Notes under the pieces: generated by a model
Database searches by the model: none
What the model was told of the DNA's origin: nothing
What the model saw: only the letters and a program-made list of their open reading frames with translations
Shown: positions 1-64,000 of the stretch, in pieces
Position numbering within the stretch: position 1 is the first letter of the stretch
Layout: each line of letters starts with the position of its first letter
Translations under genes and position numbers: made by a program
Assembly: GCA_008690995.1 (NCBI GenBank)
Contig: VRMN01000010.1
Span: 62,001-126,000, forward strand
From: Porphyridium purpureum
Lineage: Eukaryota
DNA: 64,000 nt
Direction of reading: 5' to 3'

Positions 1-37
1 GCGGGTGCGGGGACGCGGGACAGACTGAGACACCGCA

Positions 38-1951
38 ATGAGCGCCAAGCGCGGTGCGACGGGTACCGCGAGCGCGGCAGGCGCCGCGGGCGCCCGGCCA
101 GCAGGCAACGGGGCCCAGATGCCCGGCTCGTACGACGACGGCTTGCTCTATTCGGACGATTACGGCCCGTACGGCGAGAGCGTGCCTGCGGAAGGCGAGG
201 CATTTAGCGGGCCGGGATCGTTTGTTCGCACGCCGCTGCTGCTCTCGCCGCGTATGCACACGCCGGTGGGTGCGCCGTCCGTGCTCCAGGAGTGGCAGAA
301 CAATTCGAATGCTCGAAAATCTTCGGCGCCAGCGCCGCACAACGGTCACGGTAGAGCGGCATCGTACGGCACACACGCAGGCGCAGAAATGCCTCCCGCA
401 GCGACTCAGGCGATGTACTTGAACGCCGCACCGGAGCATGGCGCAATGAGTCGCCTCGCGGAGCCTGCGTTGGGCATGGGCGCCGCTCAGATGCTTGCTG
501 CGGCAGCGGCACCAAATGCCGCCGCAGCAAGCGCCCATTCTCCAGGTCTCACGGCTCCCGCGCCGTCACCCGCTGCGGCCGGGCTTGGGTTTTTGCAGCC
601 ACCTGCGATGCAGCAGCAGCAACAACAACAACTACAACAACAACAACAGCAGCAGCTGCAGCAGCTGCACGGCGACGCCATGTCCGTTGCATCCAGCGCA
701 GCGGAAAATGCAGCAGCCGCGGGGACCGGCAGCTTGCTGGCGCCGCGCACGGTTTCGAATGTTGGTCGGGTGCAGGTGGCCGGTGCACGCAATGAGCTGT
801 TTGCCGCGGGGAAGAAGCCCAACATTATGATGACGGGACTGCCGCGTTCGGGAAAAACGAGCATTCTCAGTGTCCTGTTCCAAAAAGTATCGCCGCACGA
901 AACGCTCTTCCTCGATTCATCAGACAAGGTGGTCAAGCACGAGATTGAAAACTCGGCGTTCTGCCAGTTCCAACTGTGGGATGTGCCCGGAGTGAATGGC
1001 AGCAGCAACGCCGCAAATGCATTCAGTCACACCGGTGCCAGCTTGAGTGTGCATTCGGTGGTATCAAACGACTCTGTTTTCTCCGACTGCGCGGCTGTGA
1101 TTTTTGTGATTGATGTGACGAGCGAGGAGACAGACGAGGCACTGCAACGACTTCATCACACCATCACTCGCGCGGTGGCGACCAACCCGAACGTTTTCAT
1201 CGAGGTCTTCATCCACAAGGCAGACGCGCTGACCGAAGAGCAAAAAGTGCAGTGTCAACGCGAGCTTCAGGGACGCATTGACGAGGAACTCGAGGAGGTA
1301 GGCTTGCCGGGTGTGAGTGCGCGCATCCGCTATCGAGCGACGTCTATCTTTGACCATTCGGTGTACGAGGCGTTCTCGCAAGTCGTGCAGAACCTCATTC
1401 CGGAGACGCACACGCTCGAGAGCATGCTCGACTTTTTGGTCAATAACTGCGGCATGGAAAAGGCGTTTTTATTTGACGTGGTCAGCAAACTTTACGTCGC
1501 GACGGACAGCACGCCGGTGCACCCGGAGGATTTTGAGCTGTGCTCGGACATGATTGAGGTGATCATTGACGTGAGCTGCATTTACGACTCTGGCCTGCAG
1601 GACGCCGCGCGTGCAAGTGGAAACGCGCAATGGTCCGGTGCGGATGCAGAGAACGCTGGCACAGGGAGCGGCGGTGGCGGGAACGGCAGCAGTAGTGCAG
1701 CAGCGGCGGACTCTAACCGCGCGCCGCCGCCGCCGGTCAACTTTGGATACCAAACGCATTCGTCCGCCACCATTCGGCTGAGCAACAACATGGTGTTGTA
1801 TCTCAAGGAGGTTTCTAACTATTTGGCGTTGTGTTGCATTGTACGTTCGGACGTGTTTGACGCTGCGCTCGGTCTCATCGAGTACAATGTTGGCGTTTTC
1901 AAAGAGGGTCTTCAGCGCGTCATCCAGTACCGCGTGGATTCCAACAGGTGA
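38..1951 (+). CDS. RRAGC: Rag C/D (Gtr2-like) small GTPase with a long low-complexity/polyQ N-terminal extension
   Basis: P-loop GLPRSGKTS, SPHETLFL, LWDVPG, FIHKAD, TSIFDHSVYEAFS and C-terminal roadblock segment FLFDVVSKLYVATDS..ELCSDMI are typical of RagC/D. Confidence 0.93.
   Translation: MSAKRGATGTASAAGAAGARPAGNGAQMPGSYDDGLLYSDDYGPYGESVPAEGEAFSGPGSFVRTPLLLSPRMHTPVGAPSVLQEWQNNSNARKSSAPAPHNGHGRAASYGTHAGAEMPPAATQAMYLNAAPEHGAMSRLAEPALGMGAAQMLAAAAAPNAAAASAHSPGLTAPAPSPAAAGLGFLQPPAMQQQQQQQLQQQQQQQLQQLHGDAMSVASSAAENAAAAGTGSLLAPRTVSNVGRVQVAGARNELFAAGKKPNIMMTGLPRSGKTSILSVLFQKVSPHETLFLDSSDKVVKHEIENSAFCQFQLWDVPGVNGSSNAANAFSHTGASLSVHSVVSNDSVFSDCAAVIFVIDVTSEETDEALQRLHHTITRAVATNPNVFIEVFIHKADALTEEQKVQCQRELQGRIDEELEEVGLPGVSARIRYRATSIFDHSVYEAFSQVVQNLIPETHTLESMLDFLVNNCGMEKAFLFDVVSKLYVATDSTPVHPEDFELCSDMIEVIIDVSCIYDSGLQDAARASGNAQWSGADAENAGTGSGGGGNGSSSAAAADSNRAPPPPVNFGYQTHSSATIRLSNNMVLYLKEVSNYLALCCIVRSDVFDAALGLIEYNVGVFKEGLQRVIQYRVDSNR
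611..668 (+). repeat. CAG/CAA microsatellite encoding polyQ in RagC/D
   Basis: cagcagcagcaacaacaacaa... encodes QQQQQQQLQQQQQQQLQQL. Confidence 0.9.
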
Positions 1952-2192
1952 CCGCGCCGAAGGTTCACACGGGGCCTGATTCCAATGGCAAATGTTTTCC
2001 ACAAGGCAACGAGAGCACGCCGATGATCTGCGAACAATGTGTGACGTTTCGCCGGTTAGATTTAGTGAGGTCGGAATTGACCATAAAGAATACTAGTGTT
2101 CATATACTTACATGTGCGCGTGCAAGAGAGCCAAAAGAAGCAACCACAAGTCAAATGGCCCGCATGTACGCTAATTGCCGTTGCTTACGTCT

Positions 2193-3038
2193 CTATGAGA
2201 GGACTCTGCTTGTGCTGGTGTTCTGGTTCATGCTCGTGTTTGACAGCTCGCCATCGGGCTGGGCGTCGTTGGCTTGTTGTTTTTGGACTCCTGATGACGC
2301 TTGCGTTAGTTCTGTGCTGGATGGCGGCAGAGTTCTTCTTTTCGTGGGGCCAGAATTGGTTGGGCTTGCGTTGGAGGCGTCCGCGGCCTCAAGCCCGGTG
2401 TGGCCGTCGCGCGGCGCAACCTCGCCATTTTCGATTTGCATACCGATCCGGCTCACAATCCACTCGAGCCCTTCGCGCACGCCGAGCTCTTCCGTGGCGA
2501 TGCATGGCAACACCAGCAGCGGACGGTCGTCGTGCATACCAAGGACGCTGCGCACAACGGAACTGACCTGCAGCAGGCTGATGTGTTCGGCGGCATCACT
2601 ACCCCCGGCGTCTATCTGGGCGGCCTGCACATCCTGTTTGTTGACATAGACAAGCAGAGGGCGGTTCTCGAGCGCCGGGCGAGCCAGCACAGCCTTGAGC
2701 GTCTGCTTGCTCTGGGCGAAACGCGCGAGGTCTGTGGCGTCGATGAGAAACACGACGCCGTCTGCCTGGTCGAGGTAGCGCTCCCAGATCGCGCGTAGCG
2801 CGGGCCTTCCTCCCAGGTCCCAGAGCAGCACGGAGGCGCCACACAGCGCGAGCTTTGCGACATTGAGCCCGACGGTGGGCTGGATCTTGTCCGGCTCGGT
2901 GCGCTCGCAGCCGGCAAACACGTGCTTGCACGCGTCCAGGTACGTGGTCTTGCCGCACCCTTCCTCGCCCAGCACAATCACCTTGCGCAGCGGCCGCTCC
3001 GTCATCTGCTTGAACACGCCATACGCCAGACCAAACAT
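2193..3038 (-). CDS. ARFRP1: ARF-related protein 1 (ARFRP1/Arl3p-like GTPase)
   Basis: Starts MFGLAYG (M-F start typical of ARFRP1); GEEGCGKTT, PTVGLNV, WDLGG, NKQD; start set at ATG 3038. Confidence 0.85.
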   Translation of the reverse strand: MFGLAYGVFKQMTERPLRKVIVLGEEGCGKTTYLDACKHVFAGCERTEPDKIQPTVGLNVAKLALCGASVLLWDLGGRPALRAIWERYLDQADGVVFLIDATDLARFAQSKQTLKAVLARPALENRPLLVYVNKQDVQAAQIDAGGSDAAEHISLLQVSSVVRSVLGMHDDRPLLVLPCIATEELGVREGLEWIVSRIGMQIENGEVAPRDGHTGLEAADASNASPTNSGPTKRRTLPPSSTELTQASSGVQKQQANDAQPDGELSNTSMNQNTSTSRVLS

Positions 3039-3864
3039 CGCGCCGCCGATTCCCCCGCCCTTCCTCCCTCTTTCCCCTCCTCCATCCCCCCCAACTCCCG
3101 CTCCTTCGTTCCCCCAAAGCCAAACGAAAAAAAACGGCCTGCCGCGCCTGTACCGCACTTTCATACTCAAACCGCGCTATTCTGATAGTGTACAGTTGCG
3201 CACTCACCTCGACCAGCAGTACCCTTTGTACAGCGCGTACAGTGTGTACACCGAGCACAGTGGTTGCGGCTGGCTGCGGAAACCACGGGCGGCATCGGAA
3301 AGAACGAGTTTCGCTCCTGCGAATCAACCGCAGACATTTACAAACCCAACCACGACACACTCGGTGTGGCCTGTGAATCCCAGGCACGGCACAAGCAGGT
3401 CCTATGCCTACCACCAATCACGCGCGCGCTTGCGGCGGTTCTCCATCCCAGCGCTCTCTTCAATTTATCGGACTACCGTCTCTCCAGGCACTTCGCTTTC
3501 TGCGTTCCGATTCCTTATCGGTTCGGTTCGGTTCGGTTTGGTTTTCCGGCGCTCATCGGAGCAGCTGATGTGAAGTACAGTTAGAAGTACAGCGAAATGG
3601 CGGCTAGGGTTACTCTGAGCGGTGGAGCGTGGTGATCCCGCGCGCGACGTGATGGCGATGCGGTGTGGCAGTTGCTGTGCGATTGCGGCGGTGGATGCTG
3701 AGTTGGTCCTAAAAGACGGTCAGTTGGCGCAGCGCGCTCGCGCGCACGTGCGTGCCACAGCGCGCTTCAAACAAGGATTACACAGACAAACGGAACAGAA
3801 CAGAACGGAACGGAACGGAACGCAGACAGGTCTGGGTAGCTGTTGTAGAGGAACGGTCCGCCGC

Positions 3865-5073
3865 ATGGATTGTGCGGCCGGCGGCTGTCTCAAGAGACTC
3901 GTGCGGCCATGGTTTGCGGCGCAGCGCGGCATGTTCGCGCCGGACAGGCAGAGCCGCGGCTGGCAACGGCGCGCACTCGCAGTCGCCGCGCCGTCGGCCA
4001 CACACACGGCTCCGTCTGGCGCCATGAGCCGCAAGCACGCGCTCTCGTACTGCATGGAGCTGATGCGTCAACATGAGCGGCTCCAGTTCTTCGCCCACCT
4101 GCTCCAGCCAACAGATATCAAACCGCTGCATGCAGGGCTGCGCGCATTGCGCATCGAACTGTTGCGTGCGGTCTCGCCCGTGTCCGTGCACGCCGACCCT
4201 CAACGCGCGGTGCAGCGCGATTTGTCAAGTATACAGCCAGCAGACCTCAAGCGGCTCCGCCTCGAATGGATCCGGGCGGGGCTGCAGCAGGTCATGGACA
4301 CACGGGCCCAAGACAAGGCACAGATGCAGAATCTGGGCTCTCCCGTCTTGCAACTGCTGGCAGAAGAACTGCACGGAACACACGCAGGCCAAGAGCGCCG
4401 CGTTTCGCGCATGTGGCTGACGCGGCTCGTGGACTCCGCGGAGGCGCGGCTGGATGCCATGCAGCGAGCATACATGTGGGAGTCGACCGCCCAGCTGGAG
4501 GCCGAGCTGGGGGACAAGGACCACGCAGGCGTGCTGCGCCTTCAGCTCGAGGCCATGAACGTTCGCAGCTCGATCTGCGATCATGCCGCCGCCCACCTTG
4601 GCAATGCGCTAGCCATTGTCGAGAATCTTGCTGCGTCCGCGTCGCTCGCACGACAGGCCAAAGTGAGCGTGCCGCGCGATGTTGTGCAAAAATGCGACGC
4701 ACAACCGGCGTTCTGGTTCAAGTATGTCGGCTCTCATTCGAGTGGCGAGCGTTCGGACAACACGCTGGAATCAGATGAGGCCAAGCAGCTGGATGCGTGG
4801 ACGCATGCGCACTACGAGCTCGCGTGCCAGGCGAAGCAGCATCTGCACACGGCACGCAGCTTCGAGACGGCCATCCGAGAAAAGTCTCGCGAGCACGCGC
4901 GCGCAGCGTCGTGCGCTTTCCTTGGCGGCGCAGCCATCGCCGAGCGATTCCTGCTAACATTCGAGCGCACAGCGAGCTTCAATCCTGTCCTGCTGCCCGC
5001 CGCTGGCCTCAGTGCGAGCCCAGTGCCTGTCCAATGGCGCATGGCGCGCAACCGCCTGCTGCGCACATTTTGA
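3865..5073 (+). CDS. NDUFAF6: Squalene/phytoene-synthase-like complex I assembly factor (NDUFAF6-like)
   Basis: YCMELMRQHE, LRALRIEL, RLEW, SPVLQLL, WLTRLVDSAE, DHAAAHLGNA and ACQAKQHLHTAR match the NDUFAF6 pattern; Arg-rich N-terminus; start uncertain (3865/3931/4024). Confidence 0.7.
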   Translation: MDCAAGGCLKRLVRPWFAAQRGMFAPDRQSRGWQRRALAVAAPSATHTAPSGAMSRKHALSYCMELMRQHERLQFFAHLLQPTDIKPLHAGLRALRIELLRAVSPVSVHADPQRAVQRDLSSIQPADLKRLRLEWIRAGLQQVMDTRAQDKAQMQNLGSPVLQLLAEELHGTHAGQERRVSRMWLTRLVDSAEARLDAMQRAYMWESTAQLEAELGDKDHAGVLRLQLEAMNVRSSICDHAAAHLGNALAIVENLAASASLARQAKVSVPRDVVQKCDAQPAFWFKYVGSHSSGERSDNTLESDEAKQLDAWTHAHYELACQAKQHLHTARSFETAIREKSREHARAASCAFLGGAAIAERFLLTFERTASFNPVLLPAAGLSASPVPVQWRMARNRLLRTF

Positions 5074-5229
5074 TTCGCACATGCGTGGCACAGGCTCATG
5101 AGCGCGAGGCGTGCGCTCTTTGCCGGCAATGCCTCACACAGTAAAAGAACTTGATTATCCATCGTTCACGCTCGCCCTCGGCGTTGCATCCGCTTGCAGC
5201 AAGAGCCCGAGTGAATCCCCGGCAGAAAC

Positions 5230-7035
5230 ATGGCGAAGCGGCGGCGGTCAGACGTCAGCAATGCAAAGGCGGTCGAGCCGCGGCACGTCCGCGAGCCTGT
5301 ACAGGAGATTCTAGAGCAGGCGCGAAAGCGTGCAGATGCCGGGGAGGAGCGCGGGCGCGCCGCGCTGGATGCCGCATTGCGTTCGCGCCGCATCCTGGAG
5401 GTGAACCGAGTGGTGGGTGAGCTCGGGAAGGCCAGGTACCTAAACTTGATTCATGACATACCGGCGCGCATGTCGCGTGAACCGTTTCGCTTGCAGCCGT
5501 CTGTGCACACGTTCAGCAACATCATTAACACGTGCGTGCGCTGCGGTGATCTGCCGCTCGCACGGAGAACTGTGGAACAGATGGCCGAGCAGTTTGGAGT
5601 GCGCCCAAACCAGGTCACGCTGACTGCTCTGCTCAAGGGGGAGGCGCAAGCGCCGGTGCGCTCCATGTCGTCAGCTATGGAAGTTTTCCAGCGGCTATGC
5701 GACGAACATGCGGGTTTAAAGTTGGATACGAACCTCCGCACGATCAACACCATGCTCCGTGGCTGCGTCCGCATGTGCGACATGCGTGCCGCCAAATCAC
5801 TGATGAAGCTCGTCAAGCAAATATGGAAGACTGGCCAGCAACAGGATGCACAGGCCGAAGTCGATCTGGGCTTTGGCGCGGCGTTCGAGTATTACATCAA
5901 GGTTCTGTGCTACAATGCGCGGCCGCGCCGCGCACACAAAGTGTTGCGCAAGATGCAGCGTCGTCACATTGCCTCACCGACGCCGCCCATGCTGTGCGAG
6001 CTGGCCTGCGCCTACGCGCTGCTCGGCAATGTGGCCGCGAGCCGTTCCGTTCTTTCCTTGGCCGCGGGACGTGCAGCAACACCAGCTGCACAGGGGTCTA
6101 GACCCACAGACTCACTGCAGCTCTTCAATCGATTGCGCGACCAGCAGGCAGACATCTCCCTGATGCGCGTAGAGCGCTTTCTGAATGATTCTTCGCTGGG
6201 GAGCCGCGAGCGCTCATCCATTGCCGCGCAGGTTGAGCGCGGCGGGTTTTGGTCACATCCTCGTGTCATTCTAGATGACGATGAAGACAATGAGTTTTCC
6301 GAGCTCCCGCCGCTCAAGTTTCACAAGCTGTTTGGGGACCGGAAGGCCGTCAAGGTGGAGATTTGCAGCGGGCACGGCGACTGGGTGACATCGCGCGCCC
6401 GCGCGGACGCAAGCACAGGTGAGAGCATATGCAACTGGGTGGCAGTGGAGATGAGGTTGGACCGGGTGTACCAGACGTGGGCAAAAGCCCTTCTGGATGG
6501 CGTGCGTAACTTGGCAGTGCTTGGCGGCACGGCACAGCGCATGCTTCGGCGCATGCAGAACCACTCGGTTGCGGAAGTCTTTGTGAACTTTCCGGACCCG
6601 CCACCTCCATATCTACAGGAGAACAAGCTTGTGTTGCTTGACGCTGCGTTCATGCAGCAGGTGCTGCGCGTGCTACAACCCGGTGGTGTGCTCACCATTG
6701 TCACAGACGACGCCCTGTACGCTGGCTGCGCTGAAGATCAACTGCGAAAAGTTCTTCTCGAGGCGCAAGCGAACGCTCGCATTGCTCATGTTGCGGAAGG
6801 TATTGAACCGTTTGTGGTGCTCACAGCGCAACGTGCAGGACAGGAAAATGAAGAGGAAGGCCGAACAGAAGGAGGACATGACACACCAACAGCCAGAGAG
6901 GGAGCTGCAGCGCTATCCTCTCGATCATTCTTCTCCGGGGATCTGCCGCACGATTATGGCAACAGCTACTTTGACTCGATGTGGAAGAATGGCAACCGTA
7001 CGCGCCGCTTCTTTATGCAGATACAGAAAAAATAG
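5230..7035 (+). CDS. PPR-repeat protein fused to a TrmB-type tRNA (guanine-N7) methyltransferase domain
   Basis: PPR motifs PSVHTFSNIINTCVRCGD, PNQVTLTALLKG, NLRTINTMLRGCVR; C-terminal EICSGHG, WVAVEMRLDRV, VNFPDP, VLQPGGVLTIVTDD. Confidence 0.85.
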   Translation: MAKRRRSDVSNAKAVEPRHVREPVQEILEQARKRADAGEERGRAALDAALRSRRILEVNRVVGELGKARYLNLIHDIPARMSREPFRLQPSVHTFSNIINTCVRCGDLPLARRTVEQMAEQFGVRPNQVTLTALLKGEAQAPVRSMSSAMEVFQRLCDEHAGLKLDTNLRTINTMLRGCVRMCDMRAAKSLMKLVKQIWKTGQQQDAQAEVDLGFGAAFEYYIKVLCYNARPRRAHKVLRKMQRRHIASPTPPMLCELACAYALLGNVAASRSVLSLAAGRAATPAAQGSRPTDSLQLFNRLRDQQADISLMRVERFLNDSSLGSRERSSIAAQVERGGFWSHPRVILDDDEDNEFSELPPLKFHKLFGDRKAVKVEICSGHGDWVTSRARADASTGESICNWVAVEMRLDRVYQTWAKALLDGVRNLAVLGGTAQRMLRRMQNHSVAEVFVNFPDPPPPYLQENKLVLLDAAFMQQVLRVLQPGGVLTIVTDDALYAGCAEDQLRKVLLEAQANARIAHVAEGIEPFVVLTAQRAGQENEEEGRTEGGHDTPTAREGAAALSSRSFFSGDLPHDYGNSYFDSMWKNGNRTRRFFMQIQKK

Positions 7036-7701
7036 CGAGTGAGTTGTCGTTCAAGTTGAATGTCCCACTTGAGTGTTGTCCAGGCCCCGCATCGTCGTGG
7101 ATGTGATGGATTCGCGCACGCCGCGACCCTGTGCCATCTGAAGGAGGCCTTGGCTGCTGGCGTCGCTCGAGCCTATGCTTCGTTCGCAATACAGCCGTCT
7201 TCTCGAAGCGGTTTGGTTTCGTGCAAGAGAAGAGGATTGTGGAGGAGCAGATTTGGCGCGTCCCGCCCGATTCTACTGTTGCGGGTCGAATGCCTTTGTG
7301 ACTGCAAATGCGATGTGCTAATGTTGGTCAGAAATAGAGGAGCAGAGAAGAGGTTTTGGAAGACGAGGCGCGCATGTGCATGTGCGTGGTTGATTCACGA
7401 GGCCACAGCCTGTCTCACTTGCAGTGGTCATGGATATCCGAAAACCGTTGTGTGATCGTTTCAGAGCACAGAGTACGTTCAGCGGCAACGCTTTGCAAGA
7501 ATTCGGGTGTTGCCATTTACATAGCGGTTTCGTTGGCTGGAAGAGTGTGTTGAAAGCGTTTCGCTGAAAGCACTTGATACCTCTTAACGTCGCAGGACGT
7601 CTAGGTAGAGAACAGAGGAAAGAGTAGCGCATCGTTCTGTTCAAAAGCCATTCAATAAAAGAAAAACTATTATGAGTTCTTTGATAAAGTACGTGCCAAA
7701 C

Positions 7702-8658
7702 TCAGTCAAACCACTGCAGGCCCTTGATCTGCGGCGCTGCGGTCTCTGTATTCTTCCGCACAAGGTGCCACTCGTGGAAGTTCTTTGTCTTATGGTCGGG
7801 GTGTCGCACACGACCCTTGCAATATTCGTTTCCATCGAGCACTGCGATTGTATCAGCTACATGTGGACGACCGGTGAGCACAGCCTGCGTCACGCCCAAC
7901 CCACATTCCATATGCAGATTCCAGCCAGATACATTGTCCAGTCTGGCGGCCAGCTTGCGGTCCACGCGCGTGAAAAACCACTCGCCCTGTCGAACAACGC
8001 TCGCGCTGCTCACGTTCTTGAGTGCCTTGGGTTTCAGGTCCTCGCGAGCCTGCGCCACCTTGGTTGCCGCCTTTGGCAGCTGGCAGACAAAGAGGTGCTG
8101 CTCGTCCATACCCACCAAGAAGTGCTTGACCTCGCCACCGGTCTTCTGCGTGATTGTCTCGTCGCGGTATGCGCCCAATTTGGGGTCCCAGACAGTACGC
8201 CTGATGTTGATCTCTCGTTCAGGCTCGTCCACTTTGAGGACAGCTTGCCGCAGTGCACGGTTGGAGTCGAGAAACTCCACGCTGTTGCCCTGTCCTGCAT
8301 ACACCTGGAATTGCTCTTGACTCCTTTCATTCTTTCCGTTTTTCTTATTGCTCTTGCGGATATCCATGAGGAACGCCTCGCTGCCGTTCAACCCGAATGA
8401 GCGTCCAGCAAACTCTTCCGGCGTCGCGCATACGCGAGCAGGAAGGTCCGCCTCCCGGAAACCGGTCGACAGCTTTGCTCGCTCCTTCGCGTCCATGACT
8501 GGCACTCTCAGAATTTGCTTCCTTAATTTCACAAGTCTCGCCTTGCCTTTTTGCTCGGTGCTTTCCTCCGGGTCCAAGATCCGGAAATCAACGCCTCGAG
8601 CAGCGAACTGCTCGCTTGTGACTCTACCTCTTGTCCACCTCACCACGTCGCTCGGCAT
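7702..8658 (-). CDS. Uncharacterised bacterial-type protein (FLxGxDE / VRQGEWFF / GRVRHPDHKT motifs)
   Basis: 318-aa ATG ORF with globular composition; motifs resemble an uncharacterised bacterial family (recollection, not searched). Confidence 0.75.
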   Translation of the reverse strand: MPSDVVRWTRGRVTSEQFAARGVDFRILDPEESTEQKGKARLVKLRKQILRVPVMDAKERAKLSTGFREADLPARVCATPEEFAGRSFGLNGSEAFLMDIRKSNKKNGKNERSQEQFQVYAGQGNSVEFLDSNRALRQAVLKVDEPEREINIRRTVWDPKLGAYRDETITQKTGGEVKHFLVGMDEQHLFVCQLPKAATKVAQAREDLKPKALKNVSSASVVRQGEWFFTRVDRKLAARLDNVSGWNLHMECGLGVTQAVLTGRPHVADTIAVLDGNEYCKGRVRHPDHKTKNFHEWHLVRKNTETAAPQIKGLQWFD

Positions 8659-9005
8659 GGCGCACGGGCGTCCTGAAATACCCCGCCGCAGCCCGGACGT
8701 TCATTGTCACGTCCGCGACAACATGCCCATTCGCCAGCCGTGCATCTTGTTCGCCACGGCACGCGGCGCGCGCCACGTGGCAACCAGACTTGTTTCCCAG
8801 GCCCGAGCCATACATGACGCAGCGCCAGCGGCGCACCAAAGTCAACCTGCTCACGTTGGCATCGAGCTGCGTTCTAACGCTCAGCGCCACCTCCCCATCT
8901 CGCACTGTACCTTTACTGTACCGTAAGAAACCACATCCCGGTTTTAAACCGATAAACCGAATGCGGTTACGCGGCGTACCGGTTTCGGATCTGGCGCGAA
9001 ATGCT

Positions 9006-9043
9006 CCAAACCGCCAAACCGCCAAACCGCCAAACCGCCAAAC
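9006..9043 (+). repeat. Tandem 8-mer (CCAAACCG) x ~4.5
   Basis: ccaaaccgccaaaccgccaaaccgccaaaccgccaaac. Confidence 0.9.
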
Positions 9044-9570
9044 TGTCGAACCCGAGGAATCTTGCCGCACCTCATGCGAATCGCCCGTGCCAGACCAGAT
9101 TCTCACGGCTGTGCGAGACAAACCTCTTATTCTACCAGTCTCTCGTCCATCCATACCCAAGCATCACGGCATTGACCGCCACGCCGAGCGCCGCGCTCCT
9201 TGGAAGGCTAGATACGAATCGCATCCGGGACACGTTCTCCCAGTTCTCCACTCGCCACGCTGCGGCACTCTTGAAGCGCATGCGGTCGTTTATCGGTTTC
9301 CCGGGTAGCCGTTATCTCCGTTAACCGATCTGCCGCGCGCGCCACAATTCTCACGATCGTGATGGGGGTACAGCTCGTGGAATCGTTTGCTATAAAAGAA
9401 CCCCGTTTTAATAGAAAGACGCATTCGAACGTTACTGGGAAAGAGAGCGGTTTGAGTATGAAACGAGTGTGCGGGAAATGACCGCGTTGGAAGGGGGTAC
9501 AGTGGTGGGAATAAAGTGAGGCGGCGCCAGACGCGCGCGTGTTGCCGCGTGTGTTGCGGCAACAAGCGAA

Positions 9571-9779
9571 AGCTCGATTGCCAGCTCGATTGCCAGCTCG
9601 GACCGCCAGCTCGATTGCCAGCTCGGACCGCCAGCTCGACCGCCAGCTCGACCGCCAGCTCGGACCGCCAGCTCGACCGCCAGCTCGACCGCCAGCTCGC
9701 CAGCTCGATTGCCAGCTCGATTGCCAGCTCGAGCCAGCGACCGCCAGCGCGACCGCCAGCTCGATTGCCGGTTCGACTG
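9571..9779 (+). repeat. Minisatellite of ~17 copies of a 12-13-bp unit GCCAGCTCG(A/GA)(TT/CC)
   Basis: Interleaved variants gccagctcgatt, gccagctcgacc and gccagctcggacc are directly visible. Confidence 0.92.
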
Positions 9780-10044
9780 TCGGTTGTCCACGCGCCATGC
9801 GCAACCTCCTGCGACGTGCAGGCGAGACTGGCAGACAAGGTGTACGTGTTCACTGAACAACTGCGCAGTAGACAGCCGCCGGCAGTTGCAGCAGCAGTCT
9901 GGTCGTGTTCGCGCGCGTGGCTCGCTTTCGGAGAGCCGCGGAATCACTGGACATTAGGGACCAACTGTGTCTCGCGCCTTCCTGTACCCGCGGGCAACTG
10001 CAAATGTTGCGGGTGGCACGGCGACATTTTCTGCGATACTGAAC

Positions 10045-11088
10045 ATGGAGAATGAGTGCACGGACGAGGCCATTCTGCGGCGCGCGCTTGGATATCCTTA
10101 TGCGCGGCCAGATACATCGTTTGTGTTTGCGCGCGGCCGGCCGTGGCTGCTGACGCGTGCCGCGGTGCTCGCAGCAGAAGCGCTTTTCTGTGCGCCCGAC
10201 ACTTCAGAGCACAAGGCGCCTGAGTGGAGTGACATGCGCGTGCAGCCATTGCCGTGGGAGCATAATCTGCGGGGCGAACCACAATATGCAGACCCCGTGG
10301 GTCTAGACGAGGTGCTGGGACATGGCTGGACCCAGAGCATGGCAGAAGACGACGCGCTGGCTGATCGCATTCCAGTGCTAGCAATAGGCTCGAACGCGGC
10401 GCCGGAGCAGCTCGCGCGAAAATTTTCGACGGGTAGTGAAGTGGTGGTGGTTATTCTCGTGCGCCTGTACGATTATGACATTGTCTTTGCGCCCATGGTG
10501 TCTGCATACGGCAGCGTACCGGCCACCATTAGCCGCGCGCCGGGAATGTACTGTGACATTGCCGTCACGTTGCTGTCACGCACGCAGCTTGTCCGCATGC
10601 ATGCGACGGAACACGCGTACACCTTTGTTCGGCTGAACGAACCACGGGCGGACGTTTTGCACAGCAAGATGCAGGCCGCGTACAGCGTATCGCGGCCACT
10701 TTATGTTTATGTCCAGTCGGACGGCGCACTGGCCGTCCTTCCGACATTGACCAGGTCGGACAGCGACGTGGGCAGAAACAATTCGCCCATTGGACTTGCC
10801 GAGATCTGTGCATCAGGCTCGAGCCCCGCACCTTTTCCGCGCGCGACGCAGGAGGAAATCCAGGCCGCGCTGCACGCCTTGCTCTATCCGGATGAAGCTG
10901 GAACACCGTCCAAGCCGGACCGCACCCGGCTCAGTGCCAGAATTATCGAGCGCGTGAAGAGCGGGCCAGCGCACCGACAAGAAATTTGTGCGCTGCTTGC
11001 TGCACGCCACTGCGTGCCTTGGTTTCTCAGCACAAACTCTGCAACCCGAGAGTACGATATTGTATGCGTTCCTGGAGCGTCTGAATAA
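10045..11088 (+). CDS. Hypothetical protein with a GGCT-like (AIGSN) motif, bacterial-type
   Basis: RALGYPY, PVLAIGSNAAPEQLARKF, SAYGSVPAT, QLVRMHATE; the xGSN loop and the later Glu recall the gamma-glutamylcyclotransferase fold; start taken at first ATG. Confidence 0.65.
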   Translation: MENECTDEAILRRALGYPYARPDTSFVFARGRPWLLTRAAVLAAEALFCAPDTSEHKAPEWSDMRVQPLPWEHNLRGEPQYADPVGLDEVLGHGWTQSMAEDDALADRIPVLAIGSNAAPEQLARKFSTGSEVVVVILVRLYDYDIVFAPMVSAYGSVPATISRAPGMYCDIAVTLLSRTQLVRMHATEHAYTFVRLNEPRADVLHSKMQAAYSVSRPLYVYVQSDGALAVLPTLTRSDSDVGRNNSPIGLAEICASGSSPAPFPRATQEEIQAALHALLYPDEAGTPSKPDRTRLSARIIERVKSGPAHRQEICALLAARHCVPWFLSTNSATREYDIVCVPGASE

Positions 11089-11379
11089 AGGGAGGTGTCA
11101 CGACACATGTCTGAGCGGTGTCATATCGCCGGCTGGCAAAGTTCCCTGGCTTGTTCGTTTACTAGATTCCTCTCTCCGACTCTGTTTTGTCCACGCGGTA
11201 TCTGTTTGTTCGAGGGGCAAGCTGGAACTCAAACACCAAAATTGTGACGCGTGGTCCACGCTTGCGTGATAATTCATGTTCCGGTCCGAATGAACCAGCG
11301 AAATCTGCGGATACGACGATGAGTGGACGTCTGTCCCGCTTTCGCGCAGACCGGGTCGGGCACGCGCACAACCCTAGAG

Positions 11380-11745
11380 CTACAGGAATGGGTCGCCGCT
11401 GGCAAACAGGATGCGCACCAGGCGAATGACATTAACGCTGAACGCGATAAGCACAGACGTGTACACGGCAATAAACCCCAACGCGAGCACTGTGCGCTGC
11501 TGCTCAGACATCCGCCCGAGCTCTTCACGCACGTCCCACTCCACCACTCGACGCAGCCAGTCCGGCTCGGAGCCGCCGTCGCCACCGTCGCCACCGTTCT
11601 TCTTCCCACACACAACCGCCACGCGCGCACGACGCGCGCCCGCCCCGCTTCCGCGCCGCACCCCAGTCCACGAGCTCGAACAGCCGCTTCCCGCCTCCAG
11701 CCGACGCCCCATAGGGCAAGCCAACAGGCCCACAAAGCCTATCAT
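11380..11745 (-). CDS. Small putative plastid-targeted protein with one C-terminal transmembrane helix
   Basis: MIGFV... Ser/Arg-rich transit-peptide-like N-terminus ending VAVVC, hydrophobic VLALGFIAVYTSVLIAFSV; GA tract upstream as for other genes here. Confidence 0.6.
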   Translation of the reverse strand: MIGFVGLLACPMGRRLEAGSGCSSSWTGVRRGSGAGARRARVAVVCGKKNGGDGGDGGSEPDWLRRVVEWDVREELGRMSEQQRTVLALGFIAVYTSVLIAFSVNVIRLVRILFASGDPFL

Positions 11746-12248
11746 CCCATGGACTTGCCCTTCTCTCTCTCTCTCTCTCTCTCTCGCGCTCAACCTCCGC
11801 GCCACTGCGCTCGTCTCAAACGCACGACAGTGTACCGCAGCACTGTACCGCACCCCGAAATAATGCATTTTTACTTCGATAATTCATGTTCGGCGGCCGA
11901 TTGCGCGTCATTATTTGGGGCCGTTCTAGTAGATCTTTAATAATTTAATCTGTTTTTTAATGTGCCTGCGTTTTGGCGTTGCGCGCAGCCGGTGCGAGCG
12001 TGCTGCTGCCTGGCAAAGGCGGTCGGCAGCGCGTGGCGGCGGGTCTAGTAAAAGGGGTGTGTTTTAGTAGACGATTGGTTTGTGGGTTGGGGCGGGAAGG
12101 GCGATAGACGCGGAGGGGGGAGAGGGAGAGAGCGAGGAGGTCGGAGTGGAGTTTGGGTGCAAGGAGTGCATTGGGTTGCGGCGCGGGAACGGCGCTGCGG
12201 TGTGAGGCAGCAGCAGCAGGACGGCAGCACGCACGCACGCACGCCGGA

Positions 12249-15200
12249 ATGGAGTGCGCGCCGCGCTCGCGGGAGCGGGGGCACGTTGACGCGGCGCCGC
12301 GCCGCGCCGCGGCGTTTGTGGGCGCGCCCGTGTCTGCGCAGCATGTGCACGCGCGCCGTGCTGGCGTGAGTGGAGCTGGGAATGGGAATGGAAATGCGCT
12401 GGGATTGCGGCGGAACGCGGATCATGCACTGCGGCGTGGCGCGCAGCGGCGCGCGGCGTCTAGGTCGCATTGCACCGGCACGTCCGCGCTCATTCAGCGG
12501 CTATGGGAGTCTGTCGCGGGCGGGCCCGGCGAGCGCGACGCGGCCGCGGCCAAGGCGGGCGCGCCTGTGTCTCCCGCGCCAGAGATTCAGATCTGTACGA
12601 CGCCGCTGCCGGAGCAGATACCGGACGACGACGACCACGCGGCGTCCGTGCCGCTGCCCTCGTACCCTGGCCTGATGTCCGGACAGCTGCCAAACGGGCT
12701 CAGCTATGTCATTTTGCGCAATAACTCGCCCTCGCGGCGCGTCGAAGCGCATCTCGAAGTGTTCTCGGGCTCGGCAGACGAGCTGGAGCACGAACAGGGC
12801 CTTGCGCACGTCGTGGAGCACGTGTCATACATGGGCAACTCGGCGCGTGAGCGACTGTTGTCCGAATGTGCCGCGCAAACCAACGCGTACACAGACTTTC
12901 ACCACACTGTCTTTTACGCAGCCATGGACACGGAGCCAGGTCACCGCTCACTCAAGCTCGCGCTGTTTGCGCTCAAAGAGGTGCTAGAGGCGCGGGTGGG
13001 TGCTGCTCGGCTGGACAAGGAGCGAGCCGCCGTCTTGTCCGAAATGGGCATGGTCAACACGATCGAGTACCGCACCGAGTGCGCGCTGCTCGCTGCGCTG
13101 CACGAAGAGAATCGGCTGTCCGTGCGCTTCCCGATCGGCCTCGAGCAGTGCATCCGCCAGTGGGACGTTAAGGATGTGACCGCGTACCACTCGCGGCACT
13201 ACTGCCCGTCCAACGCCTTCTTGTATATCGTGGGCGATCTCGATGAGGCCGCCGCACAAACGCTGGTCAACCAGATCATGGGCGGCGTGCAGCGCAAGCG
13301 CACACCAGAGTCTGCGCCAGAGCGCTCAGAGTACGACGCGATTGTAAAAGGTACGCTCAAGCAAACGCAGTCGCGCGCGTTTCCGCCCGTCATCCACAGT
13401 TTTGTCGGCACGGAAGAGCAGCAGCATGAGCCTCGACTGCGCGTGTTTAGGCACGCCTTGCTGCACGGGTTTTCGCTCCATGTGTTTGCCAAGAGCCCCA
13501 TCATTCCCACGCGCTCGCTGGCGGACGTGCGGCGCGCGCTTGTGCGGCGTATTGTTTCCGCTGCGCTACAAATTCGCTTTAATGTTATTTCGCGCGGTGT
13601 CATGACGGACAGTTCAGACTCGGATGAAGAATCTTCCAACGGCTGCGCATTCAACTTTGTGGAATTCGTGCAAATGGACTCGGGGCGCGAGGCGTGCAGT
13701 GTGTGCAGTCTAGACATGATTTCGGCGCGCAACATGTGGAAGGAAGCCGTGTTCTTGGGAATCACAGAGATGCGCAGGCTAGGCATGTTCGGCATCTCGG
13801 AGTCTGAGCTCGAGCGGTACAAGCAAGCCGTGTTCCAGGATATTTACCAACTTGCCGCGCAGGCTGACCGTATTTCAAATGCCGAGCATGTGCAAGGGCT
13901 CATGGACGCGGTTGCGCTGCAGTCGACGTATCTTCATCCAGCGCACTTGCTCCATGCCACTGAGCTCGCCCTCACGTCGCTCACGCTGGATGAAGTGAAC
14001 ACGGCGGCCACGGAAATGTGTCGCCATGTCATGACTCCGGAGGATCTGGAGCTTGTGATGCACTCAGGCAGCGAATCTAGTTCTGAACCTTCCATCAACT
14101 CTGACCCAGAGCTTGAACTTCAGCGCTCCAGAACCGAGGCAATACGGGAAGAACAGTTGACATATATGCCGATTGTCGCGGCGTGCGTTCCCTTGACTCC
14201 AGAATCGGGTGGCAATGGCGCAAATTCTGGCGCGAATTTTGACATCACGGAGGAGCAGTTGATGGCCGAGTTTCGGCGCGCACAGCAAGAGCCGTTGGCG
14301 AGCGGTGGTGACGTCGTTGTGCCCGACGCACTTTTGGATGCCGAGGGCAAAGCGGCTCTTCTCGAAAACGCACGTCGAATGGAGCTTGAGCTGCGCGCGC
14401 TTCTGGTCACCGCAATTGGCCGGCGCACCGACGAAAATGGCGTGCCAGTACCAGAGCCGACGGGCGTGGACAGTGCGCCGTTCGTCCACCAATTTGCATT
14501 GGCGAACGGGCTGCGCCTGAACGTGCTTCCGGCGGTGGGCCAGCCGGGCCGCGCTCATGTGCGCCTGGCAGTGCCCGGTGGGCGGATGGTCGAACAGACG
14601 CAACACAATGGCGCGCAAGTTGGCGTGGTCGCCGTAGGTGCGCGCACACTGCAAGAAGGCGGCGCTTTTGCACCATGGAGCCGACAGCAAGTGGAGTTGT
14701 TCTGCGTTGATAATCTCATTCAGGTCGAGATCTCGGCGTCGCTCGAATTCTTTTTTGTAGACATCGGGTTTCCTTCGGACATGCTGGCGGCGGCGCTGGT
14801 GCTGCTGAACCGGATTTTGGAACGACGCGTCGTGCTGGAAAGCGATGCACTTGCGCGTGCAAAGCAGGCATTTGAGCAGGCTGCAGGTGAGGTGGCCCGA
14901 TCGCTCGAAGATTCGGCAGTGGAGCAGCTACTATCCCAGCTGTGTGGGGCAGATCCCCGCCTGCTGTCTATCCGACCGCCGGCGCTCAGCAAGCTTTCGC
15001 GACATGCTGTTGAAGCTGCTGTGCACGGTCATCTGCGGACGCACGCCAGCGAGATCAGCCTTGCCGGTGATTTTGCCAGCGTGGACGCGATTCTGCCAGA
15101 CATCCGGCTGTATCTGGGCTCAATCGCGGCGTCCGCGGCGCCACCAAGCTTTGCAGAGCACGCCCGCGCCATCGTTCCGATTCCATGCGCAGAGCGCGCC

Positions 15201-16013
15201 ACGAGTAAGGCGCAGCCGCTTCACTTTCAGGAGCTGCGGTTTGGCGACACAGACGAACGTGCCGCGGCGTTCATTGCCGGTGAGTGCTTTTCGTGGTGGG
15301 GTTCGCTGCGTGACGGATCATCAGTGATGTACACCAAAGAGCGCGACGCAGAAACTTGCTCAGACGTGGAGACGCGTGCGCGCCGGTCGCACCCACTGTT
15401 TGCGAACGCCGCATCAGCCATTCTGCAGGAGGTGCTGAACCGACGACTGTTTTCGGCGCTGCGGGAAACGGAGCAGCTCACGTATGACGCCAAGTTTAAC
15501 ATCTTGGGCTCAGATCGGCTGCTGGGCGCGTACTACTTGGCCGAAGTGACTGCGTCACCCGAAAAGGTCTCGCGTGCGCTGCAAGTCATGATGCAGACTC
15601 TCCGTGATGTGCAGCAGGGCCGCCGCAAGATGCTGGCTGACAATGTAAGCTCGGCGCGGCGCACGGTGCTGGCTAGGCACTCGGCGGAGCTCGATAAGAA
15701 CGCGTACTTGTGCGAAATATGCATGGGCATGCTGTTGGACTGCATCCCCAACAAGGATGCTTCATACTTTGCCGAGCTTGTTTCTGTTGCGAACGAGATC
15801 ACGCCAGACGACTTGCTGTTCCTGCTGCAGTTTGTGCCGCTGCCGAGCGAGACCAGCCAGCAGTCCAAGGGGACAAAGTCTGGCGGGGACCAGGATCTCC
15901 GCACTGTTAGCTGTCTCGCCGTGACCACGAGTGACGCTCCATCGGCCGCACCGGGCGTAGTCCTGGACATCGTGACTCCCATGCGAAAAGGCACCACCGC
16001 ACTTGGACACTAG
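12249..16013 (+). CDS. SPP: Plastid stromal processing peptidase (peptidase M16)
   Basis: GQLPNGLSYVIL, EAHLEVFSGSADE, inverted zinc motif HVVEH, TNAYTDFHHTVF, RFPIGLE, SGREACSV, QVELFCV; transit-peptide-like N-terminus. Confidence 0.92.
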   Translation: MECAPRSRERGHVDAAPRRAAAFVGAPVSAQHVHARRAGVSGAGNGNGNALGLRRNADHALRRGAQRRAASRSHCTGTSALIQRLWESVAGGPGERDAAAAKAGAPVSPAPEIQICTTPLPEQIPDDDDHAASVPLPSYPGLMSGQLPNGLSYVILRNNSPSRRVEAHLEVFSGSADELEHEQGLAHVVEHVSYMGNSARERLLSECAAQTNAYTDFHHTVFYAAMDTEPGHRSLKLALFALKEVLEARVGAARLDKERAAVLSEMGMVNTIEYRTECALLAALHEENRLSVRFPIGLEQCIRQWDVKDVTAYHSRHYCPSNAFLYIVGDLDEAAAQTLVNQIMGGVQRKRTPESAPERSEYDAIVKGTLKQTQSRAFPPVIHSFVGTEEQQHEPRLRVFRHALLHGFSLHVFAKSPIIPTRSLADVRRALVRRIVSAALQIRFNVISRGVMTDSSDSDEESSNGCAFNFVEFVQMDSGREACSVCSLDMISARNMWKEAVFLGITEMRRLGMFGISESELERYKQAVFQDIYQLAAQADRISNAEHVQGLMDAVALQSTYLHPAHLLHATELALTSLTLDEVNTAATEMCRHVMTPEDLELVMHSGSESSSEPSINSDPELELQRSRTEAIREEQLTYMPIVAACVPLTPESGGNGANSGANFDITEEQLMAEFRRAQQEPLASGGDVVVPDALLDAEGKAALLENARRMELELRALLVTAIGRRTDENGVPVPEPTGVDSAPFVHQFALANGLRLNVLPAVGQPGRAHVRLAVPGGRMVEQTQHNGAQVGVVAVGARTLQEGGAFAPWSRQQVELFCVDNLIQVEISASLEFFFVDIGFPSDMLAAALVLLNRILERRVVLESDALARAKQAFEQAAGEVARSLEDSAVEQLLSQLCGADPRLLSIRPPALSKLSRHAVEAAVHGHLRTHASEISLAGDFASVDAILPDIRLYLGSIAASAAPPSFAEHARAIVPIPCAERATSKAQPLHFQELRFGDTDERAAAFIAGECFSWWGSLRDGSSVMYTKERDAETCSDVETRARRSHPLFANAASAILQEVLNRRLFSALRETEQLTYDAKFNILGSDRLLGAYYLAEVTASPEKVSRALQVMMQTLRDVQQGRRKMLADNVSSARRTVLARHSAELDKNAYLCEICMGMLLDCIPNKDASYFAELVSVANEITPDDLLFLLQFVPLPSETSQQSKGTKSGGDQDLRTVSCLAVTTSDAPSAAPGVVLDIVTPMRKGTTALGH

Positions 16014-16568
16014 GCGCAAGGTCACAAGATGTATTCGTAGGGTCCTGTTTCCCGCTTTCTCTCGTGCGCAAGGCAGCGACACAGGGGACAGTGCACGAGT
16101 CGTGATAAAATGTCGATACGTGTTTTGTTTTTGTACGTGTCTTTCTGTGTGCTCCCCCGCTCTACTTTTACTCGCATCCGTGCGGCGCTTTGCAATGTTG
16201 ATTTCGAAAGCCGGTCTCGCCACAACGTCAAGAACCAGCATGCGTTTTGGCCGTGCGACGGCAGACCCTTGCACACCAATCGATAGACCTCGAGGCAAAG
16301 CGCAAAAAAAATATCACTATACCGACGCACGAGTAGACGCGTACACAAGATGTCTAGCACAACCTCGAGACACGCCAGAATGGACTGATGTCCCGGCCGG
16401 CGAGTCCCTTTTCGAGCAGACACCGCCTGCCGCGCGTGCTCTGCTTGTGCCGCCAGCCGCGCCAGCCGCGCCAAAAACCAGAGAAACCGATAAACCGTTA
16501 AGGGGGAGGAGCGTTGCAGGCGCCGGCGGCGACCGACACGGCACGTACACGCGCGCTTGGGACGCGGA

Positions 16569-19500
16569 ATGGCGCGACGCATGTTGCAGCGGCATGACGG
16601 CGAGCTGAGCGGCGCGGGCAGCTCCGCGGTAGCGACTGTCACGTGTGAGCTGACATTTGCATCGGGCGGGTGCAATCGTGTGAGCGGGTGCCTTGCATAC
16701 AGCGAGGACGGCGAGCTGCTGTATGGCGCCGGCGCGCACGTGCTGGCCATCCGCGAGCGTGATGAGCTGCATGGTCCGGACTGGGTCCAAGTTCTCGCTT
16801 CTGCAGATGGATCTTCTGCGCACGTAACAAACGTGCATGTTGTTCAACTCGAGCGCGCAAACGTTGTGCTCTGTGTGTCGGCAAAGGCAGACAGAAGTGT
16901 CTTTGTGTCGCAGCGCAGGCGGATTGAGCATGCGAATCATGCGAGGGAGCAGCCTGATGGCAAGCTGGAAGGATATCTTTGGGCGCCATGTCTTTCGTAT
17001 TCGTTTTGTCAGGATGATGGCATCGACTCGATCAAGAATCAGGCCGCCGGCACGCGCGAGGCGATGATGTGTATTGCAACTGTCTGCGCCGAAGAGGTTG
17101 CGAGAACAGAGGGCCAAACGCGATACATAGTGCTGGTACTTGCGGCATTCGGTGATGGAAAGTTCCGTCTATTGGCACTCGATATGGAAAGTGATGAGCA
17201 ATCGGGTCTGTGCAGCAGTACTGTGACAGACTATCGCGTCCACATCGAAGAGATGGATCGGGCATGGCTTCCAGAAAGCGTCGCCATGGCGCAATTGCCT
17301 GGTCACGAGCTAAATGATGAAAGCTCGCTGGTGGTCGCGCTGGGCGGTTCTGATAAGAACGTTTATGTGGCGTTGCTGGCTTGGCCCCGTGCCGGTAACG
17401 CTGAAGCTTCAGCACCGCACCTCGTTATGCACGGCCATGTTGTGGCGTCGCTCTCTGGGCATAGCGACTGGATTCGATCAGTTGCATTTGATGAAAATCT
17501 CTTCGTCAAGCGATCCGCTCGCTCGGAATCAACTGAATCTGCACTTCTTCTGGCGTCCGGTTCGAATGACGGTTCCATTCGCATCTGGAGCATCGCAGAG
17601 ACAAAAGAACGAAATCCGCGAGCACAAAGTGACGCAGAAGATGCAGAGGATGAAGAAGACTCATACTTATCGACGCTCCTGGGCACAGCGAAATCGCGAT
17701 TTCGGTGCTTGAGTCATAGCCGAAGGTTATACGAGGTGGCGTGTCTCAAAAGACTGGGCGAGCATTCGGACAAAGTAACATGCGTAAAATGGAGCTCCTC
17801 AAGATCTCGCGACTGCGTTGTCGAAAGGATGCCGCAGCGGCACTTGCTTGCATCCTGCTCGATCGATTCGTCCGTCGCGGTATGGTGCGCAACAACGCAT
17901 GCTTCTGTTTTTGCAGGAGAGAGCCCGGCGTCAGACGAGCAAATAGACGCGTTGGACTGGGAGCTGGCTGCGCGATTCGGCTTGCTCGGTGGTATTGGAA
18001 CGTATGCGCTTGGATTCTATGGCTGCGAATTTGCAGCTGTGCAGCGCAGTGACACATTGGTGCTCGAAGTGATCGCACATTCGTTCACAGGGTCAGTACA
18101 CACATGGGAAATCGTGCAAGACCACGACAGAACGAGCTTGAGCGCTAATGCGCGCGCCGCGCTCCCTCCTTGTGCAGCCGGTGGCCACTTGGGAGCCGTG
18201 AATGACTTGATATGGGACCCGCTTGGGCGAGACTTTTTCGTCAGCGTTGGAGAAGACAAGACCTCGCGGATGTATGGAATGAACAGAAGCCAGTTCGCAG
18301 AGATGTTTCGTCCTCAGGTGCACGGGCACCCAGTGTATGCTGGCGCACTTGTACCTTGCAATGACGGACTTGTCGCCCCCGGAAATGTGGTGCTCGTTAC
18401 CGGTGCCGAGGAAAAGATCCTTCGCGCGTTTTGCGCGCCAAGCTCATTTGCTGCATTCGCGGAAGGCAACGAGCCGCCGGTCAACATGGCTGAGCTTTCT
18501 GTAGCGACGCTTCCTGAACTCGGCTTGTCGAACAAGGCTAACACTATTGTGAGTGGCAAGGCGTCAGCGACTGCCGCGCAGGCTGTTGCTGCAGCAGCAG
18601 CTGCTGCAGCAACAACAACAGGAATTTCAAAATTAGAGCCTGGGATCATGCCCGAAGAAGAGCACGATGATGTTGCTGGCTTGGACGGAGCACATGAGGA
18701 TGTCGCGATCATGGCGACCGGTGCAACTGAGCATCACACCCAGACTCTTGCAGGTCATCACGGATGGCGGCCGCTTCCGGAAGACCTGCTGCAGAACCGG
18801 CTTTGGGCTGAAATTACCAAGATGTATGGACACGGAAATGAGCTCGCTGCCATCACCAGCTCTCAAAGCGGTTCAGTTGTCGCGTCATCTTGCAAGTCGA
18901 CCGACGCCAAACAGGCCAGCATTATTCTGTGGACACCCTCGCCACTTTCATCGCAAGTCCAGGCGCAGCAGTGGGTCGACGCGCAGCGGCTGGCTGGTCA
19001 TGCTTCGACAATCAACCAGCTGACGTTCAGCCCCAGTCCCGCGGACCAGTACCTGCTCTCAGTGGGCCGTGATCGCACACTGTGTGTTTTTCGACGAGAT
19101 CGCGGCCCGCTGCTCTACACGCTGGCGTGCCAGGTGAAAGAGGCGCATCGACGCTCCATCGAGTGCGCGGCATGGCTTTCGACTGACAGTCCAAGCGACG
19201 CACAAGTCATGTATTTTGTGACTGGCTCGCGCGACAAAAAGCTCAAGCTGTGGCGCCTTTGGTGTCCCAACCATGCGAACTGCGATGAAAAGCTCGAGCA
19301 ACTGCACGAGCTCGGCTTTGCGTCGGGCGTGTCGTCGGTGTCTGCTGCGCTTGTGCATAAAAGTGGGCAGGGCCATCTCGTAGCTGTAGGTACTGAGGAA
19401 GGCGGCCTTGCTTTAGTCTACGTGAGCTTGGGCGGAAGCCTTGACGGACCCGTGCAAGTGCACGATCCGCTGCACCTTCCATCGCCATTCTCGTCGTGCA

Positions 19501-19646
19501 GCCGCATCCATCGTGTCCAGTTCCAGCCGCCGTCTGCAGCGCCCGGAGCGAACGAAGACGTTGGCGTGCTTCGCTTGGGTGTTGCCGGTAGCGACAGCCT
19601 CGTGCGCGTCTTGCGCATCTCGTTGCCTGGCGAGTTCAGATTGTAA
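16569..19646 (+). CDS. ELP2: Elongator complex subunit 2 (WD40)
   Basis: LSGHSDWIRS, GFYG, RPQVHGH, GAEEKILRAF, LPELGLSNKA, LLQNRLWAEITKMYGHGNE, LLSVGRDR, FVTGSRDKKLKLW. Confidence 0.92.
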   Translation: MARRMLQRHDGELSGAGSSAVATVTCELTFASGGCNRVSGCLAYSEDGELLYGAGAHVLAIRERDELHGPDWVQVLASADGSSAHVTNVHVVQLERANVVLCVSAKADRSVFVSQRRRIEHANHAREQPDGKLEGYLWAPCLSYSFCQDDGIDSIKNQAAGTREAMMCIATVCAEEVARTEGQTRYIVLVLAAFGDGKFRLLALDMESDEQSGLCSSTVTDYRVHIEEMDRAWLPESVAMAQLPGHELNDESSLVVALGGSDKNVYVALLAWPRAGNAEASAPHLVMHGHVVASLSGHSDWIRSVAFDENLFVKRSARSESTESALLLASGSNDGSIRIWSIAETKERNPRAQSDAEDAEDEEDSYLSTLLGTAKSRFRCLSHSRRLYEVACLKRLGEHSDKVTCVKWSSSRSRDCVVERMPQRHLLASCSIDSSVAVWCATTHASVFAGESPASDEQIDALDWELAARFGLLGGIGTYALGFYGCEFAAVQRSDTLVLEVIAHSFTGSVHTWEIVQDHDRTSLSANARAALPPCAAGGHLGAVNDLIWDPLGRDFFVSVGEDKTSRMYGMNRSQFAEMFRPQVHGHPVYAGALVPCNDGLVAPGNVVLVTGAEEKILRAFCAPSSFAAFAEGNEPPVNMAELSVATLPELGLSNKANTIVSGKASATAAQAVAAAAAAAATTTGISKLEPGIMPEEEHDDVAGLDGAHEDVAIMATGATEHHTQTLAGHHGWRPLPEDLLQNRLWAEITKMYGHGNELAAITSSQSGSVVASSCKSTDAKQASIILWTPSPLSSQVQAQQWVDAQRLAGHASTINQLTFSPSPADQYLLSVGRDRTLCVFRRDRGPLLYTLACQVKEAHRRSIECAAWLSTDSPSDAQVMYFVTGSRDKKLKLWRLWCPNHANCDEKLEQLHELGFASGVSSVSAALVHKSGQGHLVAVGTEEGGLALVYVSLGGSLDGPVQVHDPLHLPSPFSSCSRIHRVQFQPPSAAPGANEDVGVLRLGVAGSDSLVRVLRISLPGEFRL

Positions 19647-19861
19647 CGTTTATTTAAAGGGGATTGAGACCCGTAAATTCTTGGTTGGTGCCGGTCTTTG
19701 CTCTTAATCGTGATGCTACCACTGACGCGGCACCTGCGTCCAGATCCCATTTGCGCCGTGGACCCAAGCTACATGGTCGCGATTGAAAAAAGATCGCTCA
19801 GAGATCTGACCTCCACCATGCCATGTCCGAAGCGCACATGCACCCATCCCCCAACACGTGA

Positions 19862-20614
19862 TCAGGTCTTGAGTTTGAGAATCACAGATCGCATTCGGCT
19901 TGTATCGCGCTGTCCCTTCTTGAACTCCCCGGAAAGGTTTGCGAGCTGCGGAATCATGTTCCAGTTGGGTTTCTCGCCAGGCGCGCTAAACTGGGCCTGG
20001 AGTGCATCGCGCTCGGCGATGAATCGGTTTTCCTCCTCGGTGTTCAGCTGCTTGTTCGCGTTGCACCGTTCTTGCCAGCGCGCATACATTCCTTCAATGG
20101 TGGCCTTTGAGTCGGCAAGATTCTTCGCGCGCATCTCGTCCTCCTGCGCCTTCTTCGCCTCGAGCCGCTTGCTAAAGTCTACGCGCCACTCGCGGATCGC
20201 ACGCGGCGTCTCGGGGCGGCTGGGCGGCAGGTCGTCGCTATCCTGATCTTCGTCGCGCTCCATCTGCAGCGGCGCGTCCATGCCCGGGTACGCACCCAAC
20301 ATGGGCTCCGCGCCGCCCGCACCATACGCGTCTGGCATCATGGTCTCCGGCTCCTCCGGCTTCTCGCTCTTCTCAACCTCTGGCGGCGGCATATGCATCA
20401 CGCCCGGCGCTGCGTCCGCGCCTTCCGCGGGCGCGGGCATGGGCATGGCCTCTCCCTGGGCAGACGGGCCGTCGCCAAAGAACGCGTTGAACGGATCGTC
20501 GCCGTCTCCGCCGCCGCCCGCCGCGCCATCCGAGGCAGGCGCCGGGTAGCTCTTGAAGAAATCGTCATCATCATATCCGGCCATATCGGCCGACCCATTT
20601 GCGTCTCCGTCCAT
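19862..20614 (-). CDS. CLC: Clathrin light chain
   Basis: Acidic N-terminus, AIREWR coiled coil, NKQLNTEEENRF, NWNMI, C-terminal RDTSRMRSVILKLK. Confidence 0.88.
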   Translation of the reverse strand: MDGDANGSADMAGYDDDDFFKSYPAPASDGAAGGGGDGDDPFNAFFGDGPSAQGEAMPMPAPAEGADAAPGVMHMPPPEVEKSEKPEEPETMMPDAYGAGGAEPMLGAYPGMDAPLQMERDEDQDSDDLPPSRPETPRAIREWRVDFSKRLEAKKAQEDEMRAKNLADSKATIEGMYARWQERCNANKQLNTEEENRFIAERDALQAQFSAPGEKPNWNMIPQLANLSGEFKKGQRDTSRMRSVILKLKT

Positions 20615-21060
20615 CCTGTCAATCAACTCTTCTTCCGCCACACACACACACCTCCTCTCTTCCTCTTCCCCCTTGCCCTTCTCTCTCCCTCTCTCTCTTC
20701 TCCTTCGTGCAGCCAGCGCGTGCGCCCGTCTTCTTTTTTAATCTTACTTTCACGAATATTTATACTGTATTTTTAATTCTTTTTTAATTCTACTTTTGGA
20801 TCCTATAAAATCGCGTCAGTTTAGATAGAGTCGTGCTCGCTCCTCACGTGTCGCGCGTGGCGTTGAGCTGTACCTCTGTCGCTTTCTTTTGAGGGGCGCG
20901 TGTTCAGTTGAGATTGTGCCGCCGCGCTGTACGTAATGTACAGTGATAGGAATGCTGCATGTGTTTGTTATCTCATAAACCGGTTGTGCGGTGGACGGTT
21001 AAGAGCGTGCGCCGCGAAACCGATTTGCGGCGAGAGAGAAATTGGAGAAACGCTGGTGTG

Positions 21061-21244
21061 GGGAGAAAAGGAAGAGAGGGAGAGAGAGGAGAGAGAGGAG
21101 AGAGACAAGAGAGACAAGAGAGAGAAGAGAGAGAAGAGAGCCACACACACACACACACACACAGAGAGACACACAGAGACACACAGAGACACAGAGACAC
21201 AGAGAGAGACACATAGAGACACAGAGAGAGACACGCAGAGAAAG
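21061..21244 (+). repeat. Compound GA/CA microsatellite immediately upstream of pirin
   Basis: gagagagg.../acacacac/gagacacaca units. Confidence 0.9.
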
Positions 21245-21252
21245 GAGTAAGG

Positions 21253-22281
21253 ATGTTGATTCAAAAGGTGTTGCCGGTGTCGCGCGGGCCGTTCCAGACG
21301 CAGAGTCCGTTTCTGTTCGCGGTGTATCATCTGGATAATTACCCGCCGAGCCGCGCGCAGGATGGCATGGGCGTCCAGCCGGCGCTGCTGCACGGGCGTA
21401 ATCTCGGAATGGACTTTGGCAACTCCGACTGGAATATGTATCACGGAAGGTTGGTGCCGGGTTTTCCTCAGCATCCGCATTGTGGATTCAGCACAATTAC
21501 GCTCGTCCGCCGCGGGACCGTAGACCATCATGACTCGCTCGGCTCGTACGGGCGCTTTGCCGACGGTGATACCCAGTGGATGGACGCAGGCCGCGGCGTG
21601 TCCCATTCGGAAATGCTCCCGCTGCTCCACGCTGAGGAAGGGAAGAACACGCTCGACCTTTTCCAAATATGGCTCAACCTTCCGCGCGCATCAAAGGGCT
21701 GCGCCCCAAATTACACCATGCAGTGGCGCGAGCAGGCAGTCAAGGCACGCATAAAGGACTCGCATGGGCGCATCGTGCAGGTCGAGACGGTAGCCGGGCA
21801 GCTCGAAGGCTGGCCGGCGCCCCAGAAGCCGCCGCAAGACAATTATGCGCGTGACCCGGAAAACTGCGTGGCAATCTGGGTCATTTCAATGGACGCCGGT
21901 GCGCGCTGGGAAATCCCGGCGGCGCCCACCGGAGTAAACCGCAGCGTTATCTTCTTCAAGGGCGACGAGATCAACGTCGGCGAGTATGCAGTGAAGCGCC
22001 ACGCCAATATGCATGTCGACGCAAGCCTGCCGTGCCCGCTGCACAACACTGGCACCACGCCAGCTGAGCTGCTCATGCTACAGGGCAGGCCTATCGACGA
22101 ACCTGTTGTGCAGCAGGGCCCCTTTGTCACGAGCTCGAGGCCTGAGATGCAGCAAGCTATCCAAGCTTACCATCGCGGCCACTTTGGCAAGTGGCCATTC
22201 GAGCAGGACGATCCCGTGCTGCCGCGCGAAAGTCCGCGATTTGCTCATTATGGCGACGGTCGCGAGGAGCGACCAGAGTGA
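21253..22281 (+). CDS. Pirin-family cupin protein
   Basis: PFLFAVYHLD, GFPQHPHCGFSTIT, DHHDSLG, QWMDAGRGVSHSEM, FQIWLNLP, PIDEPVVQQGPFV. Confidence 0.93.
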   Translation: MLIQKVLPVSRGPFQTQSPFLFAVYHLDNYPPSRAQDGMGVQPALLHGRNLGMDFGNSDWNMYHGRLVPGFPQHPHCGFSTITLVRRGTVDHHDSLGSYGRFADGDTQWMDAGRGVSHSEMLPLLHAEEGKNTLDLFQIWLNLPRASKGCAPNYTMQWREQAVKARIKDSHGRIVQVETVAGQLEGWPAPQKPPQDNYARDPENCVAIWVISMDAGARWEIPAAPTGVNRSVIFFKGDEINVGEYAVKRHANMHVDASLPCPLHNTGTTPAELLMLQGRPIDEPVVQQGPFVTSSRPEMQQAIQAYHRGHFGKWPFEQDDPVLPRESPRFAHYGDGREERPE

Positions 22282-22324
22282 GCCGTTCCTGTTATTTTTA
22301 TATCTCCTTCTGTCTGGTTTCTGT

Positions 22325-23200
22325 CTAGTTGGTTTCAGACGCCCGCTCCGCGTCGCGCTCACGCACGAGAATGAACATGGAGCCCTTGTTGCCACGCGAG
22401 ATGCGCAGGTCGGCGTCTACAAATGTTACGTCTAGCCACCCACATGCCTTTTTCCCAAGTAGCTTAAAAGGCACCGGATATGGAACTCGAAGTGGCTCCT
22501 CACGCCGCAGGAGAGACATGACCAAGCCCGAGGTAAATTCGAAATACGCGAGGTCGAAGCGGATGTGCAACCGATTCAGCTCTGAATCTATTCGCTCGAT
22601 CAGCGCCTGCACGTACAGCTTGCCGCCCGCGCGCTGCTTGAAATCAGCCACATTATTGAAGCGTCCAGTGCCGGACTCCAAGTCAATCGAAAGATCCTGA
22701 AAGACATTGGAGACAAACTCGCTCTGTCCAACAACAAAGCGCTGAATGGGCGACGCGGTGCCCGGCCGAGTAGTGTAGAGCAACTTCCACGTGCCTGGCA
22801 GCTGCGCACTGGTCACGCGCTTTGTCTGGTGTTTCTGAGCGCACGCCTCGAGTAACTGCACCAATTCAAGTACCTGGTCGCGCACTTGCGTGGGCGTCAG
22901 ACGCCCGCGCGCATTCTGCGCGGGCTGAACCAACTCCAACAGTTGCTCTTTCAGCTCTTGAGCCTCCTTGTCATACCGCTGTGCAGTTTCCGCTCCGCCG
23001 AATCCATGCTGCGCTCGTACCACAACCCCACAACTCTCACGTGCGGCTTGACGTGCAGAGCGACGACACCATGAACGTCGCGCCAAAGCCGCTGCGGCGC
23101 GCACGCTTGTGCGGCGAGCGTGCTCATGCGAGACCACTGCCGGGCTTTGACGTGGCGACTTCGCCAGCCACAGTGCGTCGGCGCGAGCCACAAACGCCAT
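22325..23200 (-). CDS. Plastid lipid-associated protein (PAP/fibrillin)
   Basis: MAFV transit peptide; LPGTWKLLYTT, SPIQR, PYPVPFKLLG, GWLDVTFVDADLRISRGNKGSMFIL. Confidence 0.9.
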   Translation of the reverse strand: MAFVARADALWLAKSPRQSPAVVSHEHARRTSVRAAAALARRSWCRRSARQAARESCGVVVRAQHGFGGAETAQRYDKEAQELKEQLLELVQPAQNARGRLTPTQVRDQVLELVQLLEACAQKHQTKRVTSAQLPGTWKLLYTTRPGTASPIQRFVVGQSEFVSNVFQDLSIDLESGTGRFNNVADFKQRAGGKLYVQALIERIDSELNRLHIRFDLAYFEFTSGLVMSLLRREEPLRVPYPVPFKLLGKKACGWLDVTFVDADLRISRGNKGSMFILVRERDAERASETN

Positions 23201-23398
23201 GCCTTACGACCAGAGATTCCGTCCGGGCTCTGCCCACTTTACGCTGGCGCGCGCGAGACGACGAACAAGCAGGGCTTATGATTGAGGCATTGGCGGCGGC
23301 GGCGGTTGTTGTTGCGGTGGTGGTGGTGGTACTCTGTGCGCGGGTGCGGGTTGCGAGCCGCGGCGCATAAATCTGCGAGGCAACGGGTAAGAATCGGG

Positions 23399-24496
23399 AT
23401 GTTTCCGTCGCTTGGCAAGAACGTGGTGGCGCACGTGCAGACCTCCCAGTGTGATGAGCGTCGTGAGCGACCGGCCGGCTGGAGCGCGGAATCTGCGCGC
23501 GCGTTCGTGCGACAGCGTGTCGGTGGGCGCGGGCGAACGCGCGCTTGGTATTCCCGCGGAGAGGTGGTGAATCTCGGCACGGGCGCGGTCGTGGCAGAAC
23601 TGGAAGGGCTCGAGTTTGTGTCGCTGAGGTACGATGCTGAGCAGCCGGCGTGGAGTCGTACGCAAAGGGCTGGAAGACAGCAGCAGCAGCAGCTACAGAA
23701 AGACGCAGACAAGAAGCAGCCTGCCGATCCTCGTATGCTTCAGGATGATGATGCACAGGAAGAGCAGTACATGGGCACACTGCTCTCCCGCAAGGTCCTG
23801 CTGTTCAAAGATCGCGAGACAGGAGCGTACATGCATGAGTTTCGCATGTCGCCAAACTCACGCGCACACAGCGTACAGCCGATGCTGGTGCCTTACCAAA
23901 GAACAGACGTATTACTAGTACCCGCCGGCAATTCTGCACGCAATTTACTCAAGCTCCGGGTCGAACTGAATGCCGAGAAGGCGGTGCGCACGCTCTGTCA
24001 CCTCGTACCATTCGGCGCTTTCACATTCGATCGGCAGCACTTGAGCCTCAGTCGATTCTCCAGTGGCGACTTGGCGCCCGTGGATGGGAGTGCCCCTGGC
24101 GCGAAACTCAAAAAATCGGCCGGCTCGCTCCGCAAGAGCTTCTGGGAACGGTACGAATGGTTTATGCCCACGCCAACGCTGTGGGGTTTGGATTTGGGCT
24201 CCGCTGCTGGCTCGAGCTCGTGGACGCGCATCGGCACGTGCCCGAGCTGGTACGGGCCAGGTAAGTGCGTGTATTCACTCCAGTCGCGCTCCCTTGGATC
24301 ATCGCTAGCCGGCGTGCCCGGTGCTTTTCGCGACTACCTCGTTGACCATCTGCCCATGTACAGCCGCGCGCTAAGCGACCCGGCGGAAATCGTCGAGTTT
24401 CAGCGCGGCCTGCCGCGCGCCGCGGTGCAAGACGTGCCTCTGAAGCGGTTGGACCACCTCAAACCTGCAAAGCGCACCTTCTTCAAATTCGGCTGA
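23399..24496 (+). CDS. Hypothetical protein, possibly DUF1838-like beta-barrel
   Basis: Long ORF with WYSRGEV..LEGLE, LSRKVLLFKDRETG, ERYEW, SWTRIGTCPSW; family call tentative; start uncertain. Confidence 0.6.
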   Translation: MFPSLGKNVVAHVQTSQCDERRERPAGWSAESARAFVRQRVGGRGRTRAWYSRGEVVNLGTGAVVAELEGLEFVSLRYDAEQPAWSRTQRAGRQQQQQLQKDADKKQPADPRMLQDDDAQEEQYMGTLLSRKVLLFKDRETGAYMHEFRMSPNSRAHSVQPMLVPYQRTDVLLVPAGNSARNLLKLRVELNAEKAVRTLCHLVPFGAFTFDRQHLSLSRFSSGDLAPVDGSAPGAKLKKSAGSLRKSFWERYEWFMPTPTLWGLDLGSAAGSSSWTRIGTCPSWYGPGKCVYSLQSRSLGSSLAGVPGAFRDYLVDHLPMYSRALSDPAEIVEFQRGLPRAAVQDVPLKRLDHLKPAKRTFFKFG

Positions 24497-24554
24497 TCAT
24501 CGCCAGAACCATCGCCTTTGGTCAATCAACGTCGTGCTGTCTTGGCTAGCCTGT

Positions 24555-26036
24555 TTACGAGGCACCTTGGCTGTTGCGACGCTGCAAAAAGGTCAGAGCG
24601 CGGTCGATCACGCGCGATTGCAGCTTTTGCGCCGCGATCACCACCGCGTTCTCCATGCTACTCCATACGGTGCCCCGGTGCGCAACTGTGGTTAGCATGA
24701 GTCCGTCCTGGCTGGGCATGAGACGCGCGTCGGAATGTAATACACCGTTGAATCGCCCTGTCCTAGACACACACGTGCGCTGCGAGTCGGAACATAGCTG
24801 CGCGTACGTGCGCAGCGCTCCGTTGCGTGTATCTTGCAAGACGTGATCAGGCGTCCCGCAGGGTATTTGATCTAGGCCCAAAATGCACAGCAGCTCACCC
24901 ACGCCGTCGCTGGGGTGCAGCTTGGCGAAGCCACGTGCCTCGATCCAGTCCGCATCAATACACACTGGCGTTGGTGTGGGTGCAGGTGTCGACGACGCGC
25001 TAAGACTAGGACTTGGACTCGGTGTCGAGGTCTGAGTGGGTGTCGGACTCGGACTCGGGCTAGGGCTCGCGCCGGGACCTGGACTCGGTGTCGCACTCGG
25101 AGTCGCACTCGGAGTCGCACTCGGGCTCGTGCTCGGGCTCGGCTCGGCTACGATACTGTCAATCCAATCAATAAAGGAACTGACACGGCCATAGATAGCC
25201 GGAAGCGGATTCGGCATAAAGTTTTTCTGCCCGCAGCCGCCGTAACTGACGCTCGGAAAGCCAACGATCGTTTCGCCTGCAAATATGGGACTTCCCGAGT
25301 CGCCATTGCACGCGCTGGGAACCTGAAAGCAGCCCTGCACCGTTGCATCATAGAAAAAGCCTGACCCGAACGAATCATTGCATACCTGGTTGCTCAGCGC
25401 GGGCACTCCGGTCCGGACTTGCAAGTTTTCGGCGTACGGTGACTCCACGATTTGATTCTGTGAGTCAAGCGAGTTGTTTGTGCGTCCAAAGCCGATAACA
25501 GTCAGGTCAGCGCCGTCTCGTGGCACGCTCGGATTGCGATTCAGATTCGTGTACGGGGGAACCGACGCTGGCGATGCGAGACGCACCAGGCACACGTCGT
25601 ACTCATACGTATTTGGATCGTACTGCGGGTGCCGTAAAAAACGAGACGCAGCAATCTGCTCAATACCCAATGTATCACGATCTCTTCTCCCCCGGCACGC
25701 ACCAATGTATGCCGTGATGCCCAAAAATGCCATTGCCGGAGAGTCGCAGCAATGCGCGGCCGTCATCACATAATTGGCGCTGACGAGCGTGCCACCGCAC
25801 AAAATCCCGTCGAGGACAGCAAAACGGCTCTGCAGCAACACAAACTGGTCAAACTCGCCGCACTGAGCGTCCACTCCGCCCACAACTCTCGACATCTCAG
25901 AACCAGCCGGTCGACCAGTCTCCCGCAGGTCATACGCGGCCGCGACGAGCAAGTTCAGCGCCACCACTGCAGCTAAAACTGGCGATGCCAATGCAAACCA
26001 AGGCAACGCACCACCTGCATCCCGAATGCCACGCAT
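24555..26036 (-). CDS. Secreted S1 (trypsin-fold) serine protease with Pro/Ser/Thr linker and Cys-containing C-terminal domain
   Basis: Signal peptide, RVVGG activation site, CGGTLV, TAAHC, YDVCL, GDSGSP; PSATPSATPS linker. Confidence 0.92.
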   Translation of the reverse strand: MRGIRDAGGALPWFALASPVLAAVVALNLLVAAAYDLRETGRPAGSEMSRVVGGVDAQCGEFDQFVLLQSRFAVLDGILCGGTLVSANYVMTAAHCCDSPAMAFLGITAYIGACRGRRDRDTLGIEQIAASRFLRHPQYDPNTYEYDVCLVRLASPASVPPYTNLNRNPSVPRDGADLTVIGFGRTNNSLDSQNQIVESPYAENLQVRTGVPALSNQVCNDSFGSGFFYDATVQGCFQVPSACNGDSGSPIFAGETIVGFPSVSYGGCGQKNFMPNPLPAIYGRVSSFIDWIDSIVAEPSPSTSPSATPSATPSATPSPGPGASPSPSPSPTPTQTSTPSPSPSLSASSTPAPTPTPVCIDADWIEARGFAKLHPSDGVGELLCILGLDQIPCGTPDHVLQDTRNGALRTYAQLCSDSQRTCVSRTGRFNGVLHSDARLMPSQDGLMLTTVAHRGTVWSSMENAVVIAAQKLQSRVIDRALTFLQRRNSQGAS

Positions 26037-29000
26037 CGTACCACCACAACGCGGCACAAAAGCCGCGCGAGTCGCTTCTTTGCTCTTTCGGAAAACCCGA
26101 CAGGTGGCAAAGTTGCGACCTGTCGAGGCAAGATGGAGAGGTGGAAGCACCTCGACGGCGAAGTCTTGTCAGGCAGGCGCGCGGTGCGGCTGTGCAATGT
26201 GCCTACAGTGTATGCGACACTATCAATAGACGAGGCATGTTGCGCGCGATATCGGACCGCGGCGTGCTTGAACGTAAGCCGCGTCGAAGCCAACATGTGA
26301 CTGTTCAGTTCTGCAAGTGCGCGCAAGTCTTGCGCGGGGCCGACTATGATGGGCAGCGCAATCGCTTGCGGACATCCCTGAGGCTGCTTATGCCATTGAG
26401 CGAGACAGTTGGGCCAGAGATTCGCGAATTGCAAGCTGCGTGGGAAATAATGCGGGATGGCTTGATCCTTTGTTCAAGTCGTGAGATCCTTTCGCCGGCC
26501 GAGTGCTGGTTTGGATGAGCGTGCATTTGCTCGTGTGAGCGTGAATGCAGAAAGACAACCAGTCCGGCTGAATTATGGTGCTGCTTCATGATGGGCCCGC
26601 TTTGCGGGGCCTGGACTCTTGTCTAAAGGCACGGAAAACGGCTGAATGGAAGCGGTGGAGTGGCTTCAAGAGTGGTAGACCCTTCCCTTCTCTGTGCCTC
26701 TTGGTAAAGCATTCCTATGAGCCGGGTGGTAAAGAGTAACACACTCAAAAGCAAGTCAGTGAGTGAGAAATCAACCAGTTTGGGCAAGATGCTTTCATCA
26801 ACGTTCAACGATCAGAATCGTCAGAGCAAGCATATGCAGATACCTGCAAGTTCTGTGCAGAAAGCGTGAGTGCGCCAATGAGAATCGGGCGCAGCTGAAA
26901 GCCGCCGTGTGCGGTCGAGCTGCTGGCCCTTGGACAGTGACGAGCGAACGAGCATGCAGCCAGTCGCCCAATGATGTGAAGGAACGCTTTTCTCGACACG
27001 TGGACAGACGGCGCAACCGTGCAGTCGAGCTCTAGACTCCACCGACTGGTGTCCGCGTCTTCCTGGGAAGCGCGGCGCGGTCCACCTCCACGTGATGAAC
27101 AGGACTTCCCTGTAGATTTCCTCGGTGCGTGGCTCTGAAAGATGCCGCGCAAGACCGAGCTCAATGTGCTGATTATTACAATGGCTTGTTTCTATTGAGT
27201 GAGCTCGTCTAGTGTCGCTGATACAAGTCTGGACTTTTGTCTCTTTATTCATGTTCGACGCAATCAGAGCGACGATATAATCACGGCCTGTCTTCACCGA
27301 CCATGACAACGATCAAGTTAGTACAGTTAGAAGCACACGGCATGTGTAGCTTACGGAACGTATCAGCTTATGCGTCCTCGCTAGCTTGCGCCGACCCGTG
27401 CATTATCGTGATATGCCTGAACGGCCTCGCTCGTCGAGACAATGGTGCGGAGCGAGGCGTGCGCTTCGGGTCCCGCCCCGGTCGCTCATCGGCGCAAAAA
27501 CGGAACGAGCCCGAGCTGCGCATTTCGACCGACGAGCCCAAGCGCCCGCCTAGACCAAGATCTTTCCTTAGGTTGCGCATGCGAGGACTTCTAGGTTTGA
27601 CATCGCCTCGAACTGGACCGTCTTGCAGCAAAGGCTGCTGCTCTTCCTGTTCCGTCAGTTGCAAGAGCTCCGGACGATGCTTCTCATCCTCCAGCACCAC
27701 GACCTCCTCCTTTGCATCCATTATGTCTTGTCTGTGCAATAAAGTTCGACGGCTGCTATCAGTCCACACTTTGCTTCACCTTGTACTCGTTCGTACTGAT
27801 CTGAGTTTCGCACCTTCATCTTCGGAACGAGCAAGTTTGACATATTTTATACCCGCGGGCGTGTTCCCAGTCTGTGCCCACGATAGACTTTGGCAAGCAG
27901 CCGGGCTTGCGTGGCAGTCTAATCCGGCAACGTTCACCTGCAGGCAGATGGGAGAACCAGGACTCTCGAAAAGCCTTTATTGGGGCGGGCACCTATTCAC
28001 CTTGATGCTCATGGCAACCTTTACCGTCGTTCAATCGGTTCGCCATTCTTCCGGACGTTAAAATGGCAGGGATCGATCCCTACATTCACGCCAGGAACGA
28101 AGACACGTGATGAAGTCTGACGGGGCCGGTCTCATTGGGCACATTTCCTTTTGTGGGCTTTTGTGTGTCCATGATCCGCCACGGGCGTCTCCGGTGGCTT
28201 TCTGTGCCCCCTTTCACCTGACAACGGCAAGTAACCTCATAGGTGGTGGTAAAAGTGCTGGTTGTGCTGCTGACTGGATACCACTTCGCCCATGCGTGAC
28301 TGCGCTGCTCCGAAATCAAACGGTTCACGCGTGCGCGGTTGCTCTCTCACAATCAGGGTTAGGGTTCCGGTTTCTTCATAGCAAAACAGCGCTTTTTTAT
28401 AAGAGTGACGTGTCGCGCTTCCGGTTCGGCGCGCGCTGATTGTGCTCCGGTGTGGCGTGGTGGGCAGTGGTGCACGGTAGGATGGAGCAGAGCAGGCATG
28501 GTCGGTGCAGACATGGGGCGTTCAGCACGATCCAGTGGCCACTGGCAGACGCCGACAAGTACCGATCCGCCGGCATCGCGCGAGGAGGAAACCGATGGCC
28601 ACATCAGATACAGGTCTTCGGTCAGCCTTGCTTCGAAGGATTGAAGCAGCTCCTGGAGCGCTGCGAATGCGGCGTTTTGCGTCAGTACTGCTAAGTATCC
28701 AAACATGTCGCCCTAAATCATATGATACGACGCAGAAATCTGACGCAGCCTGACTGACTGTAAACAGACGCCGGAATATCGCTTCTGTGCGGAACGGGAT
28801 GGGTTGGCCAACAAATGAATGCAAAGTGAAGCTGTGTTCCAGCCGCATGCTTGCCGGGGACTATCGAGACGAGAGAATTCCGGAGGTACACAGTTACACA
28901 CTGGTTGCACAGAGGGTGCACTTCTGTCACAATTGAATTTGTCAACTTGTTCTACTCCTCGCCACCATCGTTATCGTCTTTGCCGGAAAGAAGGATCAAC

Positions 29001-29135
29001 GCGGCAACCTCCTTGGGCGTCAGCGTCCAGGATGTCGCGGCGCTTGAGCGGAGCAGAGAGATCAAGGAAAACTGCAAAAGGTTCAGCAGCCCGAGTGAGC
29101 GCTCTCCCTCTCACTCCGCCACGCCATGTGAGCCA

Positions 29136-29645
29136 ATGCCAACGCAGACGCAGCGTTCCGCGCTCATGTCGCCTAGACGCGCTAACGTTGATTCACCGAG
29201 TCGTCGCGGCACGTTTGAGCATTTGACGCAGGGCGTCACTGCGCATCATCAGCTCAGGTCGCCCAGACAATCATCGCGCTTGCTGGTGAGCGCTGCCGAG
29301 TCGGTGCTGAACCGAGCACATGAGTGTTCCAAAAGCAATGCACCGGCTTTTCCGAGTCCAAGACCAAGCAAGACGCCGGCATCCGGCGCCAACCAGCGCT
29401 GCCGCCGCTGGCGATCGCGCGCAGTGCGTCCGAAGGGCTCCAGCAGCGCAGCGCCTAGTGACGACGAAGCCCAGGGAAGTTATGAGCATGAGGATCACAA
29501 GCAGCTCAGGCGTCCTGTCCTGTTGAGCCCACGTGGCGCACAAATCTTGGAGGATGACCTCTACTCACCGAACGCACACCTCTGCATGAGCCAGACGTGG
29601 AAACTATTCCGATTTCATAAAGCTTATTACGCCCGCCGACTGTGA
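29136..29645 (+). CDS. Possible hypothetical Ser/Pro/Arg-rich (SPR-repeat) protein
   Basis: Frame open 28851-29645 (TTG start; first ATG 29136); many SP motifs, no recognisable domain. Confidence 0.3.
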   Translation: MPTQTQRSALMSPRRANVDSPSRRGTFEHLTQGVTAHHQLRSPRQSSRLLVSAAESVLNRAHECSKSNAPAFPSPRPSKTPASGANQRCRRWRSRAVRPKGSSSAAPSDDEAQGSYEHEDHKQLRRPVLLSPRGAQILEDDLYSPNAHLCMSQTWKLFRFHKAYYARRL

Positions 29646-31301
29646 AAGGAAACAACCCCGGACAAAAGGGAAGCAAGACATTCACCATTCTTCCTGAGGG
29701 CATCAACTACTGCGTAAGGTACCCGGCAATACAGAAACGCAGCGGCACACGGCAGTTGCCAATCCTGCACACATGGGCCGACCACCCGTGTCGCTACCCA
29801 CCCCTCACTACTCTGGCGCAGGCTAACCCCGCGGATGGCATGCTCATCACGCATACCCACGACCGTCTTGATACTCACGTGCCACATTATTATTACGGCA
29901 ATCAGCAAGGACGCCGGGTCTTTGTCTCCGTGAGCTACAGAGTGAGCGCAAGGTGACCTGTAAACTCGCAACCGCGGATTTCAGTCCAGCGTCCATGCTA
30001 AAACAGGCACGTTTTGACGTGGGCATTTGTGCGCGGTCCCGTGCCCGCTGACCACGCGCGTGCTGCGTGTGCGCGTCCGTGTGGAAGAGACCGTCGCGCA
30101 TCTGCAGCAACACAGGGTCAGCGGTCGTCGCCGCAGATGGGCTGAATCAGCTGAACGTGGATTGAGAAACAGGTCTTGCGGTTAGGGTCCGTAATCAACC
30201 GGGGATGTCCGCATAGACTGTTTCATGTTTTCTCTCTCTATATATCTCTCTCTCTCTCTTTGGACACAGCTGACTGGCGGGCTGACAAGACAGGTTGGCT
30301 CGCTCCCCTGATTAGATTTTACACTGATACTCTTTGGCGCCTAGTATCTGAGGGTTGCCGTGGCAGTGTGTCTTTTCTTCGTTTATAGTTTGGGATTTGG
30401 GAGCTGCTTTTTCGCATGGCTCACATTTCAAACCGCGTTGACTTTGTCTTGCATGGGGCATAAGAGCGCGGCGTACGTAGACCGTCGTGAACGTCAGGTG
30501 GGAATCGACTGAGGCAATTTATACCCTTTGAGAACGTGTGAGCCACCAAGGATACAACTTTGCCGCACCGGAGTGACAGAGACAACCACGCCATGGAGTT
30601 TGCCGACTTGTACTACGGCGGCTACCACGGAAAAGAACATGACGCCACGGGGAATAGCGGCAGGATACATGGCGGCGCTGCCGTGTTCGTGAGTGGCAAG
30701 GACGTCGCGGCCCTGCAATGGAATCCCGAGATCATAAAGAGGAAGACCCAAAGCACAAAGGCTGAGAGCGTAAAGCGCGAGCATCAGCATTCCTCGACTC
30801 GAGGGCCAAAAAGGCATACAACAGTAGGCGCGCCGACTAGACCAATGTCGCCGTCTACCGGTGGCGAAAAAAATGCCGCTCGAGCTAGATGCACAATCAA
30901 CGAAGACGCCGCACTACGTTTCGAGCATTCTGAAGAGTTCCTCAAAGTCGATGCATATCCGTGCACAGATGCACGAAGAGGGCCAGGCCCCGAGTACGCA
31001 CGTGCGCAGTGCCAATGTCGAAAGGCCCCGGCACGAGTGCGTGGACCGCGCACTGTCTCCGTCGCACAAGTCGTTGAATAAGGACGAACAGCTGAATCAG
31101 CTGCGCACATCTGCTCCGCAGCGCATGTAGGCACGAAAAAAAGACCCGACTGAGCTGATTTGTTTGGGCATCGTAAGCTTCACCACGCAACTTGTGCCTC
31201 GGCGCAAACTTGCGAGCGTGACGCTCCTCCAAGAGCCAGACTGGACGACCCAGGGTCGAGTGGGCGCCATTGCGATATATAAAACGGATTTGAATCATCA
31301 T

Positions 31302-32060
31302 TCAGCCATGGCTTCTGGGCCTTTTCCTTTTCGTGCTCTGCTCTGAAAGAGCCGTCCCCGACTGCGAGTCATGGGGCCGTTTCACCGGGGCCGTTTGCTC
31401 CGCCGCGGGCGGCAACATACCCGCACGCTCGCGCACAAAGATGGCGCGCTCCACATCACGGAGCGGCCATGTTTTAGCGCCGTCTTTGCTTTCAAGGCAG
31501 GTCTGCAGTACTTTCAATCTTTGCCACACTTCGCGGAGTTCCGTCATGTTGTACTTTGGCTTGTATGGCGCTGTCGTGGAGTGTTTCTTCGCAAACGCAA
31601 ATCGGATCGCCTCATCTGACCCGAAAGCTGCGTGCGCAGGACATGCACGCGTCACCACCAAGCTCGCCGTGAACGGCCCGACTCCTGAAAGCTCACACAC
31701 CGTATCCACTGCGTGAAGCAACGTGACCAATGACGGATTCTCGACGCCAACAAGTGAGCTCAGGGCGCGGCGCGTCACCTCCAGCACCTGCGCCTCGGTA
31801 TTCCGCTCCACGAGGTGCTTATTCGGTCGAAACTTTCCCCGCGCGTGCTTGTACTCGACCAGATCCAGTAGCTGCGCCTTGCTCACCTCAAATCGCGGTA
31901 CTTGTGACTCGTCAAACTCGAACAGCGCGTGCTCCAGCGCGACAAGACGCGCAGCGCGCGTTCCGCCCGCTTTCGCGTGTGCGGCCAGAACATCTTTGTA
32001 CGCATCGCGGTCGCGCCGCCATTCCGCGACGCCACTGCCCTCCACAGTAGCCAGAGACAT
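31302..32060 (-). CDS. Conserved uncharacterised protein with helix-hairpin-helix-like motif
   Basis: LLDLVEYKHARGKFRP and CELSGVGPFTAS..FGSDEA..KY match a widespread eukaryotic HhH-like family. Confidence 0.8.
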   Translation of the reverse strand: MSLATVEGSGVAEWRRDRDAYKDVLAAHAKAGGTRAARLVALEHALFEFDESQVPRFEVSKAQLLDLVEYKHARGKFRPNKHLVERNTEAQVLEVTRRALSSLVGVENPSLVTLLHAVDTVCELSGVGPFTASLVVTRACPAHAAFGSDEAIRFAFAKKHSTTAPYKPKYNMTELREVWQRLKVLQTCLESKDGAKTWPLRDVERAIFVRERAGMLPPAAEQTAPVKRPHDSQSGTALSEQSTKRKRPRSHG

Positions 32061-32102
32061 GGTATCGCCGTCTTTTATTTCTCGCAGTGGATCTCGCTCG
32101 CA

Positions 32103-32381
32103 TCATGCCGGCTTTTGGTTGACAGCAGCCTCCCACTGCGCGAACTGCTTCTTCTGCACGTGCTGCTTGATAAAGTACGACACCCACGTCGCCGGGCAGT
32201 CGGCCTGGAACTGAGTCCACTCATCGCTGCACGCCTTGTTCTTCTCGTCTGTGTCGCCGGCGACCGTGTCTACGCACGCCAGGTAGGCGTCCCTCGCCGC
32301 GTGGCACTTTCTGCGCTCCGAACTACGCAGCGGCGTGTGCTGCGGCGCTGAAGGTTCCTCCGGGCTCTTCTGCGGCGCCAT
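32103..32381 (-). CDS. COA6: Cytochrome c oxidase assembly factor 6 (COX6B/COA6 family)
   Basis: RRKCHAARDAYLAC (CX9C) ... CSDEWTQFQADCPATWVSYF (CX10C). Confidence 0.85.
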   Translation of the reverse strand: MAPQKSPEEPSAPQHTPLRSSERRKCHAARDAYLACVDTVAGDTDEKNKACSDEWTQFQADCPATWVSYFIKQHVQKKQFAQWEAAVNQKPA

Positions 32382-32990
32382 ATCATGCACAGCGGGGCGC
32401 ACGAGATCAGAGAAAACTGTTGAGCACTCGTTGTCGGCGCCTGGACCTCGAATCACGGTGAGTCCTTTTCGGAAAGGAAGACGCACAGATATCCAACCGG
32501 GACCGCCTTCCTTTCACGGCGAGCGCGGTGCCGCAATGCGCGACGAGAAATCAGACTGACTAGATGAACCAAGACGCGGATCGCCGAGGAACGAATCGAA
32601 CCTGATCCTTTTGATCACAACAAAACAAAGATCGAAACGAGTCGAGAGACCAAAAAGGCGCTTGAACGAAAAAGGAGTCAATGATCATGCATTCTGCATG
32701 AGGAAGCATTCTGGGTGCTTTCCAAGAAAGCTCTGCCTACCATTTTACATGAATACATGCGGGTCACCTACCGACATTCAAAGCAACCGAGTCTCGTTTA
32801 ACGCTCGCGTCACCCAAGGCGATTCTGAAACTGACGTCTAGGGCACACCATTTTCTGGTCGGCCCACGCGGCCCTGTGCGCGGACAGTGCCTAAAAACAG
32901 GCGGCGTGACCGGTTAGCATCACCGCCTAGGTCGCACGACAAATGCTTGGCATATTGGATAGCTATTCTGCCGCGCACCTCAACTACCCA

Positions 32991-33959
32991 CTACTCACTC
33001 TCTGAGTCGCTGCGAATGTCGCCATCCTGCGAGATTTTGCCTGGCTGCATGACCTCGCGGTAGGCCACGCGGAGAATAAGGTTGAACCAAAAGGTGTGCA
33101 ACACGATAAGCACACATAATAGCACGCAAAAGACAAACCAATGCAGCGTGTACACGTGCCAATACATGACCCATTCGTTAAATTGCGGGTCCATGGCGGC
33201 AATCAAAAACGTTTCGAGCACAGTTGCGTACACCACGCGCGGAAGAAAGACCAGCCGGCTAATGTAGAACACAACCATGAATATAACAAACAGAATGGTG
33301 TCGAACGGCGCCAGCCCAAGGTAGTGCATCGTCTTGGCACCGTACAGAAAAATGTCGCCCACGTCGTGCAAGATGAGCACAATGACACCCACGCGCACGT
33401 ATCCCGTTACGTAGCTGCCACTGACCAGTATGGTCGTGGCGGCGTGATGGATGATGTATTGTACGTAGTCTGACCGGCGCGTGTCCATGTTGAGGAACAC
33501 AAGACAGCCAATGTAAAAGCCGAGCTGCGCGAGATAGTAAAAGCGGAGATCGGTGGACATGGCCGGCGGGTAATCTGTGAACAGGTCAAACATTTTCTCC
33601 TTCGACATAAACTGCACGCTCCAGTTCTCGCGTGAGTAGACGCTGACCCCAAACGCAAACGAGCAGATGTAGAAGATCGTGTAGAACGCGTTCTCAGACA
33701 ATTTTGCGCGCTTGCGCGCGTCAAACTTTTGGAATAAGCGCGGGAAGATGCGGCGCTCAACAAGCCAGCGGAAAAAAAACAGCGCAGAGGCAACCACCAA
33801 CGACACGGGGGCGTCTTTCCACAACGCCACATGCGGCGAGAGCAGCTCGGGCTTGCTCGGATCGGCGTGCTGGCCGATCTCACGCATCAGCGAAGTATAG
33901 AATCGCACCATATCTGGCGCATACCGCGGCGGGACGCCAGACATTGTTCCCAGATCCAT
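32991..33959 (-). CDS. LAG1: Ceramide synthase (LAG1/TLC domain)
   Basis: Lag1 motif RRSDYVQYIIHH...GVIVLILHDVGDIFL, FWFNLIL, C-terminal DIRSDSESE. Confidence 0.94.
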   Translation of the reverse strand: MDLGTMSGVPPRYAPDMVRFYTSLMREIGQHADPSKPELLSPHVALWKDAPVSLVVASALFFFRWLVERRIFPRLFQKFDARKRAKLSENAFYTIFYICSFAFGVSVYSRENWSVQFMSKEKMFDLFTDYPPAMSTDLRFYYLAQLGFYIGCLVFLNMDTRRSDYVQYIIHHAATTILVSGSYVTGYVRVGVIVLILHDVGDIFLYGAKTMHYLGLAPFDTILFVIFMVVFYISRLVFLPRVVYATVLETFLIAAMDPQFNEWVMYWHVYTLHWFVFCVLLCVLIVLHTFWFNLILRVAYREVMQPGKISQDGDIRSDSESE

Positions 33960-35184
33960 TGCTTGATAGCCTTGCGCGCCGCAAAATCCGAAATCCTACT
34001 GCGCGCCCCGCAACCTTGTGCTTCGTTCCGTCTCGCCGCAGCGCGCGCTGCGCGCATTTGACTAAACGGTTCATGTGGCAAAACCGGTTCGGCTTATTGG
34101 TTATTGGTGGACTCGCGCTTGGGCAGTGGATACAGGATTGCAGCCGCGCATCGGAGATTTCAGACAAGCGAGCTTTTGCGCGGAACCTCCATGGTCACGC
34201 ATCTCAATGCTGCCAAGCGCGCGCGAATGCGGGTGTGAGATTGAGAAGCGGCTTTGAGGATTCCATGTCTTTGCACAGACGCACGAGGAAAGTGAGGCAG
34301 GTGCTCTTCCGGGACGTACGGCAATGATCAAGGCGTCGCCGGACTGGAGGAAAACCCAGGTTATCGATATGCAACAGATTCCTCCTCCTATGAAGAACTC
34401 GATGGGTACGACGACGCCGGCCGCCTGCTCGCACACTGGTGAGACCAGCCTGCCGCTACACGTCGGCGTTCTGCGTGGTGCCCGTTTCGCGAGCAAGATT
34501 TTTGACATTTTTGGCGGTCTCATCTCTACGCGGCTCTTACACACCCAGGCGCGTCCGCGTTCCACTCACAGCGCACAAAAGACATCCAGTCGTGTTGACT
34601 CTATGCCGACCAGCTGATACCCCGGCACGCGTGAGGCGAGCTCGGAACCGACACCAGGAGCATGGCCAATGGCGAGCACGCAGGTGCGTCCTCGCTGTAT
34701 ATCTGCCCTGACAGCGGCACGCCACATTCTGCGCGTGAGCTGAGCGAAACCAACTGCCTGACGCATGTCTCACACCACTGACGCGCGCAACCTGCGAGGT
34801 CAATTCACTGTACACCTGGATGTACAGCGGTTTTAGGTGTACAGTGATGGGTGTACAGTGATGGGTGTACAGTGGGTGTGAAACCCTAGAGCGAGAATGG
34901 CAGGTGCAGAGCGCGGCCAGACCTCGCGGACGTGTGGTGGTAGTCGACATATGTGTCAGGGTGAGAGAGAGAGAGAGAGAGAGCGCGAGCGAGCGAGGAG
35001 GTAGGATAAAGGCGAGCGCGGCGTGTGCATGGTGGTGTATGGCAGATAGCCGAGCTGCGGCGAGCGTGCGTGCGTGCGAGAGAAAGCGCGATAAGGTCGA
35101 GGGCGTGGGTTTGGTGTGAGACTTCAAGCGTTTGTTTGTGTGAGAAAGAGAGAGAGAGAGAGAAAGCCGGAAAAAGTGAGCGAG

Positions 35185-36240
35185 ATGGACGCGGATCTGG
35201 TGAAGCGGGAGTTCATGGCCGTGTTTGATGAGCTGGTCGCGCAGCTGGATGCAGAGCTGGCGAGCTCGTTCGATGTCCCGCTGCCGGCGCAGGCGTACAT
35301 GCGCAAGATAATGACGTACAACGTGCCGCACGGCAAGCTCACGCGCGGCCTCGCAGTGCTGCAGTGCTACAAGTCGTTCTGTGGCCACGCACACGAGCTG
35401 TCTGCCGAGGAGACGCGGCAGGCAAACATGCTCGGGTGGTGCGTCGAGTGGCTCCAGGCGTGCTTCTTAGTCGCGGACGATATCATGGATGGCAGCCACA
35501 CCCGCCGCGGACAGGCGTGCTACTACAAGCTCCCAGAAATCGGCCTCAAGGCAGTTAACGACTCGCTCATTCTAGAAGCCATGATTTTCCGCATTCTCAA
35601 GGCCAACTTCCGGTCGCATCGGGCGTACGTGGAGCTGACCGAGCTCTTTCGCGAAATCACGTTTATCACAGAGGTCGGACAGCTGCTGGACCTCACATCG
35701 CAGCAGGAACCTGGGCATGTCGACCTCACGGCATTCACAAGCGACACGCTGTACCGCATCTACCGCTACAAGACGGCGTACTACTCGTTTTACCTGAGCG
35801 TTGCGCTTGGCATGCGGCTGGCCAACGTCGAGGACCCGCAGCTCTACAAGCACGCCGAGCGGGTGTGCCTGGCCATCGGAGAGTACTTCCAGGCGCAAGA
35901 TGACTACCTTGACTGCTTTGGCGAGCCAGAGCTGATCGGTAAAGTGGGTACAGATATTGAAGAAAACAAATGCACGTGGCTCGTCGTCACCGCACTGCAC
36001 GAGTGCAACGCTAGTGCAGAAGACCGAGCTTTGCTCGAGGCCAACTATGGACGCAATGACAAGGAGTGCGTTGCGCGTGTCAAGGAGCTGTATCGCAAGT
36101 TAGGTATCCCCGACGCCTTTCAGGCGTACGAGCAAAAATCCTACGACTCGATTCGCGCCATGATTGCGGAGCTGGAGGGGGTCATGCCGACGGGAGCATT
36201 TGATTTTCTGCTCCAAAAGGTGTATAAGCGCAGCAAGTAA
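35185..36240 (+). CDS. FPS: Farnesyl diphosphate synthase
   Basis: YNVPHGKLTRG, FLVADDIMD, TRRGQ, GQLLD, YKTAYYSFYL, FQAQDDYLD, GTDIEENKCTW. Confidence 0.96.
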   Translation: MDADLVKREFMAVFDELVAQLDAELASSFDVPLPAQAYMRKIMTYNVPHGKLTRGLAVLQCYKSFCGHAHELSAEETRQANMLGWCVEWLQACFLVADDIMDGSHTRRGQACYYKLPEIGLKAVNDSLILEAMIFRILKANFRSHRAYVELTELFREITFITEVGQLLDLTSQQEPGHVDLTAFTSDTLYRIYRYKTAYYSFYLSVALGMRLANVEDPQLYKHAERVCLAIGEYFQAQDDYLDCFGEPELIGKVGTDIEENKCTWLVVTALHECNASAEDRALLEANYGRNDKECVARVKELYRKLGIPDAFQAYEQKSYDSIRAMIAELEGVMPTGAFDFLLQKVYKRSK

Positions 36241-36401
36241 GGTCGATCGTCTTGGCTCTGCTCCATGGAGTTTTTATTTGCTAAGAGACAACGACGCTGC
36301 CCAATTTTGAACGGACAAGAAACAGGAGAAGTAGATGGCACCAGCGTAGGACTACATTTTCGCGTCATTCGATCACAAAAGCAGCGGGCTATCCTTTCCT
36401 C

Positions 36402-37124
36402 TCACAATATAATGACTCGGGCCTTGGGCTTGTCTGTTTTCTTCACAGAGAGTGGAGCGCGAGCCGGCCGGTTGCTCTTGACTGTATCTGACGCCGCGCG
36501 TTGTGCCGCGGCGGTTTCTCTTGATGGATAAGATTCCATGTCTGCATCAAAGTTGACTTCAAAATCCAAGGTCGGAACTACAATCGGAAGAAGCTCAGGC
36601 TCTGGCATTTCGTCTCTCCTCTCGTCGTGCTGCGGCACGGGTGACAATTGGATTTGCGGCTCCACGGACATCATGTGGACTTGTGGATCGTACGGCCTTG
36701 ACATGCTCTCGATGTCCAGCACATCCCCATACGGGTCGACGGGCACCTTCACTGATAGCGCTGCTTTCTGCGTGGTCAAACCGGCGGGCGTCTTGCGCGC
36801 CGAGGCCGAGGGTGTTTGCTGTGAGAACAGTGACCGAGTCACCGACTGACCGCTTTGGCCCTGCGCGCCATTATTAGTAATGTTCCCCAGCGCGCGCCGC
36901 ACTGACGTGGTTCCCGGTGTCTGCTGATGCTTATTCACGTGACCACTAGCCTGAGCACCGAACTGCTTTGCGCCAGGCGTCCTCAACGCTCCGGGCGTCT
37001 GCGCATGGCCCTGCATCGCAACACCCGTCTTGGCCTTTCCCAGCGGCGTTTTCCCAGCTAGCGCATTTTCATCGTGGAGCACTGGCGGCGCAAGTCCGAA
37101 CTGCGCGCTGCGTTGCGCGTCCAT
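36402..37124 (-). CDS. Disordered protein with DEN box and D-box; securin-like candidate
   Basis: HDENA, RRALGNITN, six TP sites, DIESMSRP; basic N-terminal half and acidic C-terminal half. Confidence 0.7.
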   Translation of the reverse strand: MDAQRSAQFGLAPPVLHDENALAGKTPLGKAKTGVAMQGHAQTPGALRTPGAKQFGAQASGHVNKHQQTPGTTSVRRALGNITNNGAQGQSGQSVTRSLFSQQTPSASARKTPAGLTTQKAALSVKVPVDPYGDVLDIESMSRPYDPQVHMMSVEPQIQLSPVPQHDERRDEMPEPELLPIVVPTLDFEVNFDADMESYPSRETAAAQRAASDTVKSNRPARAPLSVKKTDKPKARVIIL

Positions 37125-37732
37125 CTCCCGCTAACTGCGCGTCCTCCTCCGCCCCAACGCACCCTCACACCAAAGCCTTATTGCCCAGCGCCCACATCAG
37201 ACTTTGTCCCAATCTGCCTGCGGGACATCCGCCAATGCACCGCGAACTGTACACTACACCAGTAGCCGTTACGCCTTCTTTTTTTCTTCTTTCAAAATTT
37301 TGAAAAACGGCGCGCCGCAGCTCATTCAGCGCCACTGTACACCCACGTAACGCTCGCTGATCGTCAGTAGTGTACAGTTCGCATGTCACCACTTGGTTTT
37401 GCGAACGTGCGCACGCGTCAGTGGGGGGCTGGGTGGGACGTTGTCGATGTGACCTTGTTGCGTGGTCTGTACGTACTGCTCGAGATACGCCGCTGCGGCT
37501 CGCATATCGGGTCGTCTGCCTCTTCGCGGCGTCAGAGGCTTCTGTAAATTCGGTCGCAATACACGTGAGCCGACGAAGAAAAAGCGAGACAGAGGCGCAG
37601 GTGTGTGGACGGCAGAGGTTACATACAGCACCTGCGAGCAGCCTGCCCAAGACAACATTTATACTGCTGTGTTGGCATTGCGTGGCTGGTAAAAAAAAGT
37701 AGCGTTGAGAGCCTTCTCGGCAGACGCTAGTC

Positions 37733-38665
37733 ATGAAAAATACGCTGCGGGCCGCGAAACTCGCTCAAGCCACTCAGGATGTGCGCGGCCTGGCGAGTTG
37801 CGCGGCGCAAAAGTATCGGTGGAACGAATGGCCCGAGATCCTGCGTCTGGTGGATGAGATTCAACAGCCGACGTTCTGTGCAGGCATCGAGATCGACGCC
37901 GACGAAAACTGCCGCCATGTGACTCAGGACAAGTCCTGTGCGCTAGCGCGAATCGACGAGCTGTTTACTGACCCGAAAGCTCATCGCTTGGCGCAGCAGA
38001 GTCTGGATCGCGCGATGCAAAAGCTAGTGGCTGATGACTGGCATGATGGGGCGCCCAAGTCTGAGGATGAGCTGTGCGCGCGAGTGCATGCTGTATCGCT
38101 TGCAGAGCCAGTCAATCAGGTCGGCTACGACCTCGCATTTTTGCAGAGAGAGTTCAGCGAGCATGCCTTTAAGCGCCACCGCGAAGAGCTGGCGAATCAG
38201 TTGACGGCGTACTACTGCGCGCACATTTTCGGTGTTCGGGTTCGCGAGCACGTGCACGTGGCATGGAATAAGCGCCTGTGCAAGACTGCTGGAGTAACGC
38301 GCGCGGCCCAGGACGGTACGACCGGTCTGCGCACAGCTCGCATCGAGCTGAGTTGGAAAGTGGTAGATCGCACAGAGCGGTTGCGGAACACGCTTGCTCA
38401 CGAACTGTGCCACGCGGCACAATGGATTGTCGACCGCGAGAAGCGCCCGGACCACGGCGCCAGCTTTAAGCTCTGGGCACTCAAGGCAGCGCAATTTGAC
38501 CCGACTCTGCTGATTTCGAGGTGTCATTCGTATCAAATTGCGTACAAGTTTGTCTACCGATGCACCAACGCGGCGTGCGGAGTCTCGTACGGGCGCCACA
38601 GCAAGTCGATCGATCTGCAGCGCAGCGCGTGCGGCAAATGCCGCGGCCGCCTCGAGCTGACTTGA
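37733..38665 (+). CDS. SprT-family metalloprotease (GCNA/ACRC-like)
   Basis: WNKRLCKTAG, IELSWKVVD, TLAHELCHAA (HExxH), HGASFK, CHSYQI, C-x-x-x-C/RHSKS/CGKC zinc domain. Confidence 0.9.
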   Translation: MKNTLRAAKLAQATQDVRGLASCAAQKYRWNEWPEILRLVDEIQQPTFCAGIEIDADENCRHVTQDKSCALARIDELFTDPKAHRLAQQSLDRAMQKLVADDWHDGAPKSEDELCARVHAVSLAEPVNQVGYDLAFLQREFSEHAFKRHREELANQLTAYYCAHIFGVRVREHVHVAWNKRLCKTAGVTRAAQDGTTGLRTARIELSWKVVDRTERLRNTLAHELCHAAQWIVDREKRPDHGASFKLWALKAAQFDPTLLISRCHSYQIAYKFVYRCTNAACGVSYGRHSKSIDLQRSACGKCRGRLELT

Positions 38666-38757
38666 CTCGTGTCGAGCACGTGGAGAGGGAGGCAGAATAT
38701 GCTGCTGCTGCCGCCGACGCCACGTTGCAACCACCACCAGGAAAAGCAAAACGGATG

Positions 38758-39093
38758 TTATTTCTTCATAAACACACTCCCGCCCTTGAACTTGTATGCG
38801 GGACGCGCCTTGATAACGGCATGCCGGGCAAACTCGACGCCACATTTGGGACAGACGCACGGCTCGCGCGTAAAGTCCTCGACGATGCGCTCCAGCCAGC
38901 ACTTGACGAGCGCGCCATTGCCACCTTTGCGGTACTTGAACAATTTCTCAGTGCATTTCCTGCAGAAGATCGTGACCGTCTTGTCCGGCATCTTACGCGA
39001 CGGCTGCGCGAGCATCCGCAGCGGTACAACACAATGAGCGGCGCGTGGGCGCGCAAGGCGCGCAGGCAGCGCGCCGCAAGCCCAAGACAACAT
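38758..39093 (-). CDS. Small zinc-ribbon protein, bacterial-type, with targeting-peptide-like N-terminus
   Basis: CRKC..LFKYRKGGNGALVKC..RI..CPKC..FAR. Confidence 0.75.
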   Translation of the reverse strand: MLSWACGALPARLARPRAAHCVVPLRMLAQPSRKMPDKTVTIFCRKCTEKLFKYRKGGNGALVKCWLERIVEDFTREPCVCPKCGVEFARHAVIKARPAYKFKGGSVFMKK

Positions 39094-39591
39094 CTTCTCC
39101 CCCGCCTGCGACAGTTGCCCAACAAGGTCGGCCTGTTTATTTCAAGTATGGTTATAGCCCCCGAAAAAGGATGAACGGAAGGCACGACCTCTATGAATAG
39201 CGTCTCGCGGTGCGCACGGTCACGTGACGTCTAACCCCTGACACGACACGTGCGATGCGTCTTCTTCGGCAGCAGGGTCTCTGCTAAAGGAAGGAAGAAA
39301 AGAAAAAAGAAAACAGGGCAGGAAAAACAAGTACCGTGCGACAAGACGAAGGGAACAAACTTGAAGAGAAGGCGAAAGGTAGGAAAAAGCAGGCTGAAGA
39401 GGGAAGCATGATTCAGGCCCACCAAGCAACAGACAACGAGAGGGGAATGCCGCCATGCACGGGCATTTTGTGCAGGGCGCGCTGAGATCCGCTGCGCTCT
39501 GCTTCTCCTCCTCTGCCTCTGCGCTCGTCGCCTTCCGTCCAAAGCGAGTCAGTCAGTTTCGCTGCTATCCTGCAAGCCGACCGTTCTTCTC

Positions 39592-40545
39592 TTATTGCGT
39601 CTTTTTCGGCGCCGGTGACAAGCCGAGCTTCTTCGCGACGCCCGATTGCTCGAGCAGCGGCTGGCTTTTTTGCTGCACTTGTTCCTTGAGTTCGGCCATC
39701 TTCACATCAGCGACCTTTCTTAGCTCGACGGCCTTTTCCTCGGCCGCCGCCTTGCCCTTTGCGTAGTACTCCTGGAGCATTTTCTTGATCTTGACAAGGT
39801 GCACGTCAATCTCTTCCTTGTAGTTTTCGTAGACGACGGGCGCCGTGAAAATCGTCAGACCGACCAGGTAGATGAGCACGGCGTCTGGGATAACCCGGCC
39901 CACGAGCGACAGCAAATAGAACGCGACCATGAGCTGCAGCGTTCGCTTGCTGTCCACGCAGTACAGCGCCGCGATCAGGACGTCCATCGTCTTGTTCACG
40001 GTCGCGATCGACTTTTCGATGCGCGGCAGCCACACCTTCTTGTCGATGTACTCGGCGCCGTACGATGGCTGCGGGATGCGGGCCTTTTCGGTGAAGCCGA
40101 CCAAAAGCTTGGATCCGTTGACGATGAGGAGGCCGAGTAAGAGGTAGAACACGGCCGCAGAACTGAACACGCGCAGGAACGAGTACTTGCCAAAGAGCAC
40201 GAGCATGAACACGACGTTGAACGTGCCGAACACAATCCCGGTGACGAGCGGGTTCCTCCAGTAGATCACGTCATTGAGCGTGGTGACGGGCCGCTTTGCG
40301 GCGACCGGCAGCTCCACCTTGGGCAGGTACGCCAGGGGGTTCATCCCCGCGGACTCGTTGGCCGCCGGCGGCGGCGCGGACGCGCTTGCCGGGGCGCTCT
40401 GCATGCTGCTTGTCGCGTTCTCCACCCGCTCCACGGCGGCCGCGACCCCATCCTGCATGCTCTGCCCCACGCTCTTCACCACGTCGGGCACGTCTGGATA
40501 CTCGGCCGCCGGCGCGGCCGTGAACGCGTCCTCGTCGCCCTCCAT
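39592..40545 (-). CDS. Reticulon-like protein
   Basis: DVIYWRNPLVTGIVFG, two long hydrophobic hairpins, FTAPVVYENYKEEID; start at ATG 40545. Confidence 0.9.
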   Translation of the reverse strand: MEGDEDAFTAAPAAEYPDVPDVVKSVGQSMQDGVAAAVERVENATSSMQSAPASASAPPPAANESAGMNPLAYLPKVELPVAAKRPVTTLNDVIYWRNPLVTGIVFGTFNVVFMLVLFGKYSFLRVFSSAAVFYLLLGLLIVNGSKLLVGFTEKARIPQPSYGAEYIDKKVWLPRIEKSIATVNKTMDVLIAALYCVDSKRTLQLMVAFYLLSLVGRVIPDAVLIYLVGLTIFTAPVVYENYKEEIDVHLVKIKKMLQEYYAKGKAAAEEKAVELRKVADVKMAELKEQVQQKSQPLLEQSGVAKKLGLSPAPKKTQ

Positions 40546-41546
40546 CCTCCCCGCCTCACCCGCTACGATCCCCACGCCCCTCCACCCAGGAAACCACCAC
40601 CACCACCACGCACGCCGCTGTCCAATCCACACAACCCCACCCCACCCACCGGTCTCCTTCCTCTCTCTCTCTCTCTCCCCTCTCTCCCCTGCTCCTCTTA
40701 CTCCGTTAGCTTTCTCGCACGCACTAGTGCAGCAGCTGCCACGCGGCGCGTCTGAAACCGCCCCGATTTCATACCAACTGGCGATGCCCCCACCCACACA
40801 CACACCGACTTCAAACACGCGCGCGCGCTTGCTGTTTCTTCTCGCTGTTCCGTGTGATTCTTGTGATTCGTGGTGTCTGCATCCAACGCACACACCGAAG
40901 AGAAACCATGCGGGCAGCAGGCGCCCACACAACCAGCACGCACAGACCGCCACGCGTAATGAACGCGCGCACGCGCGCGCGCAAGACGAAAACGGCTCGG
41001 TTTGGATGTGGAAGGTACACCGCGCTGTACGCGCTACGTCGCGCGTTCTGCCGCACGCAGGCTCGAAAATGAACGCGGAGAAAATCTTGCACAAGTGGGT
41101 ATGGGTACAGTGAACAGGTTCGCGAGTACAGCGGGAGTACAGCGGGAGTACAGCGAGAATCAAGCTGTTGTGCGCGCTTTGCCTCCGGGGCGAATGGTGT
41201 GCCAAGTGAAGAATCGCAGAGGCCGAGAGGTCGGTGCGAAGGAGTGGGGGTGATGTGCCGAATTGTGTGCTCGAGCGGAGCTGGAAGAATCATGGAGGTT
41301 TGTGGGGGACGTGGTTTTACGAGCAGGGTCTCAACAGAGTCTGCACAAGCCGGGTGGACGGGTGAATGCGAAGAGCCGCGCAAACGTAGAGGGCGTAGCA
41401 TCGTAAGTTTGCACTCTGGAGTGTCGATTGCAAGCTCGAGTGTTGTTGAATCCAACCCTTCTTTGAGTGACAAGGTCTTAACAGAGAACGCAGTGAAAGT
41501 ACAGTGGGAGTACAGTGAAAAGCACTAGGAGTACAGCGGTGTACAT

Positions 41547-42983
41547 TTAATGGTTGGAGGGGCTGCTGGAGCTGGTGGCTCTGCGGGTGTACGCGTTGCG
41601 GAGCTTGCGAAAGCGCAGCTTGACGTCCTGGTCGGTGCAGTTGGTGAGCTCGCGCGCGAACACGCTCCACTGCGCGCCGCGCTCGTGGTACGAACGCAGG
41701 ATGTACTCGTCCTCCTGCGCCGTGAACGTGCGCACAAAGCCGCGCCGCTGCAGCACGTACGCCCACCGCGCGCGCAGCTGCAGCTCCGAGCGCCGCAGCT
41801 GGAAGTAGTGCCGCGCAAGGTAGCCCCAGTTGCGCGCGCCGTGCTTCTTGACCGCTCGCATGAGCGTCTCGTCCTCTTCGGCAGTCCAGTAGTGCTTCGG
41901 CTTGCGCGCAGTCGGCGCCGAAACCGCCATCTCGGCCTCAGCGACCGGCTTTTGCGCCTGGCTGCCCCCGGGGCGCTCCCGTTCCGATGGCTCTTCGTTA
42001 CGCAACGGCTGCTTGCCTTTGTCCAAACGGCTGAACATGGCCTTGCCGCTAGGCTTGGACAGATCCTTCGTGGTGTCCTTGGCAGAGCTAGCCTCGGCGC
42101 CACGCTGTGGTACCATGTCTGCCTGCGCAGCCATCGCGCGCTCCGATCTTGGCGCGCTTTGTTCCATCCGGGGAGCAATCGCAATCGGCTCGAGGCTTGC
42201 ACCTGGTTCCCCTGCAGCGGGTTGCTGCCTACTGTCCGCCATGTGCCGGCCCTCTTGCCCTTGCGGCTCGTCACGTCGTGATGGGCGCAGCTGCGGATCG
42301 CCTGCAAAGCACCGGAACGATGGCATGGCAGACGGAACCGCTGGTGGCGACGACAGGGACGATATTCGATGCCAAGAAGGATCCGCGAACACGGCCGCCG
42401 CCGCGTGCTCCCTGTTAATTTTCTCACGCGCGCGACAGCTCTGAAGAGGAGACGGCGGAGAATGCGCACCAGCATGCGCCTTGCTGCTGCCGATGCCACT
42501 ATCACGGGACGGAGAGGTCGCCAGACCTGAGCCTGGAAAGGCGCTGTATGTTGCCGCGTGACCGGGCATCTCCACGTGTTGCGTATCTCTGGATATCTGG
42601 CGCCACGGGGCGAGGAAGGGCCCCTGGATAGGCACTTGCGAGCTCACCTTGAATTGCTCCTGCTTTTGTCGCTTAAGGTTTCGTTCCATGATCTGATCCA
42701 ACGGCTCCACGTGAAGAAACGGAAACGCCTCTAACAATGGCGGAAGCACCGGCCCTGCGGCTTGTTCAAACTTTGGTTCTCGTCGGTGCAGCAGCTGCTG
42801 CGGCGCCCACGGCTGGAATGATTCCGTCCCTTGTTGGGCCTGCTCTGCGCGGCGATTCGGCATGGTGCGCTGACGGATGTTGAGCGCTGGCTCTTTCGGC
42901 GGCCTCGCCTCTGTCAGATCGTTTTCGTAGCTTGCGGAACTGGCTCTACTATCGGTACCTGAGCTATCTTTGGTCGATTCCAT
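41547..42983 (-). CDS. MYB transcription factor with two C-terminal repeats
   Basis: WTAEEDETLMRAVKKHGARNW..RSELQLRARW and FTAQEDEYIL..GAQWSVFAREL..TDQDVKLRF. Confidence 0.88.
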   Translation of the reverse strand: MESTKDSSGTDSRASSASYENDLTEARPPKEPALNIRQRTMPNRRAEQAQQGTESFQPWAPQQLLHRREPKFEQAAGPVLPPLLEAFPFLHVEPLDQIMERNLKRQKQEQFKVSSQVPIQGPFLAPWRQISRDTQHVEMPGHAATYSAFPGSGLATSPSRDSGIGSSKAHAGAHSPPSPLQSCRAREKINREHAAAAVFADPSWHRISSLSSPPAVPSAMPSFRCFAGDPQLRPSRRDEPQGQEGRHMADSRQQPAAGEPGASLEPIAIAPRMEQSAPRSERAMAAQADMVPQRGAEASSAKDTTKDLSKPSGKAMFSRLDKGKQPLRNEEPSERERPGGSQAQKPVAEAEMAVSAPTARKPKHYWTAEEDETLMRAVKKHGARNWGYLARHYFQLRRSELQLRARWAYVLQRRGFVRTFTAQEDEYILRSYHERGAQWSVFARELTNCTDQDVKLRFRKLRNAYTRRATSSSSPSNH

Positions 42984-44943
42984 GCGGTTGCGCAAAGCAG
43001 GATTTGGGCAGAGTCATTCGCCACCATTCGCGCGTGGCGAAGGTAGATGAAGCAGCCGCCAGTGTCCGGAGGGCCAGTTGATACGGAACGCCGCCCTTTT
43101 TGGTTTGCGTGGGGGTCCCTGCAGCACGTCTTGACGCCTTCTCGACGTTTCTCCTTGAAGCGCGCGCGCACACACTTTTGTCCTTTACGCGAATCGATCC
43201 GAGTGCACACGCAGCGTTGTGCGCTCAGCCTTTTCGACTCTGGCATATAACCAGCCGTTGGATGAGCGCAGGCGGGCCCGAAGCGCACTTGATGGCTTTG
43301 CTCTGTCCAGCACGCTTTCACACCGCGTGCCGTTCCACACACACACACGGAGCGCGACCAAAGCGACGAATGCGGACGTCTCTTTTACACATGGTGCCTT
43401 TCTGCGGCGCGTTATCCTTCACACGGATGTGGCATGCGGCCGTGTACGGACCGAGTACTTTGGAGGATTTTCGCGTCTGTGTCCGGGTGCGTGCGCGTTC
43501 GATGGTGGCCATGCACTTTAGCGTCTCATTCTGTGTGCTCGCGCGTCGCGACGCCGCGTTTGTGGCTGTGGCGCAGGCTCGCGCGGCCTCGCCACACTGC
43601 GCGGCAAACTGTCAACCGCTCACCTCCAATCACACCTTCCGTATACGCACCAAAATTCAAACTGTATACACACACACACACTCTCTTTCTCTCTCTCTTT
43701 CTCTCCCGCTGACGGCGACACGCACCCGCGGTGGCCATTCCTCCACGACTCTCTCTCCACCCGCGTTTACAGTCGACGCGCCAGCGACGCGACTTGCGCG
43801 TGTCCCGCGATCGCGTGACGCGTGCGCACCGCCTTGTCCCCGCCCCGGCCATTGTTTGACGTGTACACACACACACACACACACACACACCTTGCCAGTG
43901 CTACTACCAACGCACCCGCGCGCACCCAACTTACTCGGTTTGTATTCTTTTTGTGTGGCTACAAACCGGTCGCACGCGTAACTTACACACACACGTACAC
44001 CGCAACCCGCTCACCCGCCCGCTCACCCTCACGCCGCAATTGGTGGAAACAGCACACCACGTGACGCGTTTGCATCATCGTCATTATTATGATGGTCATC
44101 GCCATCATCGGCAGTGTCAATGGCGCCATTGTTACTGGTGCAATTGGTATTTATTTCGGGATTTGTTGTGTGCGATCGATCGAGCGGTTGGAGGGGAGCA
44201 CTGCATATCGCACGCACGCTCGCACAGAGGAGCAGGCACGATCGTGCACGCTCAGAGCGGTACACTTGCGCGACCATGCTGAACGCCGGCTGGGGTACGG
44301 TGGTGTGGCGGTGAACTGTACCCTGGTGGTGGAGGGGTGCGTGATCGAGCACGTTCGCGGGCAGGGAACGCGTGCGCGCCAGTTGCGGGGGAGGTGGGAC
44401 AAAGAGAGAGAGGGAGAGAGGGAGACAGAGTGAGGAAGGGACAGAGGGATTGCGTGTCGAGTGGGGGAAGGGTATATGGCTTGCTGGACGCGCGTGCGGA
44501 GCTGGGGTAATAATTGGTCACTAGCGCGCGCTGCGGCGGGGCGGCGGGGCGCGGAAGTGGAAGGGTGCACGGACTGAAAGTGTCTTTGTCGGCGCCGACT
44601 GGAGTGGGCACCGGCACGGCCAGCGCGGGTTGCGGGAGGAGAGCGCAGGAGGGCTGGGCGTGCGTGAGTAGCCAGAAGCTGGGGACGAGGCGCCTGCGGT
44701 GAATGTCCCGCGTGCGTGCGTCGAGCGCGCGCAACGTTCGCCCGTCGCGTGAAAGGCGGCGGGGCGGCTTCCAGCCGTAATCACGCGCCATCGGGACGTG
44801 GCGCGTGCGCGTGGGCGAGAAGTTTGAGGGGGCGTGCGAGCATACGCGCGCCTGTTGCCAGCTGAAACCGGCCGAAGCCACTGCGTTCTTGAGCAAAGTG
44901 CGGTGTCCGTGCGCACGATTCGCGGCGAAGAGGGGACCAACCC

Positions 44944-45591
44944 ATGGCGCAGTCGTTGCTCGCGCGGTATCGATACTACATCGCGCGTGCATCGACGGCC
45001 GTCGATGCTGTCGCGGTCGCAGCAGGCCAGGATCCGTCAGTCATCGCGTCAAAGCTGGCTCAGAATGACTCCGAGACGGCGAAAAAGATCTCCGCCGAGT
45101 GGCAGAAACCGCTCCTGTACAAACTCGCCATGACAGGCAACAGCATGGCTCCACTGCTGAATGAGAACGCGCGCGAGGACGAGGCGCGTGACGTTTTATT
45201 TATTCGCCGGCTCCCGCGCCCTACAGAGCAGTCGGTCTTTGTGCGTGACGTGGTGGTCATGCGTGACCCCAGCGACGCGAGGCGAAAGTATGTGCGTCGC
45301 ATTGTGGCCGCAGCGGGCGACGAAATGATCAGCGATCGCGAGCCAGAAAAGTTCCCCCCGTTCTTCATACCTGATAATCACTGCTGGGTGCAGTGCGACA
45401 ACCCGGCAGCGCCCACGCGGGACAGCCGCTCGTTTGGCGCGATTCGATTCGACCACATCATTGGGCGCGCAATCTACGCCGTCAAGAACGCCACGGAACA
45501 CTATCGCATCAAAAACTCGGACCGCGCGACGGCAGAGGACGACATCATCCTGTCGTACGAAAAGCCGGCGTTGCTGCTCCAGGTGACGTGA
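44944..45591 (+). CDS. Peptidase S26 (IMP1-like) protein
   Basis: GNSMAP, DVVVMRDP, YVRRI, HCWV, DSRSFGAI..IIGRAIY. Confidence 0.85.
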   Translation: MAQSLLARYRYYIARASTAVDAVAVAAGQDPSVIASKLAQNDSETAKKISAEWQKPLLYKLAMTGNSMAPLLNENAREDEARDVLFIRRLPRPTEQSVFVRDVVVMRDPSDARRKYVRRIVAAAGDEMISDREPEKFPPFFIPDNHCWVQCDNPAAPTRDSRSFGAIRFDHIIGRAIYAVKNATEHYRIKNSDRATAEDDIILSYEKPALLLQVT

Positions 45592-46285
45592 TGCGCGTGT
45601 GCGGTAACATACACATGCCGTTCACGCAAACCATCCGCTCAGGAAACGCAGCCCTCTTCGTCAACACGAAGGCGCGGTCCGTGCCCGTTTGTCGCTCGTA
45701 GCGACCGCACGCGCTCCGCGGCGCTCCAGAGCGTCTTTAATTATCGTTCAAAGTGTAAACTCGTCTGCGTTGTGACCGCACGATTCCAGTCTCACACAGA
45801 GCCGCGTCATGGCGACCGTCACGACGCATCTCCAGCGTGCCATCCTCGCGTCACACCGTGCCACCGCGCGCTTGCAGCGTACCGCGACGTCTCGGTCACA
45901 CGCGCAACTGAGGTCGTCACGCGGTTTACAGTCGGATGCAGCGGCGGCACGGAAAAATCACGAAAGCAGCGCGTTCTGATAGTGTACAGTAAATGCTCGA
46001 CCGAAAGTCAAAGCTCGCACAACACGCATGGCGCGCTGCGCGCTGAAGCCCGGGCCGCGGAACAGAAGAGACAGAGCCTGCGTAGCGTCCAGACGAGCGC
46101 GCTGGCCGTGGTGGCCGCGCGTTTCCCGCCGCTCAGTCTCCGCGTGGTGCGCCACGACGATCGCGTGCGATTGGGTCGGCGAAACGCAACGAAGCGCTCG
46201 CGCGGGGTGCGCGCGCACTCGGCGCGTAGACGATCGGAAGTGACGAGAAACGAGAGACGCGTGGTTTGGTGTGCGCGTCGTCGCC

Positions 46286-47386
46286 ATGATCGCATTGCAT
46301 GTGGTCTCCATTATGACAGTGGTCGCGGCGCTGCTGCTGGCGTTGTTGTGGGCAAGCAGGGACAAGGTTTTCGAGACACCGCTCTCCGCGAGACTGAACC
46401 GTGGTGATGCGAGCGCGGCATCAACGCCGGCAGCAGCGTCGTCGAGCTCGGATGCACGACACAACTCCCACCAGCGCGCGGCGCCCGCCATGCCGACACA
46501 TGACTCGGTGAGCGTCCTGCTGCAGAATATGGACCGGCTGTTCAATGAATATTTGGTCGACAATAGCTCGACGCTGAACGACGCCGAGTTTCTCGCACAG
46601 CTTCCACTGGCGCCGGACGCTTCCGTCATCCTCTTTGGCGAAAGGGGCGTGGGCGTTGAGGCCGTGAAGGCATTTAAACGGTCAGTGCATACGCGTGTCG
46701 CAGCCCCTGACGCACACGTCACACGCATTCTCACGCGCGTCTCCCAGCTCACCGTATCAGGTATGCACTATACAGCCTCTCACCTGGCGCTATGGTTCTC
46801 GTCCACGGGCACGCACGAATGGGTGCCCGCGGTTGGCGTGGGTTCCCTGCGTGCAGATGGCAAGGACGGTTTTGTCCTTGCGTCGTACTCGTACTTGGTG
46901 GATGTTAACGACCAGCGTGCCTTGTTCGACTCGATGAACGGCTACTTGCACGCCGAACAAGTCGTCCAGCAAATTATGCAGGCTTTTGAGAGACGCGACA
47001 CTGTCGCCCTTTCAAGGCACTATTCGGACGATGTGACGTACCACTTGGTGAGCGTAACCAAAAGGGAAGGAAAGGACGACGCCATTCAGTTTTACAAGAA
47101 TGTGACCAATGAGTTTGCAATCGATAGTGCGCACGTATGGTCCGTGGTCACTGCTCGCGACCACCCGAGTCGCGTCAAGAAGGTCGAAGACCGCACGTGG
47201 ATGATAGAATTTGACTCGTTCGAGCTGATGGGGCGCCACCACGGCTGCTTCACAGTAACTGACGGCGTTCTGCTGCTCGAACTGAACGCAGCAAACAAGA
47301 TACGGCGGGTTGACTTTTACGTTGATCTGAATGAGCTGAGTATAGGCATGGCCAAGTGCCGCTTCCTGGCTCATACCTTCGCGTGA
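46286..47386 (+). CDS. Membrane-anchored/secreted protein with SnoaL/NTF2-like domain(s)
   Basis: N-terminal hydrophobic helix; VVQQIMQAFERRD..LSRHYSDDVTY..EGKDDAIQFY..KIRRVDFYVD. Confidence 0.65.
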   Translation: MIALHVVSIMTVVAALLLALLWASRDKVFETPLSARLNRGDASAASTPAAASSSSDARHNSHQRAAPAMPTHDSVSVLLQNMDRLFNEYLVDNSSTLNDAEFLAQLPLAPDASVILFGERGVGVEAVKAFKRSVHTRVAAPDAHVTRILTRVSQLTVSGMHYTASHLALWFSSTGTHEWVPAVGVGSLRADGKDGFVLASYSYLVDVNDQRALFDSMNGYLHAEQVVQQIMQAFERRDTVALSRHYSDDVTYHLVSVTKREGKDDAIQFYKNVTNEFAIDSAHVWSVVTARDHPSRVKKVEDRTWMIEFDSFELMGRHHGCFTVTDGVLLLELNAANKIRRVDFYVDLNELSIGMAKCRFLAHTFA

Positions 47387-47767
47387 GGCACGCGTCAACA
47401 TCAACCTAGCCGCTGGACGCCAGTGATCGACCTACTTTTCAGAGCATTTTGCGAGAAAGCGGAATAAAGTCAGACGAACCGCCGCTTGTCATTTTCGGAC
47501 AGGAAGCCCGCAAGCGCACGGCGGATCAAGGAACGTCCAACCTCGCAGTGGTCGTCTATTGCCAGACCCGGCACGCACAAGCCGAGGCGCGCAGCTGCTG
47601 CTGAAGCTCAAGCTCAAACCTTAGAGAAATGATGAAAACGAGGGCTTTTTATTAGACAGCACTTGGCGCAAGAGTTTTCAGGACAGAACGGGCGTTGGAG
47701 GTGGTGCCAAGGTCGTCTCGGCGAAGAGGTGGGAGTGTTGGATTGGCGGCGGGAACGGTTGCTCATC

Positions 47768-48868
47768 ATGCGCGCGACGGGGCGCGCGTTGGCGCTGATG
47801 CTGCAGAGCGGCATGTCCGAGGTGGGATCGCGCGGCTCCGGCGGGCGCGCGTCGGTGTCGGGCGTGACTGCCACGGTGTTTGGTGCCACTGGGTTTGTCG
47901 GGCGGTACGTCGTGAACGAGCTAGGGCGGCATGGCACACAGGTCGTGGTGCCGTGGCGCGGCGATGGCCTCAACCACAGGCACCTCAAGCTGATGGGCGA
48001 CTTGGGGCAGATTGTGCCCGTGGAGTTCCATATCCGCGACGAAGAGTCGGTCCGTCGTGCCATGCAGCACAGTGACGTCGTCATCAATCTCATGGGTAAG
48101 CACTATGAGACGCGCAACTTTTCGTACACCGACGTGCACGTCACGGGCTCGGACACGATCGCGCGTATCGCGAAGCAGTGCGGCGTGCACCAGTTTGTGC
48201 AAATGTCATGCGCGAACGCCTCGCCCGTGTCGCCCTCCGCCTGGAACGTCAGTAAGTATGCCGCGGAGCAGGCCGTGCGCGCGCATTACCCGGACGCTGT
48301 CATCGTGCGCGCCACAGACATTTTCGGCTACGAAGACCGCCTGCTCAATCGCATTTGCCAGCTGCTGCAAAAAACCAGGCGATACCCGATCATCGATTAT
48401 GGCGAGTACATGTTGCAGCCTGTGTACATGCAGGACATCGCTGTGGTAATGGGTGGTATTGTGCGCGACCCAGAAGGGTTTGCGGGCCAGACACTCGTGC
48501 TGGCGGGACCTGCGCCGATCTCCATGGCAGACTTGGTCGAGTTCTGCATCACCGAGACCAAGATGCTGGGCGGTCCTGTGCACTTGCCGCGCCAAGTGGC
48601 ACCCTTTCTGGGCAAACTGCTTGGTCTCCGGTTACCTTTGTTCAATCCGAACCCCATTGTCCCGCATGATGCGTTCGTGCTCGAATGCACAAATAACATT
48701 CTGAGAGAGGAGCCAGGCATTCTCACCTTTGAAGACCTCGACTATGTGCCGCACGGCGTGACGAGTGAGCAAGGTGCCGACGTTGTGCGCATGTACCGAC
48801 GTGGTGGCGATCGCTCTTCGCTGTTCTACGTTGCCCCTGAGAGCCAAAAGTTTTCTTCGCCCAACTAG
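47768..48868 (+). CDS. NDUFA9: NADH dehydrogenase 1 alpha subcomplex subunit 9 (39 kDa)
   Basis: GGRASVSGVTATVFGATGFVGRYVV, HLKLMGDLGQIV, SDVVINL..YETRNF. Confidence 0.95.
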   Translation: MRATGRALALMLQSGMSEVGSRGSGGRASVSGVTATVFGATGFVGRYVVNELGRHGTQVVVPWRGDGLNHRHLKLMGDLGQIVPVEFHIRDEESVRRAMQHSDVVINLMGKHYETRNFSYTDVHVTGSDTIARIAKQCGVHQFVQMSCANASPVSPSAWNVSKYAAEQAVRAHYPDAVIVRATDIFGYEDRLLNRICQLLQKTRRYPIIDYGEYMLQPVYMQDIAVVMGGIVRDPEGFAGQTLVLAGPAPISMADLVEFCITETKMLGGPVHLPRQVAPFLGKLLGLRLPLFNPNPIVPHDAFVLECTNNILREEPGILTFEDLDYVPHGVTSEQGADVVRMYRRGGDRSSLFYVAPESQKFSSPN

Positions 48869-49062
48869 TGAGATCTGAATCATGGCAGCAGCGCTGAGGG
48901 AGAATGCGCGCCATCGAACGGCAGCGTACGGTCAATTTCTATTCGCTCTTTCTTTGTCTTCTTCTTTTAAGTATATGCCTTATCTATTCGCTTTCTCAGG
49001 GGGTCCATGATCTGCGCAAGTTTGTGGACAAGCGTGCTTTTTCTTACAGCTGAAGCTTCCTC

Positions 49063-50127
49063 TCATCCCACCATCCGCTCAGTCAGGTACGCGGTACTGG
49101 TCCAGTCAAGCTCAGCGTTGTAGAACCGGATCAGCCGTCTTCGATAACCGGGTCGCACGAGAAAGAACAGCTCGATTGCTGCGCGCGTGCCTCGGAACAT
49201 CTGCAGAGGCTGCGAAACCAGGATACCGCCGCTCAGCGCTACCATGTGCGATGCGGTGGAAGGGAACATCAGCACATTCTCGTCCTCGCGTCCGCGCACG
49301 GTCGTACTGGCTGCACGCGACTCTTCCCGATCTCCATTTTGCGCACCAACCTGCAGCGAGGATGTGAGCTCCACCTCGCCAAACCGTTCTAACCGCAGTT
49401 CCCAGACGGACTGAATACGCAAAAGTCGCCCAGAGCGCTCGTCCGCCATCACGCCCGAGCCCTCCCAGCGCCCGAAGGTGAACTTGATCAGCGCTATCGG
49501 TGAACGCCACGCAGCGGGCGAGATGCTTCCCGCTGGTGCCACATTCATGCGAGTTCGTTCGCGGCATATTGTGATCCCAACCAGACGGCGTTCATAGTCG
49601 AAAGCATGAATCACGCGCACGCGCATGCCCATCTCGCCCTGCAAAATGCCATGCTGAAGAAGAAACTGCTCGCCCGCCGTGCTTCCAGCTTCCGCGGGAC
49701 CCAGCGAGAACGAGCCATCCTCAAACACGACACCCAGATCCTCAACATCTGCCGAGCTCCAGGTCTCTGACTTGTTGGCTCCAACACGATCAACTCGTGC
49801 TGCAGCGGCACCACTGGATTTGCGATTTGTCGGCAAGCGCACTGTTGCGACTGCAGGGCTACTTGTCGTGTCTTCCTGCACCCACGTCGTCCATACCAAC
49901 TGCGAGCGCGAACTGCCTCCTGCTGAAGTTGACTCGGGCACGACTTGGACAAACGTGCCCACTTCAACAAGTACGCGCCCAGATGCCGCGCACACGGAAC
50001 GGATACCGTGCCATTCACCCGTGTGTTTCTGCAAGTGCTGCCACATCTGCCGCGCGTCGAGCCCGGCGTTGTTTGGCTCAGGTGGCATCGCGGGCGACGC
50101 GCCGTCGGCGCTTGTTCCGTCTTCCAT
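49063..50127 (-). CDS. DUF3598-like two-beta-barrel protein
   Basis: WQHLQKHTGEWHG, FEDGSFSLGP, RVRVIHAFD..ITICRE, second barrel GRWEGSG, RRRLIRFY..YLTE. Confidence 0.7.
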   Translation of the reverse strand: MEDGTSADGASPAMPPEPNNAGLDARQMWQHLQKHTGEWHGIRSVCAASGRVLVEVGTFVQVVPESTSAGGSSRSQLVWTTWVQEDTTSSPAVATVRLPTNRKSSGAAAARVDRVGANKSETWSSADVEDLGVVFEDGSFSLGPAEAGSTAGEQFLLQHGILQGEMGMRVRVIHAFDYERRLVGITICRERTRMNVAPAGSISPAAWRSPIALIKFTFGRWEGSGVMADERSGRLLRIQSVWELRLERFGEVELTSSLQVGAQNGDREESRAASTTVRGREDENVLMFPSTASHMVALSGGILVSQPLQMFRGTRAAIELFFLVRPGYRRRLIRFYNAELDWTSTAYLTERMVG

Positions 50128-50204
50128 TCTGCTCTACATGTGAGGGCTTCTTGTCTGCTTCACCCGTAAGAGTTTGGAAGCCAAGCAAAGGAAACGGCGC
50201 GAGC

Positions 50205-50771
50205 ATGCCGGCCGGCATGCGCGAACGCGGCCCGCGCGTAGACACAGCTCACTCGGCGCAGGAGCAAGCGCACGACACGACACGGCAACAGGAGCAGCAG
50301 CAGCCGCACCAACGTCGCGAGGAGTGGGAGGCGTTTTTCAGAAACAAGAGCAACGATGATGTGGTTTTGCGCGATGAGCAGCTGGTGGTGTTCTGGGACC
50401 GCGCACCAGGAGCCCACGTGCACTTGCTAGTGGTGCCACGGCATGAATTCATCCGTGGTGTCGAGAAGCTGCGTGCGGTGCACGAGCCGCTTCTGCGGCA
50501 TATGATCGAGGTCGGGCGCGATTGCGTCCTGGCACAGCATGCCAAGCTCGCGCAAGCGGACGGCTCGCACGAAGGAGTCGCGTCGGCGACTGCAGACGTC
50601 GTTTTGGGCTTTCACGCGCCGGTCACGCGCTCCGTGCCGTACCTACACATGCACGCTATGATGCCACCGTTCAACTCAACGTGGGGCAAGTTCAAGTACC
50701 GGCCACTTCGCGCGCTGCCGTTTCTGGGCTTTATCGACGCAGAGCGCGTCATCAAGCGCCTGCGGAAATGA
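50205..50771 (+). CDS. HIT-family protein (HINT3/HINT4-like)
   Basis: VFWDRAPGAHVHLLVVPRH, LGFHAP..SVPYLHMHAM; start uncertain. Confidence 0.82.
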   Translation: MPAGMRERGPRVDTAHSAQEQAHDTTRQQEQQQPHQRREEWEAFFRNKSNDDVVLRDEQLVVFWDRAPGAHVHLLVVPRHEFIRGVEKLRAVHEPLLRHMIEVGRDCVLAQHAKLAQADGSHEGVASATADVVLGFHAPVTRSVPYLHMHAMMPPFNSTWGKFKYRPLRALPFLGFIDAERVIKRLRK

Positions 50772-51153
50772 GCGAGGCTTTCACCCCGCGAGACGGAGGC
50801 AGCCGCCAAGATGACGACAAACGCTGCGGCCTTGAGATCGTCGACTATACTACCACACTGGCAATCAACCACACCCACACCCACAGTCATGTAAGTGTCC
50901 GCATATTTTATCCGTACAGAACTATCAGATGGTTTCTAGGATCAACGCAATCAACCACATCACACACGCGCGAGGCGCCATTCTGACTGTAGCCCGCAAG
51001 AGCATTTGGCAACCTCACTCGACTCGCTGCGTAAGCTCAAACGACTCTTCTCTTCCATGAAGCCCCCCTCGCTCACCTGCTTGGTGTACGCGAATGCCCA
51101 TCTCCCAGTGGCTTAGATAACGGGCCCAGACCGACAGCGCGCGGCCCGCGAAC

Positions 51154-51351
51154 CTAGCGAAGTCTGCGGGCCTCTCTTTCGGACTCGAGCAAGCACAGGA
51201 TATCTCCCTCGCGGACGGGGCCCTTGACGTTGCGGATGATGGAGCGGTTTTGGTCGTCCAAGAACTCGACCTTGACCTGCGTCACGCCTCCTCGCGATCC
51301 CGTGCGCCCGATCACCTTGGTGACCTTGGCCAGCTTGACTTCCTGATCCAT
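51154..51351 (-). CDS. RPS28: 40S ribosomal protein S28
   Basis: [45 protein letters not shown]. Confidence 0.97.
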
Positions 51352-51560
51352 ATTTCCTCCGCCTCTCCACACCCGCTCGCTCCCTCCTCCCGCCAACTTT
51401 CCAACCCCCAAACGTCTTCTCCGGCTTCTTCTCCATCACTTGACCCTCGCCTCCGCCACTTTCAGCGCTTCCCGCGTTCTTCATACACAAACACACGCGT
51501 TCTGCTATCAACACGCGATGCGTCCTGCGGCGGCCCAAACGCGGCGGCGGCGGCGGAAAA

Positions 51561-51747
51561 GTACAGTGGGAGTATAGCGCAAGTACAGTGAGAGTACAGC
51601 GCAAGTACAGCGCAAGTATAGCGCAAGTACAGCGCAAGTACAGCGCAAGTACAGCGCAAGTACAGCGCAAGTACAGCGCAAGTACAGCGCAAGTACAGTG
51701 AGAGTACAGCGCAAGTACAGCGCAAGTACAGCGCAAGTACAGCGCAA
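51561..51747 (+). repeat. Tandem array of 17 x 11-bp units (GTACAGCGCAA and variants) upstream of RPS28
   Basis: 187 bp = 17 units; variants GTACAGTGAGA, GTATAGCGCAA, GTACAGTGGGA. Confidence 0.95.
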
Positions 51748-51778
51748 GGAAAGGTGCGGCACGGCGCGATGGTGATGA

Positions 51779-52056
51779 AGTAGAGGAATACGTCCTCCTC
51801 GATGGCCAACGGAGTGGTGCGGCGATCGAGCTCACGCGTACGCGCTGTTCGTGTGCGCGTGAAGGGTGTGGCAGTGCCGCAGTAACCAACAAACACAGCT
51901 TTACTGGTAGTCGACGAGCACGCTCCAAGAAAACACTCCTTACCCGAAAGAGCGGGCTAGTGAGACCGTCCACGCTCTCCGGCCGCTTACAATCGCGGCG
52001 CGCTCCTCTACCCATACTGTACACAGCCACGAGGTGTACACCCAGTGTACACTACA
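51779..52056 (-). repeat. 3' LTR (278 bp)
   Basis: Direct repeat of 57360-57637; minus strand reads TGTAG...CTACT; preceded by a weak purine-rich tract GGCGAAGGAGTG. Confidence 0.95.
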
Positions 52057-52142
52057 CACTCCTTCGCCGCGATGGAAGCTACCACCCGCTCCACACAAGC
52101 CACCCGACGGCGAAGCGAGTCACACGAGACGATGCGTACGCC

Positions 52143-55100
52143 CTACGGTTCTTGCGCTGTCGGCGCACGCCCGAGGATCACATCACGGAGGTGTGCGAAC
52201 CTCTTTCCCTGCAGCGGTTTGGTCAGCAGGTCCGCGATCATGACCTCGGTGCTACAATGTACCATCGTCGCGACTCGCCTCTTCAGCAGATCGTGCGTGA
52301 AGAAGTGTTTGATCGCGATGTGGCGCGACCTACGCGAGGTCGCCCGACCGTGTGCAAGGAGAGACATGGTCGCCTCGTTGTCCTGGTGTAGGCGTACGCC
52401 AGCTGTGCGGATGCCCTGCGCCTCGAGGAAGTTCCGCGTCCATATCGCTTGCCCGATCACATCGCTCACGCCCACCAGTTCCGCTTCGGTGGAGCTCTTT
52501 GTGTTGAGCTTCTGCTTGACACTGGTGGCGTACGCCGCGCCGCGGCCCAGGCTCACAACGCCACCCGTGTGGCTCCTCATGTTCGCATGTGTCGCGAATG
52601 AGGCGTCGACATAGCACTCCACGTGCGGCTCCGCATGGCTCGCGCAATCGGGCTCGCGCTCGTCTGCAACCCAACCCGTGCCCAGCTCCAGCCTCATGTC
52701 TCGCGTCTTGTTGAGGTACCTCAGCAGGCGGGTCAGCTTCGCGCGGTCATTCTCGCCCGGGGCCTGTACTCGCGTAGCCAGAAACGCTACCGCAGTGAGC
52801 AGGTCCGGGCGTATGCGCTTCGCGAGGTATAGTACCTTTGCGGTGGCGCTGTGGAACGCCTCCTTGTCGTGCGACGTCAGTAACTGCGACTCGTCATCCA
52901 CGAACAACCCGGCTTGAGCGGGCGTGTCTGCGGTACCGCGTACGTCATTCTCTCGCAGTAAAGAGTCTACAAACCCGCCCATCCCGATGCGCACCACCCC
53001 CGGGGAGGTATAGTCAAACTCCATCCCCAGGTAGCTGTGTGTGCGCCCTCGGTGCTCCTGCAGCGACGGAAACCTTTCGCGTACGCGCGCCACCACTTCA
53101 TCAATCGCTTGCTCGCTTTCTGCGATCAGCTTCACGTCGTCCACGTGCACAAGCGCTGTGACGGAAGGCTCGCCCGTACGGGAGACTTTCCGCAAGACAC
53201 AAGCGTCGTAAGCATTATGTTCGAATCCGAGCTCGCTCAACATTTCGCAGAGGTGGTCATACCAACGCTTGGACGCATCGATGCATCCATACAACGGGCG
53301 CTTCAACCTGCAGACCAGAACACCGTTCTTGACGAACTGCTTCATGCGCTTGTCTACGGCGGCGAGCAGCCCGGTCAGGTTTCTGTTGATCCTCACGTAC
53401 GTGTGTGGGTCGCTGTCGGGGATGCTTGCGTTGAGAAATGCCCCGGGGAAATCAATCGTGGCGACTGCGGCACCGCTTCTCGCTGCCTCGGCTGCCAGTA
53501 AGAAAATAGCCTCGGTCGCCACCGTGGGGGACGAACAGTCGGAGTACTCCGATCGATCTTGCTCGTTCCCGCCGGCCACCATTCGTGCTTTGATTTTCTC
53601 CAAGGCGCCTGAAGCATCGTGCTTCTCCTTCACGAACATGAACGACGGAATGATCCCGTCTCGTTGTTTCTTCGTGAGCGTGTGCACGTGGACCGGCTCC
53701 AGCACGTCCAGACCGTGCTTGGACAGCTGCAACAGCTCAGCGACAATCGCCTTGAGTCCTTCCATACCGTATTGGCGTATCGCCTGGCGTACGCCGATCC
53801 TCAGCGTTTTGTGTCTGCGCTTTCCCGGCATCGCAGAAGATAGCAAGTCCTCCGCCTCTCGTTTCAGGGCGACCACGACCTCCGGCGCGCGCCGTACACG
53901 CAGGCGTTCCTTCTCGCGGCGCGATAGCCGCTCATTCTTTTCGCGCTCGACATCCGGGAATGTCCCTTCTGCTTTCCGCTTCCGTGTCCGACGCGGAGAG
54001 CTGACGGCGCGGGCATGCTCGGCTTCGCTCGTGCGCGGTACCGCATTTCGGACGGCGTCCGCGTACGATGGCTCCGTGGTCATCTGACTCAGCAGACGCG
54101 CCTCACGTTCCTCCAGCGCTCGCAGCTTCTCTTCAATTGCTTCCACCCGCGCTTTGGCCTGTTCCATTGTCACCTCGGCGACCGAGGGGGTCAAGGCCGC
54201 TTCGCCGTCTGAAGCGTCCGGACTGGTGATTGTGGCGTCGCCGTGCGGCCGTGCGGCAGTAGCGGGTGGATCAGTCGACGCCTCTTCCTCGGGCACATGG
54301 GTTTCCACAGATTCTGCCACGATAAGCGGCTCCGGCAGTACTGCGTCCGTGCTTGGCAGACCCTCGCCGGTCGCTTCCGCAGTCGCTGGCGTCATTGCTC
54401 GCCCCGCCTCGAAGAGTGAATCCGCTGCACGTCGCATCTCTTCCATGCGCAGCTGCGTGGGAGTGGACGGTGACTCATCCTTACTCAGCACGTCGGCGCC
54501 CGCCGGTGCGGGGTGATCGGTGTCGGCGTGTGTCGGAGTCTGCGCCTGTTCACGCAGTACCGCGTCTTCTGGCTGGTCCAGATACGTGTGCCCCTCCGCC
54601 GCTGGCTCGTCGACCGGCCCGCCGTTTTTCAGCGCCGCCTCGACCTCCGCCGTCTCTTTGTCTTCCTCCTGCGAGAGTTCCACCTCCGTGCGGCCGAGGT
54701 CCTGATCGCCATCGTCGATGCCTGCCACGGTTGGGAGCGCATTTACGTACGTGATCAGGTGGTCCGGTACCGGGAGCTCTGTCCACACCTGTCTGACGAT
54801 GGGCTTCAGTGTGTTCAGATTCATGAGCACCCAGCTTCCCGCAGCATTCTCGGCGGAATGCAGGGTGAGGCAGCCCAACGTTCTGGGCCTCATCGTGCTG
54901 TCCACGGACGCTGTATGTGCCTGGACATACGCCCCGAATGGAGCACGTAGGTCCGTCTTCGCGTCTACTTTACGACCAAAGTAGATGGCGTGCGCCGGTT
55001 CGCCCGCGTCGGAGGCCTCGCTCGTCACCATGTTCAGTCTCTGTCGAGAGAACTCCACGGCTCCCGGCAGCATGCATAATGGCATGGTGTACGGCAGGTC

Positions 55101-56201
55101 GTACGACAATGTGCGGACCCTTTCCTTTAGAAGGCGAATCGCTCGCTCAGCGGCGGGCACCACCTCGTCTGCCGCGGTTAGCTCGGGCAGGATGCCGGCC
55201 TCCATCAACTCGATCCAGAGCGACAGGACTGCGCTTTCACGGTCGAACCGAATCTCAGGTATCTGCACTCCATGCCCGCGGGCCTCGTTCAACTGCCGCT
55301 GCACCGCCGCGCGCACCGAAGGCACGTCCTTCCGCTTCAGCTCGGTGGCCAGGATGTATTGACTCGGTTTCAAGACCGACACGAGGAAAGGCACCTTCGA
55401 GATGAACATCAGGTCGGAGTGCATCACCTGGCGCGCTTTGGGACCAGTGGCGACCGCTTCAGACAGACTCGGTGTCGCGTGTCCCGTTGTCTTTCCCTTC
55501 ACACACGGCAGTGGAGTACCCCAGATTGCATTCGCACGCTCGAGGTCCGCCGACGTGACGTCACAGTTGCTTATGTCCCCGCGCTGAAGCATGCGCTTCA
55601 GCACACCAAAGGATGGGAATCCCAGCCTCGCCTGCAGAGAGCGAGCGGCGCGTGCGCGTTCAACCTCGCGTACCGTGCATCGGGCAAGGTTGCTGGCGAC
55701 CGTCGTGATCGTGCTTGAGGTCCAAGCCTTGGCAGACGATGGACCGGCCCGGCAGCTGTTCCGGTTGTCCTTATTCGTGGCTGCCTTCTTGTATGCTGGG
55801 CCCGTCGTGTGCACGAGATCTGCACGCCGTATTATCGCAGTGTACATTCCGTGTGCATCGGGCGCGAAGACCAGCCAGCGCTTGGAGTTCGGCACGCGTA
55901 CGCGGAAGCGGTTCTCATCCGCGTCGAAGCGTACATCATGCCCTTCCGCGACCAGCTTGGTCATAGACAGCACGTTGCCTGCAAGGTTCTCGTTGACGTA
56001 CGCCATGCCGAAGGCCGTCTCACCGCCGTGCCCGATGGCCAGCTCGCTCGCCCGCGCGTCAATTCCGGACAGCAGCAAGTACTCGTCAATTTTCTTTACC
56101 CGATGGACTAACCCCTTATCCTTCATGACGTGAACACCCGAGCAGGTGTCGAGACCCAAAGGTATCTCGTCACCGAAGCCCGTGGGCCACGTCGCACACC
56201 G
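52143..56201 (-). CDS. pol: Pol polyprotein (protease, integrase, reverse transcriptase, RNase H)
   Basis: LDTCSGVH protease; HSDLMF/FDRE/AERAIR integrase DDE; KARMVAGG, DFPGAFLN, LYG, VHVDD RT; YVDAS, SSTEAE, QDN, ADLLTKPL RNase H; frame open back to the gag stop. Confidence 0.95.
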   Translation of the reverse strand, partial: RCATWPTGFGDEIPLGLDTCSGVHVMKDKGLVHRVKKIDEYLLLSGIDARASELAIGHGGETAFGMAYVNENLAGNVLSMTKLVAEGHDVRFDADENRFRVRVPNSKRWLVFAPDAHGMYTAIIRRADLVHTTGPAYKKAATNKDNRNSCRAGPSSAKAWTSSTITTVASNLARCTVREVERARAARSLQARLGFPSFGVLKRMLQRGDISNCDVTSADLERANAIWGTPLPCVKGKTTGHATPSLSEAVATGPKARQVMHSDLMFISKVPFLVSVLKPSQYILATELKRKDVPSVRAAVQRQLNEARGHGVQIPEIRFDRESAVLSLWIELMEAGILPELTAADEVVPAAERAIRLLKERVRTLSYDLPYTMPLCMLPGAVEFSRQRLNMVTSEASDAGEPAHAIYFGRKVDAKTDLRAPFGAYVQAHTASVDSTMRPRTLGCLTLHSAENAAGSWVLMNLNTLKPIVRQVWTELPVPDHLITYVNALPTVAGIDDGDQDLGRTEVELSQEEDKETAEVEAALKNGGPVDEPAAEGHTYLDQPEDAVLREQAQTPTHADTDHPAPAGADVLSKDESPSTPTQLRMEEMRRAADSLFEAGRAMTPATAEATGEGLPSTDAVLPEPLIVAESVETHVPEEEASTDPPATAARPHGDATITSPDASDGEAALTPSVAEVTMEQAKARVEAIEEKLRALEEREARLLSQMTTEPSYADAVRNAVPRTSEAEHARAVSSPRRTRKRKAEGTFPDVEREKNERLSRREKERLRVRRAPEVVVALKREAEDLLSSAMPGKRRHKTLRIGVRQAIRQYGMEGLKAIVAELLQLSKHGLDVLEPVHVHTLTKKQRDGIIPSFMFVKEKHDASGALEKIKARMVAGGNEQDRSEYSDCSSPTVATEAIFLLAAEAARSGAAVATIDFPGAFLNASIPDSDPHTYVRINRNLTGLLAAVDKRMKQFVKNGVLVCRLKRPLYGCIDASKRWYDHLCEMLSELGFEHNAYDACVLRKVSRTGEPSVTALVHVDDVKLIAESEQAIDEVVARVRERFPSLQEHRGRTHSYLGMEFDYTSPGVVRIGMGGFVDSLLRENDVRGTADTPAQAGLFVDDESQLLTSHDKEAFHSATAKVLYLAKRIRPDLLTAVAFLATRVQAPGENDRAKLTRLLRYLNKTRDMRLELGTGWVADEREPDCASHAEPHVECYVDASFATHANMRSHTGGVVSLGRGAAYATSVKQKLNTKSSTEAELVGVSDVIGQAIWTRNFLEAQGIRTAGVRLHQDNEATMSLLAHGRATSRRSRHIAIKHFFTHDLLKRRVATMVHCSTEVMIADLLTKPLQGKRFAHLRDVILGRAPTAQEP

Positions 56202-57311
56202 TCATGCATCGGCGTTCCTTTTCAACGCGTCAAGTGCGGCCCGCAGCTGTTGCTCCGTCGCCCCGGCCAGCACCGGCCCGCGTCCGCGCGTGTCGCGCCT
56301 CGCCATGCGCGCCTGCCTCTCCTTCGCCGCGCGCATCCTATCGGCCATTCCGCTGTCCAGCGGTCGCGCGTGGCAGTCGCGAAGGAGATGATCATCCGCG
56401 CCGCAGTTGTAGCATTCGCGTACGCGTGGTGCTGCTGCGAGCTCCACATCATCTGTGTCCTCGTCTTCTGGGTGTTCGGTGTCCGTCCGCCAAGTGCGAC
56501 CATGTACCGGTTGTTTCGCGTACGCGAACTGCGCCATGAAAGACATTGCCTGGTCGACCGTGTCGAACCGTCGGTGCTCGTTGTTGCACTTGCGTACGGC
56601 TTCGTCCCAGCGCGTACCTTCAAGCTTTAGGATAAAGTCAGCCGCGCAGCGCTCGGAAGACGGCACTGGTTCGCCCACGGCTTCAAGGGCCATCACCGCT
56701 GCCTTGAAGCGCGTCTTGAACGAAACAAGTGATTCGTCTGCTCCAACTCTCAGTTGATCGTACGACATGCGAGCATACTGCTGGTTACGCAGCGGGTCGT
56801 CGTAGCCACGGGTCAGGTGCGCCTCGATCACGCGCTCGAGAAGCTGCAGCGGATCGTCCGATTCTCGTACGAGTTGACTCCAGCCGGGCTTTACGGCCAG
56901 CGCTTCCTTAGATGCGCGGCTCAGTTGGCCCATGATGAGTCCAAACACGCGCACGCGAGTTTCCTTGTCCTTGCGTATCGCGTCCGAGCGCGCCGCGAGC
57001 GCCAGCTTGAGCTCTTCCTTGGCGACGGTGGCGCTGTACCAATCCTCCCGTCCCGCCTCCCCGAGCCCTGGGGTTGCTTGCGGGATCGTCGGCAAGGTGG
57101 GGTACACGCGTCCTTGGCGCTCTATCGCAAACGCTGTGCCGATAGCGCCGTATTCCTTCTTGCAGTAGTTGCCGAGCTCCTCGACCCAAACTACCACCGC
57201 GGCCGGCACCACACGCGTGCTGTCGTAAGTGAGCAGCGGAAGTGTCTCTACAAGACCGGCTTCGCGTGGGTGCGGCGAACGGCCTGCGCCGCTTTGTCCG
57301 ACACGTGACAT
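56202..57311 (-). CDS. gag: Gag protein
   Basis: IMGQLS, DESLVSFKTRF, zinc knuckle CYNCGADDHLLRDC. Confidence 0.92.
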   Translation of the reverse strand: MSRVGQSGAGRSPHPREAGLVETLPLLTYDSTRVVPAAVVVWVEELGNYCKKEYGAIGTAFAIERQGRVYPTLPTIPQATPGLGEAGREDWYSATVAKEELKLALAARSDAIRKDKETRVRVFGLIMGQLSRASKEALAVKPGWSQLVRESDDPLQLLERVIEAHLTRGYDDPLRNQQYARMSYDQLRVGADESLVSFKTRFKAAVMALEAVGEPVPSSERCAADFILKLEGTRWDEAVRKCNNEHRRFDTVDQAMSFMAQFAYAKQPVHGRTWRTDTEHPEDEDTDDVELAAAPRVRECYNCGADDHLLRDCHARPLDSGMADRMRAAKERQARMARRDTRGRGPVLAGATEQQLRAALDALKRNADA

Positions 57312-57344
57312 TCTCGTTTGTCACCGGTGTCGCAGACTCTCAGA

Positions 57345-57359
57345 TTTTCTTGGAGCGTG
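57345..57359 (-). promoter_or_regulatory. Putative self-complementary primer-binding site CACGCTCCAAGAAAA
   Basis: Abuts the 5' LTR; perfect 15-bp inverted repeat of LTR positions 57500-57514; no TGG tRNA-type PBS present. Confidence 0.8.
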
Positions 57360-57637
57360 AGTAGAGGAATACGTCCTCCTCGATGGCCAACGGAGTGGTG
57401 CGGCGATCGAGCTCACGCGTACGCGCTGTTCGTGTGCGCGTGAAGGGTGTGGCAGTGCCGCAGTAACCAACAAACACAGCTTTACTGGTAGTCGACGAGC
57501 ACGCTCCAAGAAAACACTCCTTACCCGAAAGAGCGGGCTAGTGAGACCGTCCACGCTCTCCGGCCGCTTACAATCGCGGCGCGCTCCTCTACCCATACTG
57601 TACACAGCCACGAGGTGTACACCCAGTGTACACTACA
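57360..57637 (-). repeat. 5' LTR (278 bp)
   Basis: Direct repeat of 51779-52056, upstream of gag on the minus strand. Confidence 0.95.
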
Positions 57638-57654
57638 GATGACGCTGTGCGCTT

Positions 57655-57884
57655 GCGCGCGTTCTGCGCGCACCTGCGGCGCTGCGCTGCGTGTCGCAGG
57701 GCGACGCGGCTGGCGGCGACAGAACGCACGCGCGCGTCGATGCAGGCTCGTGCAGGCACTCTCTGAGTCTGCGCTGTCTCCCGTGAGTGCTGCGCTAACC
57801 CCACGCGCAGTGCGCCGTTGGGGAGGAAAACCGCCAGTCGCGATTTTCGTGGCCAGTTCACGATATTTCGGCCATCAATTCGAT
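57655..57884 (+). repeat. Dispersed ~230-bp repeat, copy 1
   Basis: Colinear similarity to 62670-62891 including CGCGCGCGTCGATGCAG, GCACCTGCG and GCCATCARTTCGA. Confidence 0.75.
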
Positions 57885-58119
57885 GCGATATCCGGCGTTT
57901 CGGTTGGAATGGTTAAAGAAAACACGCGCGCGCGCGCAAGCGTTGCGGATGTGATCGACTGCCGGCAATCGTGAGTCGCACCTGCTTTCGCCGCACGAGG
58001 GCGCGCGAGAGTTTGCGGGAGGGGCGAAAGTGGAGGCTGTGTGTAGACGGGCGGGTGTGCGGTAGACGCAGAGGGCACGGTGCGGTCGCGACGACGCGCG
58101 CGCGAAAGGGTAAAGGGGC

Positions 58120-60231
58120 ATGGCGACCGCGGTGACTTTGGTGGGGCACTCAGCTTCGGTGTACGCTTTGGACTTTTCGCCCGATGGCCGGTTCATCATG
58201 TCCGGCAGCAAAGACAAGACGATCAAGTTGTGGGACGCACATACCGGCGCGTGCTTGCGCACATTGGCGGAGCACATAGATTGGGTACTTGCAGTTCACT
58301 TTTCGCCCAATGACCGGTTCATTGCGTCCGGCAGCTCCGACAAAACGGTCAAAGTGTGGGACGCACACACCGGCACGTGCGTGCGCACATTGACGGGGCA
58401 CTCAGATGTGGTTTTCGCGGTGCGTTTTTCGCCCGATGGCCGATTCATCGTGTCCGGAAGCAAGGACGGAAGGGTCAAAGTGTGGGACGCACACACCGGC
58501 ACGTGTGTGCTCACATTGACGGGGCACTTTAATACGGTATATGCGGTGGATTTTTCGCCCGATAACCGGCTCATCGTGTCCGGCAGCAAGGACAGAACAG
58601 TCAAGGTGTGGGACGCACACACCGGCGCGTGCGTGCGAACCATCACGGGGCACTCAAATTCGGTGCGCGCGGCGCACTTTTCGCCCGATGGCCAGTTCAT
58701 CGCTTCCGGCAGCTGCGACAAAACGGTCAAAGTGTGGGACGCACACACTGGCGCGTGCGTGCGCACATGGATGGAGCACTCAGATGTGGCGAGCGCGGTT
58801 CACTTTTCGCCCGATGGCCGGCTCATTGCTTCCAGCAGCGACGACGAGACGGTTAGGGTATGGGACGCAAACACCGGCGCGTGCGTTCGCACATTGACAG
58901 GGCACTCAGGCGCGGTGGGCGCTGTGCAGTTTTCGGTCGACGGCCGCTTTATCGCGTCCGGTAACGACAACAAGAAGGTGAAGTTGTGGGACACAACCGA
59001 CCTGAAGTGTGGCCCCGAAGGAACGCCAGGTGACGTTGACGAGGAAAAATATTGCAAGGACTATTGGGAGGTCGCCGACTCGGATGGGAGCCAAGCGTTG
59101 GACGCTCAGGAGGCGCTGGCGTTCTTCTCGAAGGCGCGGCTGCCGATGTCGGTGCTGCATCGGATGTGGGATGAGATTGCGATAGCTCGCGGCAAGCGTG
59201 CGCTTACCTATGACGACTTTGTGCTCGCACTGCGGTGGGTTGCGCTGGCGCAGAACGGCGAGGAGGCGAGCCTCGCACGTGTGCAGCAAGGTTCGCTGTC
59301 ACTGCGCGCCAAGATCGACGTACCCGGGTGGAACCCGTTCGACAGGGTCGCGCGCACGCTGTCGGAGACTGCGCGACACGAGGAGTACTGGAAGATGGCC
59401 GACGCAGACGGAAGTGGGGAGGTGGACGTGCATGAAGCGGTAGCGTTTTTGTCCAAGTCTGGACTGCGGAACCGCGTGCTGAATGAGATCTGGGGCCTTG
59501 CAACCAGTCAAGGGGTTTTTTCGTCCCTGGACACGGAGCGGTTCAAGACTGCGTTGCGTCTGGTGGCAATGGCGCAGAAGGGAATGAGGCTGGATGTGGA
59601 GGAGGCGGCAGGTGGCGAGATGGAACTAATTGCGGACTTCAAAATCAATGTCGCGAAGCCGGCGCCCGAGCCGGCGCCAGAACCGGTGCCAGAGCCGGCG
59701 CCAGAACCGGTGTCAGAGCCGGTGTCAGAGCCGGTGTCAGATCCGTTCAGGCCGTCCCGAAACGACAGCCAGGGTGCTGACTTGGAGAGGATGTTTGCGG
59801 AAACTGCGCTGGATGATCTGACGTGTGAGCAGCTGGCTCGAGTGCTGCAAGAAGTCTTGCAGGTTGATGGGGCCTCGGTGAGGAATGTGAGGGAGCGCCG
59901 GGTGAGCGGTGAGGCACTGCACGACATGAGAGAATTCCAACAGTTTGCAAAGCTGTCGTTCCCGGACAAGAAGAAAGTTGAAAAGTGGGTGGCGGGGCGA
60001 AAATCGTACGAAGGATTCGAGGAATACCTGTTTCGTGTGCTTGGTGATGATTCGGAGCGCGCCGAGCGTGCGTGCGCGTTGCTTTTAGAATCTCACGCTG
60101 TGTCGAACTTGGACGAGTGGTTGTGGTTTCGGAAGCAGCCTAGCAAGCGAACAAGTATGAGGACGATTGTGCGGCGCTTCCCGGAGCTCGGGACGTGGCC
60201 GGGCGGGCCGGACGCGGAAGATTGGACGTAG
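58120..60231 (+). CDS. WD40 (7 near-identical 42-aa repeats) + 2 EH domains + PEP linker + SAM-like domain protein
   Basis: GH..V.AV.FSPDGRFI.SGS.DKTVKVWDAHTG.C repeats; two EH motifs (ADSDGS..EALAFFSKARLP..LHRMW..FVLALRWVALAQ and ADADGSG..FLSKSGL..LNEIW..FKTALRLVAMAQ). Confidence 0.9.
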   Translation: MATAVTLVGHSASVYALDFSPDGRFIMSGSKDKTIKLWDAHTGACLRTLAEHIDWVLAVHFSPNDRFIASGSSDKTVKVWDAHTGTCVRTLTGHSDVVFAVRFSPDGRFIVSGSKDGRVKVWDAHTGTCVLTLTGHFNTVYAVDFSPDNRLIVSGSKDRTVKVWDAHTGACVRTITGHSNSVRAAHFSPDGQFIASGSCDKTVKVWDAHTGACVRTWMEHSDVASAVHFSPDGRLIASSSDDETVRVWDANTGACVRTLTGHSGAVGAVQFSVDGRFIASGNDNKKVKLWDTTDLKCGPEGTPGDVDEEKYCKDYWEVADSDGSQALDAQEALAFFSKARLPMSVLHRMWDEIAIARGKRALTYDDFVLALRWVALAQNGEEASLARVQQGSLSLRAKIDVPGWNPFDRVARTLSETARHEEYWKMADADGSGEVDVHEAVAFLSKSGLRNRVLNEIWGLATSQGVFSSLDTERFKTALRLVAMAQKGMRLDVEEAAGGEMELIADFKINVAKPAPEPAPEPVPEPAPEPVSEPVSEPVSDPFRPSRNDSQGADLERMFAETALDDLTCEQLARVLQEVLQVDGASVRNVRERRVSGEALHDMREFQQFAKLSFPDKKKVEKWVAGRKSYEGFEEYLFRVLGDDSERAERACALLLESHAVSNLDEWLWFRKQPSKRTSMRTIVRRFPELGTWPGGPDAEDWT

Positions 60232-62669
60232 GCCGATGCTGGTGCCTTTGAGTTTTGATGCGGACGAACAGTGTCCCGGTGTCGCGCCGGTTGCTCGTCA
60301 GTGTGTACGTGGAGCGCACGCGCGGGTGCCACTGACTGAACAGACCTTGCGAACATCGACATGGTTGCTGCGCCTGGGACGGGCTATGTTTTCCGGCTGG
60401 AAGCGAGAATGTTGTTTTCTTTCTGCGGAACGCCTGGAGGCCGGGCCCGTGTAGCGTGCTGTGGAACGCTTGATTGGCGCTGGCTGGTGTATCCAAGCAC
60501 ATTTGCGCGTTTCGGGCGTCAACGCCTGCACGGGCTGCGCTCTGCTAGCCACGCGCCAAGTTCATCCCGGTGCTGTATGAAAGGATCCTCCTGCCTGTGC
60601 GCTGACGCAACGATTACAGAACGAGGATTGAGACCAGTGGCTCAGCGCGAATGTGCGCCGAAAATCAGCAAGACCCGCTGGTTCGAATGCTGTCTGCCAG
60701 ATGGGCGCGAGTCTGCGCATGTTGTGTGCTCCGCGTGACAGTCTCATGCGAACCCTTCAAATGGCATTTCCATAAAAATGGCTGGGGACATTTTTGGTGT
60801 CGTGCGCAAGCTCTTTGCAAATACCACGCGCACGGACACATTCCTCGAGCAACTTTGGTACTCAGCATGTACGCCGTGCCCGCGATACGAACACGCTTTC
60901 TCACTGCGCTATGCCTACCTACGCACACCATGCCCATGAATCCGTTGGCCACTCGCCGTGACCGCTCTATCTGACCCTTCCGGACACGTCTTCACTCGCT
61001 TACTGAACAACGCCTTGCAGCCATCGCGGACGTCGTTTGATGCTCTTGCACGTCGCGATTGTCTGGACCGACTGAACGGTATTCATGTCTGGACAAGTTC
61101 CAGAAGTCGGGCCTGCATTCTCAGGGCTGGGTTCTCGTTGTTGTTTCTGGAATTGCAACTGGAAGAACGGCCAGTGCCGAAATAGAGTGCTGTCAAAACT
61201 TTGGAGTTTCTCCTACAAAGCTGTACTTCTACTCTGCAAGGTTAAATATTTCAGGCAGGTAGCTGCCTCTTGCAGCTGTCGCAGACGGCGTCGTGGGGCG
61301 TACAGCACAGCCTCACCTCGTGCGTAAATAGCGCGCCCCACTTTCGGGGGTGCGCCGTGGGATGCGAAGGTTAGAAGTAGAGATTAGCGTGGAGAATAGA
61401 TAAGACTAAAAGTTTGTTGTGCTAAAAAGTGGCAAGGGGCTGAGAAGCTACCTCCTGCGAAGCCGACCGCGTGTACGCTGTGGGAATCCCATTGGCGGCC
61501 GCGTAGCAGCCTTCTCCGCGCTGTGTAGGTCTCTCCGGGGTTGCTCACACCCCGTGAAACCGGCTAGAAAAAGCGACAAGTGCAGTTACACAATCGAAGA
61601 ATGTAACGGGAAGAGGGAGTGTAGAGTATTTCAGAGCAGCTTTATGTGCTCTTGATCATGAAGTCAATCGGTCACTGCCTCTTGGGTCAGGACCGTCTGT
61701 GCACGACCAGAGCAAGTTAGAGGATATAGAACTAGCTCGTTACACAGCCTCCTATCCCGTCCGACAATAAAGAGAGAAGGGCAAGAGAGAAGCCCAATTA
61801 AGACATCCACAAAACATCTGCACAAGGGAGCAGGGTGTCGGAGTGGCGAGGCTCTCTTCACAGAATGCAGCAGTTGACGTAAGAGATCGACGGAGGCCAA
61901 GGATCGCGGTGACTGGTCGCACCAGCTTTCGTCGAATAATTGGCGGATTCGGCCGAGCGACCGAGGAGCCGAAGACAAAACGGTACAAAAGGGCGACCGG
62001 TCAGTTTTAGGAGGGCGCGCGTGGACTGTGGATAAAAGGGAGCGTCGGAATTTCTTCTCTAAGGGGTTTTCCTGCGCTACTTCCCTGCGTCTTCCCTTCT
62101 TCGATAAGAGTGATTGAGTATAGGTGAGTGAATAAATTCATTTTAGGAGCCATTGCGATGTGTTCCTGTTCGGAAACCTCGCTCCGCTGATGGACAACCT
62201 CCAATCCAACGACCAAGTTTATCAAGTTCTAAACGTATAACTTTTCCAACTCGCACTCCCTACCGAAGACCACCACGGTCGCGCTCAGCATCGAGCTTCG
62301 CGTGCGGCTTATAAGCCAACGGACCCTTTCTCCTACGCTCCTACCGCCGGCCGACAACCGCAGCCACGTTTCCCCTCTCAAGTCACGTCCCTTATCAGTT
62401 ATTAGCTTAACGGCTTAACGACTACAAGGTAACTGCTAACCGTTAACCGCCATGCTCCACGCATCTTAACAGTTCCTCTTGGCACGACGCCCATTGCGAA
62501 TGACATTGTGACAGCTGGCCCCATCCTTCAAGCTAGATAAAGCAAACACGAGACGGTGTCGCAGCTGAATTAACAAGAAAACGGGAGAGCAGGAGGCTCA
62601 TTAAATAGACCGCTCACGTCGTCTTCAACCGTTTTCCGACCCGCCGCTCTCCACGCGCCTCAGCACGCA

Positions 62670-62891
62670 CGCGCACGCTCTGCGTGCACCTGCGACGCCG
62701 CGCGCTAGAAGGTCACGCGACTGGCGACCACAGAACATGCGCGCGCGTCGATGCAGACGCGCGCAGACGCATTCTGAGCCTGCGCGCGTCTCCCATGCGA
62801 GCTACGCAAACCGCAGGCGCAATGTGCCGTGGATAGAAACACGCCAATCGCCGTTTCCCGCCACGTTGCGGCAGTTTAGCCATCAGTTCGA
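62670..62891 (+). repeat. Dispersed ~230-bp repeat, copy 2
   Basis: Diverged direct copy of 57655-57884. Confidence 0.72.
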
Positions 62892-63273
62892 CACTGCCTG
62901 TGAAACAGGATTATGAATGGGGGCATGAGCGTAGACGAATGCCACGGTGCGTATTGTCGCCTTACCGAGAGATGATGACTTTCCGATTCCAATGCCGCCT
63001 TTATACGTTAAAACCTATTCATCTCTGCCTCCCAGTCTAGACAAGCACCACGACAAAGACACGGGCACCTCTTGTATATCTCGGCCTCGCGAACCCGGAC
63101 CGAGGTGGGCTGAGGCTCACACAGCGCGCGCACGTGGTGGTCCACTACGCGTACCGGTCGTCACCTTGGCGCCCCCATTGGCGACGACCCCTCGAGTCAT
63201 TGCGGGTACAAGCGTGGCGCCCCCACGGGTCATCGTCGAGCTCGTCGCGAGGATTTCGAAGTACTCTTCACGC

Positions 63274-63594
63274 TGTTGTATCCTTTCCTTCTGAGAGATG
63301 CAAGTGCGGGTTGTGCACGTGCCTTTAGGAACTCAACCCTGCCAAGACGAAAACTCAATTTCTTCAACAAATTCCGTTTGTTTAACTTCACATCTCTACC
63401 TAAAAGTATGAGCTGAAGCCTGCCAAACGACTCGCCATCCTGCTTTCATACTCTGCTCTCAGCCCACTCGAAACCGGGTCAAGTGCGTCGCACCACGCCC
63501 CTTCGCACTCGCAACCCCCTTTTCCGAAACAACCCCAAGGTTTCAAACCAAGCCGACAAAGCGAATCACCTCAAGCAAGGGTCGCGTTCAAACA
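63274..63594 (-). repeat. Probable 3' LTR of a second copia element (~321 bp)
   Basis: Follows PPT AAAAAGGGGAAG; minus strand starts TGTTTG and plausibly ends CAACA at 63274, where composition shifts; the partner LTR is outside the window. Confidence 0.65.
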
Positions 63595-63604
63595 CTTCCC
63601 CTTT

Positions 63605-64000
63605 TTAGACACCTTGCTTGACCTCTTGCTCAACATGGTCAAGTACTTTCCCAGTCTGTAAGAAGCGCGCTAATGACTTGTTGCTTTTCACCTTGGTAAG
63701 CGCGTCTGCTAGATTATCTTCACCCCTAATCCAGCAGATTCTTGCAATTTCTTGCCGCTGAAAAGCCTCTCTGATGACTGCTAAATCCAATGCGAGACGC
63801 TTCTCTGTAGTAACTCGGCTGGTCGTCACCGAATCAAAGATGCATTTGCTATCTGTGAATAAGTGCAGCTCCACTTGTTGTTTGAGGCTGTGCAACAAAG
63901 CTTTCACATATAATCCGGCATCCAACGCATCGCTTAGGGCCAGCACTTCTGCTCCTAAAACGCTCCTCACGATTCTGCGAGTCTTCTTTGATGTCCATAG
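63605..64000 (-). mobile_element. pol: C-terminal RNase H of a second Ty1/copia pol (truncated by window edge)
   Basis: WTSKKTRRIVRSVLGAEVLAL, LFTDSK, TEKRLALDL..IRE, WIRGEDNLADALTK. Confidence 0.9.

What the first reader, a model, noticed from the sequence alone, without database searches (positions are those of the whole stretch)
57345..57514. Copia-order retrotransposon with a self-complementary PBS (tRNA-independent, Tf1-like self-priming)
Seen: on the element's sense (minus) strand the 15 nt immediately after the 5' LTR are CACGCTCCAAGAAAA (57359-57345). They do not start with TGG and do not resemble the half-tRNAiMet PBS. The LTR itself contains the exact complement TTTTCTTGGAGCGTG (57514-57500), and the 3' end of that would-be primer abuts the last LTR base with no gap. 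A small U5 hairpin (GAGGA-5nt-TCCTC, 57364-57378) lies next to it. Established: S. pombe Tf1 and related Ty3/gypsy chromoviruses prime minus-strand synthesis by annealing the transcript's first bases to a PBS beside the LTR. Inference: this INT-RT-RH (copia) element self-primes. I know of no well-characterised self-priming copia lineage, so this may be a convergent mechanism.
Basis: partly seen in the sequence, partly recalled or inferred. Interest (0 to 1): 0.92.

Follow-up and report, generated by a model that had tools for sequence, protein, structure and literature searches.

The report
Self-priming copia retrotransposon in red alga
A young jumping gene of the red alga Porphyridium has, where such elements normally bind a host tRNA, 15 letters that match its own terminal repeat exactly, and dozens of distant relatives keep such a match with different letters, so this branch of copia elements likely starts copying itself with the front end of its own RNA.

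Summary
An intact 5,859-bp copia-order element (identical 278-nt LTRs, 5-bp target duplication; Pol 100% identical to a protein named from Porphyridium purpureum) has a 15-nt PBS that is the exact complement of LTR nt 124-138 and starts flush with the LTR end. The feature is lineage-wide. Of 79 related environmental loci, 45 have an inverted repeat of 12 bp or more, and 36 of these start at an LTR-end motif (background 3.7%). Own-locus matches of 12 bp or more occur in 26 of 51 testable loci against 28 of 2,550 cross-locus pairs. Letters co-vary, and an initiator-like CA marks the primer's 5' edge in 38 of 41 relatives, mostly 15 nt from its 3' end. Self-priming is therefore likely but not shown: RNA reads cover the element yet do not fix the start, and host tRNAs could not be scanned. 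New here are a red-algal member and no conserved Tf1-type flanking 'pretzel' helices. The U5 hairpin is not above chance.

The parts
57638..57642 (-). Target-site duplication (TCATC), upstream copy
57360..57637 (-). 5' LTR, 278 nt, ends TG...CT (non-canonical 3' end)
   Evidence: reads from other insertions leave the LTR at the same last base
57514..57522 (-). 9-nt copy of the PPT/3' LTR junction (AAGGAGTGT) directly before the primer site; role unknown
   Evidence: seen in 1 of 42 loci (this one)
57500..57514 (-). Predicted self-primer (LTR nt 124-138); transcription start predicted at 57514 or 57515
57364..57378 (-). Small U5 hairpin (5 bp); not above chance, not conserved
57345..57359 (-). 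Primer-binding site, exact complement of the self-primer site, flush with the LTR end
56202..57311 (-). gag ORF with CCHC zinc knuckle (below Pfam cut-off, E 0.0018); ends in TGA followed by CGG, in frame with pol
52143..56201 (-). pol frame, 1352 aa: protease-like DTCSG motif, integrase (profile match to a solved integrase, E 1.9e-12), RVT_2 reverse transcriptase, RNase H (YVDASF...SHTG type)
52057..52068 (-). Polypurine tract ending AAGGAGTG; a like motif precedes the LTR in 32 of 41 relatives
51779..52056 (-). 3' LTR, identical to the 5' LTR (primer-site copy at 51933-51919)
51774..51778 (-). Target-site duplication (TCATC), downstream copy

Best explanation
This is an intact, recently inserted copia-order LTR retrotransposon whose primer-binding site is the exact complement of a 15-nt site in its own LTR, and it likely primes minus-strand DNA synthesis with the first ~15 nt of its own transcript instead of a tRNA. 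Shown: the anatomy, the complementarity, its conservation with changed letters across the lineage, and transcription of the family. Inferred: transcription starts at 57514 or 57515; the RNA's 5' end folds onto the PBS, looping out about 140 nt of R-U5; a nuclease (by analogy with Tf1, the element's RNase H) cuts after nt 15 to free a 3'-OH flush with the LTR end; RT copies R-U5 and the product jumps to the 3' R. Copying of the primer during plus-strand synthesis would keep PBS and primer matched, which would explain the co-variation.
For: Exact 15-bp match at offset 0, about 5e-5 by chance at one position. Relatives: longest inverted repeat >= 12 bp in 45 of 79 loci, 36 of the 45 starting at an ACA LTR-end junction against 3.7% background. 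Own versus cross-locus matches >= 12 bp: 26 of 51 versus 28 of 2,550. Second, later-fetched set: 5 of 29 loci gave >= 12 bp, all 5 with the same geometry. In L035, L058 and L075 the LTR end defined by the direct-repeat boundary alone is the base before the PBS. Five-sequence alignment made without structure: 95.9% of cells paired, 10 of 15 pairs changed on both sides, 0 of 500 shuffles as high, slid controls 46-58%. Initiator-like CA at the 5' edge of the primer in 38 of 41 relatives (background 16%), 15 nt from the primer's 3' end in 22 of 38, equal to this element's duplex length. No TGG in the first 6 PBS nt in any of 42; mean PBS identity 40%. A sister family's PBS differs at positions 3 and 13, both still able to pair as G-U.
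Against: No start site seen: RNA reads cover the element but show no pile-up of ends at 57514 or 57499, and both LTRs and read-through from other copies mix. This element lacks the lineage's CA at the primer edge (TG instead). Tf1's flanking helices were not detected: own duplex energies equal cross-locus ones in 33 loci, U5 hairpin p = 0.11. A change of the primer's last base is read in 7 of 35 and 2 of 15 RNA reads (not in two DNA contig sets; unphased). Not all relatives fit: L010 has a partly broken match, L005, L066 and L069 are unclear, and L007, L019, L042, L076 give only 9 bp; the duplex is not favoured in the ensemble in 3 of 33 loci. The 41-locus set was selected on pairing plus a CA end (4 added by eye). 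Host tRNAs and other Porphyridium families' LTRs could not be examined.
Confidence: 0.78

Rival explanations
1. The pairing is real and selected but the transcript starts further upstream; the primer is cut out of the RNA at both ends or carries a 5' tail. In this family the PPT-like AAGGAGTG right before the primer site would then be an RNase H cut signal that makes the primer's 5' end.
For: A 9-nt copy of the PPT/LTR junction abuts the primer site and occurs nowhere else in the window but at the PPT and in the two LTRs; the lineage's CA initiator is missing here; no start seen at 57514.
Against: The copy is in 1 of 42 loci only; a T-G step at 57516-57515 fits a pyrimidine-purine start (recalled rule); duplex length equals the lineage's modal initiator-to-3'-end length; RNase H cuts at a PPT need an RNA/DNA hybrid (own knowledge).
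Confidence: 0.1
2. The long-range helix is a conserved RNA structure for packaging, dimerisation or translation control, and priming uses a host RNA (tRNA fragment or other small RNA) at or near this site.
For: Long-range 5' pairings are common in retroelements (own knowledge); host tRNAs could not be scanned (no genome; no tRNA gene in the window).
Against: One arm starts at the LTR end to within one base across the lineage, which a generic helix does not need; PBS letters differ widely and never start with TGG, so each family would need its own host primer and its own matching LTR site.
Confidence: 0.08
3. The match is a by-product without function: chance, or a past template-switch that copied the PBS into the LTR.
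For: Other perfect 15-16 bp inverted repeats occur in the window.
Against: Fixed position, lineage-wide recurrence and changes on both sides.
Confidence: 0.03

Closest known systems
Tf1/Tf2 of Schizosaccharomyces pombe and the Tf1/sushi group (Ty3/gypsy chromoviruses)
   Same: PBS beside the 5' LTR complementary to an LTR site predicted to be the RNA's 5' end; no tRNA PBS. In Tf1 the first 11 bases pair and RNase H cuts between 11 and 12 (PMC7175516, passage). Some fission-yeast members also have an in-frame TGA-C between gag and pol (bioRxiv 10.1101/2022.12.06.519325, passages).
   Different: Copia domain order and RVT_2-type RT; 15-bp duplex rather than 11; the three-duplex 'pretzel' that Tf1 requires was not detected; nothing here is shown by experiment.
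Plant Ty1/copia TAR lineage (Houba, Osr-1)
   Same: Copia elements predicted to self-prime by the same test, >= 10 bp of LTR complement starting 0-5 bp after the LTR (PMC6317226, passages); this element meets it.
   Different: No hit named from a plant among the best 120 (most are unnamed); weak RVT_2 score (65 bits) and no Pfam integrase match; the clade is set off by a long branch from more canonical, unnamed copia RTs. No TAR sequence was in any tree.
Diatom copia elements (CoDi lineages; PMC2806351)
   Same: Proteins named from Nitzschia inconspicua and Fragilaria crotonensis fall inside the same set of self-complementary loci, share the VDAS...SHTG RNase H start, and the Atlas's three best clusters are commonest in Bacillariophyta.
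   Different: The Porphyridium proteins form their own 6-member branch (SH-aLRT 99), 34-37% identical to those diatom proteins over RT-RH. The paper's text gives no primer site; which CoDi group matches was not determined.
Fungal GalEa copia elements with a conserved hairpin site instead of a PBS (PMC5445492)
   Same: Copia elements without a tRNA PBS (passages).
   Different: There the pairing is between two short internal sequences 12-41 nt apart and the authors found no LTR complement; here the partner lies in the LTR.

Membership tests
Ty1/copia LTR retrotransposon | LTRs, target-site duplication, PPT | tested here: met
Ty1/copia LTR retrotransposon | Pol order PR-INT-RT-RH with RVT_2-type RT | tested here: met
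   RVT_2 at aa 853-1088; family profile matches a solved integrase upstream of it; motifs located
Ty1/copia LTR retrotransposon | Canonical TG...CA ends | tested here: not met
   TG...CT; a known non-canonical copia end (PMC9804982, passages)
tRNA-primed elements | PBS starting TGG within 0-5 nt of the LTR | tested here: not met
   (0 of 42 loci)
half-tRNA-primed elements | PBS complementary to an internal stretch of a host tRNA | not testable with these tools
   no host genome held; no tRNA gene in the window
Tf1-type self-priming | PBS complementary to an LTR site, flush with the LTR end | tested here: met
Tf1-type self-priming | The LTR site is the 5' end of the transcript | tested here: inconclusive
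   RNA reads do not fix a start; initiator-like CA at that edge in 38 of 41 relatives, not in this element
Tf1-type self-priming | Two flanking duplexes ('pretzel') | tested here: not met
   no excess over cross-locus controls in 33 loci; U5 hairpin p = 0.11; short helices could escape these tests
Tf1-type self-priming | RNase H cleavage of the RNA duplex releases the primer | not testable with these tools
   needs biochemistry
Tf1/sushi group (membership) | Ty3/gypsy order RT-RH-INT | tested here: not met
   integrase lies before RT
Plant TAR lineage (membership) | Clusters with TAR in RT/RH/INT trees | tested here: inconclusive
   no TAR sequence at hand; indirect evidence against
Diatom CoDiI / CoDiII (membership) | Clusters with named CoDi reference elements | tested here: inconclusive
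   groups with diatom-named proteins but no CoDi-labelled reference was available

The most novel reading that the evidence does not exclude
A large copia branch spanning red algae, diatoms and unnamed aquatic eukaryotes evolved self-priming independently of Tf1/sushi and of plant TAR, in a minimal form: an initiator-defined, cap-proximal primer of about 15 nt and one duplex, without Tf1's flanking helices. Its RNase H (VDAS...SHTG type) would have its own way of cutting double-stranded RNA, and in the Porphyridium family a PPT copy may have replaced the initiator as the mark for the primer's 5' end.
Probability: 0.45. Interest if true: 0.75.

Novelty: new variant of a known kind. Interest (0 to 1): 0.58.

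Why it matters
Self-priming has been shown only in gypsy-type Tf1 and merely predicted for one plant copia lineage. A further, distant copia branch would mean that tRNA-free priming arose (or was kept) several times, which bears on the open question of whether hairpin priming or tRNA priming came first (PMC3601003, passages). It also explains why these algal elements show no tRNA PBS, so PBS-based finders may miss or misclassify them. This copy is intact, has identical LTRs and belongs to a transcribed family, so it offers a direct test of whether a copia RT/RNase H cuts an RNA duplex.

Tried and rejected
No host genome is held, so host tRNAs and other copies could not be scanned. Viral contigs gave no relatives. 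Rfam found nothing near a gathering score in 57100-57800, so no hammerhead ribozyme. RNA reads from three raw runs (20-25% of each read) did not reveal a start or a cleavage end; sense depth in one run falls from about 68 to 24 between 57620 and 57490, compatible with, but not fixing, a 3' end inside the LTR. The sister family's LTR primer site could not be read: 27 of 67 variant rows were not shown. Pretzel and U5-hairpin tests were negative. The test missed 9 loci that were positive (>= 12 bp), mostly because the PBS lay over 260 nt from the called ATG; I report both counts. Of 14 loci read by eye, L012, L057, L067, L088, L090, L091 and L097 lack the junction or the primer site in the contig. 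The search of prokaryote genomes found only mis-binned eukaryotic contigs, none close to this family. The careful IQ-TREE search did not finish; one search is the quick tree, midpoint-rooted. Literature: 10 full-text searches listed no paper describing self-priming in algal or diatom copia elements; most subscription papers, the primary Tf1 papers and the supplement of PMC2806351, which could list CoDi primer sites, were not available.

Full report
Element. On the minus strand, 57637-51779 is a 5,859-bp LTR retrotransposon with two identical 278-nt LTRs and a TCATC target duplication. A gag frame with a weak zinc-knuckle match ends in TGA at 56204-56202, followed in frame by a 1352-aa pol. Pfam finds RVT_2 at aa 853-1088; a profile of 43 family members matches a solved integrase upstream of it, so the order is copia-type. 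The RT-RH part is 100% identical to a protein named 'Copia protein [Porphyridium purpureum]', whose cluster has 6 members. Reads show several other flanks at the same LTR ends, so the family is multi-copy, and three RNA runs cover it.

Observation. The 15 nt after the 5' LTR are the exact complement of LTR nt 124-138, with no gap and no TGG. A perfect 15-mer complement within the preceding 278 nt occurs at 8 of 127,404 strand positions, 2 of them this pair. The duplex has predicted probability 0.98 in the RNA from 57515. The U5 hairpin exists but is ordinary (p = 0.11; 1 of 41 loci at p <= 0.05).

Lineage test. A metagenome scan kept 79 related loci, 30-48% identical in the best segment. The longest inverted repeat in their non-coding ends was >= 12 bp in 45 of 79; in 36 of these the second arm begins at an ACA motif typical of an LTR end (background 3.7%). 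In three loci where both LTR copies have different neighbours, the repeat boundary alone puts the LTR end at the base before that arm; a fourth overruns by 5 nt. With a fixed rule (260 nt before the called gag ATG), 51 of 79 loci were testable; 26 had an own match >= 12 bp, against 28 of 2,550 cross-locus pairs. A second set fetched later (29 mis-binned contigs, many too short) gave 5 matches >= 12 bp, all with the same geometry. Five related loci aligned without structure keep 95.9% of cells paired with 10 of 15 pairs changed on both sides; 0 of 500 shuffles reach this and slid registers give 46-58% (related sequences can beat shuffles, so the slid control matters more). Among 41 distinct relatives (selected on pairing and a CA end, 4 added by eye, 2 duplicates dropped) plus this element, PBS identity averages 40% and none has TGG in its first 6 nt.

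Where the RNA starts. In 38 of those 41 relatives a CA dinucleotide sits at the primer's 5' edge (background 16%), and its A lies 15 nt from the primer's 3' end in 22 of 38. This was not a selection criterion and resembles an initiator (recalled), so it supports a primer made of the transcript's first bases. This element has the modal 15-bp duplex but T-G in place of C-A, which points to 57514 or 57515. RNA reads did not test this: no pile-up of ends was listed, and 3' LTR and read-through reads mix in.

Evidence against or unexplained. Tf1 needs two flanking duplexes; own-locus energies for such helices were no better than cross-locus ones in 33 loci. In 29 of 41 relatives the pairing runs one base into the LTR's last A; here it does not. 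A variant of the primer's last base appears in 7 of 35 and 2 of 15 RNA reads but not in two DNA contig sets, and cannot be phased. A sister family's PBS has two transitions that would still pair as G-U; its LTR site was not shown. L010 has a partly broken match; L005, L066, L069 are unclear; L007, L019, L042, L076 give 9 bp only. A 9-nt copy of the PPT junction abuts the primer site in this element alone (1 of 42).

Placement. The element groups with five other Porphyridium-named proteins (SH-aLRT 99) among loci with the self-complementary PBS on both sides of the midpoint; proteins named from Nitzschia and Fragilaria lie inside that set (quick tree). With 22 further copia RTs from mis-binned contigs, the set plus 8 of them stands apart from more canonical copia types by a long branch. 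No TAR, CoDi or GalEa reference could be included, so independent origin is an inference.

Known work. Tf1 primes with its first 11 bases after an RNase H cut (PMC7175516, passage; bioRxiv 10.1101/2022.12.06.519325, passages). Self-priming is predicted for plant copia TAR elements (PMC6317226, passages and section 10). Fungal GalEa lack a PBS in another way (PMC5445492, passages). The CoDi paper (PMC2806351, passages and sections 6-7) and a later diatom genome paper (PMC8147415, term search) say nothing on priming; PMC3587641 and PMC5776459 (passages) add nothing on it. TG...CT ends are a known copia variant (PMC9804982, passages). Ten searches listed no description for algal copia; subscription papers, the primary Tf1 papers and the CoDi supplement were not available. 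This scan's notes report the same signature in diatom elements (31 findings, 8 shown); they are unchecked notes and my counts do not rest on them.

Verdict.

Noticed in passing
window 56204-56199 (-): gag ends in TGA followed by CGG, in frame with pol: a likely programmed read-through. The same stop is in a 5.6-kb contig of another run; most relatives have one ORF, L042 also has TGA-C.
   Followed up: partly
window 57361-57360 and 51780-51779 (-): The LTR ends in CT instead of CA, shared by several insertions.
   Followed up: partly
window 57522-57514 (-): 9-nt copy of the PPT/LTR junction directly before the primer site; only in this element among 42.
   Followed up: partly
window 57230-57342, 57361-57627, 52057 (reads and contigs): Sister families or non-autonomous derivatives share the LTR and leader at about 85-90% identity, leave the element at 57230 and rejoin before the 3' LTR; some of their reads lie on the opposite strand.
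   Followed up: partly
window 57655-57883 and 62671-62891: The DNA upstream of the 5' LTR is itself a repeat (73% alike copy at 62671-62891; high depth), with an internal inverted likeness; possibly another mobile element used as target.
   Followed up: no
window 51559-51742: Tandem array of an 11-nt unit about 30 nt beyond the 3' target duplication.
   Followed up: no
window 37242-37257 and 37367-37382: Perfect 16-bp inverted repeat 110 nt apart whose arm shares GTAGTGTACA with the LTR start; unexplained.
   Followed up: partly
window 58114-60231 (+): WD40-repeat gene with 126-nt repeats next to the element; a database protein (P0002) fuses this family's RT-RH to WD40 repeats under a TFIID subunit name, likely an annotation artefact.
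   Followed up: no
L080-L138 (handles G001-G004): Several prokaryote genome bins hold eukaryotic copia contigs; G002 has 67 RVT_2 matches.
   Followed up: no
L042, L048, L073, L074: Long perfect inverted repeats (15-50 bp) in or near the LTR region, apart from the primer pairing.
   Followed up: no
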